Assembly (NCBI GenBank): GCA_964536285.1
Contig: CAZHXG010000002.1
Span: forward strand, 66,457-130,456
DNA: 64,000 nucleotides
Origin: an uncultured Bifidobacteriaceae bacterium
Lineage (GTDB): Bacteria; Verrucomicrobiota; Verrucomicrobiia; Limisphaerales; UBA11358
Direction: 5' to 3'
Shown: positions 1 to 64,000 of the stretch, piece after piece
Numbering within the stretch: position 1 is the stretch's first letter
Layout: every line of letters begins with the position of its first letter
Position numbers and translations under genes: made by a program
The notes under the pieces: generated by a model
What the model saw: only the letters and a program-made list of their open reading frames with translations
What the model was told of the DNA's origin: nothing
Database searches by the model: none

Positions 1-53
1 TCTTTTGTACATCGTGGGAACGAAATCCTGATTTAAGGAATAATTTTCAAAAA

Positions 54-84
54 CCCGCGATTGCCAAGTCAATCGCGGGTTTTT
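54..84. terminator. Hairpin (9-bp stem CCCGCGATT / AATCGCGGG, 8-nt loop) flanked by an A-run and a T-run; possible bidirectional rho-independent terminator
   Basis: Read directly: aaaCCCGCGATTgccaagtcAATCGCGGGttttt. It lies inside the TTG-started ORF-track call 61..456, which argues for the later ATG at 118. Confidence 0.45.
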
Positions 85-117
85 CGCTTTTCAACCAAAG
101 AACAAGAAAGGAAAAAC

Positions 118-456
118 ATGAACAGAAGAAAAACACAGGTGCCGACAAGGTTCGCCCCTGAAACGCGCTTCGAGCTGCGGCCCAATCCGCCCGCTCCGTT
201 CCGCGCATTTCAGGAAACCGAATTCGAGCGGCTCAAGACCAGACTGCTCGCGGAGCAATTGGCCGAAGCACCGACGGCGGAATTAAACACTCCGTTGCGG
301 CGCGCGGCCAACGAGGCGGCGGCACTCGCATGGGTCACACTTTACCCGTTGCTGGTGTTCCCGGAATTGTTCGAGGAAAAAACCCGGACTGTCGTGCGTC
401 AGGCCGAACGCCAGGCGCGCATTTACACCGACAGCCTCGAACTCGTCGCCGTATGA
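118..456 (+). CDS. Hypothetical protein (112 aa)
   Basis: ORF 61..456 trimmed to the first ATG (MNRRKTQ...), downstream of the hairpin at 54..84. GC-rich codon usage like the neighbours. No recognisable motif. Confidence 0.45.
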   Translation: MNRRKTQVPTRFAPETRFELRPNPPAPFRAFQETEFERLKTRLLAEQLAEAPTAELNTPLRRAANEAAALAWVTLYPLLVFPELFEEKTRTVVRQAERQARIYTDSLELVAV

Positions 457-510
457 ACTTGTCGCGCCATAGCAAAGCGGCGGCGGAAACGCGAATGATC
501 AAAGTGACGG

Positions 511-572
511 GTGATGAGTGAAAAGTGACGAGCGTGTTTTTCGCACGTCACTCGTCACCTGTCACTCATCAC
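511..572. repeat. Long imperfect palindrome / hairpin built from GTGA(C/T)GAG-type units
   Basis: Left arm GTGATGAGTGAaaaGTGACGAGCGTG (511-536), loop tttttcg, right arm CACGtcaCTCGTCACctgTCACTCATCAC (544-572). About 23-24 positions pair; one 3-nt internal mismatch and one 3-nt bulge. Confidence 0.7.
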
Positions 573-665
573 TGTTTGGAAAATCTTCGGAACGCGGACG
601 GGCTGTTGCGATGGAGCCAAGTTTCTGCTTGGCGCGACGCCGTCCGTGTTCCTACGCCGCTGAAA

Positions 666-1256
666 TTAGGGCTTCACCAGAACTGAATTGGTATCGCCAA
701 TTCTGATTTTGGTTTCTGTTATGACTGGCACAAGATTGGTAGATTGAATTCCGCAATCGTAGGCCTCGTATGAATTTCCGTTATAAAAATAGTTTTCAAC
801 TTTCATACATCTGCACGGCCTTTTCTGACCATCGCCGCTTATGACTTGGCCGGTAACCAGCGATTCGGAGTCTGGATAATGATAAACAATGATGTTTTTT
901 ATGAATGTCTTGCTCACTAATTCGGGTGCGCCTGTGTAGGTTTCGGGTTGATATTCAATCTCATAAACATCACACGCTATTCCTTTAACGCCTATTTGAT
1001 TTACTTCCACTGAGCATGTCAAAGTGTGCCAAGGATTATAATTTGAGTAAGGCAGTCTTCGAGAATAGCTTAATTTCCAAAGATCGCCCCAAAGTTTTGA
1101 ATAGGCGGTGTTGTAAAGATGGCCGTTCACCACACGCAGAAATTCACCTAGCTTTACCCAATTCGTAACTAAAACTGTTTTGAATTCATTTGTGACAATT
1201 TGTGATTCACAGTTAAACGTGACCAGTAAGGTAGTCAGTAAAAACAGTGTTTTCAT
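666..1256 (-). CDS. Exported hypothetical protein (196 aa), AT-rich gene
   Basis: N-terminal signal-like segment MKTLFLLTTLLVTFNCESQ. Several Cys. Visibly lower GC and AAA/AAT/TTT-rich codons compared with flanking genes. No family recognised. Confidence 0.6.
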   Translation of the reverse strand: MKTLFLLTTLLVTFNCESQIVTNEFKTVLVTNWVKLGEFLRVVNGHLYNTAYSKLWGDLWKLSYSRRLPYSNYNPWHTLTCSVEVNQIGVKGIACDVYEIEYQPETYTGAPELVSKTFIKNIIVYHYPDSESLVTGQVISGDGQKRPCRCMKVENYFYNGNSYEAYDCGIQSTNLVPVITETKIRIGDTNSVLVKP

Positions 1257-1290
1257 TTTGACAAAAACGTCAGTTCCAAGTCCATTTTGG

Positions 1291-1358
1291 AATTCATTTT
1301 TCCTCGACGCGCTGAATCCGCGCGCCGAGCTTCCGCAATTTCGCGTCCATCTTTTCGT
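1291..1358 (-). repeat. Copy A of the murA 3' terminus (68 bp, encodes ...EKMDAKLRKLGARIQRVEEK*)
   Basis: Direct alignment by eye to 2592..2666: 4 substitutions, no indels, and all 4 are synonymous in the murA frame. Confidence 0.9.
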
Positions 1359-1375
1359 GTATGGCAGATTTCATT

Positions 1376-1639
1376 TTAATGGCGCGCATGGTCGGCAAAA
1401 TGCAAATCGAGAATTTTTATGTGCCGGTCGGCGTGGTCCTGCCAGAATTTGACGGCGTATTTGCCGCAAATGTGGATGTCCACGCGGCGGCCCGTCTGGT
1501 CGGGTTCGGTGTAATCGGAAAATTTTTGCGGGTCATCGCGGATGGCAACGAAGCGATTCCGCAAAAGCCGTTGCTCCGAGCGGGAAAGCGTTTCGAGAAA
1601 CTCAATGACTTCATAGTCAATGAGGAGACGATCGTTCAT
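1376..1639 (-). CDS. RelE/ParE-superfamily-like type II toxin (87 aa)
   Basis: Small basic protein ending ...GKYAVKFWQDHADRHIKILDLHFAD, a typical RelE/ParE C-terminal beta-strand pattern. Its ATG lies 2 nt after the stop of the upstream small acidic ORF. The ORF track start (TTG at 1645) was trimmed to the ATG at 1639. Confidence 0.6.
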   Translation of the reverse strand: MNDRLLIDYEVIEFLETLSRSEQRLLRNRFVAIRDDPQKFSDYTEPDQTGRRVDIHICGKYAVKFWQDHADRHIKILDLHFADHARH

Positions 1640-1641
1640 TG

Positions 1642-1842
1642 TCAATTGCCGGACAGACCCAGACGACGATCCAAATCTTCCAGCGTGGCAAATTCCGAGG
1701 CGGGCCGGTCAATTTTTTCCGCGATTTTTTTTCGGTAGACATTATCGCGCGAATCTTGCAGCGACACCAGAAACGCAGTCAATTGCCGCTGCGCATTCGC
1801 ATCCAGCGCGGACAACTCTTGTTTCAATACTTCAATGCTCAC
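1642..1842 (-). CDS. Putative antitoxin (66 aa; addiction-module-component-like)
   Basis: Small helical acidic protein (MSIEVLKQELSALDANAQRQLTAFLVSLQD...) immediately upstream of the toxin-like ORF; classic two-gene TA architecture. Confidence 0.55.
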   Translation of the reverse strand: MSIEVLKQELSALDANAQRQLTAFLVSLQDSRDNVYRKKIAEKIDRPASEFATLEDLDRRLGLSGN

Positions 1843-1883
1843 GGCCTTATTCTAATGCCTAATTTCGCGGAAGCAACCGGCAA

Positions 1884-1958
1884 AATTCATTTTTCCTCCA
1901 GACGTTGAATCCGCGCGCCGAGCTTCCGCAATTTCGCGTCCATCTTTTCGTAGCCGCG
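1884..1958 (-). repeat. Copy B of the murA 3' terminus (75 bp, encodes RGYEKMDAKLRKLGARIQRLEEK*)
   Basis: Aligns to 2592..2666 with 6 substitutions and no indels. It is identical to copy A over gaatccgcgcgccgagcttccgcaatttcgcgtccatcttttcgt. Confidence 0.9.
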
Positions 1959-1961
1959 TTT

Positions 1962-2309
1962 TCACGCCTTCACCAGCGTTTTGACGCAGTAGCTGTTGAG
2001 ACTTTCACCGGCGGCAAGGGCTTTGGCCGCGAGGCGGCGGTGAATCGCCGGTTCAATCCGCAACACAAATTTGCCGCTGAATGATTTCGCCGCCAAAGGA
2101 TCGGGCAGTGGCACGCCGTCTTTGTGAAGCATTTCAATCCACTCCTCGACGGCCTGACACAATTCCGCATACACCCGCGCCTCGTCGCCGCCGTGAACGC
2201 CGCCCGCCATGATTTCCGGGCAACGGCCAATAAAGCACTGATCCTCATCGCTCCACTCCACGAATTTCGCGTAGCGCGCCGCCTGCTCTTTGATTTGCTT
2301 GCGTGTCAT
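1962..2309 (-). CDS. hicB: HicB-family antitoxin (115 aa)
   Basis: The N-terminal HicB fold pattern (FVEWSDEDQCFIGRCPEIMAGGVHGGDEARVYAEL) and the C-terminal RHH-like tail (FVLRIEPAIHRRLAAKALAAGESLNSY) look like HicB. It lies 4 nt downstream of hicA; toxin-first order is typical of hicAB. Confidence 0.85.
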   Translation of the reverse strand: MTRKQIKEQAARYAKFVEWSDEDQCFIGRCPEIMAGGVHGGDEARVYAELCQAVEEWIEMLHKDGVPLPDPLAAKSFSGKFVLRIEPAIHRRLAAKALAAGESLNSYCVKTLVKA

Positions 2310-2313
2310 AAAT

Positions 2314-2508
2314 TTATTCTTTCACCGTGTGCAACGCCCGACGCACGTCCCGTTCCTGATAATGCCTGGCGTCATCGCCCGCGCCGCCGCTGATTGTCAC
2401 CCGCAAACCTTTCGGATGCGTGAAATTCCGATGGCTGCCTTTGCCGCCCCGGTTCACAAACCCCGCTTTTTCCAAGTCGGCAATCAGTTGTCGCACCTTG
2501 CGCGGCAT
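2314..2508 (-). CDS. hicA: HicA-family mRNA interferase toxin (64 aa)
   Basis: MPRKVRQLIADLEKAGFVNRGGKGSHRNFTHP... matches the HicA/YcfA signature (G-x-G-S-H). Confidence 0.85.
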   Translation of the reverse strand: MPRKVRQLIADLEKAGFVNRGGKGSHRNFTHPKGLRVTISGGAGDDARHYQERDVRRALHTVKE

Positions 2509-2511
2509 TTC

Positions 2512-2549
2512 AGTATCAATTTAGTATCACAATTGTTCAAGGCTGTCAA
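2512..2549 (-). promoter_or_regulatory. Candidate hicAB promoter/operator
   Basis: On the minus strand: TTGACA (2549-2544), then the direct repeat TGATACT-aaat-TGATACT ending 3 nt before the hicA ATG. The -10 assignment is ambiguous (GATACT at 15-nt spacing or TACTAA at 17-nt spacing). Confidence 0.3.
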
Positions 2550-2591
2550 ACACGGAAAAAGGGTCAATTCAGATTATTTTGCAGTCCGTAA

Positions 2592-2666
2592 AATTCATTT
2601 TTCCTCGACGCGTTGAATCCTCGCGCCGAGTTTCCGCAACTTCGCGTCCATCTTTTCGTAGCCGCG
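2592..2666 (-). repeat. Copy C = the in-situ 3' end of murA (reference copy for repeats A and B)
   Basis: Contiguous with the murA reading frame; encodes RGYEKMDAKLRKLGARIQRVEEK*. Confidence 0.9.
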
Positions 2667-3857
2667 ATCCAGATGATAAATGCGGTTCACCTGCGTCGCA
2701 CCCTTCGCCGCAAGCCCGGCAATCACCAGCGCCGCGCTCGCGCGCAGATCGCTCGCCATCACCGGCGCGCCGCTCAACGGCCGTCCGCCCTTCACGATCG
2801 CGCTCGGCCCTTCGATCTCGATCTCCGCGCCGAGCCGCGCCAGTTCGCTGACGTGCATGAAGCGCGATTCAAAAATCCGCTCCGTGATGATGCTGATGCC
2901 CGGCGCGAGCGCGAGCAGCGACATCATCTGCGCCTGCACGTCCGTCGGAAAACCGGAATACGGCAGCGTCGTCACGTCCGCCGCGCGCAATTTTTTTCCG
3001 CGACGGACAATCAGATTTCCGCCGCGCTGCTGAATTGAAACTCCGGCTTCATTCAATTTGTCCAAAACCGCGCGCAAGTGGTCGGCGCGGCAATTTTTAA
3101 TCGTCACTTCGCCATTCGTCGCGGCGGCGGCAATGGCAAACGTCGCCGTCTCAATCCGGTCGGGAATCACTTCGTGTTCCGCGCCGTGCAATTTCTTGAC
3201 GCCGGAAATGGTGATGGTGGGACCGCCCGCGCCGGAAATGTCTGCGCCCATCGCGTTCAGAAAATTCGCGAGGTCAACAACTTCCGGCTCGCACGCCGCG
3301 CTTTCGATGACCGTCACGCCATCGGCCAAAGTCGCCGCCATCATCACATTCCCCGTGCCGAGAACCGTCGAGCCGGCGCGTCCGCCGAGAAACATGGTTG
3401 AGCCGACAAGTTTTTTAGTTGTAGCGTCAACGTAGCCGCCCTCGATTTTTATTTTCGCGCCAAGCGATTCAAAACCTTTCAAGTGCAAATTGATTGGCCG
3501 CGCGCCGATGATGCAGCCGCCGGGCAAAGAAATCCGCGCCTTGTGCAACCGCGCGAGCAACGGCCCGGCAATGCAAATCGAGCCGCGCATTTTGCGGACG
3601 AGTTCGTAATCCGCGTAGCCACGGATTTTTTTCGCGCGAACCGTCAGCGTGCCGTTTTCAAATTTCACCTGCGCGCCGAGCGATTCGAGGATTTGCACCA
3701 TGAACCGCGTGTCGCTCAAGTCCGGCACGCGTCGGATGACGCACGGCTCGTTCGTGAGCAGCGTCGCGGCCATGATGGGCAGCGCGGCGTTTTTGCTGCC
3801 GCTGATTTCGACTTCGCCGTGCAAGGGCACGCCGCCTTTGATCAAAAAACTTTCCAT
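2595..3857 (-). CDS. murA: UDP-N-acetylglucosamine 1-carboxyvinyltransferase
   Basis: 420 aa. MESFLIKGGVPLHGEVEISGSKNAALPIMAA..., with full-length MurA pattern including the active-site loop (PGGCIIGARP). Confidence 0.97.
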   Translation of the reverse strand: MESFLIKGGVPLHGEVEISGSKNAALPIMAATLLTNEPCVIRRVPDLSDTRFMVQILESLGAQVKFENGTLTVRAKKIRGYADYELVRKMRGSICIAGPLLARLHKARISLPGGCIIGARPINLHLKGFESLGAKIKIEGGYVDATTKKLVGSTMFLGGRAGSTVLGTGNVMMAATLADGVTVIESAACEPEVVDLANFLNAMGADISGAGGPTITISGVKKLHGAEHEVIPDRIETATFAIAAAATNGEVTIKNCRADHLRAVLDKLNEAGVSIQQRGGNLIVRRGKKLRAADVTTLPYSGFPTDVQAQMMSLLALAPGISIITERIFESRFMHVSELARLGAEIEIEGPSAIVKGGRPLSGAPVMASDLRASAALVIAGLAAKGATQVNRIYHLDRGYEKMDAKLRKLGARIQRVEEK

Positions 3858-3861
3858 GAAA

Positions 3862-4704
3862 TTATTTTTTTGCGATTAAAATTCTGGCGCGCTGACTGTA
3901 ATCTTCCTTCACCGCTTCGACAATCCACTTTTCATTTTGAAAAATTGTGCAAATGGCCTCGGCCTGACCGTCGCCAAATTCCAGCATGATTTTGCCGTCC
4001 GGTTTCAGAAACGCTTTCGCTTTCGCCGCCAGAATCCGATAAAAATCCAGACCGTCCGCGCCGCCGTCCAAAGCCGCGCGCGGATCAAAATCGCGGACTT
4101 CCGGCTGAAGCGTTTCAATTTCAGCCGACGGAATGTAGGGCGGATTGCTCATAATCAAATCGAATTTTGAATCGGCAGAAAGCGCAGCAAATCCATCACC
4201 TTGCAAAAATTCAATCCGTTCCGCGACTTTATTTTGCTCGGCATTTTGTTTCGCCAACGTGAGCGCGTCCGCCGAAACGTCAGTCGCGTTGATTTTTGCA
4301 TTTGGACATTTCGTCGCGAGCGCAATACTGATGCAGCCGGTTCCGGTTCCAAAATCCAAAGCGGCAGTTTTGTTTTCTCCCAAAAATTTCCAGCCTTCTT
4401 CGGCAAGCAATTCCGTTTCCGGTCGTGGGACGAGCGCATGACGGTTCACGGTGATTTCAAATCCGCAGAATGAAGTCGAGCCGACGATATGTTGCAACGG
4501 CTCGCGTTGTCCGCGGCGTTTGACGAGTTCGCGCAACGCATCCGTTTCCGACGGCGTGAGCACACGCTCGAAATTCAGATACAATTTCATGCGCGGCATT
4601 TTCAACAAATGCGCGAGGAGAAGTTCAACTTGCAGGCGCGGCGATTCGATACCTTTTTTGCCAAGAAAATCTGCACTCTTCTGAATCGCTTCAAGTACGG
4701 TCAC
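3862..4704 (-). CDS. prmC: Release-factor glutamine N5-methyltransferase
   Basis: 280 aa. SAM-binding LDFGTGTGCI and catalytic NPPY (MSNPPYIP). Confidence 0.9.
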   Translation of the reverse strand: MTVLEAIQKSADFLGKKGIESPRLQVELLLAHLLKMPRMKLYLNFERVLTPSETDALRELVKRRGQREPLQHIVGSTSFCGFEITVNRHALVPRPETELLAEEGWKFLGENKTAALDFGTGTGCISIALATKCPNAKINATDVSADALTLAKQNAEQNKVAERIEFLQGDGFAALSADSKFDLIMSNPPYIPSAEIETLQPEVRDFDPRAALDGGADGLDFYRILAAKAKAFLKPDGKIMLEFGDGQAEAICTIFQNEKWIVEAVKEDYSQRARILIAKK

Positions 4705-4733
4705 GCGAAGAATCTAAATCGGAATCGCCCGAT

Positions 4734-5246
4734 TCAAAACTTTTTTTGGCCGGATTCATTTTTATCGCGGCTGTGGATGAACAAGCCGGTTTGATAAACG
4801 AGGTAATAGCCGACGGTCAGCCCAAAAATGAAAAGTGTCAGCGGACTTTGAAACGGCATCGTTGGATTTTGCGCGGTTGCCACGTTGCCGGACGGGATAT
4901 ATTTGTAGGCGATGCGGCCGACGAACAAAACTGAAAGCACAACGCCGATGTGTGTATTAGGTTTGTAAAAATGGCCTTCATCGGTCGTGTCGAATCGCGT
5001 GAGGCGCAGTCCGACAAAACCAAGCGGCAGTCCGAGCAACAACCCGCAGCCAAATCCAAGCAGCAAATTTGTGTTTTGCAATGACGTGCCGACAATCACC
5101 ACGCTGACGACGGAAAGAATGACGATGGAAGTGATGGCGCGGCGCGGATGCAGTTTTTGTCTACCTATGTTGCGGCGCACACGGCGATAAATGCTCCAGA
5201 CGAAAACGCCGATTATCACGACGTAAATGAAATAAGACGACGACAT
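4734..5246 (-). CDS. Integral membrane protein, unknown function (170 aa)
   Basis: Four or five hydrophobic segments. Resembles DUF1453/CcdC-type small membrane proteins, but I cannot confirm the family. Confidence 0.6.
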   Translation of the reverse strand: MSSSYFIYVVIIGVFVWSIYRRVRRNIGRQKLHPRRAITSIVILSVVSVVIVGTSLQNTNLLLGFGCGLLLGLPLGFVGLRLTRFDTTDEGHFYKPNTHIGVVLSVLFVGRIAYKYIPSGNVATAQNPTMPFQSPLTLFIFGLTVGYYLVYQTGLFIHSRDKNESGQKKF

Positions 5247-5310
5247 AGTCGGAGGTTAAATTTTCAATTTCGCTTGTCGAGAGGAATCATTTTACATTCG
5301 TGAAACGAAA

Positions 5311-6174
5311 TTATTTTCCTTCGACGCCCTTGAGATAGGCGAAAATGAGTTCGGGCAAATCCTTGCTGTAACCGCCTTCGAGCAGACTGAAGAACGGAAT
5401 TTTCAATGCGCGAAGTTCCTGGCCGAGCCAGTAGAAATCCTCCGCGAGCAAAGTGCCGTCGCCCAGCGGGTCGTGCGCGTAAGCATCGAATCCGGCGGAC
5501 ACGGCGATCAAATCGGGACGGAAATTTTTCAGGTCTTCGAGAGCGCGGGCGAGCGTACCACGATACGTTTCGCGCGGCGTGGACGGCGCGACGGGATAAT
5601 TGAAACAATTTTTGCCGGCGTTCGTCGCGCCCGTGCCCGGATAACACGGATGTTGGTGAATGGAAAAAAATGCGACGCCGGGTTTGTTCAGCAGAATGTC
5701 TTCCGTACCGTTCCCGTGATGCACATCGAAATCAAAAACGGCGACGCGCTTTGAGCCAGTCGCAGCGGCTTCGAGAACGGCGATGGCGATGTTGTTCAAA
5801 TAGCAGAAGCCCATCGCGCTTTCGCGCGTGGCGTGATGGCCGGGCGGGCGCATGAGACTGAAAACATTTTCGCCGGTTCGCGCGATTTTCAAAGCGTCGA
5901 GCGCGGCGGCGGCGGATTCGCGGGCGAATCCGGAAATATTTTCGTAAGCGGGCGTGTCGGCGTCGAAGTCTTTCGGGATTTTCAGCCGCGCGAGCAGTTC
6001 GGGCGCGTGCGCGCGCAAAATCTGTTCGTCGGTCACTTTCGTCGGAGCAATCCATTCGATCGGCAGTTCGTTCTGATTTTTCAGAAGCTCGACGGTGGCC
6101 GTGATCCGCGCGGGACGTTCGGGATGCGCGTAACGCGAATAGCCGGTGCATTTTTCGTCGGTGACGATTTTCAC
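5311..6174 (-). CDS. Histone-deacetylase-family amidohydrolase (AcuC/acetylpolyamine amidohydrolase-like)
   Basis: RPPGHHA, DFDVHHGNGTEDI and GGY motifs of class I/II HDAC-like enzymes. Confidence 0.85.
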   Translation of the reverse strand: MKIVTDEKCTGYSRYAHPERPARITATVELLKNQNELPIEWIAPTKVTDEQILRAHAPELLARLKIPKDFDADTPAYENISGFARESAAAALDALKIARTGENVFSLMRPPGHHATRESAMGFCYLNNIAIAVLEAAATGSKRVAVFDFDVHHGNGTEDILLNKPGVAFFSIHQHPCYPGTGATNAGKNCFNYPVAPSTPRETYRGTLARALEDLKNFRPDLIAVSAGFDAYAHDPLGDGTLLAEDFYWLGQELRALKIPFFSLLEGGYSKDLPELIFAYLKGVEGK

Positions 6175-6228
6175 GGCGTGATTGAATCACGAATCACTGG
6201 AGATGAACAAGGATTTGTCCGGAACAAA

Positions 6229-6726
6229 TCACGCCATCAATTCCATCTGGCGCGGCGTGAGCAGCCACGCAAGCGTCGCGCGAGAATCCCGAAGCGGAGC
6301 TTCCATTTCCAATTTGCACAGGCCGCCTTTCTTCAACTCAATCGCCGCATCCGTACCGCCGGTCGTGAGCAGCGCGATGAACCGGCTCAAATGCGGTTCG
6401 TGGCCGACGAGCAGAATATTTTTCAATCTCAACTTTACGATTTGTTCGACGAGCAGTTTAGGGTTTTCGTCGGGAATCAGGGCTTCGGAAAAGGCGAACC
6501 TCTTTTGCAGTCCGAAAGTTTCGGCCATGATTTTTGCGGTTTGCTTTGCGCGCAAAAACGGGCTGGAAAGAATCAGATCGAATTTCAATTCCATCACTTC
6601 CATCGCTTCGGAGATTTTCTTCATGCGCCGTTTGCCTTTAGACGTGAGCGGCCGGTCGGAATCTTTTTTGAAGCCGGGCGCGCCACGTTCGATCGCCAGT
6701 CCGTGTCGAAGGATGTAAAGGTTCAT
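6229..6726 (-). CDS. sixA: Phosphohistidine phosphatase SixA
   Basis: 165 aa. N-terminal LRHG catalytic motif (MNLYILRHGLA) and a downstream GHEP motif. Confidence 0.8.
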   Translation of the reverse strand: MNLYILRHGLAIERGAPGFKKDSDRPLTSKGKRRMKKISEAMEVMELKFDLILSSPFLRAKQTAKIMAETFGLQKRFAFSEALIPDENPKLLVEQIVKLRLKNILLVGHEPHLSRFIALLTTGGTDAAIELKKGGLCKLEMEAPLRDSRATLAWLLTPRQMELMA

Positions 6727-6762
6727 GCGCGAAAGCTAGCGCAGCAGATTCATTTTGCAAAG

Positions 6763-8760
6763 TCACTTGCCGCGCGAAGCGGCCAGCGGCATGGACGACT
6801 CCAGATGGATCACGCGCGAGTCGTCGCCGGAAGATTTGTTTTTCGTCTGCGAATCGAACTGGTTGCTCTCGCGGTAAAGCGTGATGGAGACGTGCTCGTT
6901 GCGCCGAATGCATTCCTTGATGGACTCGGCGTCCTTCTCGCAATAGAGCAAGGTCTTCCAGGAATAAATATGTTTCGGCTTGTGAAAATCGCTGTTGCCG
7001 AGAAACGGCAGGCGTTTCATGCCGACGCAATCGAAGATGTTGTGGCGGTTGGCGATTTCCCACGCGTCGATCAGCGGCGCGAATTTCTCGTGGTTCTCCC
7101 AAAGATACAACGTGTTCTTGCCCCACTCGCTTTTCATGATGTGCGGGTGCGACGCGACGGCGAGTCCGCCTTGCGCGTGGATGTGCGCGATGGTCTCCGG
7201 CAAATCAAGCGCAGACGAAATCGGATTTTTCAAATCGATGCCGAGCAGATGTGCCGAAGTTTTTTTTGTGTAGCCGTCTTTGTTGAACTCGATGCCGGTC
7301 ATCACGATCATGTTGTATTTTTTCCAGGCGCGACGGCGTTCGCGCGCGATGACTTCAAAATATTCCTCCAACTGGTCTTCGCTGACGGTCATGTTGCTCA
7401 AGCGCGCGAGTTTTCCGATCAAGCGGCGCGGATCGGCCAGATGGTCGGTGATGCAGATGCAGTCGAAGCCGAGCCGCCCGTAAAAATCCACAACCTCCGG
7501 CACGGAAAGTTTTCCGTCCGAATAACTCGTGTGGATGTGAAAATCACAGAGCAACATGCGCGCGGGACCATTGCCATTGACTGTCGAGACAACCGGCTTA
7601 AATGTTGAGACCGGCGACTCGAACAGTTTGACTTTCTTCCGCGTCGGATCGGTCTGTTCGCATTCCTCCAAAATCAACTCCGCCAATCGCAACGCGGCGT
7701 CCGGCTTGCTGATGCGCTGCAAATTTTTCCGCCATTCCTGCCACTGTTTCGCCTTGTGCGCGAAGGCTTCCTCGACCAGTTCCGGCACTTCGCGGTTTCG
7801 TTCCGCGATCGCGCCGAGTTTATATTCCGCGATGAGTTGCGCGTTGCCTTCCTCTTGTCCGGGAATGACCTGATTGACGATCATCGGGCAGCGCGCGGCG
7901 ATCGCTTCCTGCACGACCGCGCCGCCCGCCTTGCCGATGACGAGATGGTGGCTCAACATCAGTTGCGGCATCTGGTTCGTCCAGCCGAGCACGTGGACGC
8001 GGTCCTTGTGATCGCGCGTGCGTTCGATCAACTTGGATTTCAATTCCGCATCGCGCCCGACGGTGATGGTCAGTTGCGTGTCGGGAATTTCGAGCAGCCG
8101 GTCGATGACCTTGCCCGCCTTCTTTTTTCCGGTGTTGATGATGTAAAGAATTTTTCGCGCCTCGCCCGAAACCGGCACGCGCAACGGAATCACCGGTTCT
8201 TCCGTGAACAGATGGCTGACGGGAAAACCGAGCGCCTTGATTTTCGACGCGGGAATTTTCTGCGCGCGCAAAACTTCCGCCGTCGGTTCGTTGGGAACGC
8301 AAAAAATATCGCTCGTCGCACGATACCACGCCGAGTTCACGGTGATGGAATCGGTGACGATGGTGATGAAACGAAACGGCCGCTCGGCATAATCGCGGTA
8401 AAGTTCCTGGATGACGTGCGCGTAGACCGGGTAAGTGGAGACGACGCAGTCCGGCTGCGTCTCGTGCAAAATGTCGGCGAGCGAATTTTTCAGCTTCGTG
8501 AAATTGCCGAGCCGGCTCTCGACGAACTTGGAATTGTCCAGCAACGAGTAAATTCCGCCCCAAAACTGCGGGACGTATTTCACCATGTTCAGGTAGGCGC
8601 TCTTGGCGAGCGTGTTGAACGAGCCGTAGCTGCTCTCGAACAAATCCAGCACCTCGACTTTGACCTCGTCGGAAACGAGTTCGAGCGCGTCGCGCAAATT
8701 TCGCGCGGCGGCGTTGTGACCTTCGCCAAAGCCCGCAGTCAGTATGAGAACTTTTTTCAT
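6763..8760 (-). CDS. Fusion protein: N-terminal GT28 MGDG-synthase/UgtP-like diacylglycerol glycosyltransferase + C-terminal PHP phosphoesterase domain
   Basis: aa 1-~375: MKKVLILTAGFGEGHNAAARNL..., GKAGGAVVQEAIAARCPMIV (GT-B, MGDG_synth-like). aa ~402-630: CDFHIHTSYSDG...CITDHL...ASHPH (PHP metal-binding His/Asp motifs). One uninterrupted 665-aa ORF. Confidence 0.8.
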   Translation of the reverse strand: MKKVLILTAGFGEGHNAAARNLRDALELVSDEVKVEVLDLFESSYGSFNTLAKSAYLNMVKYVPQFWGGIYSLLDNSKFVESRLGNFTKLKNSLADILHETQPDCVVSTYPVYAHVIQELYRDYAERPFRFITIVTDSITVNSAWYRATSDIFCVPNEPTAEVLRAQKIPASKIKALGFPVSHLFTEEPVIPLRVPVSGEARKILYIINTGKKKAGKVIDRLLEIPDTQLTITVGRDAELKSKLIERTRDHKDRVHVLGWTNQMPQLMLSHHLVIGKAGGAVVQEAIAARCPMIVNQVIPGQEEGNAQLIAEYKLGAIAERNREVPELVEEAFAHKAKQWQEWRKNLQRISKPDAALRLAELILEECEQTDPTRKKVKLFESPVSTFKPVVSTVNGNGPARMLLCDFHIHTSYSDGKLSVPEVVDFYGRLGFDCICITDHLADPRRLIGKLARLSNMTVSEDQLEEYFEVIARERRRAWKKYNMIVMTGIEFNKDGYTKKTSAHLLGIDLKNPISSALDLPETIAHIHAQGGLAVASHPHIMKSEWGKNTLYLWENHEKFAPLIDAWEIANRHNIFDCVGMKRLPFLGNSDFHKPKHIYSWKTLLYCEKDAESIKECIRRNEHVSITLYRESNQFDSQTKNKSSGDDSRVIHLESSMPLAASRGK

Positions 8761-8937
8761 AGCCAGTTTCTTTTTAGGGTGCGTTGAGCAAGTTACAATT
8801 CGGTGACGGAAAGGTTAAAAGTTGTTCACATTTTTCGGCCCGGCGGTGAATTTGATGGTTTTCAGCGGAAAATTCTTCTTCGGCGGACGGCGCAATTCCG
8901 GACTGGCAACAGAAGAGGGCGAATCAGTTCTTGAATT

Positions 8938-9999
8938 TTACTTCCAGTAAAAACCGAGAACCTGGATGTCCGTTCCCGAATTTCTATAAAGCGTGGCGAT
9001 GAATTCGCGCTGGGAGTCGCCGATTTTTGCGGTGACGTGGACTTCAAAGACAGAACTGCGCGTGGTGCAAAGCGATGTGTTTTGAATTCCCAGGCTTGTC
9101 AATTGACTTGCATTGCGAAACGGCGTGTCGTCTTCCGTGCCGTCCACGCCGTCCGGACCGGCGCGTTGCTGGATGATGGACGCGGCAAGGGCGGCGTCCA
9201 CGCCGGGAATCATCTGCAGCACATTCGTGTCGGCGGTGTTGATGTTGATGCGTCCCGCGGAAATCGGCGTAAAAATATCCTTCAGCCCGAATGGATAGAC
9301 TGGAATGTCGCCGGGCGCGTTGCCAATGCCGAGTTTCGTTTTTTGCGGCGCGGGACTGTTTGATAAATCGCCACCGTAATACATTTCCGGCGTCACGCCT
9401 TTCACCAGCAGAAGTTCGGACAAATCGTCGATCGGCGCGTTCTTGGCGTAATACGGCGGCGTCAAACTTTGATAATAATCGCTCTCCGCCCCGGCGATGC
9501 GCGGCGGCGCGGGTGGATCGATCCAATCAAGAATCGAATCGGACACGACGGAAATACTGTCAGCATCCACACCCATGACCGTGAGCACCTGTTGGATCAA
9601 CTGATCCCCAGCGGTGTTGATATTGATCTTGCGATCAAGGTCGATGATTTTGAGCGAGACGGTGCCTTGCCCTATCTGGTAATTGTCCAACGAAATTCCG
9701 GCGAGCACGCTATTTGTCTCACCCGGACCACCTGGACCGCCAGCCCAGATTTGGTTGAGCGAATCGTACGGTTCGCCCGCGATGGAGGCCTCCTGCGATA
9801 AAATCCAGCGCGCATATTCCACGCCGGAACGCCCCAGCCAAAGCAACTGCTCCTCGTTCCCGGCGTTCCTCGCGAGCCGCGTCTCGACTTTGATGGAAAA
9901 CCAGAGCGCCGCCGCCAGAATGGAAAACAGCGCGATCGCGATCATCACCATGATGAGCGCGATGCCGGCGCGGGAATTTTGGCGAAAGCGGGTTTTCAT
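8938..9999 (-). CDS. gspK: Type II secretion minor pseudopilin GspK-like
   Basis: 353 aa. N-terminal RAGIALIMVMIAIALFSILAAAL, then a large GspK-type domain (helix-hairpin-helix-like ININTA repeats). Last gene of the pseudopilin operon. Confidence 0.75.
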   Translation of the reverse strand: MKTRFRQNSRAGIALIMVMIAIALFSILAAALWFSIKVETRLARNAGNEEQLLWLGRSGVEYARWILSQEASIAGEPYDSLNQIWAGGPGGPGETNSVLAGISLDNYQIGQGTVSLKIIDLDRKININTAGDQLIQQVLTVMGVDADSISVVSDSILDWIDPPAPPRIAGAESDYYQSLTPPYYAKNAPIDDLSELLLVKGVTPEMYYGGDLSNSPAPQKTKLGIGNAPGDIPVYPFGLKDIFTPISAGRININTADTNVLQMIPGVDAALAASIIQQRAGPDGVDGTEDDTPFRNASQLTSLGIQNTSLCTTRSSVFEVHVTAKIGDSQREFIATLYRNSGTDIQVLGFYWK

Positions 10000-10880
10000 T
10001 GCTGATTGCCGCGTCCGCCGTTGAAGGGGGTGCGCGGAGAATATGGATTGTTCCCGTTGTTGAAATTGTTGTTGGGGTTGCCGCCATTCTGATTGCCGTT
10101 GCGCGGGTTGTTGGAATTGTTATTCGGATTTCCGCCACGGCCATTTCCATTTTGTCCGTTTCCATTACCGCCACCACCACCTCCACGACCTCCACCTCCA
10201 CCGCCGCCCACTCTCGGCACTTGCTGCACGGTCAGCACCGTGCTCGATGGCATCGTGATTTCACGCGCGATGGACACCGTCGGACCGTTGCCGGTCGAAT
10301 CGCCATTTTCCGCGAACGTGAGCGTGACCCGCACCATCGGCGGGACGGCATTCGTGTCATCCCATTCCTGCGTCCAGTCCAGCGCATTCGTGTCCCAGCA
10401 TTCGACGAGAAAGTTCTTCACATTGCGCGCAATCACGAGCGGGGTGGCTTGTTCGTCCGAATCCATGTCCTTGAGAATCTCGTTTTGCCGCAGCACCAAG
10501 TCATTTCCCGAATCCGCGTCCGGTTCAATAGCAAAGGTGAGCCGCCGCAAATTGCTGTCGAATCTGCCGTTGCGTGGAAAAATATCCGGCAGCCGCGCGA
10601 CGAAACTCAATTCCGGCTGGTCGCCGTTCTGCAGGATGAAGCTGTAATATTGAAAGGAACCCTGAAAAGATTGGATGCACGTCAGCGAGTCTTCAATGGT
10701 GCGGACGGCGATGCGCTGGCGCTGGATTCGCGCCGCCGCTTCCTGCCCGACTTGCGACGATTTCAAAATCACCACCCACGTCGAATAGACCGCTGCGACG
10801 AGCATCGTGAAAATCGCAAGAGCCACCATGATTTCAATCAAGGTGAACGCGCGACGACGAAGATTTTTTTTGACGTTCAT
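9996..10880 (-). CDS. gspJ: GspJ-like pseudopilin with a 70-aa Gly/Asn-rich C-terminal extension
   Basis: Prepilin-type N-terminus RRAFTLIEIMVALAIFTMLVAAVYS. 4-nt overlaps with both neighbours. C-terminal tail GGGGGGGRGGGGGGNGNGQNGNGRGGNPNNNSNNPRNGNQNGGNPNNNFNNGNNPY... Confidence 0.7.
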   Translation of the reverse strand: MNVKKNLRRRAFTLIEIMVALAIFTMLVAAVYSTWVVILKSSQVGQEAAARIQRQRIAVRTIEDSLTCIQSFQGSFQYYSFILQNGDQPELSFVARLPDIFPRNGRFDSNLRRLTFAIEPDADSGNDLVLRQNEILKDMDSDEQATPLVIARNVKNFLVECWDTNALDWTQEWDDTNAVPPMVRVTLTFAENGDSTGNGPTVSIAREITMPSSTVLTVQQVPRVGGGGGGGRGGGGGGNGNGQNGNGRGGNPNNNSNNPRNGNQNGGNPNNNFNNGNNPYSPRTPFNGGRGNQQ

Positions 10881-11308
10881 CGCGCGACGATCGCTCCGTC
10901 AAGACTGCCTGCGGGCGATTGGGGGCTAAAAAACAGATTGGTCATGGTCGAGATGGTCTCGTGGTTGCCTGTCGTGCTTTGTATGATATAGCCCACTTGG
11001 AAGAGTTTGTTCGTGCCGACCTCCTGGACATCGTAGGTGCAATCGTAACCGTTGTAGGCGTCTCCGAGCAGGTCGCCGAGGTTGACGGTGTAAGTGCCTT
11101 CGACCAGCTGGTTGGTCTCCGAAAGCCACGACACCACCGCGCCCGCGTCCACCATCGGGCGCTGGAGACGTCGCGCGTTTTCGAGCGAACTCGACACCAG
11201 CGCCAGAATCACGAACACGGCCATCGCAAAAATGCCGATGGCAATCATCACCTCCAAAAGTGAAAATGCCCGCTGCGATTTCGCGCCGGTTTTGATTTCC
11301 ATTTTCAT
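10877..11308 (-). CDS. gspI: GspI-like pseudopilin
   Basis: 143 aa. QRAFSLLEVMIAIGIFAMAVFVIL prepilin N-terminus. Size and operon position fit GspI. Confidence 0.7.
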   Translation of the reverse strand: MKMEIKTGAKSQRAFSLLEVMIAIGIFAMAVFVILALVSSSLENARRLQRPMVDAGAVVSWLSETNQLVEGTYTVNLGDLLGDAYNGYDCTYDVQEVGTNKLFQVGYIIQSTTGNHETISTMTNLFFSPQSPAGSLDGAIVAR

Positions 11309-11853
11309 TTTTTCACCGGCAACGCCGTTGCAATGGACGTGGAAAATTCCAAAGTGATTTTTTCCCAGGCGTCGTTCGCGTGCAGCACGAGGGTCATCTC
11401 ATCGCATGTGCCGTTCGGGAAAAACAGCACGCGGCAAATATCCGAGCCGCTGAAATCCATCAGGTTGACGTCGAGCATCGCGATGTCCACGTTGTCGGGC
11501 AGCGTCGCCGACGTGAGCGCGTCCGCCTGCGTCTTTTTGGCTTCGGTGCTTTCCGCCGTCGTGTCTTCGGTCGCCGCCGCGTCGAGCACTTCCAATGTTT
11601 TGTCGTGCGGATGGAAAACGACCGCTTTGGTGCGCCCCTGCAAAATCGCCTGCGCCCGCGCGGTGTTGAGCACGTCCTTCACGTCGCTCACGGCTTTGCG
11701 CATCCCTTCCTTTTGCAACATTTGGAGCATGGACGGGATGCCCATCGCCGCGATGAGGCCGATGATGGCCACGACCACCATGATTTCAATCAAGGTGAAC
11801 GCCCGAAACGGAAAATTTTTCCTGGCAGCCGTCGTTTTCATCAAAAGCCTCAA
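11305..11853 (-). CDS. gspH: GspH-like pseudopilin
   Basis: 182 aa. FRAFTLIEIMVVVAIIGLIAAMGIPS prepilin N-terminus. Follows gspF with a 4-nt overlap. Confidence 0.65.
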   Translation of the reverse strand: MRLLMKTTAARKNFPFRAFTLIEIMVVVAIIGLIAAMGIPSMLQMLQKEGMRKAVSDVKDVLNTARAQAILQGRTKAVVFHPHDKTLEVLDAAATEDTTAESTEAKKTQADALTSATLPDNVDIAMLDVNLMDFSGSDICRVLFFPNGTCDEMTLVLHANDAWEKITLEFSTSIATALPVKK

Positions 11854-13118
11854 TGGATTGACGAGATCAGCTTGAAGAGCGGCAGGAATATGCTCAACAG
11901 TAGAAATGCCACGATGCCGCCCATGACGACGATCAACACCGGCTCGATGAGCTGGGTCATCAGGCGCAAGGAGATGGAAAGTTCGCCCTCGTAAGTGTCA
12001 GCGAGGTTATTCAACGCGCCCGGAACGTCCCCGGTCTCCTCGCCGATGCGCACCAGATCCACCATGAGTTGCGGGAAAAGTTTGCTCTGCGCCAGCGGTT
12101 GCGCGAGCGTCTTGCCGTCCGTCACCGCCTCGCGCGTCTTTGAAATCGCCTCCTTGATCAAACGGTTCGGCAAAACCTGCTCCGTGATTTTCAAAGCCGT
12201 CAAAACAGGGACGCCGTTTTCAAGCAATGTGCCGAGCGTCCTTGCGAATTGCCCGAACAAATTCAAATTGATCACCTTGCCGATGACCGGCGCTTTCATC
12301 TTCCATTCGTCCAGTTTCCGCCCGCCCGCCTCGCTGGTCTTGAACCGGATGAACAAAATGACCGCCACGATGATGACCAATCCGATCAACCACCAATAAT
12401 TCAGGAGCATTTGACTGAACGCGATCAACATGCGCGTCGGCAGCGGCAGTTCGATGTTGAAGCCCATGAAGATTTTCGTGAACTGCGGCATCATCACAAA
12501 CATGAAGAACCCGATGAGAAAGATGCCCATGCAAATCACCAGCGCCGGATAGATCAACGCCGAGGTGAACTTCGCCTGCACTTCGGCGAACTGCTGGAAA
12601 TGGTTCGCCATGCGCCGCAACACTTCCACCAGCGAACCGCTCTGTTCGCCCGCGCGGACCATGTTGATATACAAATCCGAAAAAACGCGCGGCTGCTTCG
12701 ACATCGCGTCGGACAAACTCCGGCCTTCGCTCACCTCCTGCTTCAAGTCGCGGCCCACCTGCGAAGGAATTCCCTTCGACTCCAGATGCGTCATGCTGTT
12801 GAGCGCGACCGTCAACGGCATCCCCGAATTCAGCAGATTCGACAATTGCGTCGTGAAGGTCGCCAGCTCTTGCAATTTCGGCTTCCGTTTCTGCTGCAAT
12901 TGCAAGCGCATGTCGGTTGGCAAAAACGAAAGCCAATCAGCTTTCTGCCCGGCACGCTTGGTGCCGGCCGCCGCGCCCGACTTCGCCGCGTCCACCGCGA
13001 CGGGAAAAAGTCCGAGCCGCTGGATTTGCGCCAGGGCCGCCGGACGGTCGGCGACTTCGAGGACGCCCTCGACCAATTCGCCGCTGCGGCGGCGCGCTTT
13101 GTAGGAAAATTCCGGCAT
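11850..13118 (-). CDS. gspF: Type II secretion system inner-membrane platform protein GspF
   Basis: 422 aa. Duplicated T2SSF domains and three TM segments; ends ...LLLSIFLPLFKLISSI, typical of GspF/PilC. Confidence 0.9.
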   Translation of the reverse strand: MPEFSYKARRRSGELVEGVLEVADRPAALAQIQRLGLFPVAVDAAKSGAAAGTKRAGQKADWLSFLPTDMRLQLQQKRKPKLQELATFTTQLSNLLNSGMPLTVALNSMTHLESKGIPSQVGRDLKQEVSEGRSLSDAMSKQPRVFSDLYINMVRAGEQSGSLVEVLRRMANHFQQFAEVQAKFTSALIYPALVICMGIFLIGFFMFVMMPQFTKIFMGFNIELPLPTRMLIAFSQMLLNYWWLIGLVIIVAVILFIRFKTSEAGGRKLDEWKMKAPVIGKVINLNLFGQFARTLGTLLENGVPVLTALKITEQVLPNRLIKEAISKTREAVTDGKTLAQPLAQSKLFPQLMVDLVRIGEETGDVPGALNNLADTYEGELSISLRLMTQLIEPVLIVVMGGIVAFLLLSIFLPLFKLISSIH

Positions 13119-13224
13119 AAACCGATTATCATCTAAAACCGTTGGCAGTCAAAAGTTTCAATTGGGCGGATTAAATGCGAATCATGCTTGACGCCGACCG
13201 CCGTTGTGATTGATTGTGCCCGAT

Positions 13225-13620
13225 ATGAAAACGAAAATTTTTGCGGCATTTGCCGGAATTGCCATCGTCACCGCCGGTTGCATCAGCACCGTGAGCGGCA
13301 CGAAGACGGCGGCGGTTCCATTCACAAGGGATACGGTCAGCGGACGTTATGAACGTTCCGTTGATCAAGTGTATCAGGCGTCCGTGGCGGTCGTTCAAAA
13401 CAACGGCGTGCTGATCACTGAATTCATTCCGCACGACACGACCAACACCGTGCGCGCGCTGCAAGCCAAGATCAACCAGCACAATGTCTGGATCAGCGTC
13501 ACCGCGGTGGATCCCAAAATCACGGCCGTCGCCGTGCAGGCCCGCACGAAGATGGGCGGCAGCGACGTTGACCTCGCGCACGAACTGGAAAAGGAAATCG
13601 CGCTACAACTCGCGCGGTAG
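13225..13620 (+). CDS. Small lipoprotein, unknown function (DUF3568-like?)
   Basis: MKTKIFAAFAGIAIVTAGC, a signal peptide plus lipobox-like TAGC. ORF track start (TTG 13210) trimmed to the ATG at 13225. Confidence 0.6.
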   Translation: MKTKIFAAFAGIAIVTAGCISTVSGTKTAAVPFTRDTVSGRYERSVDQVYQASVAVVQNNGVLITEFIPHDTTNTVRALQAKINQHNVWISVTAVDPKITAVAVQARTKMGGSDVDLAHELEKEIALQLAR

Positions 13621-14901
13621 TCCGTAAGTCGGGCCGTATTTCAGGCCGATATTTTGTTCATAGACGCCGAGCTTTTTGTCCGGCGTCTCTTTTTTGCCCT
13701 TGATCTCAAGTTTCAAACGGCCCAGCCGCGACCGCGCAACGTCGGCCACCGGCAGATCGGGGAACCGTTCGATGATTTTTCCCAAGGTCACGCTCACCGT
13801 GTCGTGATCCGCGCCATTGTGAATCTGCAAATCCGCCAGCAGGTTGAGCCAGTGCGCGACGCGTTTGGCCGGATGATTCGGCTCGTTGATCAACTGCGCC
13901 AGTTCGAGCGTCGCCAAATCCAGCCGCTGATAATGTCTGGCATAAATGATGGCGAGCTTCTCCCGGATTTCCGTGTCGTTCGGATGCTGTTGCAGATGCT
14001 TCACATAATCCGACGCCTGTTTTTCTGGATTTTCTTCAGCGGGCACCAGATGCGCGCTGGAACCCAGCAAGCCGATGCTCGCCTCACCTTTCGGCACGGC
14101 CATCGCCTGACGGTCGTGCGACGCGAGCAGAATTTTCGCCGCGCCGCCCAGATGCGCGATGCGCTGCTCGGCCGCAAGCGACAATTCCGTGTCCGGAAAC
14201 CGCACGATGATTTTCTCCAGTGCGACGCGCGCCGAATCCGTGTCCTGCGCGAGCTTCAAATGCCAGTCGGCGAGTTGCGTGAGCGCGGCGGCGACCTGTT
14301 TTGGCGGCGCTTCCGGCGAACTGCAAAAATGGTTCAGCGTGGTTTCCGCCGACGGCAAATCCTTCATGTCCTCTGCCTGAATGCTTGCGATCAATATCAC
14401 CCCTTCGTAATCGTTCGGAAATTTCGCCAGTTGCTGCCGGATTTCAAGGATGGCTTCCAGCGGCTTGTTCAACTTCCGTTTCGTTTGCGCGATGGAATAA
14501 TATGGCTTCGGCTCCGGCGGTTCATTGCCGCCGTCGAACAAACTTGTCAATGGTTTTGCCACGACATTGCCGATATGTGATCCCCAAATGGCACCCAAGG
14601 TGACGCAACAGGCCACTATGGAGATGACCAGCATAAATGTCGGCACAAGGTTGCTTCCTATGTCGCCAGGTTGAATCGATCCGGCGAGGTGTCGGGCAAA
14701 AAGAATCTCGCCGCCCACCAGCGGAATTGTGATCAGCCACTTGAAAACAATTTTCGGGGCATCTTCGCTGGCCTTGAGCGAACGGACAAACAGCCAGCCG
14801 CCACCGCCAATGATGATGACGAGCCAAAAAATGTCGGCTGCAATTTCCAAAATCCGGCTCATGGTCTTATTGAAAGTCTTCCCGTTCGCACGTGGACGCA
14901 A
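13603..14901 (-). CDS. Membrane-anchored protein with TPR-like helical repeats, unknown function
   Basis: Three or four N-terminal TM segments followed by a long helical repeat region. The true start may be MSRILE (14862). Confidence 0.6.
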   Translation of the reverse strand: MRPRANGKTFNKTMSRILEIAADIFWLVIIIGGGGWLFVRSLKASEDAPKIVFKWLITIPLVGGEILFARHLAGSIQPGDIGSNLVPTFMLVISIVACCVTLGAIWGSHIGNVVAKPLTSLFDGGNEPPEPKPYYSIAQTKRKLNKPLEAILEIRQQLAKFPNDYEGVILIASIQAEDMKDLPSAETTLNHFCSSPEAPPKQVAAALTQLADWHLKLAQDTDSARVALEKIIVRFPDTELSLAAEQRIAHLGGAAKILLASHDRQAMAVPKGEASIGLLGSSAHLVPAEENPEKQASDYVKHLQQHPNDTEIREKLAIIYARHYQRLDLATLELAQLINEPNHPAKRVAHWLNLLADLQIHNGADHDTVSVTLGKIIERFPDLPVADVARSRLGRLKLEIKGKKETPDKKLGVYEQNIGLKYGPTYGLPREL

Positions 14902-14912
14902 GCAAAATTCAT

Positions 14913-15341
14913 TCAGCCGTAGCGATACGGTCTGGCCAGGACAAATGTGTTCTGCAAATGCCGGATTTCACGAACTTCGTCGTCGTTCAACAAGACTTCC
15001 ACGATGTCGAAACGGATTTTCACCGCCGGATTTTTCAGCAGCCGCAAATAATCCAGCGCGCATCGCGAAAGCCGCCGCCGCCGCTCTGCATTTACCGCCG
15101 CCGCCGGACGGGTCCAGTCCTCGGACGAGCGCGTTTTGACTTCGATGAACGCCAGGCAATCACCGTCGCGGAAAATCAAATCAATCTCGCCGTGTCCGGA
15201 GCGGAAATTGGCCGCGAGAAAATTCAGTCCCCGCTTCTGCAAATAATTTTTCGCCGCGCGTTCGCCGGATTCGCCGCGCCGCAAATGCTCCGGCTTCTTC
15301 TTGCCTGCGAACTTCGCCCTCAATTTCCCGAGCAGATTCAT
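14913..15341 (-). CDS. yraN: YraN-family (UPF0102) endonuclease-like protein
   Basis: GERAAKNYLQKRGLNFLAANFRSGHGEIDLIFRDGDCLAFIEVKTRS matches the YraN signature. I chose the ATG whose A is shared with the rnhB stop (TGATG). Confidence 0.8.
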   Translation of the reverse strand: MNLLGKLRAKFAGKKKPEHLRRGESGERAAKNYLQKRGLNFLAANFRSGHGEIDLIFRDGDCLAFIEVKTRSSEDWTRPAAAVNAERRRRLSRCALDYLRLLKNPAVKIRFDIVEVLLNDDEVREIRHLQNTFVLARPYRYG

Positions 15342-16003
15342 CAGCGATTGAAAAGTTCCGTCTCTCTTGGTTTCAGCGGCGCGAAACTTTTGCGATGGAT
15401 CGGGCACGCGCCGAATTTTTCAATCGCCGCGAGATGCCGCGCCGTGCCGTAGCCTTTGTGGCCGGCGAAACCGTAATGCGGAAATTGTCTGTCAAATTCC
15501 AGCATCAGCCGGTCGCGCGTGACTTTGGCCAGCACGCTCGCGGCGGCGATGGAATAACTCCGCGCATCGCCTTTCACAATCGCCGTCTGCGGAACGCGCA
15601 TCGTTCTGACCGGACGTCCGTCCACCAGCACATGCTGCGGCTGTGGATTCAATTTTGCGAGCGCGTCGTTCATCGCGCGATGTGTCGCCTGCAAAATGTT
15701 GATTTCGTCAATCTGCGTTGCATCAATCTGCGCGATGGAAAATTCGACTTCGCCGCACGAGATCAAAAACGCGAAAAAATTTTCGCGCTGCATTTCCGAA
15801 AGTTGTTTGGAATCGTTGAGACCTTCGAGTTCGCGCGGCAAACCGGATTCCGCCCAACGCGAAGGCAAAATTGCCGCTGCTGCGACGACCGGTCCGGCAA
15901 GCGGCCCGCGACCGGCCTCGTCCACGCCCGCGACCCGCGTCAGATTTTTTTGCCAAAGCACACGCTCGAATTCGAAGCGGTCAATTTGGATTACGCGGGC
16001 CAT
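15341..16003 (-). CDS. rnhB: Ribonuclease HII
   Basis: VAGVDEAGRGPLAGPVVAAA catalytic motif. Start moved to MARVIQ (16003), giving 220 aa. The longer ORF-track version would overlap the + strand gene at 16088. Confidence 0.9.
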   Translation of the reverse strand: MARVIQIDRFEFERVLWQKNLTRVAGVDEAGRGPLAGPVVAAAAILPSRWAESGLPRELEGLNDSKQLSEMQRENFFAFLISCGEVEFSIAQIDATQIDEINILQATHRAMNDALAKLNPQPQHVLVDGRPVRTMRVPQTAIVKGDARSYSIAAASVLAKVTRDRLMLEFDRQFPHYGFAGHKGYGTARHLAAIEKFGACPIHRKSFAPLKPRETELFNR

Positions 16004-16087
16004 CGCTTCAGAATTTTGCGTTTGCGCCGCGCTGTCAAAACTAAAATCCGTGTTTCCTTCGCCCCGCGCCGGGGTTAAAACTGTGGC

Positions 16088-16618
16088 ATGAAAATCGAAT
16101 CCCTTCACATCGGCATGAATGTCCGTCATCCGCAACATGGACTCGGAATCGTAAAGACCGTTTCGGAAACGACGGCGGACATTCTGTTCAACGAAGGCAA
16201 GCGAACCGTCGCTCCCGAACCGAGCGGGCTCGAACCCGCCGAGCCGCAAATGTCCGCAAGCGGATTGAATCTGCCGCTGAAACAATTCGTCGAACAAACG
16301 GTCGCGGCGGCGGTTGAAAAGCTTGGCCTGGAAAAACCGGATTCAACGATCGAAAAACTCGGCGTGCGCTGGCACGGCGGCAGATTGGTTTTGCATCCGG
16401 CGGACGCAACGTTGCAGACGAAGGACGTGCCGTTGGAAACTTTTTTTCATAAAATCGTGATGGTGCGCAACAATCTGCGCGTGCTGGAACAGAAGGTTAA
16501 CGCGCACGAAAAATTCACCGACGGCGAGAAGGTGGAGTTGCAGCAATATGTCACGCGCTGCTACGGTTCGTTGACGACGTTCAACGTCTTGTTCAAGGAC
16601 AAGGAAGACCAGTTTTGA
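16088..16618 (+). CDS. Hypothetical protein (176 aa) with an N-terminal DUF3553/UvrD-C-like Tudor-type motif
   Basis: GMNVRHPQHGLGIVKTV resembles the small beta-barrel motif found at the UvrD/PcrA C-terminus. The rest is helical. No firm family. Confidence 0.55.
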   Translation: MKIESLHIGMNVRHPQHGLGIVKTVSETTADILFNEGKRTVAPEPSGLEPAEPQMSASGLNLPLKQFVEQTVAAAVEKLGLEKPDSTIEKLGVRWHGGRLVLHPADATLQTKDVPLETFFHKIVMVRNNLRVLEQKVNAHEKFTDGEKVELQQYVTRCYGSLTTFNVLFKDKEDQF

Positions 16619-16620
16619 GA

Positions 16621-16695
16621 TGGTGCGCGCTGCAGGGTTTGAACCTGCGACCCCATCCGTGTGAAGGATGTGCTCTACCGCTGAGCTAAGCGCGC
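16621..16695 (-). tRNA. tRNA-Val (anticodon CAC)
   Basis: Folded by hand: acceptor GCGCGCT/AGCGCGC, D-arm GCTC-AGCGGTA-GAGC, anticodon stem CATCC/GGATG with loop TTCACAC, T-arm GCAGG-TTCAAAC-CCTGC, discriminator A, encoded CCA. Confidence 0.9.
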
Positions 16696-16836
16696 GACGC
16701 CACTTCAAGCTAAAGAACGTGGAAAAATCCGCAAGACTTTGTTCGACCTCCGCAACTTATCCGCACATAAAAATAAATTAAGATTGTGGCCGAACGATGG
16801 ATTTTCGATTGGCATGGCCGGTGCTTTTGATCATGC

Positions 16837-17346
16837 GTGCAGAAAACCGGATATTTCGGTCGGTTGTTTCGTCTGTTCGCCACGAAGAATGTTCTTCCAG
16901 TCATCGTCGCGCTTCTGGCCTTTGGCGCGATTCAAGTTGATTCAAAAGCACCCTCGTATCCATCGGCGGCGATTCGTCAAAAATCACCGCTGAAACAACC
17001 TGTCGCGGCAATTCATGTTTCCCCCACAGCCAATCTTGCTCCTCCATCTGCTGCATCCGCTGATTTCCTGCGCAAAGTCCAAAAAGAAATTTGGGTCGGT
17101 TTTAAAATGGAAGGTTCAAACAATTTTTTGCCCGGTGTGCGCCTTGAAAAAAGCCCCGGTCAAAATCCGGGCGCCCAGCTTGTGCTCGTTCACAAAAAAC
17201 TGGGCGCGACAGAATGTTCGGAGCGCTGGATGGATATTCAGGCCGGATACGGATCCGCTTGTTTTGACCACGCCGACCTGGAAAAAATCGACCCGAACTG
17301 GGTGGAACCCGGCTTGCTTTATCTCAAGGCCAGTTTCAGTTTTTGA
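16837..17346 (+). CDS. Hypothetical membrane-anchored/exported protein (169 aa)
   Basis: GTG start and one N-terminal hydrophobic segment ([14 protein letters not shown]). Its 3' end overlaps the convergent nadB by 11 nt. No motif recognised. Confidence 0.45.
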
Positions 17347-18940
17347 TTCTACGCACAACCGTGTCGTGTTGCGCCCATGCGGGGTCTGGATTCGGATAAT
17401 CCAGATTGTAATGCAGCCCCCGGCTTTCCGTCCGCATCAACGCGCACTTCACGATCAATTCCGCCACCGTCGCGATGTTGCGCAACTCCAGCAAATCGCC
17501 CGTCACGATGAAATTCCAGTAATATTCCTGAATTTCCTCCTGCAGATTGGCGATGCGTTTCTGCGCGCGCTGCAACCGCTTGTTCGTGCGCACGATACCG
17601 ACGTAATCCCACATCAACCGCCGGATTTCGTCCCAATTGTGCGAGACGACGACCAGCTCGTCCGCGTTCGTCGCGTTGCCCGATTGCCACAACGGAATTT
17701 TTGCGTCAATTTTTTGCAACGGACTTGAAAGAATTTTTTCCGCAGCACGATGCGCGCAAACGAGCGCTTCCAAAAGCGAATTGCTCGCCAGCCGGTTCGC
17801 GCCGTGCAATCCCGTGCAGGCCACTTCGCCAACGGCGTAAAGTCCGGAGATATCCGTCTCACCGTCCACGTTTGTCACCACACCACCTGCCTGATGATGC
17901 GCCGCCGGTACGACGGGGATCGGCTCCTTCGTGATGTCAATTCCGTAACGCAAACACGTCTGATAAATGTTTGGAAAACGTTCGCGGATGAATTCCGCCG
18001 GTTTGTGCGTGATATCGAGCAGCACGCAATCTGCGCCGCTCTTTTTCATCTCGCTGTCAATCGCCCGCGCCACGATGTCGCGCGGTGCGAGCGATTTCAA
18101 TGGATGAACGCCGTCCATGAATTCCTTGCCGTCGAGCGTTTTCAAAATTCCGCCTTCGCCGCGAACGGCTTCGGAAATCAAAAACGATTTCGCCTTCGGA
18201 TGATACAGGCACGTCGGATGAAACTGGATGAACTCCATGTTCGCGATGCTCGCGCCCGCGCGATACGCCATCGCCACGCCGTCGCCGGTCGCGATGTCGG
18301 GATTCGTCGTGTAAAGATAAACTTTGCCGCAGCCACCCGTCGCCAGCAGCGTCACCGGTGCGGAAAACGTTTCAACGCGATTTGATTTCTTGTCAAAAAC
18401 GTAGGCGCCCAGGCAGCGGTTGCCGTCTTTCAATCCGATTTTTTTGGTGGTGATCAAATCAATCGCCAGATGATTTTCGAAAATGGAAATGTTCGCCTGC
18501 TTGGAAATCGCGTTGAGCAGCGCGGTTTCGATTTCGTGGCCGGTCACGTCCTTCGCGTGGAGAATCCGGCGTTTGGAATGTCCGCCTTCGCGTCCCAAAT
18601 CCAGTTCATGCGCGCCGTGCGACGCCGGAATCTCGCGCTCGGAAAATTTCATGCCGAGTTCGATCAACTCTTGAATCCGCGCCGGGCCTTCTTCGACAAT
18701 CGTGCGGACGACATTTTCTTTGCACAAACCCGCGCCCGCTTCGAGCGTGTCGCGCACATGCAGCTCGAACGAATCCTCCTTGCTCGTCACCGACGCGATG
18801 CCGCCCTGCGCGTAATTCGTGTTCGACTCCGCGCGGTCTTTTTTCGTGACGATGGCCACGCGCCCGCGCGGCGCGACCTTCAGCGCGAACGTCAGTCCCG
18901 CGATGCCGCTGCCGAGGACGAGATAATCAAATTGTTTCAT
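17336..18940 (-). CDS. nadB: L-aspartate oxidase
   Basis: FAD-binding [12 protein letters not shown]. Full-length NadB/succinate-dehydrogenase-flavoprotein-like pattern (RGEGG, HYxMGG-like HHQAGG). Start trimmed to MKQFDYL (ATG 18940). Confidence 0.93.
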
Positions 18941-19562
18941 TTTCTGAATCAAAAGCGTCTTCCCAATCGTGAATAATTCTCCCGCCAAACATTGACATTA
19001 CAAGATTGCCTTTTTCTTCGCCAAGTGAACGACTCCAGTCGGAAATGTTCAGTTCAGATAAATGTTTGAACAATGGCGGGAATGTATTCAATACATCAAT
19101 ATATTTTGCAGCATCCAATTTATCCCAAAGAAGCCTAACAGAATTCAGATCAGAAAGTTCTCGATGTGCGCCAATCTGATTTCGAATTTCTCGAAGTTCT
19201 TTTTCAACTAGCTCTAGCTCGGACCAAAGCTCTTTGAACAATCGCTTCGCTTCAAGAAATTCTTTTTTAGTAATGTAGCGCCAGGGAGGTGACTTTCCTT
19301 TTACTAAACGCTCTGATTTCATTACGACACCTTGCATTTCTTTGAGAGAATCCACCAATGAAACAAATTCGATTATAATGTGTTTAAACAACAACTTGTC
19401 CAAGACTTCGTTTTCAGATTTGTGCTTTAACCGAAGTCCATTCAGATTTTGTATGTCATTCCAAATATGGCTCAAATGGACAAGTATCTCGGCTGCACGA
19501 TTGCATGGATACCAAGAATGTATCTCTTCGTTGTAAACGGGAATGTAAGCGTCACCTTTCAC
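18927..19562 (-). CDS. AT-rich orphan protein (211 aa) with an R-x5-H motif; candidate HEPN-like domain
   Basis: GTG start overlaps the panC stop (GTGA), and the 3' end overlaps the nadB start by 14 nt. The sequence looks predominantly alpha-helical. [12 protein letters not shown] (nt 19164..19184 encode RNQIGAH). GC clearly lower than the flanks. Confidence 0.55.
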
Positions 19563-20422
19563 AATTTTGCATTATCAATCAATCGCGTCTTGCCGATGAA
19601 AACGGCCAGCGCCATTTGTGTGCCGGATTTTATAGTTGAAACTGGCGACAATGTTTCCGGCTCAAAAAATTCGACGTAATCCAATTTTGTGTCCTGCTCG
19701 CTTTCAATAAGTTTTTTCAAGTCCGCTTTCAATTTTGCCGCTGAAATTGATTTTGATTTTTTCACGGCGGCTTTCGTGTTTTGAATCGCGCGCCAAAGAG
19801 TTGTCGCCTGCCGTCGCAAATCGCCAGCGAGATATTTGTTGCGCGAACTCATCGCCAGACCATCGCGTTCGCGCAACGTCGGCGCGACAATAATTTTCAA
19901 TGGAAAATTCAAATCGCTCACCATGTGTTTGATGACAGCTGCCTGTTGAAAATCCTTTTGGCCGAACACCGCCATGTCCGGCAAAACAATGTTGAACAAT
20001 TTAGCGACGACGGTCGTCACGCCGCGAAAATGCGTTGGTCGCGATGCGCCTTCCATCGTCTGTGATAATTTTTCTTCGACGACGTAAGTGCTGAATCTAT
20101 TTTCAGATTTGTTCGGATACATTTCCGAATCGCTCGGCGTGAAAACAACATCCGTGTTCAATTCGCGCAGCAATTTCAAGTCACGTTTCAAGTCGCGCGG
20201 ATATTTTGAAAGGTCTTCCGTCGGCGCGAACTGCGTCGGGTTCACATAAATGCTTACAACGACTTTGCCGTTTTTGCCGACGGCTTGCCGCGCGCGTTTC
20301 ACGAGGCTCAAATGGCCGGTGTGCAAATAACCCATCGTCGGCACGAAGCCGATGCGCGTGCCGGCGCGCTGCCATTTTTTGGCGAGCCGTTGCATCGCGG
20401 CGACGGATTTGACGATTTGCAT
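19559..20422 (-). CDS. panC: Pantoate--beta-alanine ligase
   Basis: 287 aa. PTMGYLHTGHLSLV (HxGH) and full-length PanC pattern. Confidence 0.95.
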   Translation of the reverse strand: MQIVKSVAAMQRLAKKWQRAGTRIGFVPTMGYLHTGHLSLVKRARQAVGKNGKVVVSIYVNPTQFAPTEDLSKYPRDLKRDLKLLRELNTDVVFTPSDSEMYPNKSENRFSTYVVEEKLSQTMEGASRPTHFRGVTTVVAKLFNIVLPDMAVFGQKDFQQAAVIKHMVSDLNFPLKIIVAPTLRERDGLAMSSRNKYLAGDLRRQATTLWRAIQNTKAAVKKSKSISAAKLKADLKKLIESEQDTKLDYVEFFEPETLSPVSTIKSGTQMALAVFIGKTRLIDNAKL

Positions 20423-20447
20423 GGCGGCAAGGTTAATGACGATTCAC

Positions 20448-20483
20448 CAAACAAACAAGCCGCGCGGATTGCTCCACGCGGCT
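20448..20483 (-). terminator. Putative rho-independent terminator downstream of the glutaredoxin-like gene
   Basis: On the minus strand: AGCCGCG-(12-nt loop)-CGCGGCT followed by TGTTTGTTTGG. Confidence 0.45.
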
Positions 20484-20501
20484 CGTGCGATTCAGAAATT
20501 T

Positions 20502-20846
20502 TCAGTGGCGCGCGGCGAAATTCAGCGGTGAACTCTGCGGCATTTCGTGGGCGCAGGACTGGTTGATCGGCGCGTCGGGCGTGCGGTCGTTGGGCGTGAC
20601 GATTTTGTTCGCGAGCATCCAGGCTTCGACTTCCTCGCCGCTGATGTCGGGCAGCATGTGGCCGTTGATCTCGACGCACGGGCTCAACATCTGGCCGCTC
20701 TTCTCGATCATTTCCTGGCGCTGCAACGGGTCGTTGATGACGTCGCGGTCTTCGTAAGGCAGGTCGTATTTTTTGAGCACGGCGCGGACGCCCTGGCTCC
20801 AGCCGCAGGTCGGTTTCAAATAGGCAACAATCTTTGGTTTGTTCAT
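20502..20846 (-). CDS. Glutaredoxin-like protein (CxxS active site)
   Basis: MNKPKIVAYLKPTCGWSQGVRAVLKKYDLPYEDRDV..., a thioredoxin-fold Grx pattern with TCGWS. Has a C-terminal ~30-aa extension. Start trimmed to the ATG at 20846. Confidence 0.75.
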   Translation of the reverse strand: MNKPKIVAYLKPTCGWSQGVRAVLKKYDLPYEDRDVINDPLQRQEMIEKSGQMLSPCVEINGHMLPDISGEEVEAWMLANKIVTPNDRTPDAPINQSCAHEMPQSSPLNFAARH

Positions 20847-20940
20847 GGCAACACAATGCCACATTCAAAAGCACAGGGCAAATTTTTTAGCCGAGTGAAA
20901 AACTTCTTAACCACGGATAAATCAGGGATGTGAAATCGAA

Positions 20941-21195
20941 TCAAGACAGTAACTGGTCATACTCTGAATGATGGCCTATCCAAAACCAGTTCAAACCTTC
21001 CGCACGGTCTTTGGCAACAGCGCGATAATGAATGCCCACGCGCGCCGTCCAGAACTTGCCCGCCTTTTTCAATCGCAATGAAGGATGACGGGGATTTTGT
21101 TTGAGTAACTCGAAATCTTTTTCCGCGAGCCGCTGGATTTCTTCAGGCAAGCGGTTGAAGTGCTGCCAGAACTCCGGCGTGGTGAAGTGCGTCAT
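20941..21195 (-). CDS. RelE/ParE-superfamily-like toxin (84 aa)
   Basis: MTHFTTPEFWQHFNRLPEEIQRLAEKDFELLKQNPRHPSLRLKK...WTARVGIHYRAVA, typical of small RelE/ParE-like toxins. ATGA overlap with the upstream antitoxin. Confidence 0.65.
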   Translation of the reverse strand: MTHFTTPEFWQHFNRLPEEIQRLAEKDFELLKQNPRHPSLRLKKAGKFWTARVGIHYRAVAKDRAEGLNWFWIGHHSEYDQLLS

Positions 21196-21392
21196 AGCGG
21201 ACGGCACTTGCCCTGCTCAAACGCGCGGTCGGCGGCTTCACCCAGCTTGTCGAGTTTGCCAGACTGCACGTCGGCGGCGAACCGTTTTTCCCATTTCTCC
21301 GCCAGATAATCCTCGAACCAGCCGGACAATTGCCCGAGCGAATGATCATCCAATTGTCCAATCGCCGCTTCAATGTCTTGCACTGTGCTCAT
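21192..21392 (-). CDS. Putative antitoxin (66 aa)
   Basis: Small acidic helical protein (MSTVQDIEAAIGQLDDHSLGQLSGWFEDYLAEKWEK...) translationally coupled to the toxin. Start trimmed to the ATG at 21392. Confidence 0.55.
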   Translation of the reverse strand: MSTVQDIEAAIGQLDDHSLGQLSGWFEDYLAEKWEKRFAADVQSGKLDKLGEAADRAFEQGKCRPL

Positions 21393-21440
21393 ACTCGCTA
21401 AATTAAACGAGGACGGTTGGTTTGGCAAAGCGCAAAAATA

Positions 21441-22592
21441 TCACCGCTCATCACTCGCCAGTTTCCGCGCCGCCAGGATTTTTTGCGACGGTTTGTAGTT
21501 GGCGATGAAGTTGCGGTGGTAATCCGCGAACGTCCCCGCCGCGATCGCCGCGCGCACTTCGGTCATCACTTTCAGATACAGGTGCGAGTTGTGGACGCTC
21601 ACCATGCGCAGGCCGAGAATTTCATTCGCGCGCAGCAGGTGGCGCAGATACGCGCGCGTGAAGGTGCGGCACGCGTAACATTCGCAGCCTTCCTCGATCG
21701 GGCCGAAATCCGTTTTGTAACACGCGCCCTTGAGGCCGAACGCGCCGGTGTGCGTGACCGCCGTGCCGGTGCGCGCGATGCGCGTGGGCAGCACGCAGTC
21801 GAACATGTCCACGCCGCGCGCGATCAACTCGACCATTTGCGCGGGCGTGCCGAGGCCCATCGCGTAACGCGCTTTTTTTTCAGGCAAAAATGGAACGGCC
21901 AGTTCAATCGCCTTGAACATTTCCGGCTCCGGTTCGCCGACGCTCACGCCGCCGATGGCGTAACCGTCAAATTCCATTTCCACGAGCGCCTTCGCGCATT
22001 GCTCGCGCAACGCGGCGTCGCTGCCACCCTGCACGATGCCGAAAATTGTCTGGCCGTCGGCGCGCGGCTGTTCGCGACATTCGCGCGCCCAGCGGATGGT
22101 GCGTTCGACGGCAAGGCGCTGTTCCTTCGCAGTCGCGTCGTGCGGCGGACATTCGTCGAAAACCATGGCAATGTCCGAGCCGAGCACGCGCTGGATTTCC
22201 ATGGATTCCTTCGGGCCAATAAATAAAAGCGAGCCATCAAGATGTGAACGAAATTCCACGCCGTGTTCTTTCACTTTGCGAATTTTCGCAAGGCTGAAAA
22301 CTTGAAAGCCACCGCTGTCGGTGAGAATCGGTTTTTCCCAATTCATGAACTTGTGCAAACCGCCTGCGGCGCGGATGACATCGAGGCCGGGGCGCAAATT
22401 AAGATGATAAGTGTTGCCAAGAATGATCTGCGTGCCCATCTCGTGAAGTTCGCGCAGATCGAGCGCCTTGACGCTGGCCTGCGTCCCGACGGGCATGAAC
22501 ATGGGCGTCTCAATGACACCGCGCGTCGTGGTCAATCTGCCGAGACGCGCTTTGGTGTGCGGATCGTTTTTGAGGAGTTCAAACATTTTCAA
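21441..22592 (-). CDS. tgt: Queuine tRNA-ribosyltransferase
   Basis: 383 aa. ILTDSGGFQVFSL, the zinc-site CxCxxC (CECYAC) and the full TGT pattern. Confidence 0.96.
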   Translation of the reverse strand: MKMFELLKNDPHTKARLGRLTTTRGVIETPMFMPVGTQASVKALDLRELHEMGTQIILGNTYHLNLRPGLDVIRAAGGLHKFMNWEKPILTDSGGFQVFSLAKIRKVKEHGVEFRSHLDGSLLFIGPKESMEIQRVLGSDIAMVFDECPPHDATAKEQRLAVERTIRWARECREQPRADGQTIFGIVQGGSDAALREQCAKALVEMEFDGYAIGGVSVGEPEPEMFKAIELAVPFLPEKKARYAMGLGTPAQMVELIARGVDMFDCVLPTRIARTGTAVTHTGAFGLKGACYKTDFGPIEEGCECYACRTFTRAYLRHLLRANEILGLRMVSVHNSHLYLKVMTEVRAAIAAGTFADYHRNFIANYKPSQKILAARKLASDER

Positions 22593-24490
22593 AAACCCGG
22601 AAATAAATTCTTCCGGCCGGAAGCGTTGTCGTTCAATTTTTGTTCCGCCAAATCGAGATAGGATTGGGCGATTTGATTATTACTCCATTGGAGGCGCAAT
22701 GAGCGCCGCAGCCACGGGCGCGCGGCGGCGTAATCTCCAGCCTGAACATAATGCCAGCCGATATTCGCGGTGGTGTAGTAGCCGTTCGGGTCAAGTGCAT
22801 CGGCACGATTGAAATAGAGTCCGGCTTCATCGAAATGACCGAGCCAATCGAGGCACATCCCGTAGCGCAGATAACTGTAGCCGTCATAACGGTCAAGTTC
22901 CCAACTGCGTTTGAACCGATCCATCGCGGTTTTCGCCAGAGCGTCGGAATTTACCCCGCCGTCGAAACTCTGCGTGCGGTAACATTCGCCGATGGCGTAG
23001 GCGGTCTCAAAATTTTCCGGCTCGACGGCGAAGGCTTTTTCCAGAGCCGCGGCGCGCTCGGGCGAAAAATTCGGCAATCTCGCCGCGCGGTCGAGCCAGA
23101 CCTGTTCGCGGTCGCGTCGCCACCCTTGATGACCCAAATAAACAATTCCGGCTGCGAGCGCGAGCGTCGCAAAAATTTTCACGGGCAGCCGGAGGTTGAG
23201 CCAGAATTTTTCCGTGGCGAACCGCAGATTGCCGCTCAAAAGCGCGAGCAGCGCGACGCCGAAGATGGCGTTGGCCGGGATGTGCAGGTTGAAATCCACG
23301 ACGGAATGGAGCGCGAGCGCCAGCAGTCCGGTGGACGCGCCGAGAAAAAATGCGTGGCGGTTGCTCCTGCCGCTGCCGAATTCCTTTCCCGCGCGGCGAA
23401 CGTGCCTGCGCGTTTGCAACAGGCCGCCGGCGAACAGCGTCATTCCCGCGAACGCGATGATTCCGCCGGTCGCGCCCCAATCGGCGAGCAGGTTCAGATA
23501 ATCATTGTGCGCGCGGTCGGGGCGCAACTGCACACGTTCGGAACGATATTCGCGAAAGCGATAATCGTAATGCGCCGGACCGACGCCGAACCAGAAATTA
23601 TCGCGCCACATTTGCGCCGCCGCCACCCACAGGTCGCCACGCAGGTCGAGTTCGACATGGCTGCCGCCGTTCAACTCATCCATGCGCTGGATGTAGGTCG
23701 TCGTCCGCGCCAGATATTTGGTGAAGAAAACCGCGCCGCCAGCGAACAGGGCCAGCAGAAGCAGAAATGCCGGGAGCTGATGTTGCCGGTAAAAAAGCAG
23801 GATTCCCAAAAGCGCCAGCAGCCCGACCGCCACCGCCGACCAGCCGCCGCGTGAAAATGTCACGACGACACCGGCCGCGATGAGCAGGGCAGAGTAGCCG
23901 AGCAAAATTCGCGTCAACGGCTTCATGCGACCGACCAGGATGTAAGCGACCGACAGCGGCAGGAGCATTTCGAGAAAACCCGCGAGGTTGTTCGGCGAGA
24001 TGTAAGTGCCCGTGCCGCGTCCCGGATACAACGCGATGAAGTTCCAGACATGGTTTGAATGCGTGAAGAATTGATAGACGGCGTAGCACGAAATCCCCAT
24101 CGCCAGAAAAATCATCGTGAAGCTGATGACCTGTGAAAATTCCTGCCGGTACAGATTGTTGACGATGGCGAAAAACAGAAACGCGCAGATCAAAACCTGG
24201 ATGAGTTCCTTTCGGGCGACGTATTCGATGTCCGCTGTGAGATAGCGCGCGACGGCGTAAACGGTGAACGCGAGCACGACCCAGCAGATCGGCGGCCAGA
24301 GCAGTTGCGGCCTCGGGCTGATCCAGATCCGCAGCGCCCATAGAAGCATGACGCCAATCGTCAATCCCTGAACGACGAGAAATTCCCACGCGTCAACCGC
24401 GCCCATCGCCAGCGGGCCGAAAACCAGAATGGCAAGGACGAGCGCAAGAATGCCAAGCTCGAAAATTTTGTCCAATGCTTCACGATTCAT
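22589..24490 (-). CDS. O-antigen ligase/polymerase-like (Wzy_C) membrane protein with C-terminal TPR domain
   Basis: About 12 TM segments and a large periplasmic loop, followed by a ~200-aa TPR-like C-terminus. 4-nt overlap with tgt. Confidence 0.7.
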   Translation of the reverse strand: MNREALDKIFELGILALVLAILVFGPLAMGAVDAWEFLVVQGLTIGVMLLWALRIWISPRPQLLWPPICWVVLAFTVYAVARYLTADIEYVARKELIQVLICAFLFFAIVNNLYRQEFSQVISFTMIFLAMGISCYAVYQFFTHSNHVWNFIALYPGRGTGTYISPNNLAGFLEMLLPLSVAYILVGRMKPLTRILLGYSALLIAAGVVVTFSRGGWSAVAVGLLALLGILLFYRQHQLPAFLLLLALFAGGAVFFTKYLARTTTYIQRMDELNGGSHVELDLRGDLWVAAAQMWRDNFWFGVGPAHYDYRFREYRSERVQLRPDRAHNDYLNLLADWGATGGIIAFAGMTLFAGGLLQTRRHVRRAGKEFGSGRSNRHAFFLGASTGLLALALHSVVDFNLHIPANAIFGVALLALLSGNLRFATEKFWLNLRLPVKIFATLALAAGIVYLGHQGWRRDREQVWLDRAARLPNFSPERAAALEKAFAVEPENFETAYAIGECYRTQSFDGGVNSDALAKTAMDRFKRSWELDRYDGYSYLRYGMCLDWLGHFDEAGLYFNRADALDPNGYYTTANIGWHYVQAGDYAAARPWLRRSLRLQWSNNQIAQSYLDLAEQKLNDNASGRKNLFPGF

Positions 24491-24547
24491 CGCTGGTTTC
24501 GCAGCAAAATGAATTGTGATTGTCGCGGAGTAAAGCGGATTTGCCTT

Positions 24548-24784
24548 TCAACTGCGCGCGGCCGGTTTCTTTTTGGAAGTTTCAGGACGGAATTCCAGGA
24601 TTTCCCCCGGCTGGCAGTCGAGCGTTTCGCAAATCGCCTCGAGCGTGGAGAAGCGGATGGCCTTGGCCTTGCCGGTTTTGAGGATGGACAGGTTTTGCGG
24701 CGTGATGTCCACGGCCTCGGCCAGATCGTTCAGCCGCATTTTGCGCTGCGCGAGAACCACGTCGAGATTGACGATGATGGGCAT
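24548..24784 (-). CDS. XRE/Cro-C1 family HTH regulator (YozG-like)
   Basis: 78 aa. LAQRKMRLNDLAEAVDITPQNLSILKTGKAKAIRFSTLEAICETLDCQPGEILEF is the YozG-type signature that usually accompanies DUF2975 membrane proteins. Confidence 0.85.
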   Translation of the reverse strand: MPIIVNLDVVLAQRKMRLNDLAEAVDITPQNLSILKTGKAKAIRFSTLEAICETLDCQPGEILEFRPETSKKKPAARS

Positions 24785-24788
24785 AAAC

Positions 24789-25337
24789 TTAAACCGTCAA
24801 TTCCTGTTCCTCTTGAATCTTCCGGCCTTCGTCCATGATGCGGGAAATCACAACCAAGAAAAGTCCTACAATAACCCAAGGCGACGTTAAAAATGCACAA
24901 ATACTAATCCATACAAAATTCAACGACATGGGAAACGAACCAATCCATGCAAACCACGTTGAAATTAGCAGCGGACTAAATATGCCGAGAAATCCATAAA
25001 TAAAAGCCAAACATCCGATTCTGCCAAGTAGTTGAACATTTCTGCCGGAAAAAATAATTCCTTTTTCAAAAAGGTTTAATAATTGATACCAAGTTATGAC
25101 GACTGCAAAAATTAAGCCAGCTCCCAATACAACAATCAATTTCGCGCCGAATGGCGCGTCAGAAAATGTCGTGTATGTTCCCCAAACTATTTGAACTCCA
25201 TCCGGCATCTTGCGAACAAACGGGAGACATCCGAAGAAAACAAAATACAGCAGAGATAGAATTTTAAGAATCCGGCTCATAATTTTGATTCGATTCAACC
25301 GAAGATTGGCCTTTGGAGAAATTTCATTCGCATTCAT
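24789..25337 (-). CDS. DUF2975-like membrane protein (paralogue 1)
   Basis: 182 aa, four or five TM segments, C-terminal IMDEGRKIQEEQELTV typical of DUF2975. AT-rich. Confidence 0.7.
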   Translation of the reverse strand: MNANEISPKANLRLNRIKIMSRILKILSLLYFVFFGCLPFVRKMPDGVQIVWGTYTTFSDAPFGAKLIVVLGAGLIFAVVITWYQLLNLFEKGIIFSGRNVQLLGRIGCLAFIYGFLGIFSPLLISTWFAWIGSFPMSLNFVWISICAFLTSPWVIVGLFLVVISRIMDEGRKIQEEQELTV

Positions 25338-25358
25338 AAATTTGAAAAGTTGGTTTAG

Positions 25359-25928
25359 TTAAACCGTCAATTCCTGCTCCTCTTGAATCTTCCGGCCTTC
25401 GTCCATGATCCAGGCAATTAAAACGATTACTGTTCCGGCCAATAAAAATCCGAAATTAATGCCCCAAATATCAAACGAGAAAAATCCCATGCGACTAATC
25501 GTCGCCTCTTTGACAGTGACGCTAACTCCCGGCGGCAAAGTTGGTTGGAACGGAATGATGGGATAATATTTGAGTAAAATATGATAAGTAGTTCCCAATA
25601 TCCATTGTGCCACGCATAACAATCCCAAAAATTTTATGCAACGCACAGCTTCAGAAGCAAAAATCAAACCCCGCTCATAAAAGCCGAACAATCGAGCCAG
25701 CTTCCAATACCAAAGACATATTACGATTTGTGTAGCCACCACACACAGAGCGCGCCAAGCATTGCCTTTGAAATTCCATGACGATCCTGACGAAAATAGG
25801 ACGCCAAAAAAGAAATAAACGATCAAGAGGATAAACAATGCCAGAAAGATATACCTAACAATCCGACTGACATTTCTGATTCGATTCAATCGAAAATTAG
25901 TTTTGGGAGAATTTTCATTCGCATTCAT
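25359..25928 (-). CDS. DUF2975-like membrane protein (paralogue 2)
   Basis: 189 aa from MNANENSPK. It has the same N-terminus (MNANExSPKxNxRLNRI) and an identical C-terminal 15 aa as paralogue 1. About 50 nt at the 3' ends are near-identical (24786..24838 vs 25358..25410). Confidence 0.7.
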   Translation of the reverse strand: MNANENSPKTNFRLNRIRNVSRIVRYIFLALFILLIVYFFFGVLFSSGSSWNFKGNAWRALCVVATQIVICLWYWKLARLFGFYERGLIFASEAVRCIKFLGLLCVAQWILGTTYHILLKYYPIIPFQPTLPPGVSVTVKEATISRMGFFSFDIWGINFGFLLAGTVIVLIAWIMDEGRKIQEEQELTV

Positions 25929-25972
25929 GGCGCAAGGAATAAACCAATCAATTCCGTAAGTCAAGCTTTTTT

Positions 25973-25987
25973 TATCGTAAAACGATA
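25973..25987. promoter_or_regulatory. 15-bp palindrome TATCGTaaaACGATA upstream of the DUF2975/XRE operon; candidate operator
   Basis: Read directly. It lies in the AT-rich divergent intergenic region between 25928 and the aminopeptidase start. Confidence 0.3.
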
Positions 25988-26054
25988 AATAATTGCCTTT
26001 AATTGTTAATCGGCTCGACTTTTGCAGTTTACTTGCTTATTTTCAAAAGCATTT

Positions 26055-27164
26055 ATGACCGATCCGCGTTACAAAAAACTGGCCGAACTGCTCGTCAATT
26101 ATTCCACCGCGCTGAAAAAGGGCGACCGCATCCTGCTCGACATGATTGACGTGCCGGACGAGTTCACCGTGGAACTCATCCGCGCCGTGCGCGCGGCGGG
26201 AGCGACGCCGTTTGTCGAGACGCGCCACACGCGCGTCGGGCGCGAGCAGTTGTTGGGCATGAATGAAAAACAAGCCGCCGACATCCGCGACATGGAAATG
26301 TTCCGTATGAAAAAAATGCAGGCTTACATCGCCATCCGCGGCGCGGATAACATGAATGAAAATTCCGACGTGCCGAGCGACCGCGTGCAGTTGTATTCCA
26401 AAATCATCCGGCCCGTGCAGGATTATCGCGTGAACAAGACGCGCTGGTGCGTCTTGCGCTGGCCGACGCCGAGCATGGCGCAGGCCGCCGGCATGAGCAC
26501 CGAGGCGTTTGAAAATTTGTATTTCGACGTTTGCACGATGGATTACGCGAAGATGGGCAAGGCGATGGTGCCGCTGGAAAAATTGATGAAGAAAACGGAT
26601 CGCGTCCGGCTCGTCGCGCCCGGCACGGATTTGACGTTCAGCATCAAAGGCATCGGCGCGAAAATGTGCAAGGGCGACCGCAACATTCCTGACGGCGAAG
26701 TTTTTTCGTGTCCGGTGAAAAATTCCGTGAACGGCACGATTCAATTCAACACGCCGACGCTGTATTCGGGAACGAAGTTTGAAAATGTCCGGCTGGAATT
26801 GGTTGACGGCAAAATCGTCAACGCCACGGCGAACAACACGAAGCGGCTCAACGAAATTTTGGACACGGACGCCGGCGCGCGTTACATCGGCGAATTTTCG
26901 CTCGGCTTCAATCCGTATATTTTAAGCCCGATGTGCGACATCTTGTTCGACGAAAAAATCGCCGGCTCGCTGCACTTCACGCCCGGCCAGGCTTATGAAG
27001 ATTGCGGCAACGGCAACAAGAGCGCGATCCATTGGGACATGGTTTTGATCCAGCGCAAGGATTGGGGCGGCGGCGAGGTGTGGTTCGACGGCGAATTGAT
27101 CCGCAAAGACGGGATCTTTCTGACGAAGGATTTGAAGCCGCTGAATCCTGCGAACCTGAAATAA
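26055..27164 (+). CDS. Aminopeptidase, peptidase family M29 (AmpS/PepS-like)
   Basis: 369 aa. MTDPRYKKLAELLVNYS..., IPDGEVF, GEFSLGFNP and HFTPG motifs characteristic of M29 thermophilic metalloproteases. Confidence 0.85.
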   Translation: MTDPRYKKLAELLVNYSTALKKGDRILLDMIDVPDEFTVELIRAVRAAGATPFVETRHTRVGREQLLGMNEKQAADIRDMEMFRMKKMQAYIAIRGADNMNENSDVPSDRVQLYSKIIRPVQDYRVNKTRWCVLRWPTPSMAQAAGMSTEAFENLYFDVCTMDYAKMGKAMVPLEKLMKKTDRVRLVAPGTDLTFSIKGIGAKMCKGDRNIPDGEVFSCPVKNSVNGTIQFNTPTLYSGTKFENVRLELVDGKIVNATANNTKRLNEILDTDAGARYIGEFSLGFNPYILSPMCDILFDEKIAGSLHFTPGQAYEDCGNGNKSAIHWDMVLIQRKDWGGGEVWFDGELIRKDGIFLTKDLKPLNPANLK

Positions 27165-27167
27165 TTT

Positions 27168-28049
27168 TTACGCCGCTTCCTTGAGTATCGCCAGAAATTG
27201 TTTCATCGCCGGCGAAAGCACCTTGTTCTTTTTGTAAATCGCGGCGAGCGGACGGAAGAAATCTCCGTCCTCAATCGGCACGGTGGCGAGCGTCTGCTTG
27301 ACGACTTCCTGAAGGACGGTGCCTTGCGGAACGATTGAAATGCCCGCGTCAATTTCCACGGCACGTTTGACGGTCTCGACGTTGTCGAATTCCATGACGT
27401 GCCTCACTTCCACGTCGTATTCCTTCAAAATTTTGTCGAGCGCCTTGCGTGTCGGGATGTCCGGCTCGAAACCGATGATTTTCTGTCCGGCCAGCATCTT
27501 GAGCTTGACGGATTTTTGCTTGGCGAATGGATGTTGTGGATGGCAAATCAAGATGAGCGGCTCCTTGCGAAGCGGGACGATTTCCAGTTTTGAGTCCTTG
27601 ACCGGATACGCGACGAGCCCAAGGTCAACGACGTTGCTCAACACGTCCTCATAAACCTGGTTGGCGCGGCGATATTCGACGTGGATGTTCACCGTCGGAT
27701 AGCTCTTCATGAATTTTTTGATGTACGGCGGCAAATCGTGAAGCCCGATGCTGTAAATCGTCGCCACGCGGATCATCCCGGAAATGATGTCCTTGAGTTC
27801 CTGCAATTTGCTGTGCAGCGATTCATAAGTCTGGATGATTTGTTTGCTGTATTCGTAAAGCGTCTGGCCTTCGCGGGTGAGCCGGAATTTTTTCTTGCTG
27901 CGCTCGATGAGCAGCGATTTGAACGTCCGTTCCAGCGCGCTGATCTGCTGGCTTACCGCGGATTGTGTGATGTTGTTGATTTGCGCCGCCTTGGTGAAAC
28001 TTTCCGTTTCAGCCAAATCACAAAAAACTTTGAGGCTTTCAATCTGCAT
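27168..28049 (-). CDS. LysR-family transcriptional regulator
   Basis: Start moved to MQIESLKVFCDLAETESFTKAAQINNITQSAVSQQISALE (a canonical LysR HTH), giving 293 aa. Divergent from pyrE. Confidence 0.88.
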   Translation of the reverse strand: MQIESLKVFCDLAETESFTKAAQINNITQSAVSQQISALERTFKSLLIERSKKKFRLTREGQTLYEYSKQIIQTYESLHSKLQELKDIISGMIRVATIYSIGLHDLPPYIKKFMKSYPTVNIHVEYRRANQVYEDVLSNVVDLGLVAYPVKDSKLEIVPLRKEPLILICHPQHPFAKQKSVKLKMLAGQKIIGFEPDIPTRKALDKILKEYDVEVRHVMEFDNVETVKRAVEIDAGISIVPQGTVLQEVVKQTLATVPIEDGDFFRPLAAIYKKNKVLSPAMKQFLAILKEAA

Positions 28050-28175
28050 AAGTTGAATTAAACTAAATTGGCGCATGCCAGTCAATAGAAGCCTTGCGAA
28101 ACGACCGCCCAAGAAACCGCCGCCGGGCTTCAAAAGCAACTTTGGGCTTTGAACTTTCGGCTGCGGACTTAATCT

Positions 28176-28748
28176 TTGCACGTGACACAAGACGAAGTCC
28201 TGAAAATTTTCCGCGACAGCGGCGCGCTGCTCGAAGGGCATTTCATCCTGCGCAGCGGATTGCACAGCCGGCAATTTTTTCAATGCGCGCTCGCGCTCCA
28301 GCAGATGCCCGTCGTCGAAAAACTAGGCACGGCTCTGGCGGCGAAAGTTAAACCGCTCGGCGCGGTCACGGTGGTTGCGCCGGCGATGGGCGGGCTTGTG
28401 ATTGGGCAGGAAATCGCTCGGCAACTTGGCGTCAGATTTATTTTCGTGGAGAAAGAGGAAGGCAAACTCGTTTTGCGGCGCGGATTCAAAATTACGTCCG
28501 GTGAAAAAATTCTCGTCGTCGAGGATGTCGTGACCAAGGGCGGACGCGTGCAGGAAACTTTGGACATCGTCCGCGCGCATGGCGGGAATGTCGTCGGCAT
28601 GGCGGCGATTGTGGATCGCTCGAACGGCGCGGTGAATTTTGGCGTGCCATTTCAGAGTTTGCTCGCGCTGAAAGTCGAAGCCTTCGAGCCGGACAAATTG
28701 CCGCCGGACTTGGCGAAAATTCCGGCGGTCAAGCCGGGGAGCAAATAG
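28176..28748 (+). CDS. pyrE: Orotate phosphoribosyltransferase
   Basis: LLEGHFILRSGLHSRQFFQC and the PRPP-binding loop ILVVEDVVTKGG. Start is TTG (28176) or GTG (28182). Confidence 0.92.
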   Translation: MHVTQDEVLKIFRDSGALLEGHFILRSGLHSRQFFQCALALQQMPVVEKLGTALAAKVKPLGAVTVVAPAMGGLVIGQEIARQLGVRFIFVEKEEGKLVLRRGFKITSGEKILVVEDVVTKGGRVQETLDIVRAHGGNVVGMAAIVDRSNGAVNFGVPFQSLLALKVEAFEPDKLPPDLAKIPAVKPGSK

Positions 28749-28751
28749 TTT

Positions 28752-29246
28752 TCAGTGCGACGAGGTTGAGCTTTCAGTTTTGTAGCCGTCGCGCTTCCAC
28801 CAATCCAAACCACCCATCAATTCTTTTACGCGAAATCCCAAGCGCGCCAGATTGAACGCGCCCTTGGTGGAAGCATTGCAGCCGATGCCGTCGCAATAGG
28901 TGATGTAAAGCGCGCTTCGGTCAAGGTGACGGGTGGACTCTTCATTCATCGTCCGATGCGGAAAATTGATGGCGTTCGGAATGTGTTCTTTCTGGAAACT
29001 TTCGGGTGAGCGCGCATCAACGACAACAATTCGGTCTCCTTTTTCCAAAGCCGTTTTCAAATCCCACGAATCGGTCTCGTGTTCGAGTTTATCGCCGTAA
29101 TGTTTGATTTGGTTGTCCACGACAAAAAATTTGCACACGCAAAAATTTTCTGTCGAGAAAAATTCCAGTTCAAAAATTGAGCCACCAAAACCGCGCCATT
29201 TCATTTTCAACTGTGCCACCACGTCGCTAATGGCACAGTTTTTCAT
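28752..29246 (-). CDS. Rhodanese-domain sulfurtransferase-like protein
   Basis: IVVVDARSPESFQKEHIPNAINFP ... ITYCDGIGCNAS ... LMGGLDWW is a rhodanese pattern with an active-site Cys loop. The N-terminal ~50 aa are uncertain, and the real start may be internal. Confidence 0.65.
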   Translation of the reverse strand: MKNCAISDVVAQLKMKWRGFGGSIFELEFFSTENFCVCKFFVVDNQIKHYGDKLEHETDSWDLKTALEKGDRIVVVDARSPESFQKEHIPNAINFPHRTMNEESTRHLDRSALYITYCDGIGCNASTKGAFNLARLGFRVKELMGGLDWWKRDGYKTESSTSSH

Positions 29247-29377
29247 CCGCTTGAATCCGGCTGAATGTTAAAATTCCCCTTTGTTTTCAATGGATTCACT
29301 ATTTTTATCGCGCGGCATCCGAATTGCGTAAGAACTGTGAGCAGTTTTATAGAAAACAAATTTACGAAAGAAATTTT

Positions 29378-31315
29378 ATGGCAAAAGTATTAGGCATTGA
29401 TTTAGGCACGACGAACTCCTGCATGGCGATCATGGAAGGCGGCGAACCGCTCGTCCTCGAAAATTCCGAGGGCAAACGCACTACGCCCAGCGTCGTCGCG
29501 TTCACGAAATCCGGCGAGCGCGTGATTGGCGACGCGGCGAAACGCCAGGCCGTCACCAATTCGCGCAACACGATTTATTCCGTGAAGCGTTTCATGGGGC
29601 GCAAATTCGACGAGGTGCAGGAAGAAATCAAGCGTGTGCCTTACAAGGTCGTGAAGGCGAGCAACGGCGACGCCGCCATCGAGGTCGAAGTGAACGGCAA
29701 GCCGACAAAATTTTCTCCGCCGGAAATCTCCGCGATGATTCTCGCAAAACTGAAAGCCGACGCGGAAACGCGCCTCGGCGAAAAAATTTCTCAAGCGGTC
29801 ATCACCGTTCCCGCATATTTTAACGACTCGCAACGTCAGGCCACAAAAGACGCCGGACGCATCGCCGGTCTCGAAGTTCTCCGCATCATCAACGAGCCGA
29901 CCGCCGCGTCGCTCGCTTATGGCCTCGACAAAAAGAAGGACGAAAAGATCGCCGTCTACGATTTGGGCGGCGGCACGTTCGACATTTCAGTTCTCGAAAT
30001 CGGCGACGGCATTTTTGAAGTCAAAGCCACGAACGGCGACACGCATTTGGGCGGTGACGACTGGGACAATTGCCTGATGGACTGGATTCTCGACGAATTC
30101 AAAAAGGAATCCGGCATGGATTTGCGCAAGCAGCCCGACGCGCTCCAACGAATCAAAGAGGAAGCCGAAAAAGCGAAGATCGCTTTGTCGAGCGCGCAGC
30201 AATACGACATCAACCTGCCGTTCATCACGGCGGACGCAAGCGGCCCGAAGCACATCCAGAAAATTCTCACGCGCGCGAAAATGGAGCAGCTCACCGACAA
30301 ACTTTTTGAACGCACCATCGCGCCGGTGAAGGCGTGCTTGAAGGACGCTGGCATCGAGGCGGCGAAGATTGACGAACTCGTTCTCGTCGGTGGCATGACG
30401 CGCATGCCGCGCGTTGTCGAAGTCGCGAAAACGCTCGTCAACAAACAACCGCATCAAGGCGTGAATCCCGACGAAGTCGTCGCGATCGGCGCAGGCATCC
30501 AGGGCGGCGTGCTCAAAGGCGAAGTCAAAGACGTTCTCCTGCTCGACGTGACACCGTTGTCGCTCGGCATCGAGACGCTCGGCGGCGTGTTCACGAAATT
30601 AATCGAGCGCAACACGACGATCCCGTCGCGCAAATCGGAAATTTTTTCAACGGCCAGCGACAACCAGCCCGGCGTGGAGATTCATGTGCTCCAAGGCGAA
30701 CGCCAGTTCTCCAAGGACAACAAGACCATCGGCAGGTTTCAACTCGCGGACATCCCGCCCGCGCCGCGAGGCGTGCCGCAGATCGAGGTGACCTTCGACA
30801 TCGACGCCAACGGTATTTTGCACGTCGGCGCGAAAGACCTCGGCACCGGCAAGGAACAGAAGATCACCATCACGGCCAGCAGCGGTCTCTCGAAGGACGA
30901 AGTCGAGAAGATGCGCAAGGACGCCGAAGCGCACGCGGACGACGACAAGGCGCGGCTCGAAGAGATCCAATCGCGCAACGACGCGGACAACGCGGTGTAT
31001 CGCTCCGAGAAAATGCTCAAGGACAACGGCGAAAAAATTTCCGCCGATGACAAGGGCAAGATTGAAACGGCGGTCAACGCCGTGAAGGAAGCGCTCAAAG
31101 GCACGGACGCCGCGGCCATAAAATCCGCGAGCGAAAAGCTGAACGAAGTCTGGCAGGCCGTCTCGACCGAACTTTACAAAGCCGCCGCCGCGAAAGCGCA
31201 GGCTGAAAAAGGACAAGCTGGTGCGCAACCGCAGCCGGAAAGTGGCGAGCCGAAGTCCGAGGAAAAGAAGGACGAAGGCGTGATTGACGCGGAAGTTGTG
31301 GACGAGAAAAAGTAA
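29378..31315 (+). CDS. dnaK: Molecular chaperone DnaK (Hsp70)
   Basis: [17 protein letters not shown]..., DLGGGTFD; full-length Hsp70. Start trimmed to the ATG at 29378. Confidence 0.98.
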
Positions 31316-31336
31316 TTCGCGCCGTCACAGAATTTT

Positions 31337-31356
31337 CCCATCGCGGGTGCGGTGGG
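31337..31356 (+). terminator. Stable hairpin between dnaK and groES (terminator or attenuator)
   Basis: CCCATCGC-gggt-GCGGTGGG (8 bp including one G-U pair) followed by ATTTGATT. The U-tract is weak, so readthrough is likely. Confidence 0.35.
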
Positions 31357-31402
31357 ATTTGATTACAGTCAACAATTCAAACAAACAACAAAAAGTTAAA
31401 CT

Positions 31403-31696
31403 ATGGCACTAAACGTAAAACCAATCGGCGACCGGATTCTGGTCGAGCCGGCTGAAGAAAAGGAAACGAAAAAGGGCGGCATCATCATTCCCGATACCGC
31501 CAAGGAAAAACCGCAGGAAGGCATCGTCGTCGCGCTCGGCACGGGTAAGACGAATGATGACGGCAAAAAAATCCCCTTTGAAGTCAAGAAGGGCGACCGT
31601 GTGCTGGTCTCGAAATACGGCGGCACGGAAATCAAGATTGACGGCAAGGAATACAAGATTTTGTCGAGTGACGACATTCTCGCCGTTTTGGAATAA
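31403..31696 (+). CDS. groES: Co-chaperonin GroES
   Basis: 97 aa. [16 protein letters not shown]...[16 protein letters not shown]. Confidence 0.97.
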
Positions 31697-31735
31697 TTCA
31701 CCCAACAATTTAACCAATCAAAGAACAGAAAAATT

Positions 31736-33385
31736 ATGGCAGCTAAACAATTGATATTCGACGAGCAGGCGCGTCAGGCAATCCTGCGCGGCATTTCCAA
31801 GCTCTCCAAGGCGGTCGTCGCGACGCTCGGCCCGAAAGGCCGCAACGTGGTGATCGACAAAAAATTCGGTTCGCCGACGGTCACCAAGGACGGTGTCACG
31901 GTCGCGAAGGAGATCGAATTGGAAGACCCGTACGAAAACATGGGCGCGCAGATGGTCCGCGAAGTCGCCAGCAAAACAAGCGACACGGCGGGCGACGGCA
32001 CGACGACGGCGACGGTTCTCGCGGAATCGATTTATCGCGAGGGCTTGAAGTTCGTCACGGCGGGCGCGAATCCGATCGGCATCCAGCGCGGCATCAACAA
32101 GGCCGTTGAATCCGCAGTCAGTCATCTCGACAAAATCACGAAGAAGGTGAAAGACAAAGAAGAGATCAAACAGGTCGCGGCGGTTTCCGCGAACTGGGAT
32201 TATGACATCGCCGACAAGATCGCCGACGCGATGGACAAGGTCGGCAAGGACGGCACGATCACGGTCGAGGAAGCGAAGTCCATCGAGACGACGCTCGACG
32301 TGGTCGAAGGCATGCAGTTCGACAAGGGTTATCTGTCGCCTTACTTCGTCACGAACGCGGAGACGATGGAATGCAAACTCGAAGACGCGTATGTTTTGAA
32401 TTACGAAAAGAAAATCAGCAGCTTGAAGGATTTGCTGCCGATTCTGGAAAAGACCGCGAAGATCGGCAAGCCGCTGCTCATCATCTCCGAAGAAGTCGAA
32501 GGCGAAGCACTCGCGACTCTCGTGGTGAACAAGCTGCGCGGCACGATCAATGTGTGCGCCGTCAAAGCGCCGGGCTTCGGCGACCGCCGCAAGGAAATGA
32601 TGCAGGACCTCGCGGTGTTGACCGGCGGAAAATTCATCAGCGAAGACCTCGGCATCAAACTCGAGACAATTGAATTGACCGATTTGGGTCGCGCGAAGAC
32701 GGTTGTCGTGGACAAAGAGAACACGACGATTGTCGAAGGCGCCGGAAAATCCAGCGACATTCAAGGCCGCGTGAATCAGATTCGCCGGCAGATTGAAGAG
32801 ACGACGAGCGATTACGACCGCGAAAAATTGCAGGAACGTCTCGCGAAACTCGCGGGCGGCGTGGCCGTCATCAACGTCGGCGCGGCGACCGAAACTGAAA
32901 TGAAGGAAAAGAAGGCGCGCGTCGAGGACGCGTTGCACGCGACCCGCGCGGCGGTCGAAGAAGGCATCGTGGCGGGCGGCGGCGTAGCGTTGATCCGTTG
33001 CATCGCGGCCATCGAAGCCACGAAGGGCGCGAACGAAGACGAAACCATCGGCATCGGCATCATCAAGCGCGCGGTGGAATCGCCGTTGCGCTCGCTCGCG
33101 GCGAACGCGGGCGTCGAAGGCAGCGTTATCGTCGAGGCGGTCAAGAAATCCAAGGGCAACGAAGGTTACAACGTCGCCACGGGCGAATACGAGGACCTCG
33201 TGAAGGCCGGCGTGGTTGACCCGAAGAAAGTCACGCGTAGCGCGCTGCAAAACGCGGCGAGCATCGCGGGACTCTTGCTTACGACCGAATGCCTCATCAC
33301 CGACGTGCCGGAAAAGGAAAAAGCCCCGGCAGGCGGCGGTCACGGCGGCGGCATGGGTGACATGGGCGGCATGGGCGGTTATTAA
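31736..33385 (+). CDS. groEL: Chaperonin GroEL
   Basis: 549 aa. [13 protein letters not shown]-terminal GGM repeats ([13 protein letters not shown]). Confidence 0.98.
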
Positions 33386-33418
33386 TCCGCTAAAATTCGG
33401 AGGAACCGAAAAATCGAG

Positions 33419-33449
33419 CGCGGCTGGAAGAAATTCCAGCCGCGTTTTT
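33419..33449 (+). terminator. Rho-independent terminator of groESL
   Basis: CGCGGCTGGA-agaaat-TCCAGCCGCG followed by TTTTT. Confidence 0.8.
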
Positions 33450-33531
33450 GTTTGTTACGATCCTGTAACATCGCAGTTTTGCAGCGGAATTTTTTAGCAA
33501 TGACAGGAACAGCCGTCTAAACTTCGGATTC

Positions 33532-35193
33532 GTGAGTTCCGTTGTCCGCAATTTGTTGAATGAATCCGTTGCGCTTTTGGCGGCAACATCGGCTCTTTTT
33601 ATTTTTCCAAATTTTTGTCCTGCCGCGCCGACGTTCGCCAACGCGGTGACGAACGGCATCGTGAACATTCCGCTGCTGACGGAAGCCTCCGGCGTCGCAG
33701 CCAGCCGCAACAATCCCGACGTGCTTTGGACGGAAAACGACAGCGGCAACGCGGCGGTGGTCTACGCGATCGATTCGCAAGGCCGAAATCTGGGCACTTA
33801 CGCGCTGCCCGGCAACACGGACAACGAAGACATCGGCATCGGCCCCGGCCCGGTGACGAATGTTTCCTATCTTTACGTGACCGACATCGGCGACAACAAT
33901 TCCGACCGCACGAACATAATGATTTATCAGATTCCCGAACCGGCGGTTTATTTCTGGCAGACGAACAGCCCGGTTTCCAACCGCGCGATGAAAGGGGCGC
34001 GTACCATCACGCTGACATATCCCAATAGCACAAACAACGCCGAGGCCGAGTTCACCGATCCTGTGACCGGCGACTGGTTTGTGCTGACGAAATCAAACAC
34101 CAGCAGCATTTACACCGCGCCCAAGTCGCTGCTTGACGCGACAAATAAAATCACGCTCACGTTTGTCCGCACGCTCTCTTTCACAAAACCCAACGGCGCG
34201 GACATCTCGCCGCTCGGAAACGAAATCCTCGTGCGGCAGGAAAATTTCGCGCAGATTTTTCTGCGCACGAACGGCCAGTCCATCAGCAGTGTGTTCAGCG
34301 AACCGTCCAATGGCATTCCCGTCGTCGGCGAGGCCAATGGCGAACCCAACGGCGAGGCCATCGGCTTCGATTATTACGGCGGCGGCTATTTCACCTTGAG
34401 CGACAGCGAACCGACGGGCATTCAGCCGCTTTATTATTTTGCGCGCAAGAGTTTTGACGGCCCGACTCCGCCGCGCGTCCTCGTGCCGATGGCTTCAATC
34501 TGGAAATATCTGGCCAACGGATCGGATCAGGGAACAGCCTGGCGCAATCCGGGCTTCGACGATTCCTCGTGGAGCAGCGGCCCGGCGCAACTTGGCTACG
34601 GCGACGGCGAATTACAGACGTTCGTGGGCTACGGCCTGAACGTGAATGACAAATACATCACAACTTATTTTCGGAAAACTTTTGTCGCGACGAATGTAAA
34701 CCGGATCGCGAACATGACTTTGAAACTGGTCGTTGATGACGGCGCGAATGTTTTTCTCAACGGCGCGGCGATCGCGAACATCAACCTCAACTCCGGCGCG
34801 GCCTACAACACGCTTGCGACGCCCATGACGGCCGCGCTGCGCGACGCCTGGCAGAGTTACGCCGTTGACCCGAAGCTACTGCTCGAAGGCACGAACACGA
34901 TCGCCGCCGAAGTCCATATCGCGTCCGTGTCGAGCAACAGCATGAGCTTCGACCTGCAACTGATTGCGACGGAAGCACCGTTCATCACTTCCATCACGCG
35001 GCTCACCAATCAGTCGAAAATTTTCCTCGCCGGCTCGAGCAATTCGCCGACGATGATTCAGGCCACGACTAATTTTTTGAGCTGGACGAATCTCGGCAGC
35101 CTGCTTTTGACCAACGGCAGCGGTGCGTTTTCCGATTCGGCGGCGACAAATTTTAATTTTCGATTTTACCGCGCCTACCGCGCCGTTCCTTAA
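33532..35193 (+). CDS. Secreted multidomain protein, unknown function (553 aa)
   Basis: The N-terminus looks like a signal peptide. The N-terminal half has a beta-propeller/phytase-like feel (EASGVAASRNNPDVLWTENDSGN). The C-terminal half has a jelly-roll-like module (WKYL..GSDQGTAWRNPGFDDSSW...TTYFRKTF...LVVDDGANVFLNG) that is common in PVC exported proteins. Confidence 0.65.
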   Translation: MSSVVRNLLNESVALLAATSALFIFPNFCPAAPTFANAVTNGIVNIPLLTEASGVAASRNNPDVLWTENDSGNAAVVYAIDSQGRNLGTYALPGNTDNEDIGIGPGPVTNVSYLYVTDIGDNNSDRTNIMIYQIPEPAVYFWQTNSPVSNRAMKGARTITLTYPNSTNNAEAEFTDPVTGDWFVLTKSNTSSIYTAPKSLLDATNKITLTFVRTLSFTKPNGADISPLGNEILVRQENFAQIFLRTNGQSISSVFSEPSNGIPVVGEANGEPNGEAIGFDYYGGGYFTLSDSEPTGIQPLYYFARKSFDGPTPPRVLVPMASIWKYLANGSDQGTAWRNPGFDDSSWSSGPAQLGYGDGELQTFVGYGLNVNDKYITTYFRKTFVATNVNRIANMTLKLVVDDGANVFLNGAAIANINLNSGAAYNTLATPMTAALRDAWQSYAVDPKLLLEGTNTIAAEVHIASVSSNSMSFDLQLIATEAPFITSITRLTNQSKIFLAGSSNSPTMIQATTNFLSWTNLGSLLLTNGSGAFSDSAATNFNFRFYRAYRAVP

Positions 35194-35245
35194 TTCGTTT
35201 GACCGTCACGGCAACTTGAAGGATTATATGTTCGCCGAATCGGAT

Positions 35246-35598
35246 GGGGGCGCACTGGTTTCGACCATGTGAACACGCCAGAGGCGGCATGCCGAGGAAG
35301 ATGCGTTGGCCTCGTTAATCATTCGCATCAAAACAAAACAGCTAATCAAGAACTAGCTCTCGCGGCCTAAGCGCCACGACGTCCGCCACTGGACACCTGC
35401 TACGGTGGACGGACGCCACAGCAGGCGGGGTTGAAGGCGGAGTCTGCGCGCCGGCAACCGACTCTTATCCTGCGGACTAGGCAGTGCGACTCGCGCCCGG
35501 ACGCCATCGCACAGCAGAAAAAATTCTCCGGGCTAAGCATGTAGTCGCGGCTGGTAGGTTGACTTGGGACGCGGGTTCAATTCCCGCCGCCTCCACCA
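35246..35598 (+). ncRNA. ssrA: tmRNA (SsrA), tag reading frame ...ANQELALAA*
   Basis: The 5' GGGGGCG pairs with 3' CGCCTCC-A-CCA, with a G3:U pair (tRNA-Ala identity). The 3' end has a T-arm GGACGCGGGTTCAATTCCCGCC. The internal ORF gct aat caa gaa cta gct ctc gcg gcc taa lies at 35341..35370. Confidence 0.92.
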
Positions 35599-35601
35599 CT
35601 T

Positions 35602-36492
35602 TCACGGCACGATGACGCGCAATTTTTCGCGCTCGACCGAAAATGTCGCGGGCAAATTCCCGACCCACTCGCCATCCAATTCAAACGCCGCCGCTGTTTT
35701 GCTGGTCAATTCAAAACTCGATGCGCGAAAACGACGCACGATTCTCTCCGGCAATTTTTGCCGGACGAGAAAATTTGGCGAGCAGCGGAATAACGTCGGA
35801 AAATTCACACGCGGAAAAATGCAAACCTCCAGAAGCCCGTTGCGCAATTCCGCTTCGGGGAAAATTTTGAACGGTCCACCGTAAAATTTTCCGTTGCCGA
35901 TCAAAATCAGTTCGCCGGAAAATTTTTGCCCGTCCGCGCGGACGGCAATCGCCGGTTTCCTTTCACGCAGCGCTTTCAACCCGGCGACGATGTAAGCCAG
36001 TGGCCCGACTTTTTTCTTGTGCTGCCAGTCCACGAGTTCGATGGCGCGCGCATCGAAACCGGCGCCGGCGAGCTGGACGAAATAACGCCGCTCCCGTTTG
36101 CCGCCGGCTGAAAATTCCACGCGTGGCAGGTCGATTTTCATTTCACGACCACGGCGCAAAACTTCCCACGCGCTTTCGAGCCGCAGCGGGATTTTCAATT
36201 CGCGCGCAAAGACATTGACCGTGCCGAGTGGCAGCACGCCGAGCCGCGCGCGTTCAAGGCCGTTTGGCGCGTCGCCGATCCCGTTCAGGACTTCGTTGAC
36301 CGTGCCGTCGCCACCGGCGGCCACGATGAGTTCGAATCCGTCGGCCACCGCTTCGGTCGCGAGACGCCGCGCCTCGCCCGGCGCAGTCGTGGCCTTGAAC
36401 GCGGATTGTCCGGCCATGTCACCGAGATGATGGCGGAAATGCCGGGCCTTGCTGCCACGCGCCGCCGGATTGAAAATGACACAGGTGCGCAC
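35602..36492 (-). CDS. Diacylglycerol/lipid kinase (YegS/BmrU family)
   Basis: 296 aa. CVIFNPAARGS... and VAAGGDGTVNEVLNG (DAGK catalytic domain). Confidence 0.85.
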   Translation of the reverse strand: MRTCVIFNPAARGSKARHFRHHLGDMAGQSAFKATTAPGEARRLATEAVADGFELIVAAGGDGTVNEVLNGIGDAPNGLERARLGVLPLGTVNVFARELKIPLRLESAWEVLRRGREMKIDLPRVEFSAGGKRERRYFVQLAGAGFDARAIELVDWQHKKKVGPLAYIVAGLKALRERKPAIAVRADGQKFSGELILIGNGKFYGGPFKIFPEAELRNGLLEVCIFPRVNFPTLFRCSPNFLVRQKLPERIVRRFRASSFELTSKTAAAFELDGEWVGNLPATFSVEREKLRVIVP

Positions 36493-36573
36493 GCGTCAGA
36501 TGATTTCGCACGCGCGGTTTTAGTCGAGGAGAAAGCGTTGCGTTTATCCGCGTTTTTTCCGAGACTGGAAGCG

Positions 36574-37446
36574 ATGAATGACGCGATAAACTGGAAAGTT
36601 TCAAAATGGCCGTTTCTGCTCGGCGACGCGTTGCTGCTCGCGTTCGCTTATTTCATCGTCTGGAAATCGCCACACCCGATCGCGCGCGGCGACATCATCC
36701 TGTGCGTTTCGCTTTCCGCAATTGGTGCCCTCGTCGGGTGCATCCCGTTTTTTCTCGATTATCGTGCGTTTCTAAAAGTCGTCGAGGCCAATGCGCTCGG
36801 CTCGGTCGCGGAAAAAATCCAGAACCTTGAACAGCTCGCGGCGCAGATTTCCTCCGCCACAAACGAATGGACGAACGCGCAGACGCAGGCCGAAAAAACT
36901 TCCGCCGGCGCACAGCAGATCGCCGAAAAAATGGCCGCGGAAGTCCGGCAGTTCAGCGAGTTCATGCAAAAAATGAACGACAGCGAGAAAGCCACACTGC
37001 GGCTGGAAGCGGACAAGCTGCGGCGCGGCGAACTCGAATGGCTCCAGGTGCTCGTGCGCATCCTTGATCATGTCTTTGCGCTGCACGCCGCCGCCGTGCG
37101 CTCCGAAAATCCGAAATTTGCCGACCCGATCACAAATTTCCAGAACGCCTGTCGCGGCACCGCGCGGCGCATTGGCCTCACGCCATTCGACGCCGAACCG
37201 GACGAGCCGTTCGACGCCGAAAAACACCAGGTCGCCGGCAGCAAGGAAAAACCGCCGGAAGGTTCGGTCGTCGCCGAAACGATTGCCGTTGGTTACACAT
37301 TTCAGGGAAAACTATTGCGGCCCGCAATCGTGCGCTTGCGCGACGGAAAATCGCCCGATGCGAAACCAGCCGAGGAATCATCCTTGCCCGAATTGCCCGC
37401 GCAGGAAAATCTGGAGGACGAGCTTCCGGTTCAGTCGCCGGATTAA
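36574..37446 (+). CDS. Membrane-anchored coiled-coil protein with a C-terminal GrpE-like domain
   Basis: Start trimmed to MNDAINWKVSKWPF. Two TM segments and a coiled-coil region. The C-terminal block LVRILDHVFAL...RRIGLTPFDAEPDEPFDAEKHQVAG...PEGSVVAETIAVGYTFQGKLLRPAIVRL parallels the E. coli GrpE block LLPVIDSLDRAL...FGVEVI...PLDPNVHQAI...[25 protein letters not shown]. Confidence 0.6.
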   Translation: MNDAINWKVSKWPFLLGDALLLAFAYFIVWKSPHPIARGDIILCVSLSAIGALVGCIPFFLDYRAFLKVVEANALGSVAEKIQNLEQLAAQISSATNEWTNAQTQAEKTSAGAQQIAEKMAAEVRQFSEFMQKMNDSEKATLRLEADKLRRGELEWLQVLVRILDHVFALHAAAVRSENPKFADPITNFQNACRGTARRIGLTPFDAEPDEPFDAEKHQVAGSKEKPPEGSVVAETIAVGYTFQGKLLRPAIVRLRDGKSPDAKPAEESSLPELPAQENLEDELPVQSPD

Positions 37447-40400
37447 GTTTTCACGGTCTTCGTTTTCTGTGCAGACAAAAAATGCAGCCAGCAATTCGTC
37501 ACCGGCCGGTTGTAAATTTTCTCCAGCGCGCTTGCGTAAAGCTTCAACTGCGGCTCGTAAAATCTTGTTTTCTCCGTCAACTCGCGCTCCGAGACTTCGT
37601 CCGTCTTGAAATCCACCAGCCAGATTTCCTTCGGCAACAGCACGACCAAATCCGCAACGCCTTGCACGACGACGAATTCATTTTCAAGTCCCGCCTCCGG
37701 TTTCGTCCCGACAATTTTCGACAATTCTTCCGGGCTGAATTTCGCCGTGAACGGCAATTCGCGCTTCACGTTGGCCGCCTGCTGCTGAATTTTTCCGCCG
37801 GGCTCAGAATTCCAAAAAGCCGCGACATTCTTCAAAACAAGGGCGTTGTGCTCGTCCGCCGACAAAATGTTTTCCCGCTCCAATCTTTTTGCTTCGGTTT
37901 CAAGCGCGGCGACACTGTCTATCTTTTCGAGCGAAACATGCTGGAGAAATTTGTGATGCGCTGTGCCCGTATCCGCCGCTGACAATTTTGTGCTGACACT
38001 TCGGCGCGCAGGAAAAACCTGTTCCACTTCGTCATCCAATTCCTCCACCTGACGCCGCAATGCCGTGACGGACGACTTGGCTTTGCGTTTCGTCGCCGAA
38101 TCGAATCCGTATTGCCAGTTCAGCGCCTTCTGAAGTTTCAGTTTTGTTTTCCTGTCGAGCGCGGGCGATTCCGCGTCCACTTTTTCCACGGATTTCATTT
38201 CTGCGCCAAGTTCTTCATCGCCCACAATCCGCCAGCGTAGATTCGGCAATTCGCCTTCGCTTGCGGCGTCCTTCGTGTTTTGCGCGAACCAAAGTCCGAG
38301 CCAGTCGGCGCAACTTTTCGCCTCGACGATTTTTTGCGGCGTGATCGTTTCCGGCTTTGTCCAAAGATTTTTCCATTTTTTCCCGGTGACACTGCCGCTC
38401 AAAATTAAAGTGTCGCGCGCGCGCGTCATCGCGACGTAAAGCAAGCGCAATTCTTCGCCGCGCAATTCACGCCGCTGATGTTTTTGCGCGAGCCAATGCG
38501 GCAGGCTCGGATAACGGCCTCCACTTTGGGGCGGCTTGACGCGCGGGCACAAACCGAATTCCTCGTCCAAAATGATTTCACCGCGCAAATCCTGTTCATT
38601 GAACGGCTTCGCCAAATCGCCGATCGCCACGACGGGAAATTCCAGTCCCTTGCTCTGATGGATGCTCATCAAACGCACAGCGTTCTCGTCCGCGGTCGCC
38701 GTGACTTCCGGTTCGATCCCGGCTTCGCGCTGCGCCTCGACGAATTTCAAAAAGCGGAAAAGTCCCTGCCGCTGAAACTGGTCGAACTTCTGCGCCAGAT
38801 TTAGAAATCGCCCGACGTTTGCGTACCGCTGTTTGCCGCGCGGCTGCGACCGCAACCAATCCGCATAATGCGTTTCCGCCAGCACGTCTTCGAGGCACTG
38901 CGACAACGAAACTTGTTTTGCAAGTTTCCGCCAGCGCGAAAATCGTTCCAGAAATCTTCCGATTTTTTGCGCCGACCCTTTTTGGATTTTGGATTTTGGA
39001 TTTTGAACCTGATTGAGCGCGAACCAAAAATGGCCTTTTATCGCGAGCCGGATTTCCGCCAGCTCGTCGAGCGATAAACCGACGAGCGGCGAGCGCAAGA
39101 CCGCGATGCACGGGACATCTTGAAGCGGATTGTCGAGCAATTGCAGCAAGCTCAACAAATCTTGAATCTCGCCGCTGTCGTAAAATTCGCCGCGCTCGAC
39201 AACGAGCGGCACGCCTGCGCGGTCAAACTGTTTCGCAAAAATTTCCGATTTGCCCGCTGGCGAACGCAACAGCACCGCCATGTCGTGCCAGTCGACGGCG
39301 CGGGAGATTTTTTCCCCGTCGTCCCAGATTTCGTGCGCCGAATTTTTCAGTTCCAGCAGCCGCACCGCGAGCAGTCGCGCCTCTTTTTCCGATTCTTCCA
39401 AGTCAGCCAAGTCGTCGCTGCCATTTTCGGGTTCGGAATTTTTATTGCGACCTTTTTTCAGACGCAAAAGCAATTCCGCTCGCGGCGCAGAATCTTTTGC
39501 GATGCCGAAATCTGCGCGGGTTTCCGGCGAGCAGAATTTTAATTTCGCTTCGTCGTCATAATTCACGCCGCCGATTTTTTCGCGCATGAGCGGCTCGAAA
39601 ACGGAATTCACAAAGTTGAGCAACAATTCGCGACTGCGGAAACTTTCCGTGAGCGGAATCGTCTGGCCGTTTTTTCCGCGCCAGTCGCGGACGTAATCAC
39701 GGAAGATTTTTGGATCGGCGAGCCGGAAGCGGTAAATGCTCTGCTTCACGTCGCCGACGAGGAAGCGATTTGCATCCGAACCGTCCCGTGAAAGCGCCGA
39801 AATGATTTTGTCCTGCGCGGCGTTGATGTCCTGATATTCGTCCACGAAGACGAACCGGATTTTTTCGCGCCAACGCCCGGCGATGGACGTCGGTTTTTCT
39901 ATTTCAAAATTCCAGAGCAATTTCAGCGCGAACTGTTCCAGGTCGTGAAAATCCAGGACGCCGTCGTCGCGTTTGCGCGCGGCGAAAAGCGCGGAAAAAT
40001 TCTGCGCCAATTGCAGCAAGGTTTTCATGCGGCCGCGAATCCAGTTCCAATCTTCGGCGAGCGGAGCGTTATCTTTCGTGGCGATCAGCGACTTCAAAAA
40101 TTCGGCCTCGTCAAAAAAATCCTCGAGCGACTCGCGGAATTTTTTTGTTCCGCGCGGCCAATCGCCGTCGGCGGCAAGAGTTTTCTCAAGGGCTTCCGGC
40201 AAATCGGACTTTTTCAAAATCTCCAGACATTCGGCGGCTTTGGAATTTTCGTCCTTCAGATTTTCGAGAGCAGACAATGACTCTTCGCGCCAATTTGAAA
40301 TCGCTTCGGAAAACCATTCGCGCCACTGTACGGGTTCGGTCGAAGAAAAATTTTCAATCTGTCGCGTCAGCCAGCCATCGGAATCAGGCCGTGTTTGCGC

Positions 40401-40958
40401 GTAATTGTGAATTCGCAAGACAAGCTGGCGAATTTTTTCGTCGCGACCACTGCCGTAAACTTGAATCAAATTTTGGACGGCGATGGAAAATTCATCCGCG
40501 CCTTCATAATGCGAATGAAATTGTTCGTCGAGCGTCTCATCGGCGAGCAGGCGCGCTTCGCCTTCGTCGAGCATGGAAAGCTGCGGGTCGAGGCCAAGCT
40601 CGTAAAAATGTTCGCGCACGAGCTTGAGGCAAAAACCGTGGAGCGTGCCGATGTGCGCGGCGTCGAAGAGCGCGAGTTGTTCGGCGCAATGAGCGTCGCC
40701 GGGATTTTCCTGCGACTTTTTTTCCAGCGCGCTGCGAAGTCGCTGGCGCATCTCGGTCGCGGCGGCTTCAGTGAAAGTGACGACGAGAATTTCGTCGAGC
40801 GACGCGCCTTCACGAACGACGCAGTCCAGACAGCGCTCGACGAGCGTGTGGGTTTTGCCCGTGCCCGCGCCGGCCATAACGAGGACGTTGCCGCGCGCGT
40901 CAACGGCGCGACGTTGTGAAGGTGTCAGGCGCGAATCATTTTTGCCGGGCGAATCCAT
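37443..40958 (-). CDS. UvrD/Rep-type helicase fused to a C-terminal PD-(D/E)xK nuclease (AddA/PcrA-nuclease-like)
   Basis: 1171 aa. Walker A MAGAGTGKTHTL, helicase motifs (FVDEYQD, the arginine motif YVAMTRAR) and a C-terminal RecB-like nuclease (GVADLVV...WLVDFKTDEV...QLKLYASAL). Confidence 0.85.
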   Translation of the reverse strand: MDSPGKNDSRLTPSQRRAVDARGNVLVMAGAGTGKTHTLVERCLDCVVREGASLDEILVVTFTEAAATEMRQRLRSALEKKSQENPGDAHCAEQLALFDAAHIGTLHGFCLKLVREHFYELGLDPQLSMLDEGEARLLADETLDEQFHSHYEGADEFSIAVQNLIQVYGSGRDEKIRQLVLRIHNYAQTRPDSDGWLTRQIENFSSTEPVQWREWFSEAISNWREESLSALENLKDENSKAAECLEILKKSDLPEALEKTLAADGDWPRGTKKFRESLEDFFDEAEFLKSLIATKDNAPLAEDWNWIRGRMKTLLQLAQNFSALFAARKRDDGVLDFHDLEQFALKLLWNFEIEKPTSIAGRWREKIRFVFVDEYQDINAAQDKIISALSRDGSDANRFLVGDVKQSIYRFRLADPKIFRDYVRDWRGKNGQTIPLTESFRSRELLLNFVNSVFEPLMREKIGGVNYDDEAKLKFCSPETRADFGIAKDSAPRAELLLRLKKGRNKNSEPENGSDDLADLEESEKEARLLAVRLLELKNSAHEIWDDGEKISRAVDWHDMAVLLRSPAGKSEIFAKQFDRAGVPLVVERGEFYDSGEIQDLLSLLQLLDNPLQDVPCIAVLRSPLVGLSLDELAEIRLAIKGHFWFALNQVQNPKSKIQKGSAQKIGRFLERFSRWRKLAKQVSLSQCLEDVLAETHYADWLRSQPRGKQRYANVGRFLNLAQKFDQFQRQGLFRFLKFVEAQREAGIEPEVTATADENAVRLMSIHQSKGLEFPVVAIGDLAKPFNEQDLRGEIILDEEFGLCPRVKPPQSGGRYPSLPHWLAQKHQRRELRGEELRLLYVAMTRARDTLILSGSVTGKKWKNLWTKPETITPQKIVEAKSCADWLGLWFAQNTKDAASEGELPNLRWRIVGDEELGAEMKSVEKVDAESPALDRKTKLKLQKALNWQYGFDSATKRKAKSSVTALRRQVEELDDEVEQVFPARRSVSTKLSAADTGTAHHKFLQHVSLEKIDSVAALETEAKRLERENILSADEHNALVLKNVAAFWNSEPGGKIQQQAANVKRELPFTAKFSPEELSKIVGTKPEAGLENEFVVVQGVADLVVLLPKEIWLVDFKTDEVSERELTEKTRFYEPQLKLYASALEKIYNRPVTNCWLHFLSAQKTKTVKT
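38984..39004. repeat. Heptanucleotide tandem repeat (GGATTTT)x3 inside the helicase-nuclease gene
   Basis: Read directly: ttttGGATTTTGGATTTTGGATTTTga. Encodes ...QNPKSKIQKG... on the minus strand. Confidence 0.8.
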
Positions 40959-41045
40959 TTGCTCGGGGCAAGGCTAACACGCGAGCGGAATGTTCGGCAA
41001 TTTTTCCGCGTGTCTTTGTGGGGCAAATGTCTTACAACTTCGCGC

Positions 41046-41759
41046 ATGGCAGAAGGGTTGCGGCTCAAGGATCAGCCGGCAAGCGAGCGTCCGCGGGAAC
41101 GGTTGGCGGCGCTCGGCGCAGACGCTTTGAGCCATGCGGAATTGATCGCGATTCTTTTACGAACCGGATTGAAGGGCGCGAACGCAGTCGAGGTCGGCAG
41201 ACAGCTTTTGCAAAAGTTTGGAACGTTGCAATTGCTCGCACAGGCGTCCATTCAGGATTTGCAAAAGGTCAAAGGCATCGGGCGCGACAAGGCGGTGACA
41301 CTCGTGGCCGCGTTCGCGCTGGCGCGAAAAATGGCGGGTGAACTCCAGCGCGAATCGCCAGTGCTCGACAATCCCGAAAACGTCGTGCAATTGCTGCGCG
41401 AACAAAATCTTTTGAAAGGCGTCGAGATGCTGCAAGCGCTTTTGTTGAATACCCGACACAAATTGATTCGCGTTGAGGAAATCTCCGACGGCACGCTCGA
41501 CACGATTCTGGTGCATCCGCGCGAAGTCTTCAAGTCTGCCATCGCCGCCAACGCGCACGCCGTCGTGCTTGTCCACAATCATCCGAGCGGTGACCCGACG
41601 CCGAGCGAGGCCGACATCAAGGTGACGCGCGATTTGATCCGCGCCGGAAAACTTTTGAAGATCGAAGTGCTTGACCATGTCATCATCGGTCGCGCGACGG
41701 CGGGACGGGCGAAGGATTATGCGTCGCTGCGCGAGTTGGGATATTTTGCCGGCACCTGA
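41046..41759 (+). CDS. radC: RadC-family JAB/MPN domain protein
   Basis: Start trimmed to MAEGLRLKDQPASERPRERL (typical RadC N-terminus). HhH region and JAMM motif HNHPSGDPTPSEAD. Confidence 0.9.
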   Translation: MAEGLRLKDQPASERPRERLAALGADALSHAELIAILLRTGLKGANAVEVGRQLLQKFGTLQLLAQASIQDLQKVKGIGRDKAVTLVAAFALARKMAGELQRESPVLDNPENVVQLLREQNLLKGVEMLQALLLNTRHKLIRVEEISDGTLDTILVHPREVFKSAIAANAHAVVLVHNHPSGDPTPSEADIKVTRDLIRAGKLLKIEVLDHVIIGRATAGRAKDYASLRELGYFAGT

Positions 41760-41831
41760 CAAACTCAAAAATTGCCGCTGTGAATATTGCTTTAAAATTC
41801 GTTTCTATTTTAAAAAGTGGTAATGTGAGTT

Positions 41832-42887
41832 ATGGCAAACGATTTGGGTTCAAGTAACGGCGAACACGCGACAGAGATCGCAGCATGGAAGGAAATTGTG
41901 GCCAGATACCAGAAACCTTCGACGTTGCGGGCGCTCTGGCAAATCGTTGACACGCTCGTTCCTTATGCGGCGCTTTGGTATCTGATATATCTTTGCCTGC
42001 CAGTCTCGTGGTGGCTCGTCGTGCCGGTGGCGATCTTGGCCGGTGGATTTCTTGTGCGCGTGTTCATCATTTTTCATGATTGCGGGCACGGCTCTTTTTT
42101 CAAATCACGCCTCGCCAACGACACCGTGGGATTTCTCGCAGGCGTTTTGACTTTCACGCCTTATTATCATTGGCGGTGGGAACATGCGATTCATCACAGC
42201 AGCGCAGGAGATCTCGACCGGCGCGGCACGGGCGACGTGTGGACATTGACCGTGCAGGAGTATCTGAAGTCGTCGCGCTGGAAAAAATTCGCCTATCGTC
42301 TCGCGCGCAATCCAATCGTGTTGTTCGTCGTCGCGCCATTATTTTTGTTCGTGGTCAGGCAGCGATTTCCGTCGCCGAAAGCCAGCCAACGCGAGCGGCA
42401 TTCCGTTTATGCGATGAATCTGGTCATCCTCGGAATGGCAATCGGTTTGAGCTGGACTTTTGGAATCTGGGCGTATCTGCTGATTCAACTGATCATATTG
42501 ATGGTGGCGGGCGGCGCTGGCGTGTGGCTGTTTTACGTCCAGCACCAGTTTGAAGGAGTTTATTGGGAACGCGGCGAGGATTGGAGTTACACGCAAGCGG
42601 CGTTGCAAGGCAGCTCCTTCTACAAACTGCCGCGAGTTCTGCAATGGTTTTCCGGCAACATCGGCTTTCATCACATTCATCATTTGAGTCCGCGCATTCC
42701 AAATTACAATCTGGAAAAATGCCATAAAGCCGATCCGCTTTTTCAGCAGGTGAAACCCACCACATTGCTCTCCAGTTTGAAATCATTCACCTTCCGGCTC
42801 TGGGATGAAAAGGGCAGGAAACTCGTCGGCTTTCGTCATCTCCGGAATTTGCGGAGGCAAAAGAATAAAAACCGGCGACGAGATTAG
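41832..42887 (+). CDS. Membrane fatty-acid desaturase
   Basis: Three histidine boxes: HDCGHGS, HWRWEHAIHHS, HHIHHL. Confidence 0.88.
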   Translation: MANDLGSSNGEHATEIAAWKEIVARYQKPSTLRALWQIVDTLVPYAALWYLIYLCLPVSWWLVVPVAILAGGFLVRVFIIFHDCGHGSFFKSRLANDTVGFLAGVLTFTPYYHWRWEHAIHHSSAGDLDRRGTGDVWTLTVQEYLKSSRWKKFAYRLARNPIVLFVVAPLFLFVVRQRFPSPKASQRERHSVYAMNLVILGMAIGLSWTFGIWAYLLIQLIILMVAGGAGVWLFYVQHQFEGVYWERGEDWSYTQAALQGSSFYKLPRVLQWFSGNIGFHHIHHLSPRIPNYNLEKCHKADPLFQQVKPTTLLSSLKSFTFRLWDEKGRKLVGFRHLRNLRRQKNKNRRRD

Positions 42888-42950
42888 AGCCATAGTCCGG
42901 CCAAATTTATTTTCAATCCGCGGCGGTTTGTGTGAATCTGTGGCCGAAAG

Positions 42951-43748
42951 ATGATTCACAAAACAGCCATCATTCACCCGAAAGCGAAATTGGATCCGAC
43001 AGTTCAAGTCGGGCCGTGCGCCGTGATCGACGAGGGCGTGGAGATGGGCGCGAATTGCGTCGTCGGGCCGCATGTTTATCTCACCGGCATCACAAAAATC
43101 GGTTCGCACAATAAATTCCACGCCGGTTGCGTCATCGGCGACGCGCCGCAGGACTTGAAATACAAAAATGAACCGACGCGCCTGCGCATCGGCGACCACA
43201 ATGTTTTCCGCGAACACGTCACCGTCCATCGCTCAACCAATGCCGATGGCGAGACGGTCATCGGTTCGCACAATTATTTAATGGTGAATTGTCATGTCGC
43301 ACACAACTGCCAGCTCGGCGACCACATCATCATCGTCAACGGCTCGCTGCTGGCCGGACACGTCACGGTGCAGGATCGAGCGTTCATTTCGGGGAATTGC
43401 CTCATCCATCAATTCACGCGCATCGGCACGCTGACGATGATGCAAGGCAAGGCGGGCGTCGGGCAGGATTTGCCGCCGTTCACGATTGCAGGTGGTATCA
43501 ACACAATTTATGGATTGAACGTCGTCGGGCTGCGGCGCGCGGGATTCACGCCGGACCAGCGGATTGAATTGAAACGGCTTTATCATCTGTTGTTTCGCAG
43601 CGGGAAAAATTTGCGGGCGGCCATTGAAGAGGCGCAGAAAAGTTTTAGCAGCCCGACGGCAAAAATTTTATTAGACTTTGTGGCAGAAGCGAAGCGCGGC
43701 GTCTGCACGGACGCAAGCCGTGCGGCTTCCGAAACCGAAGATGAATGA
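42951..43748 (+). CDS. lpxA: Acyl-ACP--UDP-N-acetylglucosamine O-acyltransferase
   Basis: 265 aa. MIHKTAIIHPKAKL, left-handed beta-helix hexapeptide repeats and a C-terminal helical domain. Confidence 0.92.
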   Translation: MIHKTAIIHPKAKLDPTVQVGPCAVIDEGVEMGANCVVGPHVYLTGITKIGSHNKFHAGCVIGDAPQDLKYKNEPTRLRIGDHNVFREHVTVHRSTNADGETVIGSHNYLMVNCHVAHNCQLGDHIIIVNGSLLAGHVTVQDRAFISGNCLIHQFTRIGTLTMMQGKAGVGQDLPPFTIAGGINTIYGLNVVGLRRAGFTPDQRIELKRLYHLLFRSGKNLRAAIEEAQKSFSSPTAKILLDFVAEAKRGVCTDASRAASETEDE

Positions 43749-44241
43749 GCCATCCGCCATCTACAAAGTCGTCGGCGACGACGGCAAGGAATACGGCCCG
43801 GCGAGCCCCGGACAAATCCGGCAATGGATTTCCGAAGGCCGCGTCGTACGCGAGACGCCGATTTTCATGGACGGCGCGAACGACTGGAACTTCGTCGGCC
43901 TGCTGCCGGAGTTTGCCGGATTTTTTTCAGCGACCATGCCGCCGCCGGCTATTGCGCCGCCCGCGCCATCACACCGGACAAATCCTCTGGCGACTGCTGG
44001 ATTTGTTTGCGGTATTCTGTCGGTCACTCTGATTTGTTGTTGCGGTGGATTTCCGTTCAACATACTCGGCCTGATTTTTTCCATCATCGCGCTCCTGCAA
44101 ATCAACGAAAATCCCACGCGATTTGAAGGACGAGGCCTCGCCATCGCCGGACTGATTTTATCAGCGATTGGAATTTTATTTTTTCTTTTTGCGCTGGCGA
44201 CCAATCATGAGCATTTCAATTTCAACACCAACCAATTTTGA
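43741..44241 (+). CDS. GYF_2 (DUF4339) + DUF4190-type membrane protein
   Basis: YKVVGDDGKEYGPASPGQIRQWISEGRVVRETPIF (GYF-like) followed by two TM segments (GFVCGILSV...LIFSIIALLQI). Start ATG 43741 overlaps the lpxA 3' end by 8 nt. Confidence 0.7.
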   Translation: MNEPSAIYKVVGDDGKEYGPASPGQIRQWISEGRVVRETPIFMDGANDWNFVGLLPEFAGFFSATMPPPAIAPPAPSHRTNPLATAGFVCGILSVTLICCCGGFPFNILGLIFSIIALLQINENPTRFEGRGLAIAGLILSAIGILFFLFALATNHEHFNFNTNQF

Positions 44242-44678
44242 AAATGACGGCGACAGCGGCCATCCCGCCAAAAATAAGAACTCAATCACCGCTGGCCTTT
44301 TTTGCGGGGACAATTCTTGTCGCCGCAATTTTCGGAGCGGCCGCGGTTGTTTTCTTTTTCGATCCGGACAAAAATGTTTTTTATCCGGTTTGCGCTTTTC
44401 ACAAATTGACCGGACTGAACTGTCCCGGCTGCGGCGCGACGCGGTCGCTGCATGCGCTGCTGCACGGAAATTTTCCTCTCGCGCTGCATGACAACGCGCT
44501 GTTTGTCTTCACCCTTGCCGCGTTGGCATCGCGCGGCATGTGGTTCGCCGCAAAAAGAATTTCCCGCAAGCCCGCCGGACATGTTCTCGAGCCCAAAGTG
44601 CTGTGGGCGTTTTTGATCGTCGCGCTCGCCTTCGGTGTTTTGCGGAACCTCCCCGTGTTTTCCTTTCTCTCGCCGTGA
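44238..44678 (+). CDS. DUF2752-family membrane protein
   Basis: YPVCAFHKLTGLNCPGCGATRSLHALLHG is the DUF2752 signature. ATGA overlap with the upstream gene. Confidence 0.75.
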   Translation: MKMTATAAIPPKIRTQSPLAFFAGTILVAAIFGAAAVVFFFDPDKNVFYPVCAFHKLTGLNCPGCGATRSLHALLHGNFPLALHDNALFVFTLAALASRGMWFAAKRISRKPAGHVLEPKVLWAFLIVALAFGVLRNLPVFSFLSP

Positions 44679-44735
44679 CGGCACGGGAACTTTTCTCTTT
44701 TGCCGCCGCGTCGCGTGGTGTTCAATCTCCGGACT

Positions 44736-45071
44736 ATGAATCTGACACATCCATTGACGACCACCACGTTTGAACTGCCCGGTTATCGCGTGAAAAAATC
44801 GTTCGGTGTCGTGCGCGGCATCATCGTGCGGTCGCGCTCCATCGTCGGAAATTTTGGCGCGAGCATCCAGAGCCTTTTCGGCGGAAACATCACGCTCTAC
44901 ACGAATCTCTGCGAGCGGGCGCGCGAGGACACGTTCAACCTGATGCTCACGCACGCCGGACAGCTCGGCGCGAACGCGGTCATCGGCGTGCGGTACGACG
45001 CGACGGAAATCGCGCCGGGCATCACGGAAGTGCTTTGCTATGGCACGGCGGTTTTTGTCGAGGCGGCCTGA
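44736..45071 (+). CDS. ybjQ: YbjQ/UPF0145 family protein
   Basis: [27 protein letters not shown]...[15 protein letters not shown]...YGTAV. Start trimmed to the ATG at 44736. Confidence 0.85.
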
Positions 45072-45078
45072 AGTTTAT

Positions 45079-45810
45079 ATGGCCGGTCATAACAAATGGG
45101 CGAAGGTCAAACGCCTCAAAGGCGCGCTGGACGCGAAGCGTGGGAAAATTTTTGCGAAGCTGGGCCGTGAAATCACCGTCGCGGCAAAAATCGGTGGCGG
45201 CGACCCGGGCATGAATCCGCGCCTGCGGATGGTGCTGCTCAAATGTCGCGCGGCGAACATGCCGGCGGACAACATCGAACGCGCCATCAAAAAAGGAACG
45301 GGCGGCGGCGAAGGCGCGTCGTTCGAGGATTTGACCTACGAGATTTACGCGCCGCACGGAGTCGCGTTGCTCGTCGAGGTCAGCACGGACAATCGAAATC
45401 GCACGGCGTCGGACATCCGCAGCATCGTCACGAAAGGCGGAGGCTCGATCGCGACGCCCGGCTCGGTCAGCCGGTTGTTTCAACGCAAAGGCCAGATCAT
45501 TGTCTCAAAAGAGTCGGCGGGCGAGGATGCGCTGATGGAACTCGCGCTCGAAGCCGGCGCGGAAGATTTCAAAGCGGACGAGAACGGCTACGAAATTTTG
45601 ACCGCACCCGCGAATTTCGAAGCGGTCCACAAACGGATTGAAACGAAGGGCATCAAGTGCGAGGCGGCGGAAATCACCTCGCTGCCGACGATGACGGTCC
45701 CGCTGACGGGCGAAGCGGCGGTTGCGGAAGTCGGCAAACTGATTGAATCCATCGAAGAACATGACGACGTGAAGGAAGTCTTTTCCAACGGAGAATTTTC
45801 CGACGCATGA
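45079..45810 (+). CDS. yebC: YebC/PmpR-family transcriptional regulator
   Basis: MAGHNKWAKVKRLKGALDAKRGKIFAKL... Start trimmed to the ATG at 45079. Confidence 0.93.
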   Translation: MAGHNKWAKVKRLKGALDAKRGKIFAKLGREITVAAKIGGGDPGMNPRLRMVLLKCRAANMPADNIERAIKKGTGGGEGASFEDLTYEIYAPHGVALLVEVSTDNRNRTASDIRSIVTKGGGSIATPGSVSRLFQRKGQIIVSKESAGEDALMELALEAGAEDFKADENGYEILTAPANFEAVHKRIETKGIKCEAAEITSLPTMTVPLTGEAAVAEVGKLIESIEEHDDVKEVFSNGEFSDA

Positions 45811-48563
45811 AAGCGTTGAGCGCAGATTCTTTCCTCGCGCGTGCGCTGGCAAAGCTGGCGGCGGCGGTCTGTCGTCATCCCAGAAAATTCATTTACCCGC
45901 AGGTGGCTTTGTTCCTGGCATGTGCCGTTTACACGGTCTGTTTTCTGCAGGCGGACATGAACCGGGACAACCTTGTCGGTTCCAACCAAAAATACCATCG
46001 GAATTTTCTCCGCCTGCAAAAGGAATTTCCACAACAGGGCAACGACCTTGTGGTGGTGGTGGAGAGCGAAAACAGCGAAAAGAACCGGCAGTTTGCCGAA
46101 CGCATCGCCGCAAAACTGGAATCCGAAACAAATTTGTTTCGCGATGTTTTCTATCAGAAAGATTTGGCGATGATGGGGCCAAAAGCACTGCTGTTCGCTT
46201 CCGAGGATGATTTGGTTGAACTGAAAAAGACACTACAGGACGATCTGCCGTTCATCAGCCGGTTCACACAGACGACAAATCTCGTGTCATTCTTCGAGCA
46301 GGTGAACACGCAATTTCGCACGTCACCGCGCGAAACAAATGCCCAGACGGAATCGTTGGTGCAGGCGCTGCCCGCATTGACCCGGATTGTGACACAGGCC
46401 ACCGACAGCTTGACCCGACCGGGCGTGCCGCCGTCGCCGGGGGTCGCCTCGCTTTTTAATGCCGGCAATGAAGAGGCGTCTTACATCACATATAATCATG
46501 GCCGGATTTTTTTGGTGACGTCCCATACGCCGGACAATGCGCTCAACAGTGCGGCGATCAAACGTCTCCGCCAATTAATCAAGGAAACGCAAAATGAAGT
46601 GCCCGGCCTCAATGTCGGATTGATGGGCGAACCCGTGCTGGACTACGACGAAATGGTGCAATCGCAAAAAGACACGGCGATGGCGAGCGTTGTTTCATTG
46701 ATTCTCTGCGCGTTGATTTTCATTTACGGCTACAACGAGACCGGCCGGCCCGTCAAAGCGACAGTCTGCCTAATGTTCGGTTTGGTCTACACACTGGCGT
46801 TCACCACGCTGACGGTCGGGCATTTGAACATTTTGACGATCACGTTTGTGCCGATGCTTATCGGGCTGGCCATCGATTTCGGTGTGCATTTGATCACGCG
46901 TTACGAAGAAGAGTTGCGTCACGGTAAAACGGAGGAACAGGCACTGACGAAAGCGATGGTTTTCACAGGACAGGGAATTTTCACCGGCGCGATGACAACG
47001 GCGGGCGCGTTTCTGGCGATGTCGCTGACGCATTTCAAAGGCATCCAGGAAATGGGCATCATTTGCGGCGGCGGCCTGTTGATTTGTTTTGTGCCGATGA
47101 TGACAATGTTGCCGGCGCTGTTGTTGCGCGGAAGGCAAAACGTGATTGACCACAAAGCCGGGGACGTGGATCAGCGCGCGCGCATCGAAAGTTTATGGCT
47201 GCAACGACCCGCATTGGTGACGGTTGTCATCTTTGTGCTGTGCGTGATTGCGTTCGTCGAGGCCCACAAAGTTTACTTCGACTACAATTTGGAGAAATTG
47301 CAAAGCATAGGACTGCCGTCCGTGATGTTTGAAGAGAAGCTGTTTGCCTCTGCGGACAAGTCCTTGCTTTACGGTGCTGTCGTTGCGGATTCTTTGAATC
47401 AAGCGGTTGCATTGGAGGAAAAGATCAAAAGATTGCCGACAGTCGCCGATGTGGAACCGCCCTCCAGCTTGTTGAATGATTTTCTCAACACAAACAAAAT
47501 CAATAAAATTGAACTGATCGGCCAGATAAAACAGGAAATTGCGCCGCTTGGGTTCAGCGAAGCTGACAATGGGTCGGTCAACCTTGCAGATTTAAGCCGC
47601 ACGCTCTACGGGCTTTACGGTTATCTCGGCGCGGCGTTGGACGAAGTCCGCAGGGATGATCCTGATTTGGCCAAACAATTTATCTTGTTACGAAAGGCCA
47701 TTGAAGATTTGCGCAAGGCGATGCTGTGGGGCGATGCTTCAAAACTTGCACAAAATGCTGATAAATTGGGGATGTTTCAAAGAGCACTTTTGACAGATGT
47801 CCGAGACACGTTTCAGATTTTGCAAAATCAAGACGACCGTGCTCGCCTGCGTTTGCAGGATCTGCCTGAATCCATGCGCAATCAATTCGTGGGCGTGACC
47901 GGAAAAATTCTACTGCAGGTTTTCCCAAAAAAAAATGTGTGGGAACGTGACAATCAGGAAAAATTCATCGCTGATTTACGGACAGTGGATCCGAATGTCA
48001 CAGGCACTCCCGTGCAACTGTACGAATACGAGACGTTGCTGAAAGACAGTTATGTTCAGGCGGCCTGGTATTCGCTTGCGGCCATCGCAGTTTTGGTATT
48101 CTTCCATTTTCGCACCATCGGCTCGGTGATTTTATCCTTGTTGCCGGTTGGTATTGGCACATTATGGCTGGTCGGGTTGATGGGCTGGTTCAGCGTGCCG
48201 TTTAATCCGGCAAATATCATGACGTTACCGCTTGTGATTGGCATCGGTGTTACGAATGGCATTCATATTCTCAACCGATTTGCCGAGGAACGCACGCCGG
48301 GCATCCTCGCCCGCAGTACCGGTAAAGCTGTGCTTGTATCTGGATTGACGGCTATCGCCGGTTTCGGCAGTCTAATTCTCGCAAAGGATCGCGGCATTCA
48401 TAGCTTGGGCTGTGTGATGGCCGTTGGTATCGCAACGTGTATGATTGCAGGACTAACTTTTTTGCCAGCACTTTTGAACTTGCTGGGCCGTTGGCGACCC
48501 TTGATAAAAAAACCCGGCGAAGGCAAATCATTGCCGACACCGGGTCAGGAGGAACCGAGGTAA
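45807..48563 (+). CDS. MMPL/RND-superfamily transporter, HpnN-like (putative lipid exporter)
   Basis: 918 aa with two 6-TM bundles, each following a large periplasmic domain. MMPL-type motifs GLAIDFGVHLITRYEEE and GIGVTNGIHILNRFAEE. ATGA overlap with yebC. Confidence 0.8.
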   Translation: MKALSADSFLARALAKLAAAVCRHPRKFIYPQVALFLACAVYTVCFLQADMNRDNLVGSNQKYHRNFLRLQKEFPQQGNDLVVVVESENSEKNRQFAERIAAKLESETNLFRDVFYQKDLAMMGPKALLFASEDDLVELKKTLQDDLPFISRFTQTTNLVSFFEQVNTQFRTSPRETNAQTESLVQALPALTRIVTQATDSLTRPGVPPSPGVASLFNAGNEEASYITYNHGRIFLVTSHTPDNALNSAAIKRLRQLIKETQNEVPGLNVGLMGEPVLDYDEMVQSQKDTAMASVVSLILCALIFIYGYNETGRPVKATVCLMFGLVYTLAFTTLTVGHLNILTITFVPMLIGLAIDFGVHLITRYEEELRHGKTEEQALTKAMVFTGQGIFTGAMTTAGAFLAMSLTHFKGIQEMGIICGGGLLICFVPMMTMLPALLLRGRQNVIDHKAGDVDQRARIESLWLQRPALVTVVIFVLCVIAFVEAHKVYFDYNLEKLQSIGLPSVMFEEKLFASADKSLLYGAVVADSLNQAVALEEKIKRLPTVADVEPPSSLLNDFLNTNKINKIELIGQIKQEIAPLGFSEADNGSVNLADLSRTLYGLYGYLGAALDEVRRDDPDLAKQFILLRKAIEDLRKAMLWGDASKLAQNADKLGMFQRALLTDVRDTFQILQNQDDRARLRLQDLPESMRNQFVGVTGKILLQVFPKKNVWERDNQEKFIADLRTVDPNVTGTPVQLYEYETLLKDSYVQAAWYSLAAIAVLVFFHFRTIGSVILSLLPVGIGTLWLVGLMGWFSVPFNPANIMTLPLVIGIGVTNGIHILNRFAEERTPGILARSTGKAVLVSGLTAIAGFGSLILAKDRGIHSLGCVMAVGIATCMIAGLTFLPALLNLLGRWRPLIKKPGEGKSLPTPGQEEPR

Positions 48564-48613
48564 AAACCTCAATTATTAAAAGCTTATTGCAAAACGATGA
48601 AAAGTCAACCTCA

Positions 48614-50167
48614 ATGTTAAATATGGCTTTTAAATCGAAAAAGGCAGCAAAACAAAAGCCTGATAACGATAACGTTGACTTGAACTCAAATCAACACAAT
48701 CAATGTTTTTGGTCAAATAACATTGAAAATTGTCTGCGCCGATTGCGAATTTTTGTTTGGGCTTCTTTATTCGGAGTTTGTCCAATTTGTTCTGCCGAGG
48801 ACAATTTTCATGCTGGGCCACTGTTTGATCAATTTCCACTGACATTAGATTCTGGCTGGCGAACCGAAGCTGTCGGGCCTTTTTTTTACCACGAACAGAA
48901 CGATTCGGAAAATATCCTGGCAATCCCGCCGCTCTTTTCGCACGACACCGATTCGGCTGCGGAATCGCGGGAAGATGATTTCCTTTATCCATTGTTGACC
49001 TACAGACGTTACGGCACAGAATATCGCTGGCAATTTTTCCAGCTTTTCAGTTTCGCCGGCGGCAAAGAGCCGGATGATAACGGCGAAAAGCGGTTCACAA
49101 TTTTCCCATTCTATTTCCAGCAACGCTCGCCGGACACGAATGAAAATTATACCGCGCTTGTCCCGTTCTACGGCCACCTCAAAAACCGTCTCTTCCGCGA
49201 CAAAATTTTCTTCGTCATGTTTCCGATTTACGGTCAGACACAGAAGCGCGACATCATAACGGACAATTATTGCTATCCCTTTTTTCACCTGCGGCATGGT
49301 GACGGCCTGTCCGGCTGGCAATTCTGGCCGGTTGTCGGCAACGAACATAAAGACATAACCACCAAAACCAACGGCTTCGGTGATGTTGCAACTGTTGGGG
49401 GCCACGACAAATTCTTTGTTCTCTGGCCATTTTATTTCAAGACGACGGACGGCATCGGAACGGATGACCCGGAAAAAGCCGGGGGGTTGCTGCCGTTTTA
49501 CGCTCAATTACGTTCGCCCAAACGCGATTCGACCTCGGTGCTTTGGCCGTTCTTTTCCTGGGTGGGCGATCGCGGTCAAAAATATCACGAATGGGACGGG
49601 CCGTGGCCGTTTGTCGTCGTCGCGCGCGGCGAAGGCAAGACCACCACACGTGTTTGGCCGTTATTCGGTCAGTCGCATAATGATTCGCTTGAAAAGGATT
49701 TTTACCTTTGGATAGCTTACAGATACAAATGCATTCATACTGACTTGCTGGATGAGAGACAAACGCGTGTCCTTTATTTCCTGTATGAAAACACCACCGA
49801 GAAAAACACCGCCACCGGCATGGAAAGGCGGCGCGTGGACATGTGGCCCTTCTTTACTTATCATCGTGATTTCAACGGCAACAACCGGCTGCAGATCTTC
49901 GCGCCGCTCGAACCGATTTTGCCGGACAATCACGGAATCGAACGCAACTGGTCGCCGCTGTGGTCTATCTGGCGTTCCGAAAACAACTTACAGACTGGTG
50001 CGGCAAGCCGGTCATTACTGTGGAACTTGTATCGCACCGACACCACGAAAGCGTCCAAAAAATGCTCGCTCCTGTTCGGCCTTTTCCAGTATCAATCGGA
50101 TGTGGGAACGAAAAGTTTGCGACTGTTTTACGTTCCAATTTTAACAACACACCAGCAGGAAAAATAA
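48614..50167 (+). CDS. Exported repeat protein (~517 aa), ~20 aromatic-proline short repeats, unknown family
   Basis: The basic N-terminus plus the hydrophobic LRIFVWASLFGVCPICSA looks like a signal peptide or anchor. Recurrent motifs: GPFFYH, PPLFSH, YPLLTY, FPFYFQ, VPFYGH, FPIYGQ, YPFFHL, WPFYFK, LPFYAQ, WPFFSW, WPFVVV, WPLFGQ, WPFFTY, SPLWSIW... Start chosen at ATG 48614 (alternative 48623); the ORF-track start overlaps the MMPL gene. Confidence 0.65.
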   Translation: MLNMAFKSKKAAKQKPDNDNVDLNSNQHNQCFWSNNIENCLRRLRIFVWASLFGVCPICSAEDNFHAGPLFDQFPLTLDSGWRTEAVGPFFYHEQNDSENILAIPPLFSHDTDSAAESREDDFLYPLLTYRRYGTEYRWQFFQLFSFAGGKEPDDNGEKRFTIFPFYFQQRSPDTNENYTALVPFYGHLKNRLFRDKIFFVMFPIYGQTQKRDIITDNYCYPFFHLRHGDGLSGWQFWPVVGNEHKDITTKTNGFGDVATVGGHDKFFVLWPFYFKTTDGIGTDDPEKAGGLLPFYAQLRSPKRDSTSVLWPFFSWVGDRGQKYHEWDGPWPFVVVARGEGKTTTRVWPLFGQSHNDSLEKDFYLWIAYRYKCIHTDLLDERQTRVLYFLYENTTEKNTATGMERRRVDMWPFFTYHRDFNGNNRLQIFAPLEPILPDNHGIERNWSPLWSIWRSENNLQTGAASRSLLWNLYRTDTTKASKKCSLLFGLFQYQSDVGTKSLRLFYVPILTTHQQEK

Positions 50168-50182
50168 GGCGCGTTCTGAATT

Positions 50183-50920
50183 ATGTTTGAAAACATCGGC
50201 GAAATTGTCGTTTTGTTTTGGCGCACACTGCGGGCGCTGCCGTTTGCATGGCGACAACGCAGGAAAATTTTTGAGCAATTTTTTGAAATTGGCAACGCGA
50301 GCCTGCTAATGGTCTGTATATTGTCATTTTTCATCGGCGCGGTCACCGCGCTGCAAACAGGGCCAGTGCTGGTGGAACGCAGCATGTCCAGCGCCGTCGG
50401 CGGCATCGTCGGCATCGCCATGGCCAAGGAACTCGCACCGGTGATAATGGCCATTCTTATAGCCGGGCGCATCGGCTCGGCAATGGCGGCGGAAATCGGT
50501 TCGATGCGCGTGTATCAGGAAATCGACGCGTTGCGCACGATGAATATCAACCCGATTCATTACCTCGTGCTGCCGCGGCTGGTCGCGATTGCCATTGCAT
50601 TGCCGATGCTGGTGGTTTTCGCGATTCTCGTCGGCTGGTTCGGCGGCGCGGTGGTGGCGGAGGCGAACAATCACATCGCCATTCCGTTTCAGGCGTTTTT
50701 CTCCGACCTGCGCGACATCGTCGAAGTCAAGGACGTGGCCAACGGCGTTTTCAAAAGTTTCTGTTTTGCGCTGATTATCGGCTCGGTTTCATGCCATCAA
50801 GGTTTGGCGACCATCGGCGGGCCGCGTGGCATCGGCCGCTCGGTCACGAAGGCTGTCGTCAATTCCATCGTGCTAATTGTGATTTTTGACTACGTGCTCA
50901 CGCGCGTTCTTTTGAAATGA
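50183..50920 (+). CDS. mlaE: MlaE-family ABC transporter permease
   Basis: 245 aa. EIDALRTMNINPIHYLVLPRL signature, five TM segments. Confidence 0.88.
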   Translation: MFENIGEIVVLFWRTLRALPFAWRQRRKIFEQFFEIGNASLLMVCILSFFIGAVTALQTGPVLVERSMSSAVGGIVGIAMAKELAPVIMAILIAGRIGSAMAAEIGSMRVYQEIDALRTMNINPIHYLVLPRLVAIAIALPMLVVFAILVGWFGGAVVAEANNHIAIPFQAFFSDLRDIVEVKDVANGVFKSFCFALIIGSVSCHQGLATIGGPRGIGRSVTKAVVNSIVLIVIFDYVLTRVLLK

Positions 50921-51693
50921 TGAACGATTTGGCGAACAACCGTTCCGGCGTCGGCCTGCAAGTGCGCGGGCTGCACAAAAGTTTTGACGGACAGGAAGTG
51001 CTCAAGGGCGTTGATCTCGAGGTCATGCCGGGGGAAATCTTTGTCATCATGGGGCCAAGCGGCAGCGGCAAAAGCGTCCTGCTCAAACATCTTATCGGCC
51101 TCGAAGCGCCGGACGCCGGGGAAATTTTGATCAACGGCGAATTGATTCAGCCCGACGAAATCGCCGGCAAATATCGGATGGCGATGGTGTTTCAATCGGG
51201 TGCTCTGCTCAACTCGCTTACCGTCGGCGAAAATGTCGGGCTTTATCTCGCCGAACACCGGCTGAAATCATCCGAGGAAATCGAGGAAATTGTGATGAAA
51301 AACCTTGAAGCCGTCGGCCTCAAAGATGCCGCCAACAAGATGCCCAGTGAACTTTCCGGCGGCATGAAAAAACGCGTAGCTATCGCGCGGGCGCTGGTCG
51401 TTGAACCGCAGTTGATTTTATATGACGAACCGACGAGCGAGCTCGACCCGCTTTCAGCTATTGTCATTGGAGAGGAAATTTTGGAACTCAAACACCGCAC
51501 TCGCGTCACGTCTCTTATCGTGTCGCATGACCGCGACTTGGCGTTCGGCGTGGCCGATCGCATTGCCTTCATCAACGAAGGCCGTATTGTCACCGTCGGC
51601 ACGCCCGACGAGTTGAAACATTCCGGCGACCCGCTCGTCCAGAAGTTTTTGCATGCAGATTTCAAACACGAACCTCAAACTCAAAGCTTATGA
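50917..51693 (+). CDS. mlaF: MlaF-family ABC transporter ATP-binding protein
   Basis: Walker A GPSGSGKS, signature LSGGMKKRVAIARAL, Walker B ILYDEPTSELD. 4-nt overlap with mlaE. Confidence 0.9.
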   Translation: MMNDLANNRSGVGLQVRGLHKSFDGQEVLKGVDLEVMPGEIFVIMGPSGSGKSVLLKHLIGLEAPDAGEILINGELIQPDEIAGKYRMAMVFQSGALLNSLTVGENVGLYLAEHRLKSSEEIEEIVMKNLEAVGLKDAANKMPSELSGGMKKRVAIARALVVEPQLILYDEPTSELDPLSAIVIGEEILELKHRTRVTSLIVSHDRDLAFGVADRIAFINEGRIVTVGTPDELKHSGDPLVQKFLHADFKHEPQTQSL

Positions 51694-52640
51694 AAAATTC
51701 ACTTGAAACCAAGCTCGGCATTTTCGTCGTCCTCGTCATCCTCGCCGCCGTCCTTATCATCGAGACGCTCGGCGGCATGGATTTTTTTAACCACGGCTAT
51801 CGCGTCAGCGCGCAGTTCAACACCGTGCAGGATTTGAAAGCGGGCGACAGTGTGAAAATGGCCGGGGTTGAAATCGGGCGCGTTGAAAAAATCGCGATCG
51901 CCGACCAAAAAGTGAAAGTGACGTTGAAACTTCACTCCGATGCCGTTGTGAAAACGGACAGCAAGGCCATCATCAAGTTCACCGGATTGATGGGGCAAAA
52001 TTTTGTTTCCGTTGATTTCGGTTCTGCCGGAGCGCCGCTTGCGGTTGACGGCACGGTTCTCGAAACCGAAGAGCAGCCTGACTTGAGCGCGATGATGGCC
52101 AAACTTGATAGCGCCGCAACGGGCATTGAAAATCTGACGCATAGTTTCACACCCGACACCATCAACAATTTGATGGGACCGCTGGTTGATTTTGTCAAAC
52201 AAAACAGCGGCCACCTTAGCGGGGCCATTTCCAACATTGAAAGCATTTCCGGCCAGATCGCCAGCGGGCAAGGCACGGTCGGCAAACTTATTTACGAGGG
52301 CGCGCTTTACAGTTCCGCGCTGACCACCGTCACGGACTTGCAAAACACGGCCACCGAGGTCCGCCAGGTTGTAAGCAGGGTCAACAGCGGACAGGGCACG
52401 CTGGGCAAGCTCGTGACGGACGAAACGCTTTACAACGCGACCACCGCCTCGATGACGAACCTGAACCAGATTTTACAGAAGATCAATCAGGGACAGGGCA
52501 CCGTCGGCAAACTGGTGAACGATCAGGAATTTTACAAGAACGCCAAACTCTCCCTGCAAAAACTGGACAAGGCCGCAGACGGACTGGAAGATCAAGGTCC
52601 GATCAGTGTTGTCGGCATGATGATGAACAACCTGTTTTGA
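51690..52640 (+). CDS. mlaD: MlaD-family MCE-domain protein with C-terminal GQGT(V/L)GKL repeats
   Basis: N-terminal TM segment, MCE domain (DLKAGDSVKMAGVEIGRVEKIAI), then three GQGT(V/L)GKL-x-(Y/T/N)-(E/D)-xx-(L/F)Y repeats (the two later ones read GQGTLGKLVTDETLY and GQGTVGKLVNDQEFY). Confidence 0.88.
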   Translation: MKNSLETKLGIFVVLVILAAVLIIETLGGMDFFNHGYRVSAQFNTVQDLKAGDSVKMAGVEIGRVEKIAIADQKVKVTLKLHSDAVVKTDSKAIIKFTGLMGQNFVSVDFGSAGAPLAVDGTVLETEEQPDLSAMMAKLDSAATGIENLTHSFTPDTINNLMGPLVDFVKQNSGHLSGAISNIESISGQIASGQGTVGKLIYEGALYSSALTTVTDLQNTATEVRQVVSRVNSGQGTLGKLVTDETLYNATTASMTNLNQILQKINQGQGTVGKLVNDQEFYKNAKLSLQKLDKAADGLEDQGPISVVGMMMNNLF

Positions 52641-52681
52641 GTTCTGCGCCGCGCTGCCGGATCAACAGTCTGGCCTGAAAT

Positions 52682-52705
52682 TTGAGCGGTGCATTGAGCG
52701 GTGCA
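52682..52705. repeat. Perfect tandem 12-mer (TTGAGCGGTGCA)x2
   Basis: Read directly, in the intergenic region between the convergent mlaD and porin genes. Followed by a weak AT hairpin TGCAAAA-taat-TTTTGCA. Confidence 0.8.
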
Positions 52706-52764
52706 AAATAATTTTTGCAGCCCACGATTATTCCCGCCGTTGGTTTTTGCATCTTGCTTTCAGG

Positions 52765-52799
52765 AAACAAAAAGCCCCTTCCAATTTCTTGGAAGGGGC
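52765..52799 (-). terminator. Rho-independent terminator of the porin gene
   Basis: GCCCCTTCC-aagaaatt-GGAAGGGGC (9-bp stem) followed on the minus strand by TTTTTGTTT. Confidence 0.8.
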
Positions 52800-52817
52800 G
52801 AAAGGTTCTAAATCAGA

Positions 52818-54101
52818 TTAGAACTTGTAAATGACGTTCGCGTAAAGACCCAGAGAAGTCCTCTTTAAGCCTGTATCAAAGGTGTCTTCCACCGTTCCGA
52901 GGTTGTCTATAACGTGATCCCAGCGCAGTTCAACCCGGGTCATGACATTCGCCCACAGATCATATTCAACCGTGGCAGTCAATTCCATCCAGTCAGGATT
53001 AAATGAGCTGCTGGCCCCGGCAGCAGTTGACCATGCTTCAAGATATTCGGCACGTCCACTGAAGCTCAACTTGTCCGTGGCTTTGAAAGTGGCATACAAA
53101 CCGAGATCCCACACGTCAATGCGGGCTGGACCTCCACCTAGGTTGGGATGTTGCACATAATCAAACGCAAGGCCTGTGGTCAACTTCTTCCACGGGGTGT
53201 TCATCGTTGTGCCAAAGTAGTAATTACCCGTGTAATTATTGGACGCGCCACCAGCACCACCGGTACCAACGGTAGAGCCGTTGAAACCATAAACAAACCC
53301 GGAGTAGATGGATGAACCTGCCGCCCAACCCCACGAACTCGGTGCTGTGAATGTGACGGAACCCATCAGCGTCTTGTGCCAATCGCTGCCTTCACCATTT
53401 GAAAACCCGGATTCATTATTCCGGGCATTGATTCCGGCCATCAAGGTATTGGCCACACCAGCCGAGAACGACCATTCGTCATTCACTTTGTATGAAGCCA
53501 AAATACCGGTATGTTCAGTCGGCTCCAAGAAAAATCCCCATGAACGGGTATAATTCGGATTGCTGCCGGCATCGAACACTTCGTAACCGATGATGGTGTC
53601 AAAAACACCGATTTTCCAGTCAATGCCATTGCCGACCGGCGTGCGCAAAGTGACGTAAGCCTGTTTGATTGCAAAGTCGGCACCATTTTCGTTTGAGAAG
53701 TGTTGCTGACTTTGTCCGCCGACGGCATTCGCAGAAGCATTATAATTGACAGCATCCGGACCGAAGAGCAAATCCACCTGATAACCGGAAGCCCATGGCG
53801 ATTCATCTTCAGGCTTGGCAATGGTAAGTTTCACCACATCCAAGTTGAAGCCATCTTGTTTTGAAGGAGTTCCACTTTGTGTGAATTGTCCTTGATATGG
53901 AATGAATCCTGCAAGCGAGCGCTGATTCAGCCCGCCGCCGGGCGTAATTGCCCAATTGGCCGATGCGCTGACATAACCACTGATGGTGGTGTCCGACAAC
54001 GCTGTCTGCAACGAGTTCATTTTCTCGTCTGCACGAGCCGCCGATGCGAGACTGACCGCACCAACCGCCGCCAGACCCAATGTCCATTTATTAAACTTCA
54101 T
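52818..54101 (-). CDS. Outer-membrane porin (beta-barrel)
   Basis: Signal peptide MKFNKWTLGLAAVGAVSLASAARA, alternating amphipathic beta-strand pattern rich in G/Y/N, C-terminal ...NVIYKF. Confidence 0.8.
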   Translation of the reverse strand: MKFNKWTLGLAAVGAVSLASAARADEKMNSLQTALSDTTISGYVSASANWAITPGGGLNQRSLAGFIPYQGQFTQSGTPSKQDGFNLDVVKLTIAKPEDESPWASGYQVDLLFGPDAVNYNASANAVGGQSQQHFSNENGADFAIKQAYVTLRTPVGNGIDWKIGVFDTIIGYEVFDAGSNPNYTRSWGFFLEPTEHTGILASYKVNDEWSFSAGVANTLMAGINARNNESGFSNGEGSDWHKTLMGSVTFTAPSSWGWAAGSSIYSGFVYGFNGSTVGTGGAGGASNNYTGNYYFGTTMNTPWKKLTTGLAFDYVQHPNLGGGPARIDVWDLGLYATFKATDKLSFSGRAEYLEAWSTAAGASSSFNPDWMELTATVEYDLWANVMTRVELRWDHVIDNLGTVEDTFDTGLKRTSLGLYANVIYKF

Positions 54102-54153
54102 CTGGTTCCTCCGATGTTGTTTGTTAATTGTTTGTTTTTACCTACGTTAGTCA

Positions 54154-54171
54154 GAACAAACAAGTTTGTTC
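54154..54171. promoter_or_regulatory. Perfect 18-bp palindrome GAACAAACaaGTTTGTTC in the porin 5' region
   Basis: Read directly; 53-70 nt upstream of the porin start codon, within a 389-bp AT-rich non-coding region. Confidence 0.35.
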
Positions 54172-54490
54172 CGGCACCACCGCGGTGCTATTGACTACGA
54201 AAATAGAAAAATCCGGGACATTTGACAATAGTTTTTTTTATGTAATTTATTTGACTTAAATAACTCAATACAAACAGCTTGCGTGTTTTTAAATTTTTCA
54301 GTTCCTGTTTTTGGGCAATGGTTGTGTGAAGTTTGGGCAACTTGTCGGCGTCGGTTTTGACCCGTGAAAAAACTTTTCCTAAAGCTTCAGATACGGTTCA
54401 ACTGGAATAGTTAGTGCTTTTAGCCGTCGATTGAAAATTTGATTGCAGGCTTGCAATTCGCGCTCATAGATTTTATTACGGAGTAAAGGT

Positions 54491-55711
54491 ATGCCATCAT
54501 TTGCTTACACAGCCAGAGAGACGGCCACCGGCCGGGAGATCCGCAGCACAGTCGAGGCGCTTACGGAACAGGCCGCCATAGCCGCGCTGCTCAATCGGAA
54601 TCTTTTGGTCGTCTCCATCCAGGAAAAAATCACCAAAAAAGGCAAAACCCAGGGCGGCAAAGTGGCGCTGGCCGACCTCGTGGTCTTCACAAGGCAATTG
54701 GCTACCATGATTGATGCGGGTATCGCCATTGTACAATCACTTCAAGCACTGGCCGAGCAGACACCCAACAAAGTCATGCGCGACACAATCCGTGATATTT
54801 GTTCGCGAGTGGAAAGCGGTGAAAGCTTTTCCGAAGCCCTGCAAAAACATCCAAAGGCATTCAACCGTCTTTATTACTCCATGGTTGCGGCGGGCGAGAA
54901 AGGCGGCTTGCTTGCGGAAATCATGGCCCGATTGGCAACCTATCTTGAAAACACAGAACGCCTTCGCAAGAAGGTCAAAACGGCTTTGATTTATCCGACC
55001 ACTGTCACGGTCGTGGCGATTTGCATCACGACCTTTCTTCTGGTAAAGGTCATACCCACGTTCAAGGACATTTATTCCGGCTTCGGCGCGGCGCTTCCGG
55101 GTCCAACGCAATTTCTCATTGATATCAGCGACATTATCAAACGGTTCCTGATTTTGTTCATCATCGGGGGCGTTGCGGCCGTGTGGGGCTGGCTGTATTT
55201 CATTAAGACCAAATCGGGGCGCGAATTTTGGGACGGGCGACGCATCAAGCTGCCGGTCTTCGGCCCCATCGCACACAAAATTTGTCTCGCCCGCTTCACC
55301 CGCACACTCTCTTCATTGGTTCGCAGCGGCGTGCCGATTTTGGAAGTTCTGCAAATTGTTTCCCAGACCGTCGGCAATGTTGTCATGGAAAAGGCCATCA
55401 AAAATGCCGCCACCGACATCGAACGCGGCGAGGGCATTTCTGCCGCGCTTGGCAAAAACCCCATTTTCCCCAGCATGATCATCCGCATGATGAGCGCGGG
55501 CGAACAGACCGGCAACATCGACACCATGCTTGAACGCGTCTCGAACTTCCTTGATGAGGAAATCGATTCCACTCTCACCGGACTCATGTCGCTCATCGAG
55601 CCCATTCTGATTGTATTCCTTGGCGTCGTCATCGGCGGCATGGTCATCTGCATGTTCCTGCCGATATTCAACCTGGCCAACATCGTCAACATGGGACCTG
55701 GCGGGCATTGA
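54491..55711 (+). CDS. PilC/GspF-family platform protein (second paralogue, orphan)
   Basis: 406 aa. Duplicated T2SSF domains, parallel to the GspF at 11850..13118 (same MPxFxY N-terminus and same C-terminal TM). No ATPase, secretin or pilin gene is adjacent. Confidence 0.88.
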   Translation: MPSFAYTARETATGREIRSTVEALTEQAAIAALLNRNLLVVSIQEKITKKGKTQGGKVALADLVVFTRQLATMIDAGIAIVQSLQALAEQTPNKVMRDTIRDICSRVESGESFSEALQKHPKAFNRLYYSMVAAGEKGGLLAEIMARLATYLENTERLRKKVKTALIYPTTVTVVAICITTFLLVKVIPTFKDIYSGFGAALPGPTQFLIDISDIIKRFLILFIIGGVAAVWGWLYFIKTKSGREFWDGRRIKLPVFGPIAHKICLARFTRTLSSLVRSGVPILEVLQIVSQTVGNVVMEKAIKNAATDIERGEGISAALGKNPIFPSMIIRMMSAGEQTGNIDTMLERVSNFLDEEIDSTLTGLMSLIEPILIVFLGVVIGGMVICMFLPIFNLANIVNMGPGGH

Positions 55712-55726
55712 ACCGATTTCAAAATC

Positions 55727-55763
55727 AAAACCGCCGGTCGAATCTATTTCTTCCGGCGGTTTT
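55727..55763. terminator. Bidirectional rho-independent terminator between pilC-like and beta-CASP genes
   Basis: AAAACCGCCGG-(15-nt loop)-CCGGCGGTTTT followed by ATTTTT. Convergent genes end at 55711 and 55776. Confidence 0.7.
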
Positions 55764-55775
55764 ATTTTTCCGAAA

Positions 55776-57152
55776 TCAAGCCTGGACCGCTTTCCCCGAT
55801 TGCGGCTGGAAAATTTTTATTTTCGGCCAATGCCCGCGGATTTGTTCTTCAAACCACAGACGGGAATCTTCGTCGCCGTGACTGAGCAAGATCGCGCGCG
55901 GTGAAACCCGCCCGACGAATTCCAGCAAATCCTCCCGGTTCGCATGCGCCGTCAGATCGAAATCCAGCATGTCGCATTTTTTTGTCACGCGGCCCGCGCT
56001 TGGACTGAACACAAAAGTCTCACCGCGCTTCGCCGCCTTCAATCTTCCCGCAGGCGAATCCGGGTCGGCGTAACCGACGAAGAAAATGCTCTGCCGCTCG
56101 TCGCCGGCCATGCGAACGGCCAGATCGTGCGCCGCCGTGTTCTCACTCATCATGCCGGCGGTGATGACAAATATTTTTCCGCCGCTCAATTTCATGTTTT
56201 CCGCCTGCCCCTTTTCGAGAACGACGAGCTGCAATGCCTCGTGTAATTGCAGGTTCGTGTGCTGACGGTTCACGCGATGCGCTTCCAAATCGTAAATCTC
56301 GGTGAAGACGCGGCCAAGCCCGCCGATGTAAATCGGCTGCTCCTTCAATTTTCCTTCGCGCATGAGCAGCGCCAGCATCGCGAGCATTTCCTGCGTCCGG
56401 CCAAGCGCGAATGAAGGGATTAAAATACAGCCTTTCCGTTTTTGCGCGTCGTGAATGGCCGCGACCAATCGTTCAATTTCCTTTTCGCGCGTGAAGCCTT
56501 TCGGCACTTCGCGATTGCCGCGCGTCGTTTCCATGATCATCACGTCCGCCTTGACGTCCTCAAACCGCGCTGCGCGCAAAATCGTCTGATCGTGAAAACA
56601 AACGTCGCCCGTGTAAAACAGCGTTTCCTTTTTTCCGCGCACCATGATTCCAGCCGAGCCGAGCGTGTGGCCGGCGTCGTAAAATTCCAGCGTCGGCGAC
56701 GGCATGCCCGCGCGCGATTTTTGAAATGAACTCCACTCGATTTCGCGGTTGTATTTGAAGCCTTGAAATTGCGACGCGATGTCGTCCACCTCGTCGTGCG
56801 TGTAAAGCGGATATTCCTTGATGCCCAGCTCGTCGCGCTGTTTCGTCATCACGTTCACCGAATTGTGCAGCACGCGCTCGACGATGAAATAGCTCAACTC
56901 CGTCATCAGCACGTGCGCCTTCGGAAATCTCCGGCACGCGACCGGCAGCGCGCCGACGTGGTCGTGATGGCAATGCGAGATCGCGATCGCGTCCACGTCA
57001 TTGTTTCCGGCCCTGCCGAACAACGGCAACCCGTCGCGCCCTTCGCGTTTCGGATGCATCCCCGCGTCGAGCAGAATGCGGTGGTCGTCAATCTCGACCA
57101 GCCATGCGCTCGCGCCAATGTCCGCGTCGGGATTCAAATTCGTTATGTTCAC
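55776..57152 (-). CDS. MBL-fold / beta-CASP family RNA-metabolising hydrolase
   Basis: 458 aa. HCHHDHVGALP (motif 2), later D and H motifs, and a beta-CASP insertion pattern. Confidence 0.8.
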   Translation of the reverse strand: MNITNLNPDADIGASAWLVEIDDHRILLDAGMHPKREGRDGLPLFGRAGNNDVDAIAISHCHHDHVGALPVACRRFPKAHVLMTELSYFIVERVLHNSVNVMTKQRDELGIKEYPLYTHDEVDDIASQFQGFKYNREIEWSSFQKSRAGMPSPTLEFYDAGHTLGSAGIMVRGKKETLFYTGDVCFHDQTILRAARFEDVKADVMIMETTRGNREVPKGFTREKEIERLVAAIHDAQKRKGCILIPSFALGRTQEMLAMLALLMREGKLKEQPIYIGGLGRVFTEIYDLEAHRVNRQHTNLQLHEALQLVVLEKGQAENMKLSGGKIFVITAGMMSENTAAHDLAVRMAGDERQSIFFVGYADPDSPAGRLKAAKRGETFVFSPSAGRVTKKCDMLDFDLTAHANREDLLEFVGRVSPRAILLSHGDEDSRLWFEEQIRGHWPKIKIFQPQSGKAVQA

Positions 57153-57206
57153 AAAAACAATTTAACCACAGATGGACACGAATGGACACAGATAAATCCC
57201 GCGCAA

Positions 57207-57270
57207 GTTTTTAGTTTTTAATTTTGAATTTTTAGTTCAAATTCAAAATTAAGAATTCAAAACTAAAAAC
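57207..57270. repeat. AT-rich composite palindrome (two perfect 12-bp arm pairs) in a divergent promoter region
   Basis: Outer arms: GTTTTTAGTTTT (57207-18) / AAAACTAAAAAC (57259-70). Inner arms: AATTTTGAATTT (57220-31) / AAATTCAAAATT (57239-50). Central loop ttagttc, and an 8-nt bulge containing GAATTC on the right side. Confidence 0.85.
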
Positions 57271-57277
57271 GACTTTA

Positions 57278-57658
57278 ATGCCGCCGCAAAAAAAAACTTC
57301 CGCCCGGCAAAAAGTGCTCGCGCAATGGCGCGGCGTGGATTTGTCGCCGCTCGAAACGGCAAAGGCTGTCCGCGCGCGGCGCGCGGGCGATGTGCTGCCG
57401 AAACTGATGAAGGATTTGCGGATGGACGACCGGCGCGCCGAGGCCGAACTGGTCAAGGTCTGGAATTCGCTCATTGACCCGAACCTCACCGCGCACGCGC
57501 AGCCGCACAATCTGCACAAGGGCACGCTGTTCGTAAACGTGGACACCAGCGTGTGGCTCTCGGAAATCGTCCGTTATCGCCGCAAAGAAATCCTCGACCG
57601 CCTGCAGCACAGCTTCGGGAAAAATCTGATCCAGAAAATCTCCTTCCGCATCGGCTGA
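57278..57658 (+). CDS. DUF721 (DciA-like) protein
   Basis: 126 aa. ...LVKVWNSLIDPNLTAHAQPHNLHKGTLFVNVDTSVWLSEIVRYRRKEILDRL is the DUF721 pattern. Confidence 0.65.
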   Translation: MPPQKKTSARQKVLAQWRGVDLSPLETAKAVRARRAGDVLPKLMKDLRMDDRRAEAELVKVWNSLIDPNLTAHAQPHNLHKGTLFVNVDTSVWLSEIVRYRRKEILDRLQHSFGKNLIQKISFRIG

Positions 57659-57739
57659 ACCGGCGCGCTGACGGCTGTCTGTAAAATGTAACATTTTTCA
57701 ATTGGGCATCGGCGGTCGCGCTTCGTAATCTGGCGCAAC

Positions 57740-58678
57740 ATGGCATCCGTTCGACGCGCAGTCATTGATGTCGGCACCAACTCGATCAAATTGTTGGTGG
57801 CCGACGTGCGCGGGCGCGACGTGCAGCCGGTGCATGAAGAAAGCAAGCAGACGCGGCTCGGCAAGGGTTTTTATGAAACGCACCGGCTTCAACCCGACAG
57901 GATCGCCTGCACCGCCGAGGCGGTCTGGGAATTTGCGGAAATCGCGCGCGAAAAAAATTCAACCTCCATCCGCGTCATCGCCACCAGCGCCGCGCGCGAC
58001 GCGTTGAATCCGGCCGACCTGACTTTCTCCATCGAGCGCGCCTCCGGTTTGAAAACAGAGATCATCTCCGGCGCGCGCGAGGCCGGATGGGTGTTTCAAG
58101 GCGTGGCGACCGATGCGGAACTGGCGAAATTCCCGCTGTTGATCCTCGATGTCGGCGGCGGCAGCACGGAATTCATTCTGGGCCGTGGCGCGAAGAAACA
58201 TTTTGCCCACAGCTTCCCGCTCGGCACGGTGCGGCTCATGGAAAAATTTCCGCACAGCGACCCGCCCGCCGCCGCGGAGTTCAAGGCCTGCCGCGACTGG
58301 GTGGAAAATCTGTTTCACGCGGAAGTCTGGCCGTTGCTGGAACCGGCGTTGCGGCAGCAGAAAAAATCCGGCCAAATCCAGCTTGTCGGCACCGGCGGAA
58401 CGACCGGCATTCTGGCGCGCATCGAAAAAAAACTGGAACGCTTTGACCGCGAAAAAATCGAGCGGACAGTTTTGAGTTTTGAACAGGTCGTCGCCCATCG
58501 GAAAAATTTATGGAAACTGCCGCTGGCCGAGCGCAAGGAAATTCCCGGCCTGCCGAAGTTGCGCGCCGACGTGATTTTGACCGGCGTCTTGATTTATGAA
58601 ATGGTGATGGAGGAATTCGGCTTCAAAGAACTCCACGTCAGCACGCGCGGCCTGCGTTTTGCGGCGGTGATGGATTAA
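57740..58678 (+). CDS. ppx: Ppx/GppA-family phosphatase (exopolyphosphatase)
   Basis: 312 aa. AVIDVGTNSIKLLVA, ILDVGGGSTEF (ASKHA fold motifs). Confidence 0.85.
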   Translation: MASVRRAVIDVGTNSIKLLVADVRGRDVQPVHEESKQTRLGKGFYETHRLQPDRIACTAEAVWEFAEIAREKNSTSIRVIATSAARDALNPADLTFSIERASGLKTEIISGAREAGWVFQGVATDAELAKFPLLILDVGGGSTEFILGRGAKKHFAHSFPLGTVRLMEKFPHSDPPAAAEFKACRDWVENLFHAEVWPLLEPALRQQKKSGQIQLVGTGGTTGILARIEKKLERFDREKIERTVLSFEQVVAHRKNLWKLPLAERKEIPGLPKLRADVILTGVLIYEMVMEEFGFKELHVSTRGLRFAAVMD

Positions 58679-58705
58679 CACCGCGCGATTGTTTATCGTC
58701 CCGCC

Positions 58706-59614
58706 ATGCGTGTTTTGATTGTCGGTTGCGGTTATGTCGGCGTGCCGCTCGGAGTTGAATTGATCCGGCTCGACCATGAAGTTTTTGGACTGCGACGAAG
58801 TGTTTCGGCGGAAAATGAATTGAAAGCGGCCGGCATCCAATCCCTCTTCGCCGACGTGACGAAGCTGGAAGAACTGAAAAAATTGCCGCGCGATTTCGAT
58901 TGGGTTGTGAATTGTGTTGCCGCCGGCGGCGACGCGGAGAATTACCGCCAGACTTATTTTGAAGGCACAAAAAATTTAATCGGTTGGCTCGCACCGAATC
59001 CACCGAAAAGATTTGTCTACACGAGCAGCACGAGCGTTTATGCACAAAACGACGGCTCGCAGGTCAAGGAATCCAGCCCGACCGAACCAATTTCGGAAAC
59101 TTCCAAAATTCTGGTCGAGACGGAAAAAGTTTTGCTCGAAGCCGCGTCGCAAAGAAAAATTCCAGCCGCAGTTTTGCGAGTGGCTGGAATTTACGGACCG
59201 GATCGCGGTCATTGGTTCAAGCAATTTCTCAAGAACGAAGCGCGCATCGAAGGCGACGGCTCGCGCTTCCTGAACATGATCCATCGTGACGATTTGATCG
59301 GCTGCATCATCGCGGCCTTGAAAAACGGACGCGCAGGTGAAATTTACAACGCGGTGGATGACGAACCGGTGAGCCAGAAAAATTTCTTTGAATGGCTCGC
59401 CGGAACACTTGGCAAATATCCGCCGCCGTCCGTTCCGGAAAATTCCGTTGAAAATTGCAAGCGCGGCGTGACGAACAAGCGCGTCTCGAACCGCAAATTA
59501 AAAATGGAGCTTGGCTACCAGTTCAAGCATCCAAATTTCCGCATCGGCTACAGCGCGGAAATGTTGCGGCTCGAACGCGCGGGTGAATTGCACGTCGCGC
59601 CGGACGTGCGCTGA
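58706..59614 (+). CDS. NAD(P)-dependent SDR/epimerase-family oxidoreductase
   Basis: MRVLIVGCGYVGVPLG Rossmann motif; 302 aa extended-SDR-like. Confidence 0.7.
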   Translation: MRVLIVGCGYVGVPLGVELIRLDHEVFGLRRSVSAENELKAAGIQSLFADVTKLEELKKLPRDFDWVVNCVAAGGDAENYRQTYFEGTKNLIGWLAPNPPKRFVYTSSTSVYAQNDGSQVKESSPTEPISETSKILVETEKVLLEAASQRKIPAAVLRVAGIYGPDRGHWFKQFLKNEARIEGDGSRFLNMIHRDDLIGCIIAALKNGRAGEIYNAVDDEPVSQKNFFEWLAGTLGKYPPPSVPENSVENCKRGVTNKRVSNRKLKMELGYQFKHPNFRIGYSAEMLRLERAGELHVAPDVR

Positions 59615-60223
59615 TTATTTTGCCGGTGGCGAACGCATCAGGACGACGACCTGTTTATACAAATCTTCCATCGCTGTGCTTAACGCCGCGAATTCCTTGA
59701 CCTGTTCCGGTCGTGAAGAATTTTCCGCCGCGATTTTTGCCAGATGCCAGCCGTAGCTCAATGCGTCGGCTTGGGTGAGCAGCAATGTGAATTCAAAATT
59801 TTCGCCGGAAGAAAGCAGTAATTCATGTTCTTTGGTTTTGGCAATGGCGTCACGCGTGGCCTTTTCGCCAACCGGCAGTTGAATCGCATGCAAGTTCAGC
59901 GACGAATCACCCTTGGCCAATTCATCGAGCCGTCTTTCTCCGTCGCCCGCCAGTACGGAAATCGTCTTGATAAGACGGTCCAATTTTTCCCGGTCGGACT
60001 TGATCAGAAGAACTTTGCTGACGTTCTTTTCGTCGTCGAGCAAATCGTAAAGCAGACTGGCGGAGTTGTTTCGCATCTGGAATTTTTCAGCGGAAAGCGG
60101 CGGCGAAGCTGAGGGAGCCGTTTTCTGAATTGATGCACAACCGCAGAGAAATCCCGCGAAAAATAAAATCCCGAAAATTGAAGCGAAACGATTCATACCC
60201 CACTGTAACCGTTTCCAAATCAA
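59615..60223 (-). CDS. Lipoprotein, unknown function
   Basis: FASIFGILFFAGFLCGCAS is a signal peptide plus lipobox; the mature part is helical. The start may be MNRFAS (60196). Confidence 0.55.
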   Translation of the reverse strand: MIWKRLQWGMNRFASIFGILFFAGFLCGCASIQKTAPSASPPLSAEKFQMRNNSASLLYDLLDDEKNVSKVLLIKSDREKLDRLIKTISVLAGDGERRLDELAKGDSSLNLHAIQLPVGEKATRDAIAKTKEHELLLSSGENFEFTLLLTQADALSYGWHLAKIAAENSSRPEQVKEFAALSTAMEDLYKQVVVLMRSPPAK

Positions 60224-60296
60224 ATACGACGGATTTCGAGCAATATCTAATCCGCCGTTGAATGAATTTTTTTCCGCTTTTCGGCGCGGGTAAAAT

Positions 60297-60641
<345 letters not shown>

Positions 60642-62066
60642 TCATTCATTATAAGCCTGCTCGCCGTGTTGCGAAAGGTCGAGTCCCAAACTTTCTTCCT
60701 CCTGCCCCACGCGCAAGCCGACGACCAGATTGACGATTTTCAAAATGATGAACGTCCCGATCGCGCTCAATGCGATGGTGAACAACACGGCTTTAAGCTG
60801 GTTTGTGAATTGAGCCGCGCCGCCCGCGAGTGAAACGATTGCGCCGTTCGCCTTGAAAGTGGACGCGATGAGCGGGTTCACTTCGGGATTCGCAAGAAAG
60901 CCGAGCATCAACATGCCGGTGATGCTGCCGACACCGTGAACGCCGAACACGTCGAGCGAATCGTCGTAGCCGAAGGTGAATTTCAATTTCGTGACCGCGA
61001 AATAGCAAACAACGCCGGCGACCAGCCCGATGCAAAACGCCGCCGGAATGCTCACGAATCCAGCCGCCGGCGTAATCGTCGCCAGTCCGGCCACCATTCC
61101 GGACGCCGTGCCGAGCACGCTGGGCCTGCCCTTAAGCAACCACTCGGTCATGCTCCAGCTCAACGCCGCGGCGGCGGCGGAAAAATGGGTCGCGGCAAAC
61201 GCGCTTGTCGCAAGCGCACCCGCGCTCAACGCGCTGCCGCCGTTGAAACCGAACCAGCCGACCCACAACAATCCCGCGCCGATGAGCGAGAGAACGACGT
61301 TGTGCGGCATCATCGGTTCGCGCGGAAAACCGTCGCGCCTGCCCAGAACCAGGGCGCACACGAGCGCCGACACGCCGGAACTGATGTGCACCACCGTTCC
61401 GCCCGCGAAGTCGAGCGCGGGAATTTTTCCGCCGCTTGCCCAATTGAACAATCCGCCTTTGCCCCACATCATGTGACAGAGCGGCAGATAAACCACAACC
61501 ATCCACAGAATGACGAACAACAAATAGGCTTTGAACTTGATGCGTTCCGCGATCGCGCCGCTGATCAACGCCGGAGTGATGATGGCGAACATCATCTGAA
61601 ACAGCATGAACGTCTCATGCGGAATCGTCGCCGCGTAATCCGCATTCGGCGCGGCCCCGACATTTTTGAGAAACAAATATGTGAACGGATTGCCGAAAAA
61701 TGAATTGCCCTCCGCGAACGCCATGCTGTAGCCGAAGATCATCCACAAAATGGAAACCACTGCCATCAGCACCAGACTGTGCATCATCGTGGAAAGGACG
61801 TTTTTGCTGCGCACCAGCCCGCCATAAAAAAGAATCAAACCCGGCGCCGTCATCATCAACACCAGCGCCGAACTCGCAAGCATCCAGGCATTGTCGCCCG
61901 AATTGATGGACGGAATCTGTCCTGCTGGCATTTCCGTCGGCATCCCATCAGCCGCCAGCAACGAACTTGTAGACCCCAAAAAGATTAAAACAGGCCATAA
62001 GAAAAATTTTAGCAAGTGGCGGGATGCATGAAGGGAATTCATGGGCACGAAGTTCAGCAAATTCAT
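60642..62066 (-). CDS. amtB: Ammonium transporter AmtB
   Basis: 474 aa. Signal-like N-terminus, 11 TM segments, conserved FAGGTVVHISSG and GVHGVGSITG motifs. Confidence 0.93.
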   Translation of the reverse strand: MNLLNFVPMNSLHASRHLLKFFLWPVLIFLGSTSSLLAADGMPTEMPAGQIPSINSGDNAWMLASSALVLMMTAPGLILFYGGLVRSKNVLSTMMHSLVLMAVVSILWMIFGYSMAFAEGNSFFGNPFTYLFLKNVGAAPNADYAATIPHETFMLFQMMFAIITPALISGAIAERIKFKAYLLFVILWMVVVYLPLCHMMWGKGGLFNWASGGKIPALDFAGGTVVHISSGVSALVCALVLGRRDGFPREPMMPHNVVLSLIGAGLLWVGWFGFNGGSALSAGALATSAFAATHFSAAAAALSWSMTEWLLKGRPSVLGTASGMVAGLATITPAAGFVSIPAAFCIGLVAGVVCYFAVTKLKFTFGYDDSLDVFGVHGVGSITGMLMLGFLANPEVNPLIASTFKANGAIVSLAGGAAQFTNQLKAVLFTIALSAIGTFIILKIVNLVVGLRVGQEEESLGLDLSQHGEQAYNE

Positions 62067-62139
62067 GTGCAGGTGTCAACGCCGCCGGTGAACAAAAATT
62101 CTTCGACCTCGCCTGCTTTCGTGTTTAGCTTCATCACCG

Positions 62140-64000
62140 ATGTCCGCCGAAGCCCAACTCACGCCCATGATGGCGCAGTATCGCCGCATCAAAGGCGAAC
62201 TGCCGAAGGATGCGCTGCTGCTCTTCCGCCTCGGTGATTTTTATGAGATGTTTTTCGAAGATGCGCAGGCCGGCGCGCAATTGCTGAACCTCTCGCTCAC
62301 CGCGCGCAACGGCGTTCCCATGTGCGGCCTGCCGCATCACGCCGCGAACGGCTACATCGCACGAATTTTGCGCGCCGGACGCAAGGTCGCCATCTGCGAT
62401 CAAATGGAAGATGCGCGCCCCGGCCAATTGACCAAACGCGAGGTCACGCAAATCCTTTCACCCGGCACGCATTTTGATGAACGGATGCTCGTTGCGGAAC
62501 GGAATAATTTTTTGGCGTCTGTTTATCCATCGGGAAAAATTTTCGGTCTCGCGCTCGTGGATTTAACCACCGGCGATTTTCTGACGACCGAACTAGAAAA
62601 TAATTCCGCGCTGCTCGCAGAATTGGAACGCCTGCGTCCCGCGGAAATTATTTTCCCAACGGAAGCAATTTCGCTGCGCGATTTGTTGCGCGGCGCGTTT
62701 CAGATTTTGAGCGGCTACGACGATTGGACGTTCGCGCCCGAAACCGCTTTTTTCACAGTGAAGGAACAGTTCAAAGTCGCCTCGCTCGACGGCTTTGGCT
62801 TGAAGGACAAGTCGGCGGCGATCGGCGCGGCGGGCGGCGCGCTGCATTATCTCACGCAAAATCTGCGCCGCGACGTGAAGCATCTCACGCGCATTTCGTT
62901 TTATCAGCGCAGCGATTTTCTCACGCTCGATCACACGACGCTGCGGCATCTGGAAATTCTCGAACCGCAGCATCACGACGCCCCGCGCAACGCGTCGCTC
63001 TATGGCGCGCTCAACAAAACCACCACGCCGATGGGCGCGCGCCTGTTGCGCCAATGGCTTTCACAACCACTCTCACGCGTTGAACCGATTCAACAACGAC
63101 AAGAAGCAGTCCAAACATTTATTGAAAACACTTTCGGTCTCGATGCTTTCCGCCAGCAGCTCGCGAAAGTGCGCGATTTGGAACGCACGCTTGGCCGCTT
63201 GAGTTCCGGCAGCGGCAACGCGCGCGACTTGGCCGCGCTGCGAATGGCGCTCGAACAAATTCCGGCGTTGAAAGAAATTTTAGTCGCAGTCGAACAAAAA
63301 ACGCCGCGTGCCGAAAATTTGATTCACGAAGAAACTCCGGCTTGCGCAGAAAATTTACTTTCGAAATTGGATTCGCAGATCTCCGAATCACCAGACTTGG
63401 TCGAAATTATTTCTCGCGCCATCGTGGACGAGCCGCCATTGCCGATCAAAGAAGGCGGCATGATCCGCGATGGCTTCGATCCGAACCTCGACGAGCTCCA
63501 CACCGCGCAGCGCAACGGCAAGGATTGGATCGCCAAGTTGCAAGCCGATGAAATCACCGCCACCGGAATTGCGTCGCTGAAAGTGCGGTTCAATTCCGTT
63601 TTCGGCTATTACATCGAAGTCACCAAATCGAATCTCGACAAAGTTCCTCCGCATTATCATCGCAAGCAGACCGTCGCCAACGGCGAGCGTTTCATCACGC
63701 CGGAATTAAAAGCGATGGAGGGCAAAATTCTCGGTGCGGAAGAGCGGAGCGTGAAACTGGAATACGAAATTTTCCAGCGCGTGCGCGAGGAAGTTTTGGG
63801 GCAATTGCCGAAAATCCAGCAGACCGCGAGTGCGCTGGCGCAATTGGACGTTCTCGCTTCTTTTGCAGAAACGGCGCGGCTGCATAATTATTGTCGCCCG
63901 CAAATTTCCGACGAAGGCGTTTTGCAAATCCGCTACGGTCGTCATCCGGTTTTGGAACAGCAACTCGTCGAGGAGCGCTTCGTGCCGAATGACACAACTT
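62140..64000 (+). CDS. mutS: DNA mismatch repair protein MutS (5' partial, runs off the window)
   Basis: Not in the ORF track because it has no stop in the window. Hand translation from ATG 62140 gives MSAEAQLTPMMAQYRRIKGELPKDALLLFRLGDFYEMFFEDAQ...MCGLPHH..., and near the end ...RHPVLEQQLVEERFVPND. No stop codon was seen in the segments I translated. Confidence 0.93.
   Translation, partial: MSAEAQLTPMMAQYRRIKGELPKDALLLFRLGDFYEMFFEDAQAGAQLLNLSLTARNGVPMCGLPHHAANGYIARILRAGRKVAICDQMEDARPGQLTKREVTQILSPGTHFDERMLVAERNNFLASVYPSGKIFGLALVDLTTGDFLTTELENNSALLAELERLRPAEIIFPTEAISLRDLLRGAFQILSGYDDWTFAPETAFFTVKEQFKVASLDGFGLKDKSAAIGAAGGALHYLTQNLRRDVKHLTRISFYQRSDFLTLDHTTLRHLEILEPQHHDAPRNASLYGALNKTTTPMGARLLRQWLSQPLSRVEPIQQRQEAVQTFIENTFGLDAFRQQLAKVRDLERTLGRLSSGSGNARDLAALRMALEQIPALKEILVAVEQKTPRAENLIHEETPACAENLLSKLDSQISESPDLVEIISRAIVDEPPLPIKEGGMIRDGFDPNLDELHTAQRNGKDWIAKLQADEITATGIASLKVRFNSVFGYYIEVTKSNLDKVPPHYHRKQTVANGERFITPELKAMEGKILGAEERSVKLEYEIFQRVREEVLGQLPKIQQTASALAQLDVLASFAETARLHNYCRPQISDEGVLQIRYGRHPVLEQQLVEERFVPNDTT

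Follow-up and report, generated by a model that had tools for sequence, protein, structure and literature searches.

The 3' end of murA occurs three times, in direct orientation, in a 64-kb stretch of DNA from a member of the Limisphaerales (Verrucomicrobiota), the whole of which is hereafter called the window, and the three copies bracket two toxin-antitoxin (TA) operons. The spacer between murA and a convergent gene for a 112-aa protein is a cargo hotspot in Limisphaerales, whose metagenome-assembled genomes (MAGs) contain murA homologues 80-96% identical to that of the window. The reading that we favour, with a probability of roughly 0.45, is that homologous recombination of the host, with no dedicated recombinase, accounts for the gain, exchange and stacking of cassettes that carry a piece of the hotspot flank. 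To our knowledge, the movement of minimal TA modules between chromosomes without a mobility gene is poorly understood. The murA locus offers readable footprints of such movement, namely orphan ends of an essential gene, duplicated terminators at cassette borders, junctions shared across species and an exchanged cassette.

Structure of the array

An earlier note on this DNA had described three direct copies of the murA terminus, which are indeed present (Table 1; copy C here spans 2591-2666), copies B and A lying downstream of murA. A 44-nt degenerate pattern has exactly three matches in the window, as against none in 100 shuffles. Alignment returned the substitution counts given in the note (four between A and C, six between B and C, four between A and B) and no indels. 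All differences between A and C are synonymous in the murA frame (AAA/AAG, AAG/AAA, CGG/AGG and CAG/CAA), and the additional changes of copy B are CGT and GTC>CTG, the latter replacing V by L. The stated distances between cassettes and repeats, 3 nt and 17 nt, were likewise correct, and murA was left intact by the insertions, as had been claimed.

Table 1. Features of the murA array and its flanks, in window positions.
Feature	Position	Strand	Description
murA (UDP-N-acetylglucosamine 1-carboxyvinyltransferase)	2595..3857	-	420 aa, intact; Pfam EPSP_synthase, E 3.7e-106
Repeat copy C	2591..2666	-	Functional last 72 nt of murA, stop codon and 4 nt
Post-stop motif (ATTTTACGGACTGCAAAATAATCTGAATTGACCCTTTTT)	2550..2594	-	Conserved, ~45 nt, non-coding, follows copy C; nhmmer with motif profile
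Putative hicAB promoter/operator region (TTGACAGCC..TGATACTAAATTGATACTGAAATG)	2509..2549	-	Promoter assigned by eye
hicA toxin	2314..2508	-	64 aa; Pfam HicA_toxin, E 1.4e-9
hicB antitoxin	1962..2309	-	115 aa; Pfam HicB, E 4e-13
Repeat copy B	1884..1958	-	Orphan murA 3' end, 75 nt including stop; 3 nt past hicB stop
Upstream region of second TA operon (GCCGGTTGCTTCC..TAGAAT)	1843..1883	-	Conserved in L056, L089, L091 and L193
Putative antitoxin	1642..1842	-	66 aa; 4-nt overlap with toxin ORF; no family match
Putative RelE-fold toxin	1376..1639	-	87 aa; AlphaFold pLDDT 91.1
Repeat copy A	1291..1358	-	Orphan murA 3' end, 68 nt including stop; 17 nt past toxin stop
Degraded remnant of post-stop motif (..GGACTTGGAACTGAC..)	1263..1290	-	After copy A; weak nhmmer match, E 3.8
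196-aa ORF	666..1256	-	No family match; further cargo without own orphan repeat
Native terminator-like long hairpin (GGAACGCGGAC..GTCCGTGTTCC)	586..662	.	Directly behind murA stop at empty sites
Second hairpin	511..572	.	22-nt arms, 91% complementary; downstream of neighbour gene
Convergent neighbour gene	118..456	+	112 aa, conserved, no family match; far edge of hotspot

Since the post-stop motif follows copy C and persists in degraded form after copy A, the repeat unit sometimes runs beyond the stop codon. In relatives (loci numbered with the prefix L) this motif was found solely at occupied loci, directly behind murA or an orphan copy. A dispersed repeat or MITE was ruled out, as both the motif and the murA fragment are confined to the vicinity of murA in the window and in ~2 Mb of loci. 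Searches for known RNA families in positions 1-4000 gave sub-threshold noise only, and another candidate for a gene-end duplication, at 24789-25964, turned out to be two tandem paralogues.

Outward from murA, the cargo consists of the hicAB operon, a second TA operon (TA2) with a putative RelE-fold toxin and an AT-rich ORF of 196 aa. The hicAB pair between copies B and C, already named as such in the note, is confirmed by both Pfam families: hicA is followed by hicB in one operon and PF07927 and PF05534 score above their curated cut-offs, as in type II HicAB systems. Homologues of hicB number 1544 at E<=1e-20. The putative promoter/operator region of this operon is conserved in the hicAB cassettes of L053, L114, L190 and L193; a consensus scan of it found no promoter. 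Neither protein of the second pair matched Pfam or NCBIfam, and its earlier description as RelE/ParE-like holds by fold and not by sequence family, the model of the 87-aa protein being matched by Foldseek to RelE structures 2khe and 1wmi at TM 0.70-0.78. Judged from this model, the pair is a predicted RelE/ParE-fold toxin with a small overlapping antitoxin gene upstream. The toxin has 188 homologue clusters, and the putative antitoxin is its conserved partner in L056 and L089-L100.

The 196-aa ORF has a G+C content of ~40%, compared with 55-60% in its surroundings, and was not found in any of the 80 genome loci compared. Upstream of the array lie murA, prmC, a CcdC-like gene and a deacetylase gene. 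The tRNA nearest to the array is at 16621.

Variation at the murA spacer

Among 101 loci in which tblastn located both flanks, the spacer between murA and its neighbour was empty (<=350 bp) in 58 and held 0.4-6.5 kb of cargo in 43. This cargo is very diverse (262 ORFs falling into 208 clusters), and lineages at ~90% murA identity hold at least ten different spacer contents. Orphan murA ends, with varied cargo, occur in about a dozen lineages (L017, L031, L053, L060, L065, L089/90, L104, L105, L108, L114, L190/191 and L192/193).

The empty sites and the differing numbers and kinds of cassettes in relatives agree with the view, put forward in the note, of insertion footprints at a polymorphic site. 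Other parts of that view have to be revised. The cassettes are not TA-only elements, as orphan-bounded ones also hold an acyltransferase, a 126-aa ORF and an XRE regulator. Nor is the murA 3' end specifically targeted: the native terminator-like hairpin is itself duplicated in other genomes, where TA pairs in the spacer lie between copies of 57-118 nt (L001/L102, at 98.5%, L071, L149, L156, L018 and L193) with differing junction positions, so that flank duplication is not murA-specific. The same TA families are also located after mdh or an epimerase gene, with duplication absent; duplicated 3' ends of these two genes around the families were sought elsewhere and none was found. Finally, the array does not look like two recent, private insertions, given that the order murA-motif-hicAB-orphan-TA2-orphan recurs in L192/L193, where murA is 81.7% identical to that of the window and the array is collinear at 83%. 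Such sharing implies that the arrangement is either old or transferable as a block. L192/193 also possess an rve-type gene just past the neighbour gene, and in L089 and L193 some orphans have decayed and a toxin is cut short by a premature stop.

The end-points of the repeats vary on both sides. On the left, they begin 38-88 nt ahead of the stop codon, depending on the locus; on the right, they end either 4 nt behind the stop or beyond the 45-nt motif. End-points differ by cargo type, and each cargo type has one cargo-orphan junction across genomes. For example, the junction hicB|CGCGGCTAC is common to five lineages (the relatives being L053, L114, L190 and L193), and toxin..TGCCATAC|ACGA is found in three, the window sharing ..TGCCA(C)ATAC|ACGA with L089/L090 and, apart from a small indel, with L193. 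A constant crossover position with a travelling att arm was not observed, and the variation of both edges is unlike the fixed core of a recombinase.

Proposed gain, exchange and stacking of cassettes

Under the reading that we favour, each TA operon and the murA fragment behind it act as one unit, with a putative promoter of its own, two TA genes and, behind them, 68-75 nt of the murA 3' end. Left homology would come from the body of murA and right homology from the orphan fragment, which would pair with the murA end already in place. Linear DNA could enter by a double crossover, and a circle looped out between two repeats by a single one, with the same product. A complete murA end would come with the incoming DNA, the previous end being displaced distally as a new orphan, so that the newest cassette would stand nearest to murA. 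The founding joints between cargo and murA are postulated to have arisen once each, rarely, by illegitimate joining, and later crossovers or gene conversion in the repeats would have kept the orphans similar to the host murA. The repeats, the polymorphism, the shared junctions, the exchange of hicAB, the duplications at the other flank of the hotspot and the lack of nearby recombinases are seen in the sequences, whereas we infer the dependence on RecA, the shape that the intermediate took and the succession of the events.

The distribution of murA alleles and of cassette divergence is consistent with several of these steps. Copies A and B, which the earlier note had taken for imports from other murA alleles, have the allele that prevails among the closest relatives (copy A is 1 nt away from the real murA end of L105), while copy C carries three minority variants. 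The functional end C consequently looks more imported than the orphans do, as it should if the latest cassette brings the functional end along. The rare GGAAACTC variant is shared by copy C and the real murA end of L190. Similarly, hicAB is 96-97% identical between the window and L190, as against 88-91% for murA and prmC (third positions: 168/181 in hicAB, 559/702 in core genes; p=1e-5), and since murA is at 91%, horizontal exchange of hicAB is indicated. Orphans match the murA allele of their own host in L089, L060, L108 and L193 and have a mosaic look in L053, and the former pattern suggests that crossing over or gene conversion has taken place inside the repeats. A sliding-divergence search for a recombination breakpoint inside murA yielded counts too small to place one. 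What speaks against homologous recombination is that orphans of 38-53 nt offer little length for RecA to pair efficiently, that the host-like state up to the junction in L089 and L193 would take crossing over close to the margin of the repeat, or further gene conversion, and that no intermediates, excision products or within-population empty sites were seen among the contigs of the source species.

Vertical descent with loss could explain much of the pattern, as the divergence of TA2 roughly tracks that of murA (L056, L089) and the array of L193 is collinear with that of the window. Taken to its end, this explanation sees the repeats as old, inert duplications that arose by ancient illegitimate events and were shaped by vertical inheritance, by repeat-mediated deletion in most lineages and by gene conversion, with no present mobility. 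It would also account for the identical array order in L192/L193, for the decayed orphans and the interrupted toxin, and for the fixation of the array in the source species, all contigs of which carry one and the same arrangement. We nevertheless consider it unlikely as a full account, because exchange with L190 is indicated by the comparison given above, the cassettes of the window and of L193 are likewise more similar to each other than the murA genes are (p=0.007), and the HicB proteins of L114 and L053 are 69% identical to that of the window, which is incongruent with 89.5% for the murA of L114. The many spacer contents among lineages at ~90% murA identity also stand against it, as does the absence from A and B of the minority variants of C, which divergence in situ with conversion does not predict.

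Site-specific integration is another explanation, and one that we deem improbable. The cassettes would then be integrase-less elements with attL and attR including the murA 3' end, accreted in the manner of cis-mobilizable elements (CIMEs) through successive integrations into the functional end by a tyrosine or serine recombinase, which would act in trans from an autonomous element with the same target and would also excise them. Direct repeats that restore the 3' end of a conserved gene are the classic footprint of an integrase, and tandem arrays in which some members lack an integrase have been described for ICESt1-type CIMEs (PMC5704250) and for the ssrA islands of Dehalococcoides (PMC3146451). 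Furthermore, the last ~38 nt of murA with the stop codon are common to all orphans and could contain a core site, this stretch including a GC-rich hairpin of 9-10 bp. The searches gave a different picture. The window encodes no recognisable recombinase, in agreement with the note; regular expressions for tyrosine and serine recombinases produced nothing convincing in the window or in 160 loci, a phmmer search of 8012 ORFs with a phage integrase gave nothing below E=0.09, and no integrase was found next to any of ~190 loci, for which 7-8 kb of flank were covered, whereas in ssrA islands and CIMEs many genomes have the integrase at the target site itself. Among the best 25 of 65 families, Pfam annotation of 65 large cargo ORFs included one DDE transposase, at one locus; such screens have limited sensitivity, and a weakly scoring integrase could be missed among these best 25. 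No murA 3' fragment resembling an attP was found in viral contigs, nine viral-contig matches to the 17-nt core of the motif did not extend and were read as chance, plasmid and phage collections contained no match to the array, and nothing relevant was found in the literature on murA as an integration site. In addition to the variable end-points and to the cassettes bracketed by duplicated terminator in place of murA sequence, the left parts of the orphans in L089 and L193 follow the host allele and not the cassette, which conservative crossover at a fixed core does not predict. The note had left the choice between site-specific and homology-guided insertion; the latter fits better.

Still more doubtful is the possibility that the cassettes are relics of larger phage- or ICE-like elements at the murA end, in which deletions spared addictive TA modules and att repeats. 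TA modules resist loss and commonly survive in decayed elements, the definition of CIMEs covers such a deletional route (PMC5704250), and the DDE transposase and the rve-type gene mentioned above might be remnants of this kind. Yet trimming is tight, the cassettes beginning at the promoter and finishing at a stop codon that is 3 or 17 nt away from the following repeat. Lineages that have diverged by 10-18% share one such trimmed junction, and no larger parent element was seen at the murA site in any of the loci. An assembly artefact, with strain variants merged at a repeat, can be dismissed almost entirely: although several short contigs end at or in repeats (L087, L088, L104, L114), the three copies differ from each other and, at <=77 nt, fall below both the assembly k of 141 and typical read length, related arrays exist in unrelated MAGs and on the long-read-style contig L193, and contigs of at least six samples (L081-L088; independent ENA and JGI assemblies) reproduce the array at 99.7-100% identity with identical junctions.

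If host recombination through homology arms is indeed responsible, ordinary recombination can build ordered, integron-like arrays beside an essential gene, and orphan gene ends would become a genome-wide marker for such hotspots in uncultured bacteria. A wider and rather doubtful extension is that small operons, for the most part TA pairs, spread as 'address-tagged' cassettes, in which a 40-120-nt copy of the flank (the end of an essential gene, or its terminator) would serve as a portable homology arm and host RecA alone would suffice. Were it true, scarless insertion, integron-like stacking with the newest first, loop-out of circles and passage between species would follow, and a recombinase-free cassette system would explain in concrete terms the movement of naked TA modules. 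If a hidden recombinase were at work, the locus would represent a new system specific to murA, whose satellite cassettes are very small.

Comparison with known systems

The note had not recognised TA-only mini-elements at a gene 3' end as a described class, but close ones exist: accretion-derived CIMEs, the ssrA islands, and minimal mobile elements (MMEs) or recombination hotspots. Tycheposons of Prochlorococcus reportedly build cargo islands by repeated insertion at the end of a conserved gene, with partial gene copies between the blocks; they are said to target tRNA genes and to encode tyrosine recombinases or transposase-like genes, whereas the target here is a protein gene and no recombinase was found in the window. 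Chromosomal integrons and CALINs are similar in their small cassettes, often with TA genes, in one orientation and separated by repeats, and in that the newest is proposed to stand next to the entry point. An intI gene with attI was not found beside the array, nor was a tyrosine recombinase motif, and an attC-like structure was rejected: the repeat is murA coding sequence and its single-strand folds are unremarkable (z-scores on the murA-sense strand of -1.8 for C, +0.4 for B and -2.6 for A, and on the opposite strand of -0.7 for C and +1.4 for B), copy B folding no better than shuffles.

The direct repeats A, B and C and the orphans in a dozen relatives recall the CIMEs related to ICESt1/ICESt3 at fda of Streptococcus thermophilus. 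CIMEs originate from related ICEs or IMEs, which have their integrase at the same site and also mobilise them, and no such element or integrase was found at the ~190 murA loci; unlike them, the murA array has variable end-points, cassettes of 0.5-0.7 kb and duplications of a flank other than murA. The ssrA islands of Dehalococcoides are likewise tandem, lie downstream of an essential single-copy gene, have the 3' end of this gene as a direct repeat at each island border and in some cases have no integration module (PMC3146451). These islands, however, have constant repeats of 20 bp, a mapped insertion point and, in 16 of them, the serine recombinase gene dsiB at attL, while the murA loci have repeats of 38-88 nt with variable edges and no recombinase found. 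For the founding joints between cargo and murA, homology-facilitated illegitimate recombination is a candidate, in which one homologous anchor and one illegitimate joint integrate foreign DNA (PMC3240628). It is described from experiments on transformation or conjugation, usually with deletion of recipient DNA; that the joint lay upstream of the anchor end, leaving a duplicated gene end, is what we infer for murA.

We regard the murA arrays as a variant of known recombination hotspots. The MMEs of Neisseria are reportedly whole-gene cassettes, often of TA or restriction genes, which are interchangeable between two conserved genes across strains, and they are said to be devoid of mobility genes and to be exchanged by homologous recombination in the conserved flanks. 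The murA spacer resembles them in harbouring different cassettes, or none, between the same two genes and, apart from the single DDE transposase, in the absence of associated mobility genes. Cassette and core divergence are incongruent and orphans are mosaic or host-like in the sequences compared, for which exchange through the flanks would be one possible cause. MMEs are described as allelic replacements between two flanks, whereas at the murA hotspot pieces of the flank (murA 3' end or terminator) are duplicated and travel with the cassette, which allows stacking into arrays and leaves orphan gene ends behind.

The three-copy array

The window holds three directly repeated copies of the final ~72 nt of murA with its stop codon, namely the functional gene end (C) and two orphans (B and A), i.e. 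extra ends distal to the intact gene, each directly following a cargo cassette (see table). The only matches of a 44-nt degenerate pattern were exactly these three copies, with 0 in 100 shuffles, and their alignment contains no indels: A and C differ by four substitutions, every one synonymous, B and C by six, among them GTC>CTG (V>L), and A and B by four. The C-B interval consists of hicA and hicB, as judged from Pfam matches, and the B-A interval of a 66-aa ORF overlapping an 87-aa ORF, neither with a Pfam or NCBIfam match. The 87-aa product is predicted to be a RelE-fold toxin, because the best structural matches of a model built from 30 homologues (pLDDT 91.1) are RelE toxins (TM 0.70-0.78). 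The copies, coordinates, substitution counts and cassettes described in the earlier note were thus borne out in every detail, and its RelE/ParE-like toxin agrees with the modelled fold. The mis-assembly it had considered did not occur, since the array recurs at 99.7-100% identity in contigs of at least six samples from ENA and JGI and the final assembler k-mer is longer than the repeats; the probability of an artefact is negligible.

Coordinates of the array, cargo bounded by orphan murA ends and terminator duplications in the window and in related loci (L-numbers)
Feature	Locus	Position	Strand	Details
murA	window	2595-3857	minus	Pfam EPSP_synthase, E 3.7e-106
Copy C, functional murA end	window	2591-2666	minus	direct repeat
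Copy B, orphan murA end	window	1884-1958	minus	direct repeat
Copy A, orphan murA end	window	1291-1358	minus	direct repeat
Orphan-bounded cargo	L017, L105			126-aa ORF
Orphan-bounded cargo	L031, L065			Phd/RelE pair
Orphan-bounded cargo	L053, L114, L190/191			hicAB
Orphan-bounded cargo	L060			acyltransferase
Orphan-bounded cargo	L089/090			RelE-fold pair (as in window)
Orphan-bounded cargo	L104			DUF433 + PIN-like pair
Orphan-bounded cargo	L108			XRE regulator and others
Orphan-bounded cargo	L192/193			hicAB then RelE-fold pair; three murA-end copies, like window
Terminator duplication	L001/L102	L001 10059-11058		66 nt, 98.5% identical
Terminator duplication	L071	1746-2487		65 nt
Terminator duplication	L156	9146-9956		118 nt
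Terminator duplication	L149	8543-10337		65 nt + third copy of 38 nt
Terminator duplication	L018			57 nt; TA pair between copies not identified
Terminator duplication	L193	5511-6229		ParDE-type pair between two copies

Copies C and A (2605-2640 and 1304-1338) share a 9-10-bp GC-rich hairpin (CTCGGCGCG..CGCGTCGAG) within the final 40 nt of murA, which the CGT CTG changes disrupt in B. A 196-aa ORF (666-1256) with ~40% G+C in surroundings of 55-60%, a signal-peptide-like N-terminus, no family match and no homologue among 80 genome loci is probably another cargo gene of foreign origin, lacking an orphan repeat of its own.

Other repeats occur in the window. Two tandem membrane-protein genes of 182 and 201 aa (24789-25964, minus strand), followed by a 78-aa HTH gene (24548-24784), have near-identical ends and diverged middles (C-terminal 66 nt 91%, N-terminal ~100 nt 73-82% identical), and resemble tandem paralogues whose termini are conserved rather than an inserted cassette. 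A direct repeat of 46 nt with 87% identity (10823-10868 and 11775-11820) codes for the FTLIEIMV motif at the prepilin-type N-termini of two adjacent pseudopilin-like genes, which are ordinary paralogues. The tmRNA gene (tag ANQELALAA; 35246-35598) and tRNA-Val(CAC) (16621-16695) showed no repeat of their 3' ends within 8 kb.

A polymorphic spacer

The nearest murA genes belong to Limisphaerales (Verrucomicrobiota subdivision 3) MAGs, and the comparison drew on 80 loci from genomes, 80 from metagenomes and ~30 more found via TA homologues. The gene after murA is a convergent 112-aa gene (118-456 in the window; the neighbour gene), and 101 loci show both. Fifty-eight of them have a spacer of <=350 bp, with a long terminator-like hairpin (GGAGCGCGGAC...GTCCGCGCTCC) that begins a few bases past the murA stop, and the remaining 43 a spacer of 0.4-6.5 kb. 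Comparison with related genomes, as envisaged in the earlier note, thus yielded both empty and occupied sites, with very diverse cargo: 262 ORFs in 208 clusters, among them several TA families, an acyltransferase, a GmrSD-type nuclease, a serpin and numerous unknowns. The spacer is a polymorphic hotspot, because lineages with murA ~90% identical to the window's hold at least ten different contents, the empty site of L002 being one of them.

Limisphaerales-type murA genes (80-96% identical) with conserved synteny were also met in L029, L032, L043, L076, L078 and L001, and further in L035, L061, L064, L065 and L074, in contigs filed under MAG names such as Bifidobacteriaceae, Bifidobacterium, Methylomirabilota, Sulfopaludibacter, Limnocylindrales, Acidoferrum, Sulfotelmatobacter and Akkermansia muciniphila; these records are probably mis-binned or mislabelled.

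Borders of the cassettes

Orphans were located with a profile of murA 3' ends, searched downstream of murA in the collected loci. Their left edge lies 38-88 nt before the stop, varying among loci, and their right edge falls 4-8 nt beyond it or else past a conserved ~45-nt motif (ATTTTACAGACTGCAAAATAATTGGGACTGACCCnTTT), which is confined to occupied loci and always adjoins murA or an orphan. Junctions are specific to the cargo type: five lineages share the hicB-CGCGGCTAC joint, ACGA follows the toxin end ..TGCCA(C)ATAC in both the window and L089, and the toxin-orphan joint of L193 falls at that point too, though with a small indel. With an acyltransferase, a 126-aa ORF and an XRE regulator among the bounded cargo, the elements are not TA-only, contrary to what had been supposed, nor are two insertions private to the window, the array being present in the distant L192/193 as well.

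The motif lies at 2550-2594 in the window and was also seen in L063 (9264-9301 and 9836-9857), L034, L033, L037, L011, L151 and L190. In several genomes its second half (TACTTGGGACTGACCCGTTTA) reappears in inverted orientation at the distal cargo end, and such halves frame differing cargo as ~21-bp terminal inverted repeats; in L037 a motif half is duplicated in tandem.

A systematic direct-repeat search of ~2 Mb of loci revealed a second repeat class, in which a pair of Phd-like (83 aa) and RelE-like (93-96 aa) genes, oriented like the neighbour gene, sits between two copies of the native terminator, with junction positions differing from genome to genome. L193 combines both classes in the order murA, hicAB, orphan, RelE-fold pair, orphan plus motif, ORF, terminator, ParDE, terminator, neighbour gene. 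Flank duplication in the hotspot is therefore not murA-specific, and the proposal that the murA 3' end is the specific target gives way to terminator duplications bracketing other TA pairs. The RelE-fold pair also occurs between malate dehydrogenase (mdh) and thioesterase genes (L092-L100), and hicAB after an NAD-dependent epimerase gene (L194-L199), in both cases with the upstream gene end unduplicated. A hicAB homologue lies ~8.6 kb upstream of murA in L020 (21-585).

History of the cassettes

Window and L190 are 91.2% identical in murA and 87.9% in prmC, and 96.4% in hicA and 97.1% in hicB; at third codon positions hicAB agrees at 168/181 sites versus 559/702 for murA/prmC (Fisher p = 1e-5). 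This pattern shows exchange of the hicAB cassette between lineages. The order in L190 is murA, hicAB, a 76-nt orphan with motif and other cargo, the motif lying on the opposite side of the hicAB cassette from that in the window, and a rare GGAAACTC variant is common to copy C and the functional murA end of L190. HicB identity to the window falls to 69% in L114 and L053, although it is 89.5% for L114 murA; cassette and host histories are incongruent. Both the exchange and the incongruent alleles speak against an old duplication, now inert, that was inherited vertically and frequently lost; this explanation, although unlikely, draws support from the clock-like divergence of the RelE-fold pair and from L193, where collinearity with the window extends from murA to copy A at 83% identity (murA alone 81.7%). 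At third positions the L193 cassettes are somewhat closer to the window's than murA is (251/336 vs 276/421, p = 0.007). The L193 RelE-fold toxin gene (~4676-4945) is interrupted by an early in-frame stop codon (..TTG TGA AAC..), its antitoxin being intact.

The orphans of L089, L060, L108 and L193 carry their own host's murA allele at lineage-specific, partly non-synonymous positions, and that of L053 has a mosaic look. In the window, A and B bear the majority allele of the closest relatives and C three minority variants; copy A is 1 nt from the functional murA end of L105, and the same TGAATTCCA continues after both. The polarity is thus probably the reverse of that in the earlier note, which had derived the extra copies from other murA alleles. 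Tentatively, and on small site counts, C may be the copy that recombination brought in, probably together with the hicAB allele now present, A and B not being foreign; we read C as the arrival because an orphan evolving neutrally would be expected to diverge more quickly than a gene end under constraint.

Mechanism and comparison with known systems

A regular expression for tyrosine/serine recombinase catalytic motifs gave no convincing match in the window, in agreement with the earlier note, or in 160 loci, its sole matches being two weak serine-motif ones upstream of murA. A phmmer search of 8012 stop-to-stop ORFs with a phage integrase as query returned nothing below E 0.09, and Pfam searches of 65 large cargo ORFs no integrase and one DDE transposase among the 25 families listed, these screens covering 7-8 kb of flank with limited sensitivity. 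No murA 3' fragment was found in viral contigs, and the array had no match in plasmid and phage collections. Just past the neighbour gene, L192/L193 carry a 398-aa gene (7028-8224) with a weak rve (DDE integrase/transposase) match and without counterpart in the window.

We favour homology-driven gain and stacking of flank-carrying cassettes, without a murA-specific fixed-core recombinase (probability roughly 0.45), because the repeat edges vary on both sides, the duplicated flank is whatever adjoins the insertion, the orphans are host-like, cargo-orphan junctions are shared and no recombinase was found near the loci. The polymorphic site likewise upholds the insertion footprints of the earlier note, of whose two options homology guidance fits better than site specificity. 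Accretion of CIME-like type by a trans-acting integrase is improbable, given the variable edges, the duplication of flank sequence other than murA and the lack of a recombinase near the loci; that the cassettes are relics of larger elements seems more doubtful still.

From the observed anatomy, polymorphism and exchange we infer RecA dependence, intermediate form and order of events for homology-driven stacking as follows. A cassette with a piece of hotspot flank could enter any related genome by RecA-dependent recombination, pairing on one side via the murA body and on the other via its orphan with the resident murA end; alternatively, a single crossover could bring in a circle that had looped out between two repeats. 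Both routes would leave murA intact, followed by the new cassette and the murA end that it displaced, and repeated rounds would build a stack with the newest cassette adjoining murA. With three repeats lying within 1.4 kb, gene conversion between them would contribute to keeping the orphans host-like. The founding cargo-to-flank joints would have had to form in rare, illegitimate events; a route of this general kind, homology-facilitated illegitimate recombination, is documented (PMC3240628).

An integron is ruled out, there being no intI and no attC-like fold. The class is less novel than first suggested, since closely related concepts (CIMEs, ssrA islands, minimal mobile elements) have been described. 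The array resembles CIME or ssrA-island accretion, but lacks two of their defining features, an integrase-bearing relative at the same site (among the related loci) and a constant crossover point; in comparable known systems many genomes carry the integrase at that very site (PMC3146451; PMC5704250). The hotspot behaves like the minimal mobile elements of Neisseria and other recombination-driven hotspots (PMC3787668), and differs from them in having duplicated pieces of flank as cassette borders.

Follow-up and report, generated by a model that had tools for sequence, protein, structure and literature searches.

HEPN domains have been described as four-helix up-down bundles in which an insert separates helix 2 from helix 3; helix 2 typically bears an acidic residue that is conserved within families, often in the pattern Ex3[KR] (PMC3710099). 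AbiU2, from the AbiU system of Lactococcus lactis (Pfam PF18734), is classified as HEPN, and "Integron cassette HEPN" is a family in the same work (PMC3710099). HepS, carried by the Gifsy-1 prophage, is an anticodon nuclease that acts in abortive infection, a solo HEPN protein that senses infection and cleaves RNA without a partner (PMC13043305); it is the best experimental model for a lone HEPN protein that does both. In addition, a single-gene integron cassette from Vibrio mimicus with an AbiU2 HEPN domain gave resistance to T4 and T7 (bioRxiv 10.64898/2026.03.17.712381). Here, we compare with these systems a gene, referred to as gene X, found in a 64,000-nucleotide stretch of DNA (the window) and encoding a 211-aa HEPN-like protein.

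Gene X lies on the minus strand of the window (positions 18927 to 19562), starts with a GTG at 19562 to 19560, and ends with a TGA. Upstream of it is panC (pantoate-beta-alanine ligase; 19559 to 20422, minus strand), and downstream is nadB (L-aspartate oxidase; 17336 to 18940, minus strand), which we identified from the Pfam domains of their orthologues (Pantoate_ligase for panC; FAD_binding_2 and Succ_DH_flav_C for nadB). The panC protein is 57 to 89% identical in 36 of 40 relatives. The listed nadB open reading frame (ORF) begins at a TTG (18988); its conserved start, MKQFDY, is the ATG at 18940. The start codon of gene X shares a GTGA (19559 to 19562) with the panC stop codon (TGA, 19561 to 19559), and its 3' end (ENETI and stop) overlaps the start of nadB (MKQF) by 14 nt (18927 to 18940). 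These coordinates agree with an earlier note on this DNA, which had described a 211-aa ORF starting with GTG and overlapping both neighbors in this way. An ATGA or GTGA overlap is found on the panC side in five of six orthologous loci, and in the sixth (L055) the ATG of gene X directly abuts the panC TAA. On the other side, the overlap with nadB, GAAAATGAAACAATTTGA, is kept in orthologous loci; in L004, gene X stops earlier, with a TAA immediately before the nadB ATG.

A consensus scan of the minus strand identified a terminator-like hairpin upstream of panC (20455 to 20486), probably a transcription unit boundary, and another just 3' of nadB (17293 to 17312); no terminator-like site was found between panC, gene X, and nadB. 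The earlier note had seen no antitoxin-like ORF next to gene X, and this holds: it overlaps panC and nadB directly, with no partner gene. Likewise, it lacks the adjacent minimal nucleotidyltransferase gene that defines HEPN-MNT (HepT/MntA) systems. A hidden antitoxin, encoded antisense to gene X or in another of its frames, was rejected as well, since no such ORF is conserved among the six orthologues. An Rfam match to RT-2 inside gene X (19166 to 19339; 33.1 bits against a cut-off of 40) was dismissed as chance because it is missing from five orthologues and contains many noncanonical pairs.

The translation of gene X contains RNQIGAH (R127 to H133), which the earlier note had pointed out and which is a candidate HEPN Rx5H catalytic motif. 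Its codons occupy 19164 to 19184 on the minus strand, with R127 at 19184 to 19182 and H133 at 19166 to 19164. The gene X family comprises, among 1.8 billion representatives, 20 clusters of close homologues and 69 in the broader set. In 50 family members with identities down to 22%, no columns other than R127 and H133 are invariant, so that a lack of conservation of these residues, envisaged by the earlier note as a sign against its reading, is not what the family shows. N128, A132, and R134 are nearly invariant in this set, with D replacing N at position 128 in a few members; family-wide, the sequence has the HEPN form Rx4-6H, in which the Arg is immediately followed by a polar residue (N/D/H). 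In one close homologue (P0018), position 133 is a Tyr. The acidic residue E65 (codon 19368 to 19370, minus strand) is near-invariant, being at least 90% conserved in our alignment A2, and falls in predicted helix 2, yet it has no K/R at +4 (E-F-V-S-L), in contrast to the frequent HEPN pattern Ex3[KR]. Further conservation is seen in an N-terminal block (P8, W17, P19, N21, and D36) and at W176 in a C-terminal beta-hairpin. The family has no Pfam domain of its own, no name in any source, and no solved relative.

An AlphaFold (AF2) model built on alignment A2 (pLDDT 91, pTM 0.85) is a four-helix bundle with helices at residues 22 to 47, 52 to 82, and 99 to 131, an insert at 83 to 98, a loop at 132 to 138, and a broken fourth helix (139 to 147, 151 to 158, and 161 to 170). 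The protein, which the earlier note had taken to be all-helical, is thus largely so in the model, but it also has short N-terminal strands in addition to the C-terminal hairpin. As a predicted rather than a solved structure, gene X shows the topology described for HEPN domains (PMC3710099), with R127 to H133 located where the HEPN motif sits. The four-helix fold whose absence would have spoken against the earlier proposal is therefore predicted, whereas the accompanying Foldseek comparison gave no significant HEPN match. Namely, searches of the PDB with two models returned only generic helical or four-helix bundles and nothing at E < 0.001, and the same was true of a search against viral structures. 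The HEPN toxin 7ae6 (rank 27, E 0.41) and 1jog (E 0.84) appeared with the weaker model only. By this measure, the protein does not significantly resemble any HEPN domain of solved structure.

In profile searches of the kind that the earlier note had suggested, the only Pfam match of gene X is to a HEPN family, HEPN_AbiU2, but its score (21.7 bits, E 1.6e-4) lies below the gathering cut-off of 26.8. The alignment is co-linear, with residues 99 to 169 of gene X matching profile positions 98 to 169, and 15 of the 50 members match the same profile at E ≤ 0.01 (best, 6.2e-6). The PADLOC model CARF_HEPN is matched weakly by 2 of the 50 (7.5e-5). In the reverse direction, a profile of the gene X family did not retrieve the bona fide AbiU2 genes in eight AbiU2-bearing genomes, and hhalign against a seven-sequence AbiU2 alignment paired just 17 columns around the motif, with a probability of 1.4%. 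Strict membership in HEPN_AbiU2 was rejected on these grounds. The gene X protein was not recognized by PADLOC (PADLOC-DB 2.0), PHROGs, or NCBIfam; a profile search of PDB sequences yielded only chance matches to coiled or helical proteins; and a scan of viral contigs found no family member. Since the sole Pfam match is subthreshold and Foldseek gave no significant match, we file gene X as a putative new HEPN-like family rather than as a member of AbiU2.

The likeness to AbiU2 nevertheless extends beyond the profile match. Both have R-x5-H spacing with a polar residue after the Arg (RNxIGAH in gene X and R[HN]KxLAH in AbiU2), both are about 200 aa long without further domains, and both are associated with restriction-modification operons, as listed for AbiU2 in PMC3710099. 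In contrast, the N-terminal block and the beta-hairpin with W176 are peculiar to the gene X family, which is separate and very small. Like HepS, gene X encodes a single HEPN-like protein without a partner gene, but it is chromosomal and embedded in an operon whereas HepS is prophage-borne, and it shows neither a sequence nor a structural match to any solved HEPN protein. The resemblance to integron-cassette HEPN proteins is one of context and concerns a relative with 31% identity (L039, from an Acidihalobacter metagenome-assembled genome). This relative belongs to an integron-like array of small ORFs that share one strand and run divergently from a tyrosine recombinase, and it is bordered by attC-like palindromes (GTTCAAC...GTTGAAC), which is suggestive of an integron cassette for that copy only. 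Gene X itself, by contrast, overlaps both neighbors, leaving no spacer in which an attC could fit, and has no integrase nearby.

Within the genus, 2 of 163 species carry gene X, in every case at the panC-nadB junction; in a sample of the order, it is found in 1 of 401. Its orthologues, in other lineages of the genus, are 54 to 86% identical and share the junction and the overlaps. Their dN/dS values are 0.05 to 0.12 and dS is saturated; gene X is a real gene under strong purifying selection. The carriers are scattered on the panC tree, which requires at least five gains or losses, and the two genes are partly incongruent, as in the pair L001 and L036, where gene X is 80% identical and panC 71%. 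Gene X is a rare, swappable accessory gene. With dS saturated and synteny conserved, a recent acquisition by this genome was rejected, and the lateral acquisition put forward in the earlier note does not stand as a recent event.

The composition of the gene had been part of that proposal. Gene X has a GC content of 0.384 and a GC3 of 0.355, compared with 0.49 and 0.585 for panC and 0.565 and 0.71 for nadB. In the genome, GC is 0.543 and the median GC3 is 0.656 (1,791 nonoverlapping ORFs of at least 150 aa); only 0.9% of these ORFs have a GC3 of 0.36 or less and 0.6% a GC of 0.39 or less, placing gene X in the lowest 1% or so. The contrast with nadB drawn by the earlier note is real, although its figure of about 70% GC for nadB was somewhat high: sliding 200-nt windows range from 0.365 to 0.41 within gene X and from 0.55 to 0.64 in nadB. 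The orthologues are AT-rich in every host (GC3, 0.32 to 0.38). Ubiquitous orthologues of native GC content, which would have told against a foreign gene, are thus not what relatives have at this junction. Because the orthologues share the junction, with saturated dS and low dN/dS, the AT-richness of gene X is a persistent state and not an unameliorated relic. That a gene can keep a foreign composition over the long term calls for caution in taking AT-richness as a sign of recent transfer.

In other species of the genus, the panC-nadB junction holds different genes, among them VapBC, a 728-aa defense-type ATPase (with PtuA/AriA/Old-like matches), small membrane ORFs, and other ORFs. The junction is often empty, with a gap of 1 nt between the two genes. 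At one locus (L058) the order is panC-X-nadB'-VapCB-nadB, with the 5' end of nadB duplicated. The closest relatives have an 84-nt spacer at the junction; it is an unrelated palindromic repeat, and the idea that it is a relic of gene X was rejected. Our comparison shows a junction that is polymorphic in the genus, with gene X as one among several alternative cargo alleles. Exchange of these alleles probably took place through homologous recombination within the flanks, which are conserved. In this regard, the locus resembles recombination-driven cargo hotspots (minimal mobile elements and islets of defense or toxin-antitoxin genes) in having alternative cargo between conserved genes, carriers scattered on the tree of a flanking gene, and a duplicated flank terminus that brackets a neighboring cassette. 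It differs from them in that gene X is joined seamlessly to the operon by its overlaps instead of lying in an intergenic spacer, and in that no recombination tract was seen in the flanks of carriers with similar gene X copies.

Distant family members occur in a variety of settings. Relatives lie directly 3' of Type IIG restriction-methylases (L078 and L085/86), beside TIR and NACHT-HEAT genes (L088), after an HNH gene (L091), and next to RadC, a methylase, and ResIII (L054). A Desulfonema relative is wedged between tolQ and tolR, and another (L038) lies 205 nt downstream of an NTP_transf_2 gene, a minimal nucleotidyltransferase. As relatives sit in such unrelated contexts, a functional link of gene X to NAD metabolism was rejected.

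Taken together, we consider it moderately likely that gene X is a stand-alone, distantly AbiU2-like member of the HEPN superfamily, from an unnamed family, that serves as a solo RNase defense or toxin gene. The proximity of relatives to restriction, TIR, NACHT, and toxin-antitoxin genes and their presence in an integron-like array support this reading, by which gene X is most likely a one-gene antiphage or toxin module. Our results document the anatomy of the gene, its selection and distribution, how the family is conserved, which fold topology is predicted, and where relatives lie; RNase catalysis, toxicity, a trigger, and a role in defense are inferred. That a toxic RNase would have to be tolerated without an antitoxin counts against this reading. 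An alternative is a selfish toxin of the addiction type, without any defense role, which would persist because it is wedged in an essential operon, where deletions would mostly disturb nadB expression, and whose toxicity would be curbed by low expression or by an unrecognized antitoxin (either an RNA or a trans-acting protein, for example a minimal nucleotidyltransferase). The overlaps kept in carriers (with the exceptions of L055 on the panC side and L004 on the nadB side) and the similar position of the tolQ-tolR relative fit such a toxin, and toxin-antitoxin cassettes are abundant in the same genome and at the same junction. Minimal nucleotidyltransferases are the classic type of antitoxin for HEPN toxins, and one relative does have such a neighbor. 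Yet of about a dozen contexts only one has that neighbor, the distant ones are mostly defense islands and not stand-alone toxin-antitoxin loci, and no conserved antisense or overlapping ORF was found in the six orthologues. Moreover, 161 of 163 species lack gene X, and panC and nadB are often separated by just 1 nt; evidently the gene is easily lost or replaced. We regard an addiction toxin as rather improbable.

We attach a similarly low probability to a nontoxic accessory protein that processes or binds RNA in a lineage-specific role, for instance in stress-linked RNA turnover or operon-tied regulation, and that would not be a conflict gene. Strong purifying selection, long residence at a single locus, predicted cotranscription with housekeeping genes, and the lack of a partner gene would all suit a protein of this kind; its very patchy distribution and the foreign composition that persists in every host would not, and the occurrence of the family in unrelated operons, defense islands, and an integron-like array misfits a role tied to panC and nadB. 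A more basic objection is that gene X may not be HEPN at all but another helical-bundle protein, such as a ligand- or protein-binding module, whose conserved Arg and His are noncatalytic or used otherwise. Four-helix bundles are common folds, and the lack of a significant structural match to a solved HEPN protein, the subthreshold Pfam match, and the failure of the reciprocal profile search are consistent with this. However, the motif agrees exactly with the HEPN form (R, polar N, four residues, and H) and, in the model, with the HEPN position; no residues of the family other than its Arg and His are invariant; and repeated matches of members are confined to two independent HEPN models, Pfam AbiU2 and PADLOC CARF_HEPN. 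A non-HEPN protein thus seems very unlikely.

As a solo HEPN defense or toxin gene, gene X would encode a metal-independent RNase whose active site, at the end of helix 3, would comprise H133 and R127, aided by N128, with E65 probably acting as a further helper. The small beta element (N-terminal strands and C-terminal hairpin; P8, W17, P19, N21, and W176) may provide a regulatory or sensing surface. The protein would be present at a low constitutive level without a promoter of its own, its translation would be coupled on the upstream side to that of panC and on the downstream side to that of nadB, and its message would rely on codons that are AT-rich and rarely used in this genome. In the manner of other solo HEPN proteins, the product would remain inert until triggered, for example by phage infection, whereupon RNA cleavage would lead to growth arrest or abortive infection. 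An extended version of this proposal, which we hold to be unlikely, is that the family represents new autonomous HEPN immune effectors that splice into essential operons without an antitoxin (panC-X-nadB, and tolQ-X-tolR in Desulfonema), with translational coupling controlling dosage together with a coding sequence of rare, AT-rich codons kept by selection (GC3 of 0.32 to 0.38 with dS saturated), and with the beta element and its five conserved residues as a new phage-sensing module.

Solo HEPN proteins have been shown only recently to be complete one-gene immune systems, as with HepS and the AbiU2-domain integron cassette. The gene X family, being small and having a clean catalytic signature and a confident model, is a tractable candidate for a new one-gene defense. 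In this uncultured genus, the tight junction of two housekeeping genes can serve as a slot for cargo, be it gene X, VapBC, an Old/PtuA-like ATPase, or others.

The 211-aa ORF between panC and nadB (here called X) lies on the minus strand at 18927 to 19562, as an earlier note had placed it. Its GTG start codon (19562-19560) overlaps the panC stop (19561-19559) in a GTGA junction, and its final 14 nt overlap the conserved nadB start, an ATG at 18940 (MKQFDY); both overlaps had been described and are borne out by the coordinates. The HEPN-like motif segment is also present, with the R127 codon at 19184-19182 and the H133 codon at 19166-19164. In a consensus scan, we found no terminator-like sites on the minus strand between panC, X, and nadB, and hairpins were located on that strand upstream of panC (20486-20455) and after nadB (17312-17293); therefore, the layout fits a single transcription unit, and its anatomy suggests translational coupling on both sides of X. 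The scan placed one promoter-like site within X, below the shuffled expectation for the scanned region. An Rfam match to RT-2 RNA within the X coding sequence (19166-19339, minus strand) reached 33.1 bits against a cut-off of 40 and was missing from five orthologues; we attribute it to chance. Also on the minus strand of the window are a tRNA gene downstream of the nadB unit (16624-16695; Rfam, 69.4 bits) and, at 20941-21428, a ParE-like toxin gene (Pfam ParE_like, E = 1.1e-5) with an overlapping small upstream ORF. This toxin-antitoxin pair lies 1.4 kb upstream of panC, with a glutaredoxin-like gene on one side and tgt on the other.

X has a GC content of 0.384 and a GC3 of 0.355, compared with 0.49 and 0.585 for panC and 0.565 and 0.71 for nadB. 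The reported contrast with nadB holds, the 70% GC once given for that gene being a little high (its highest 200-nt window reaches 0.64). Within the whole assembly (2.38 Mb; GC, 0.543; median GC3, 0.656), a GC3 this low is reached by just 0.9% of the 1791 ORFs that are 150 aa or longer. Every carrier repeats this composition: X has a GC of 0.39-0.42 and a GC3 of 0.32-0.38, and its flanks 0.55-0.62 and 0.65-0.82, respectively. More distant relatives are likewise mostly "AT-poorer" than their surroundings. Across six X orthologues, dN/dS ranges over 0.05-0.12, with dS saturated for most pairs; therefore, X is a functional protein-coding gene long present in the gene pool. Since X is AT-rich in all carriers despite saturated dS, its AT-richness is an equilibrium composition and holds no trace of recent arrival. 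X is thus an old resident of a polymorphic junction and no recent import. The persistent bias may arise because selection keeps a toxic gene in poorly translated codons, or it may reflect AT-biased mutation without the GC-biased gene conversion of frequently recombining core genes.

Throughout the genus and the order, panC is usually followed directly by nadB, frequently with a 1-nt spacer. When the junction was compared among relatives, as the earlier note had advised, X proved rare: among 163 species representatives of the genus, 2 carry it, and of 401 genomes sampled from the order only one does, namely, the window's own assembly (G000). About a dozen further loci came from metagenome contigs. 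All homologues at least 54% identical to X lie in the order panC-X-nadB; at all of these loci, the X start overlaps or abuts the panC stop, and GAAAATGAAACAATTTGA covers both the stop of X and the start of nadB. Carriers are scattered on the panC tree, with well-supported branches forcing at least five gains or losses, and the nearest relatives of G000 by panC (86-89% identity) are without X. This scatter could stem from an ancient presence of X with repeated loss, or from exchange of junction alleles through homologous recombination. X is mostly more diverged than panC (56-64% versus 71-77% identity), and the loci L001 and L036 are incongruent, with X 80% identical and panC only 71%; no shared recombination tract was seen in the flanks of X. 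We favor recombinational exchange, ancient presence with repeated loss being the less favored account. L036 (CAYYWB010000170.1) comes from an X-carrying MAG of the same genus publicly labeled "uncultured Bifidobacteriaceae bacterium", a label that looks doubtful; outside the genus, the nearest relative of X belongs to Chthoniobacterales.

The panC-nadB junction is a cargo slot that is polymorphic in the genus. In the closest relatives, G012 (L007:2365-2448) and G023 (L008:2365-2447), it holds an 84-nt AT-rich near-perfect palindrome and no X. Arms or partial copies of this palindrome occur elsewhere in three genomes of the genus (in G000, at C7:2662-2689 and C10:44606-44668), so that it looks like a low-copy REP/MITE-like element. 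Other genomes carry at the junction a 148-aa membrane ORF (G014), a 163-aa ORF (G003), a VapC-VapB pair on the opposite strand (G011), a 1050-aa leucine-rich-repeat protein (G001), a 683-aa protein (G008), or a 728-aa AAA_21/AAA_15 ATPase (G019, L060:2417-4603) with PtuA-, AriA-, Old-, and GajA-like PADLOC matches and a GC of 0.44 versus 0.52-0.55 in its flanks. One X locus (L058:1323-2141) has the order panC, X, a ~90-nt copy of the nadB 5' end, VapC, VapB, and nadB, so that the toxin-antitoxin cassette stands between two copies of the nadB 5' terminus. In G011 (L059; G011:C4:1247000-1256500), panC and the VapBC pair are followed by an ORF (4511-6016) in which the first 25 codons of nadB run in frame into an unrelated 501-aa ORF, with no full nadB within 5.9 kb.

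A search of 5.8 billion clustered proteins gave 20 homologue clusters of X, none with a Pfam domain or an informative name, and HMMER, run exhaustively over 1.84 billion representatives, gave 69 clusters; the family is real, though small. R127, N128, I130, G131, A132, and R134 are invariant in 20 close members, and H133 is kept in all but one of these (Tyr in the close homologue P0018). When the comparison is widened to 50 members (identities down to 22%), only the R127 and H133 columns stay invariant; conservation is at least 90% at P8, P19, N21, D36, L57, K60, E65, A132, R134, and W176.

The profile searches that had been suggested for X gave a single relevant Pfam match, HEPN_AbiU2 (PF18734; E = 1.6e-4), at 21.7 bits against a gathering cut-off of 26.8, with residues 99-169 co-linear with profile positions 98-169 of 193. 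The same profile matched 15 of 50 X relatives (best E, 6.2e-6), no other family recurring, and the PADLOC CARF_HEPN model matched two at 7.5e-5. An AlphaFold model from a 20-sequence alignment was mediocre (pLDDT 76); with 50 sequences, pLDDT rose to 91 (pTM 0.85). In the latter model, residues 22-47 and 52-82 are helices, 83-98 form an insert, 99-131 a long helix, and 132-138 a loop; the fourth helix is broken (139-147, 151-158, and 161-170), and there are also a beta hairpin (176-192) and short N-terminal strands. In its published description (PMC3710099), the HEPN fold is an up-down bundle of four helices, in which an insert separates helices 2 and 3 and helix 4 is often kinked, and the model fits each point. 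The predicted layout of the motif is also HEPN-like, with R127 at the end of helix 3, N128 after it, and H133 at the loop start; E65, a candidate for the acidic residue of HEPN families, lies in helix 2. Foldseek searches of the PDB and viral models with both X models returned generic four-helix bundles and no significant match, a HEPN toxin being listed at E = 0.41 for the weaker model only; a family profile search found no solved relatives by sequence. Run against eight genomes with bona fide AbiU2 genes, the X family profile left those genes undetected, and hhalign of the family with seven AbiU2 sequences aligned the motif alone. Motif invariance, profile matches, and predicted fold make X very probably a HEPN-superfamily protein; AbiU2 membership falls away, and X forms a separate family outside PF18734.

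Distant X relatives (26-45% identity) were surveyed for context. Type IIG restriction-methylases directly precede X relatives on two unrelated contigs (PADLOC E = 7e-164 and 4e-245), in keeping with the noted tendency of AbiU2-type HEPN genes to accompany restriction-modification operons (PMC3710099). One relative is flanked by a TIR-domain gene and a NACHT-HEAT-DUF4365 gene, and another follows an HNH endonuclease gene and has Fic and PIN genes nearby. Another neighbors RadC, an N6/N4 methylase, and a ResIII helicase, and a further one lies 205 nt downstream of a minimal nucleotidyltransferase gene. In an Acidihalobacter MAG (L039:4054-9564), the X relative belongs to an integron-like array whose small ORFs all lie on one strand and diverge from a tyrosine recombinase. 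It is flanked by attC-like palindromes, with GTTCAAC...GTTGAAC following the gene and a GTTAAGT core preceding it. Another cassette ORF of this array (7268-7702, 144 aa) has no Pfam match and carries LRVLRNDIVHRG, a second HEPN-type motif. On the Desulfonema magnum chromosome (L040:5186-7071), a 177-aa relative with a GC of 0.34, against 0.45 for the locus, separates tolQ from tolR in the tol-pal operon and lies on their strand. A 44%-identical relative in a Chthoniobacterales MAG (L037:5974-6596) is split by a frameshift near residue 110, has a host-like GC of 0.53-0.56, and is probably decaying; 12 genomes related to that MAG all lack the gene. A viral-contig scan found no X relatives. Together, these neighborhoods show the pattern expected of a mobile conflict module made of a single gene.

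Catalysis, toxicity, and a role in defense we infer by analogy with characterized HEPN RNases. H133 would activate the 2'-OH, R127 would stabilize the transition state or bind the backbone, and N128 and E65 would help; cleavage would leave 2',3'-cyclic phosphate ends, as in the general HEPN mechanism (PMC3710099). Because there is no partner gene, control would have to be intrinsic: dosage could be kept low through translational coupling and rare codons, and activation could come from a trigger. HepS offers a model for the latter, as a solo HEPN protein that phage tail-tip proteins switch on and that cleaves tRNAs in the anticodon loop (PMC13043305). Protection against T4 and T7 has been reported for one integron cassette, a single gene with an AbiU2 HEPN domain (bioRxiv 10.64898/2026.03.17.712381). 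The original reading of X as a HEPN-type, single-gene, accessory module was largely right, with two corrections: X is an old resident of the junction, and it founds its own small family outside AbiU2. It belongs to a known kind, the solo HEPN conflict proteins. It is a clean candidate for one-gene defense, and its interest lies also in its mode of carriage, spliced into an operon and persistently AT-rich.
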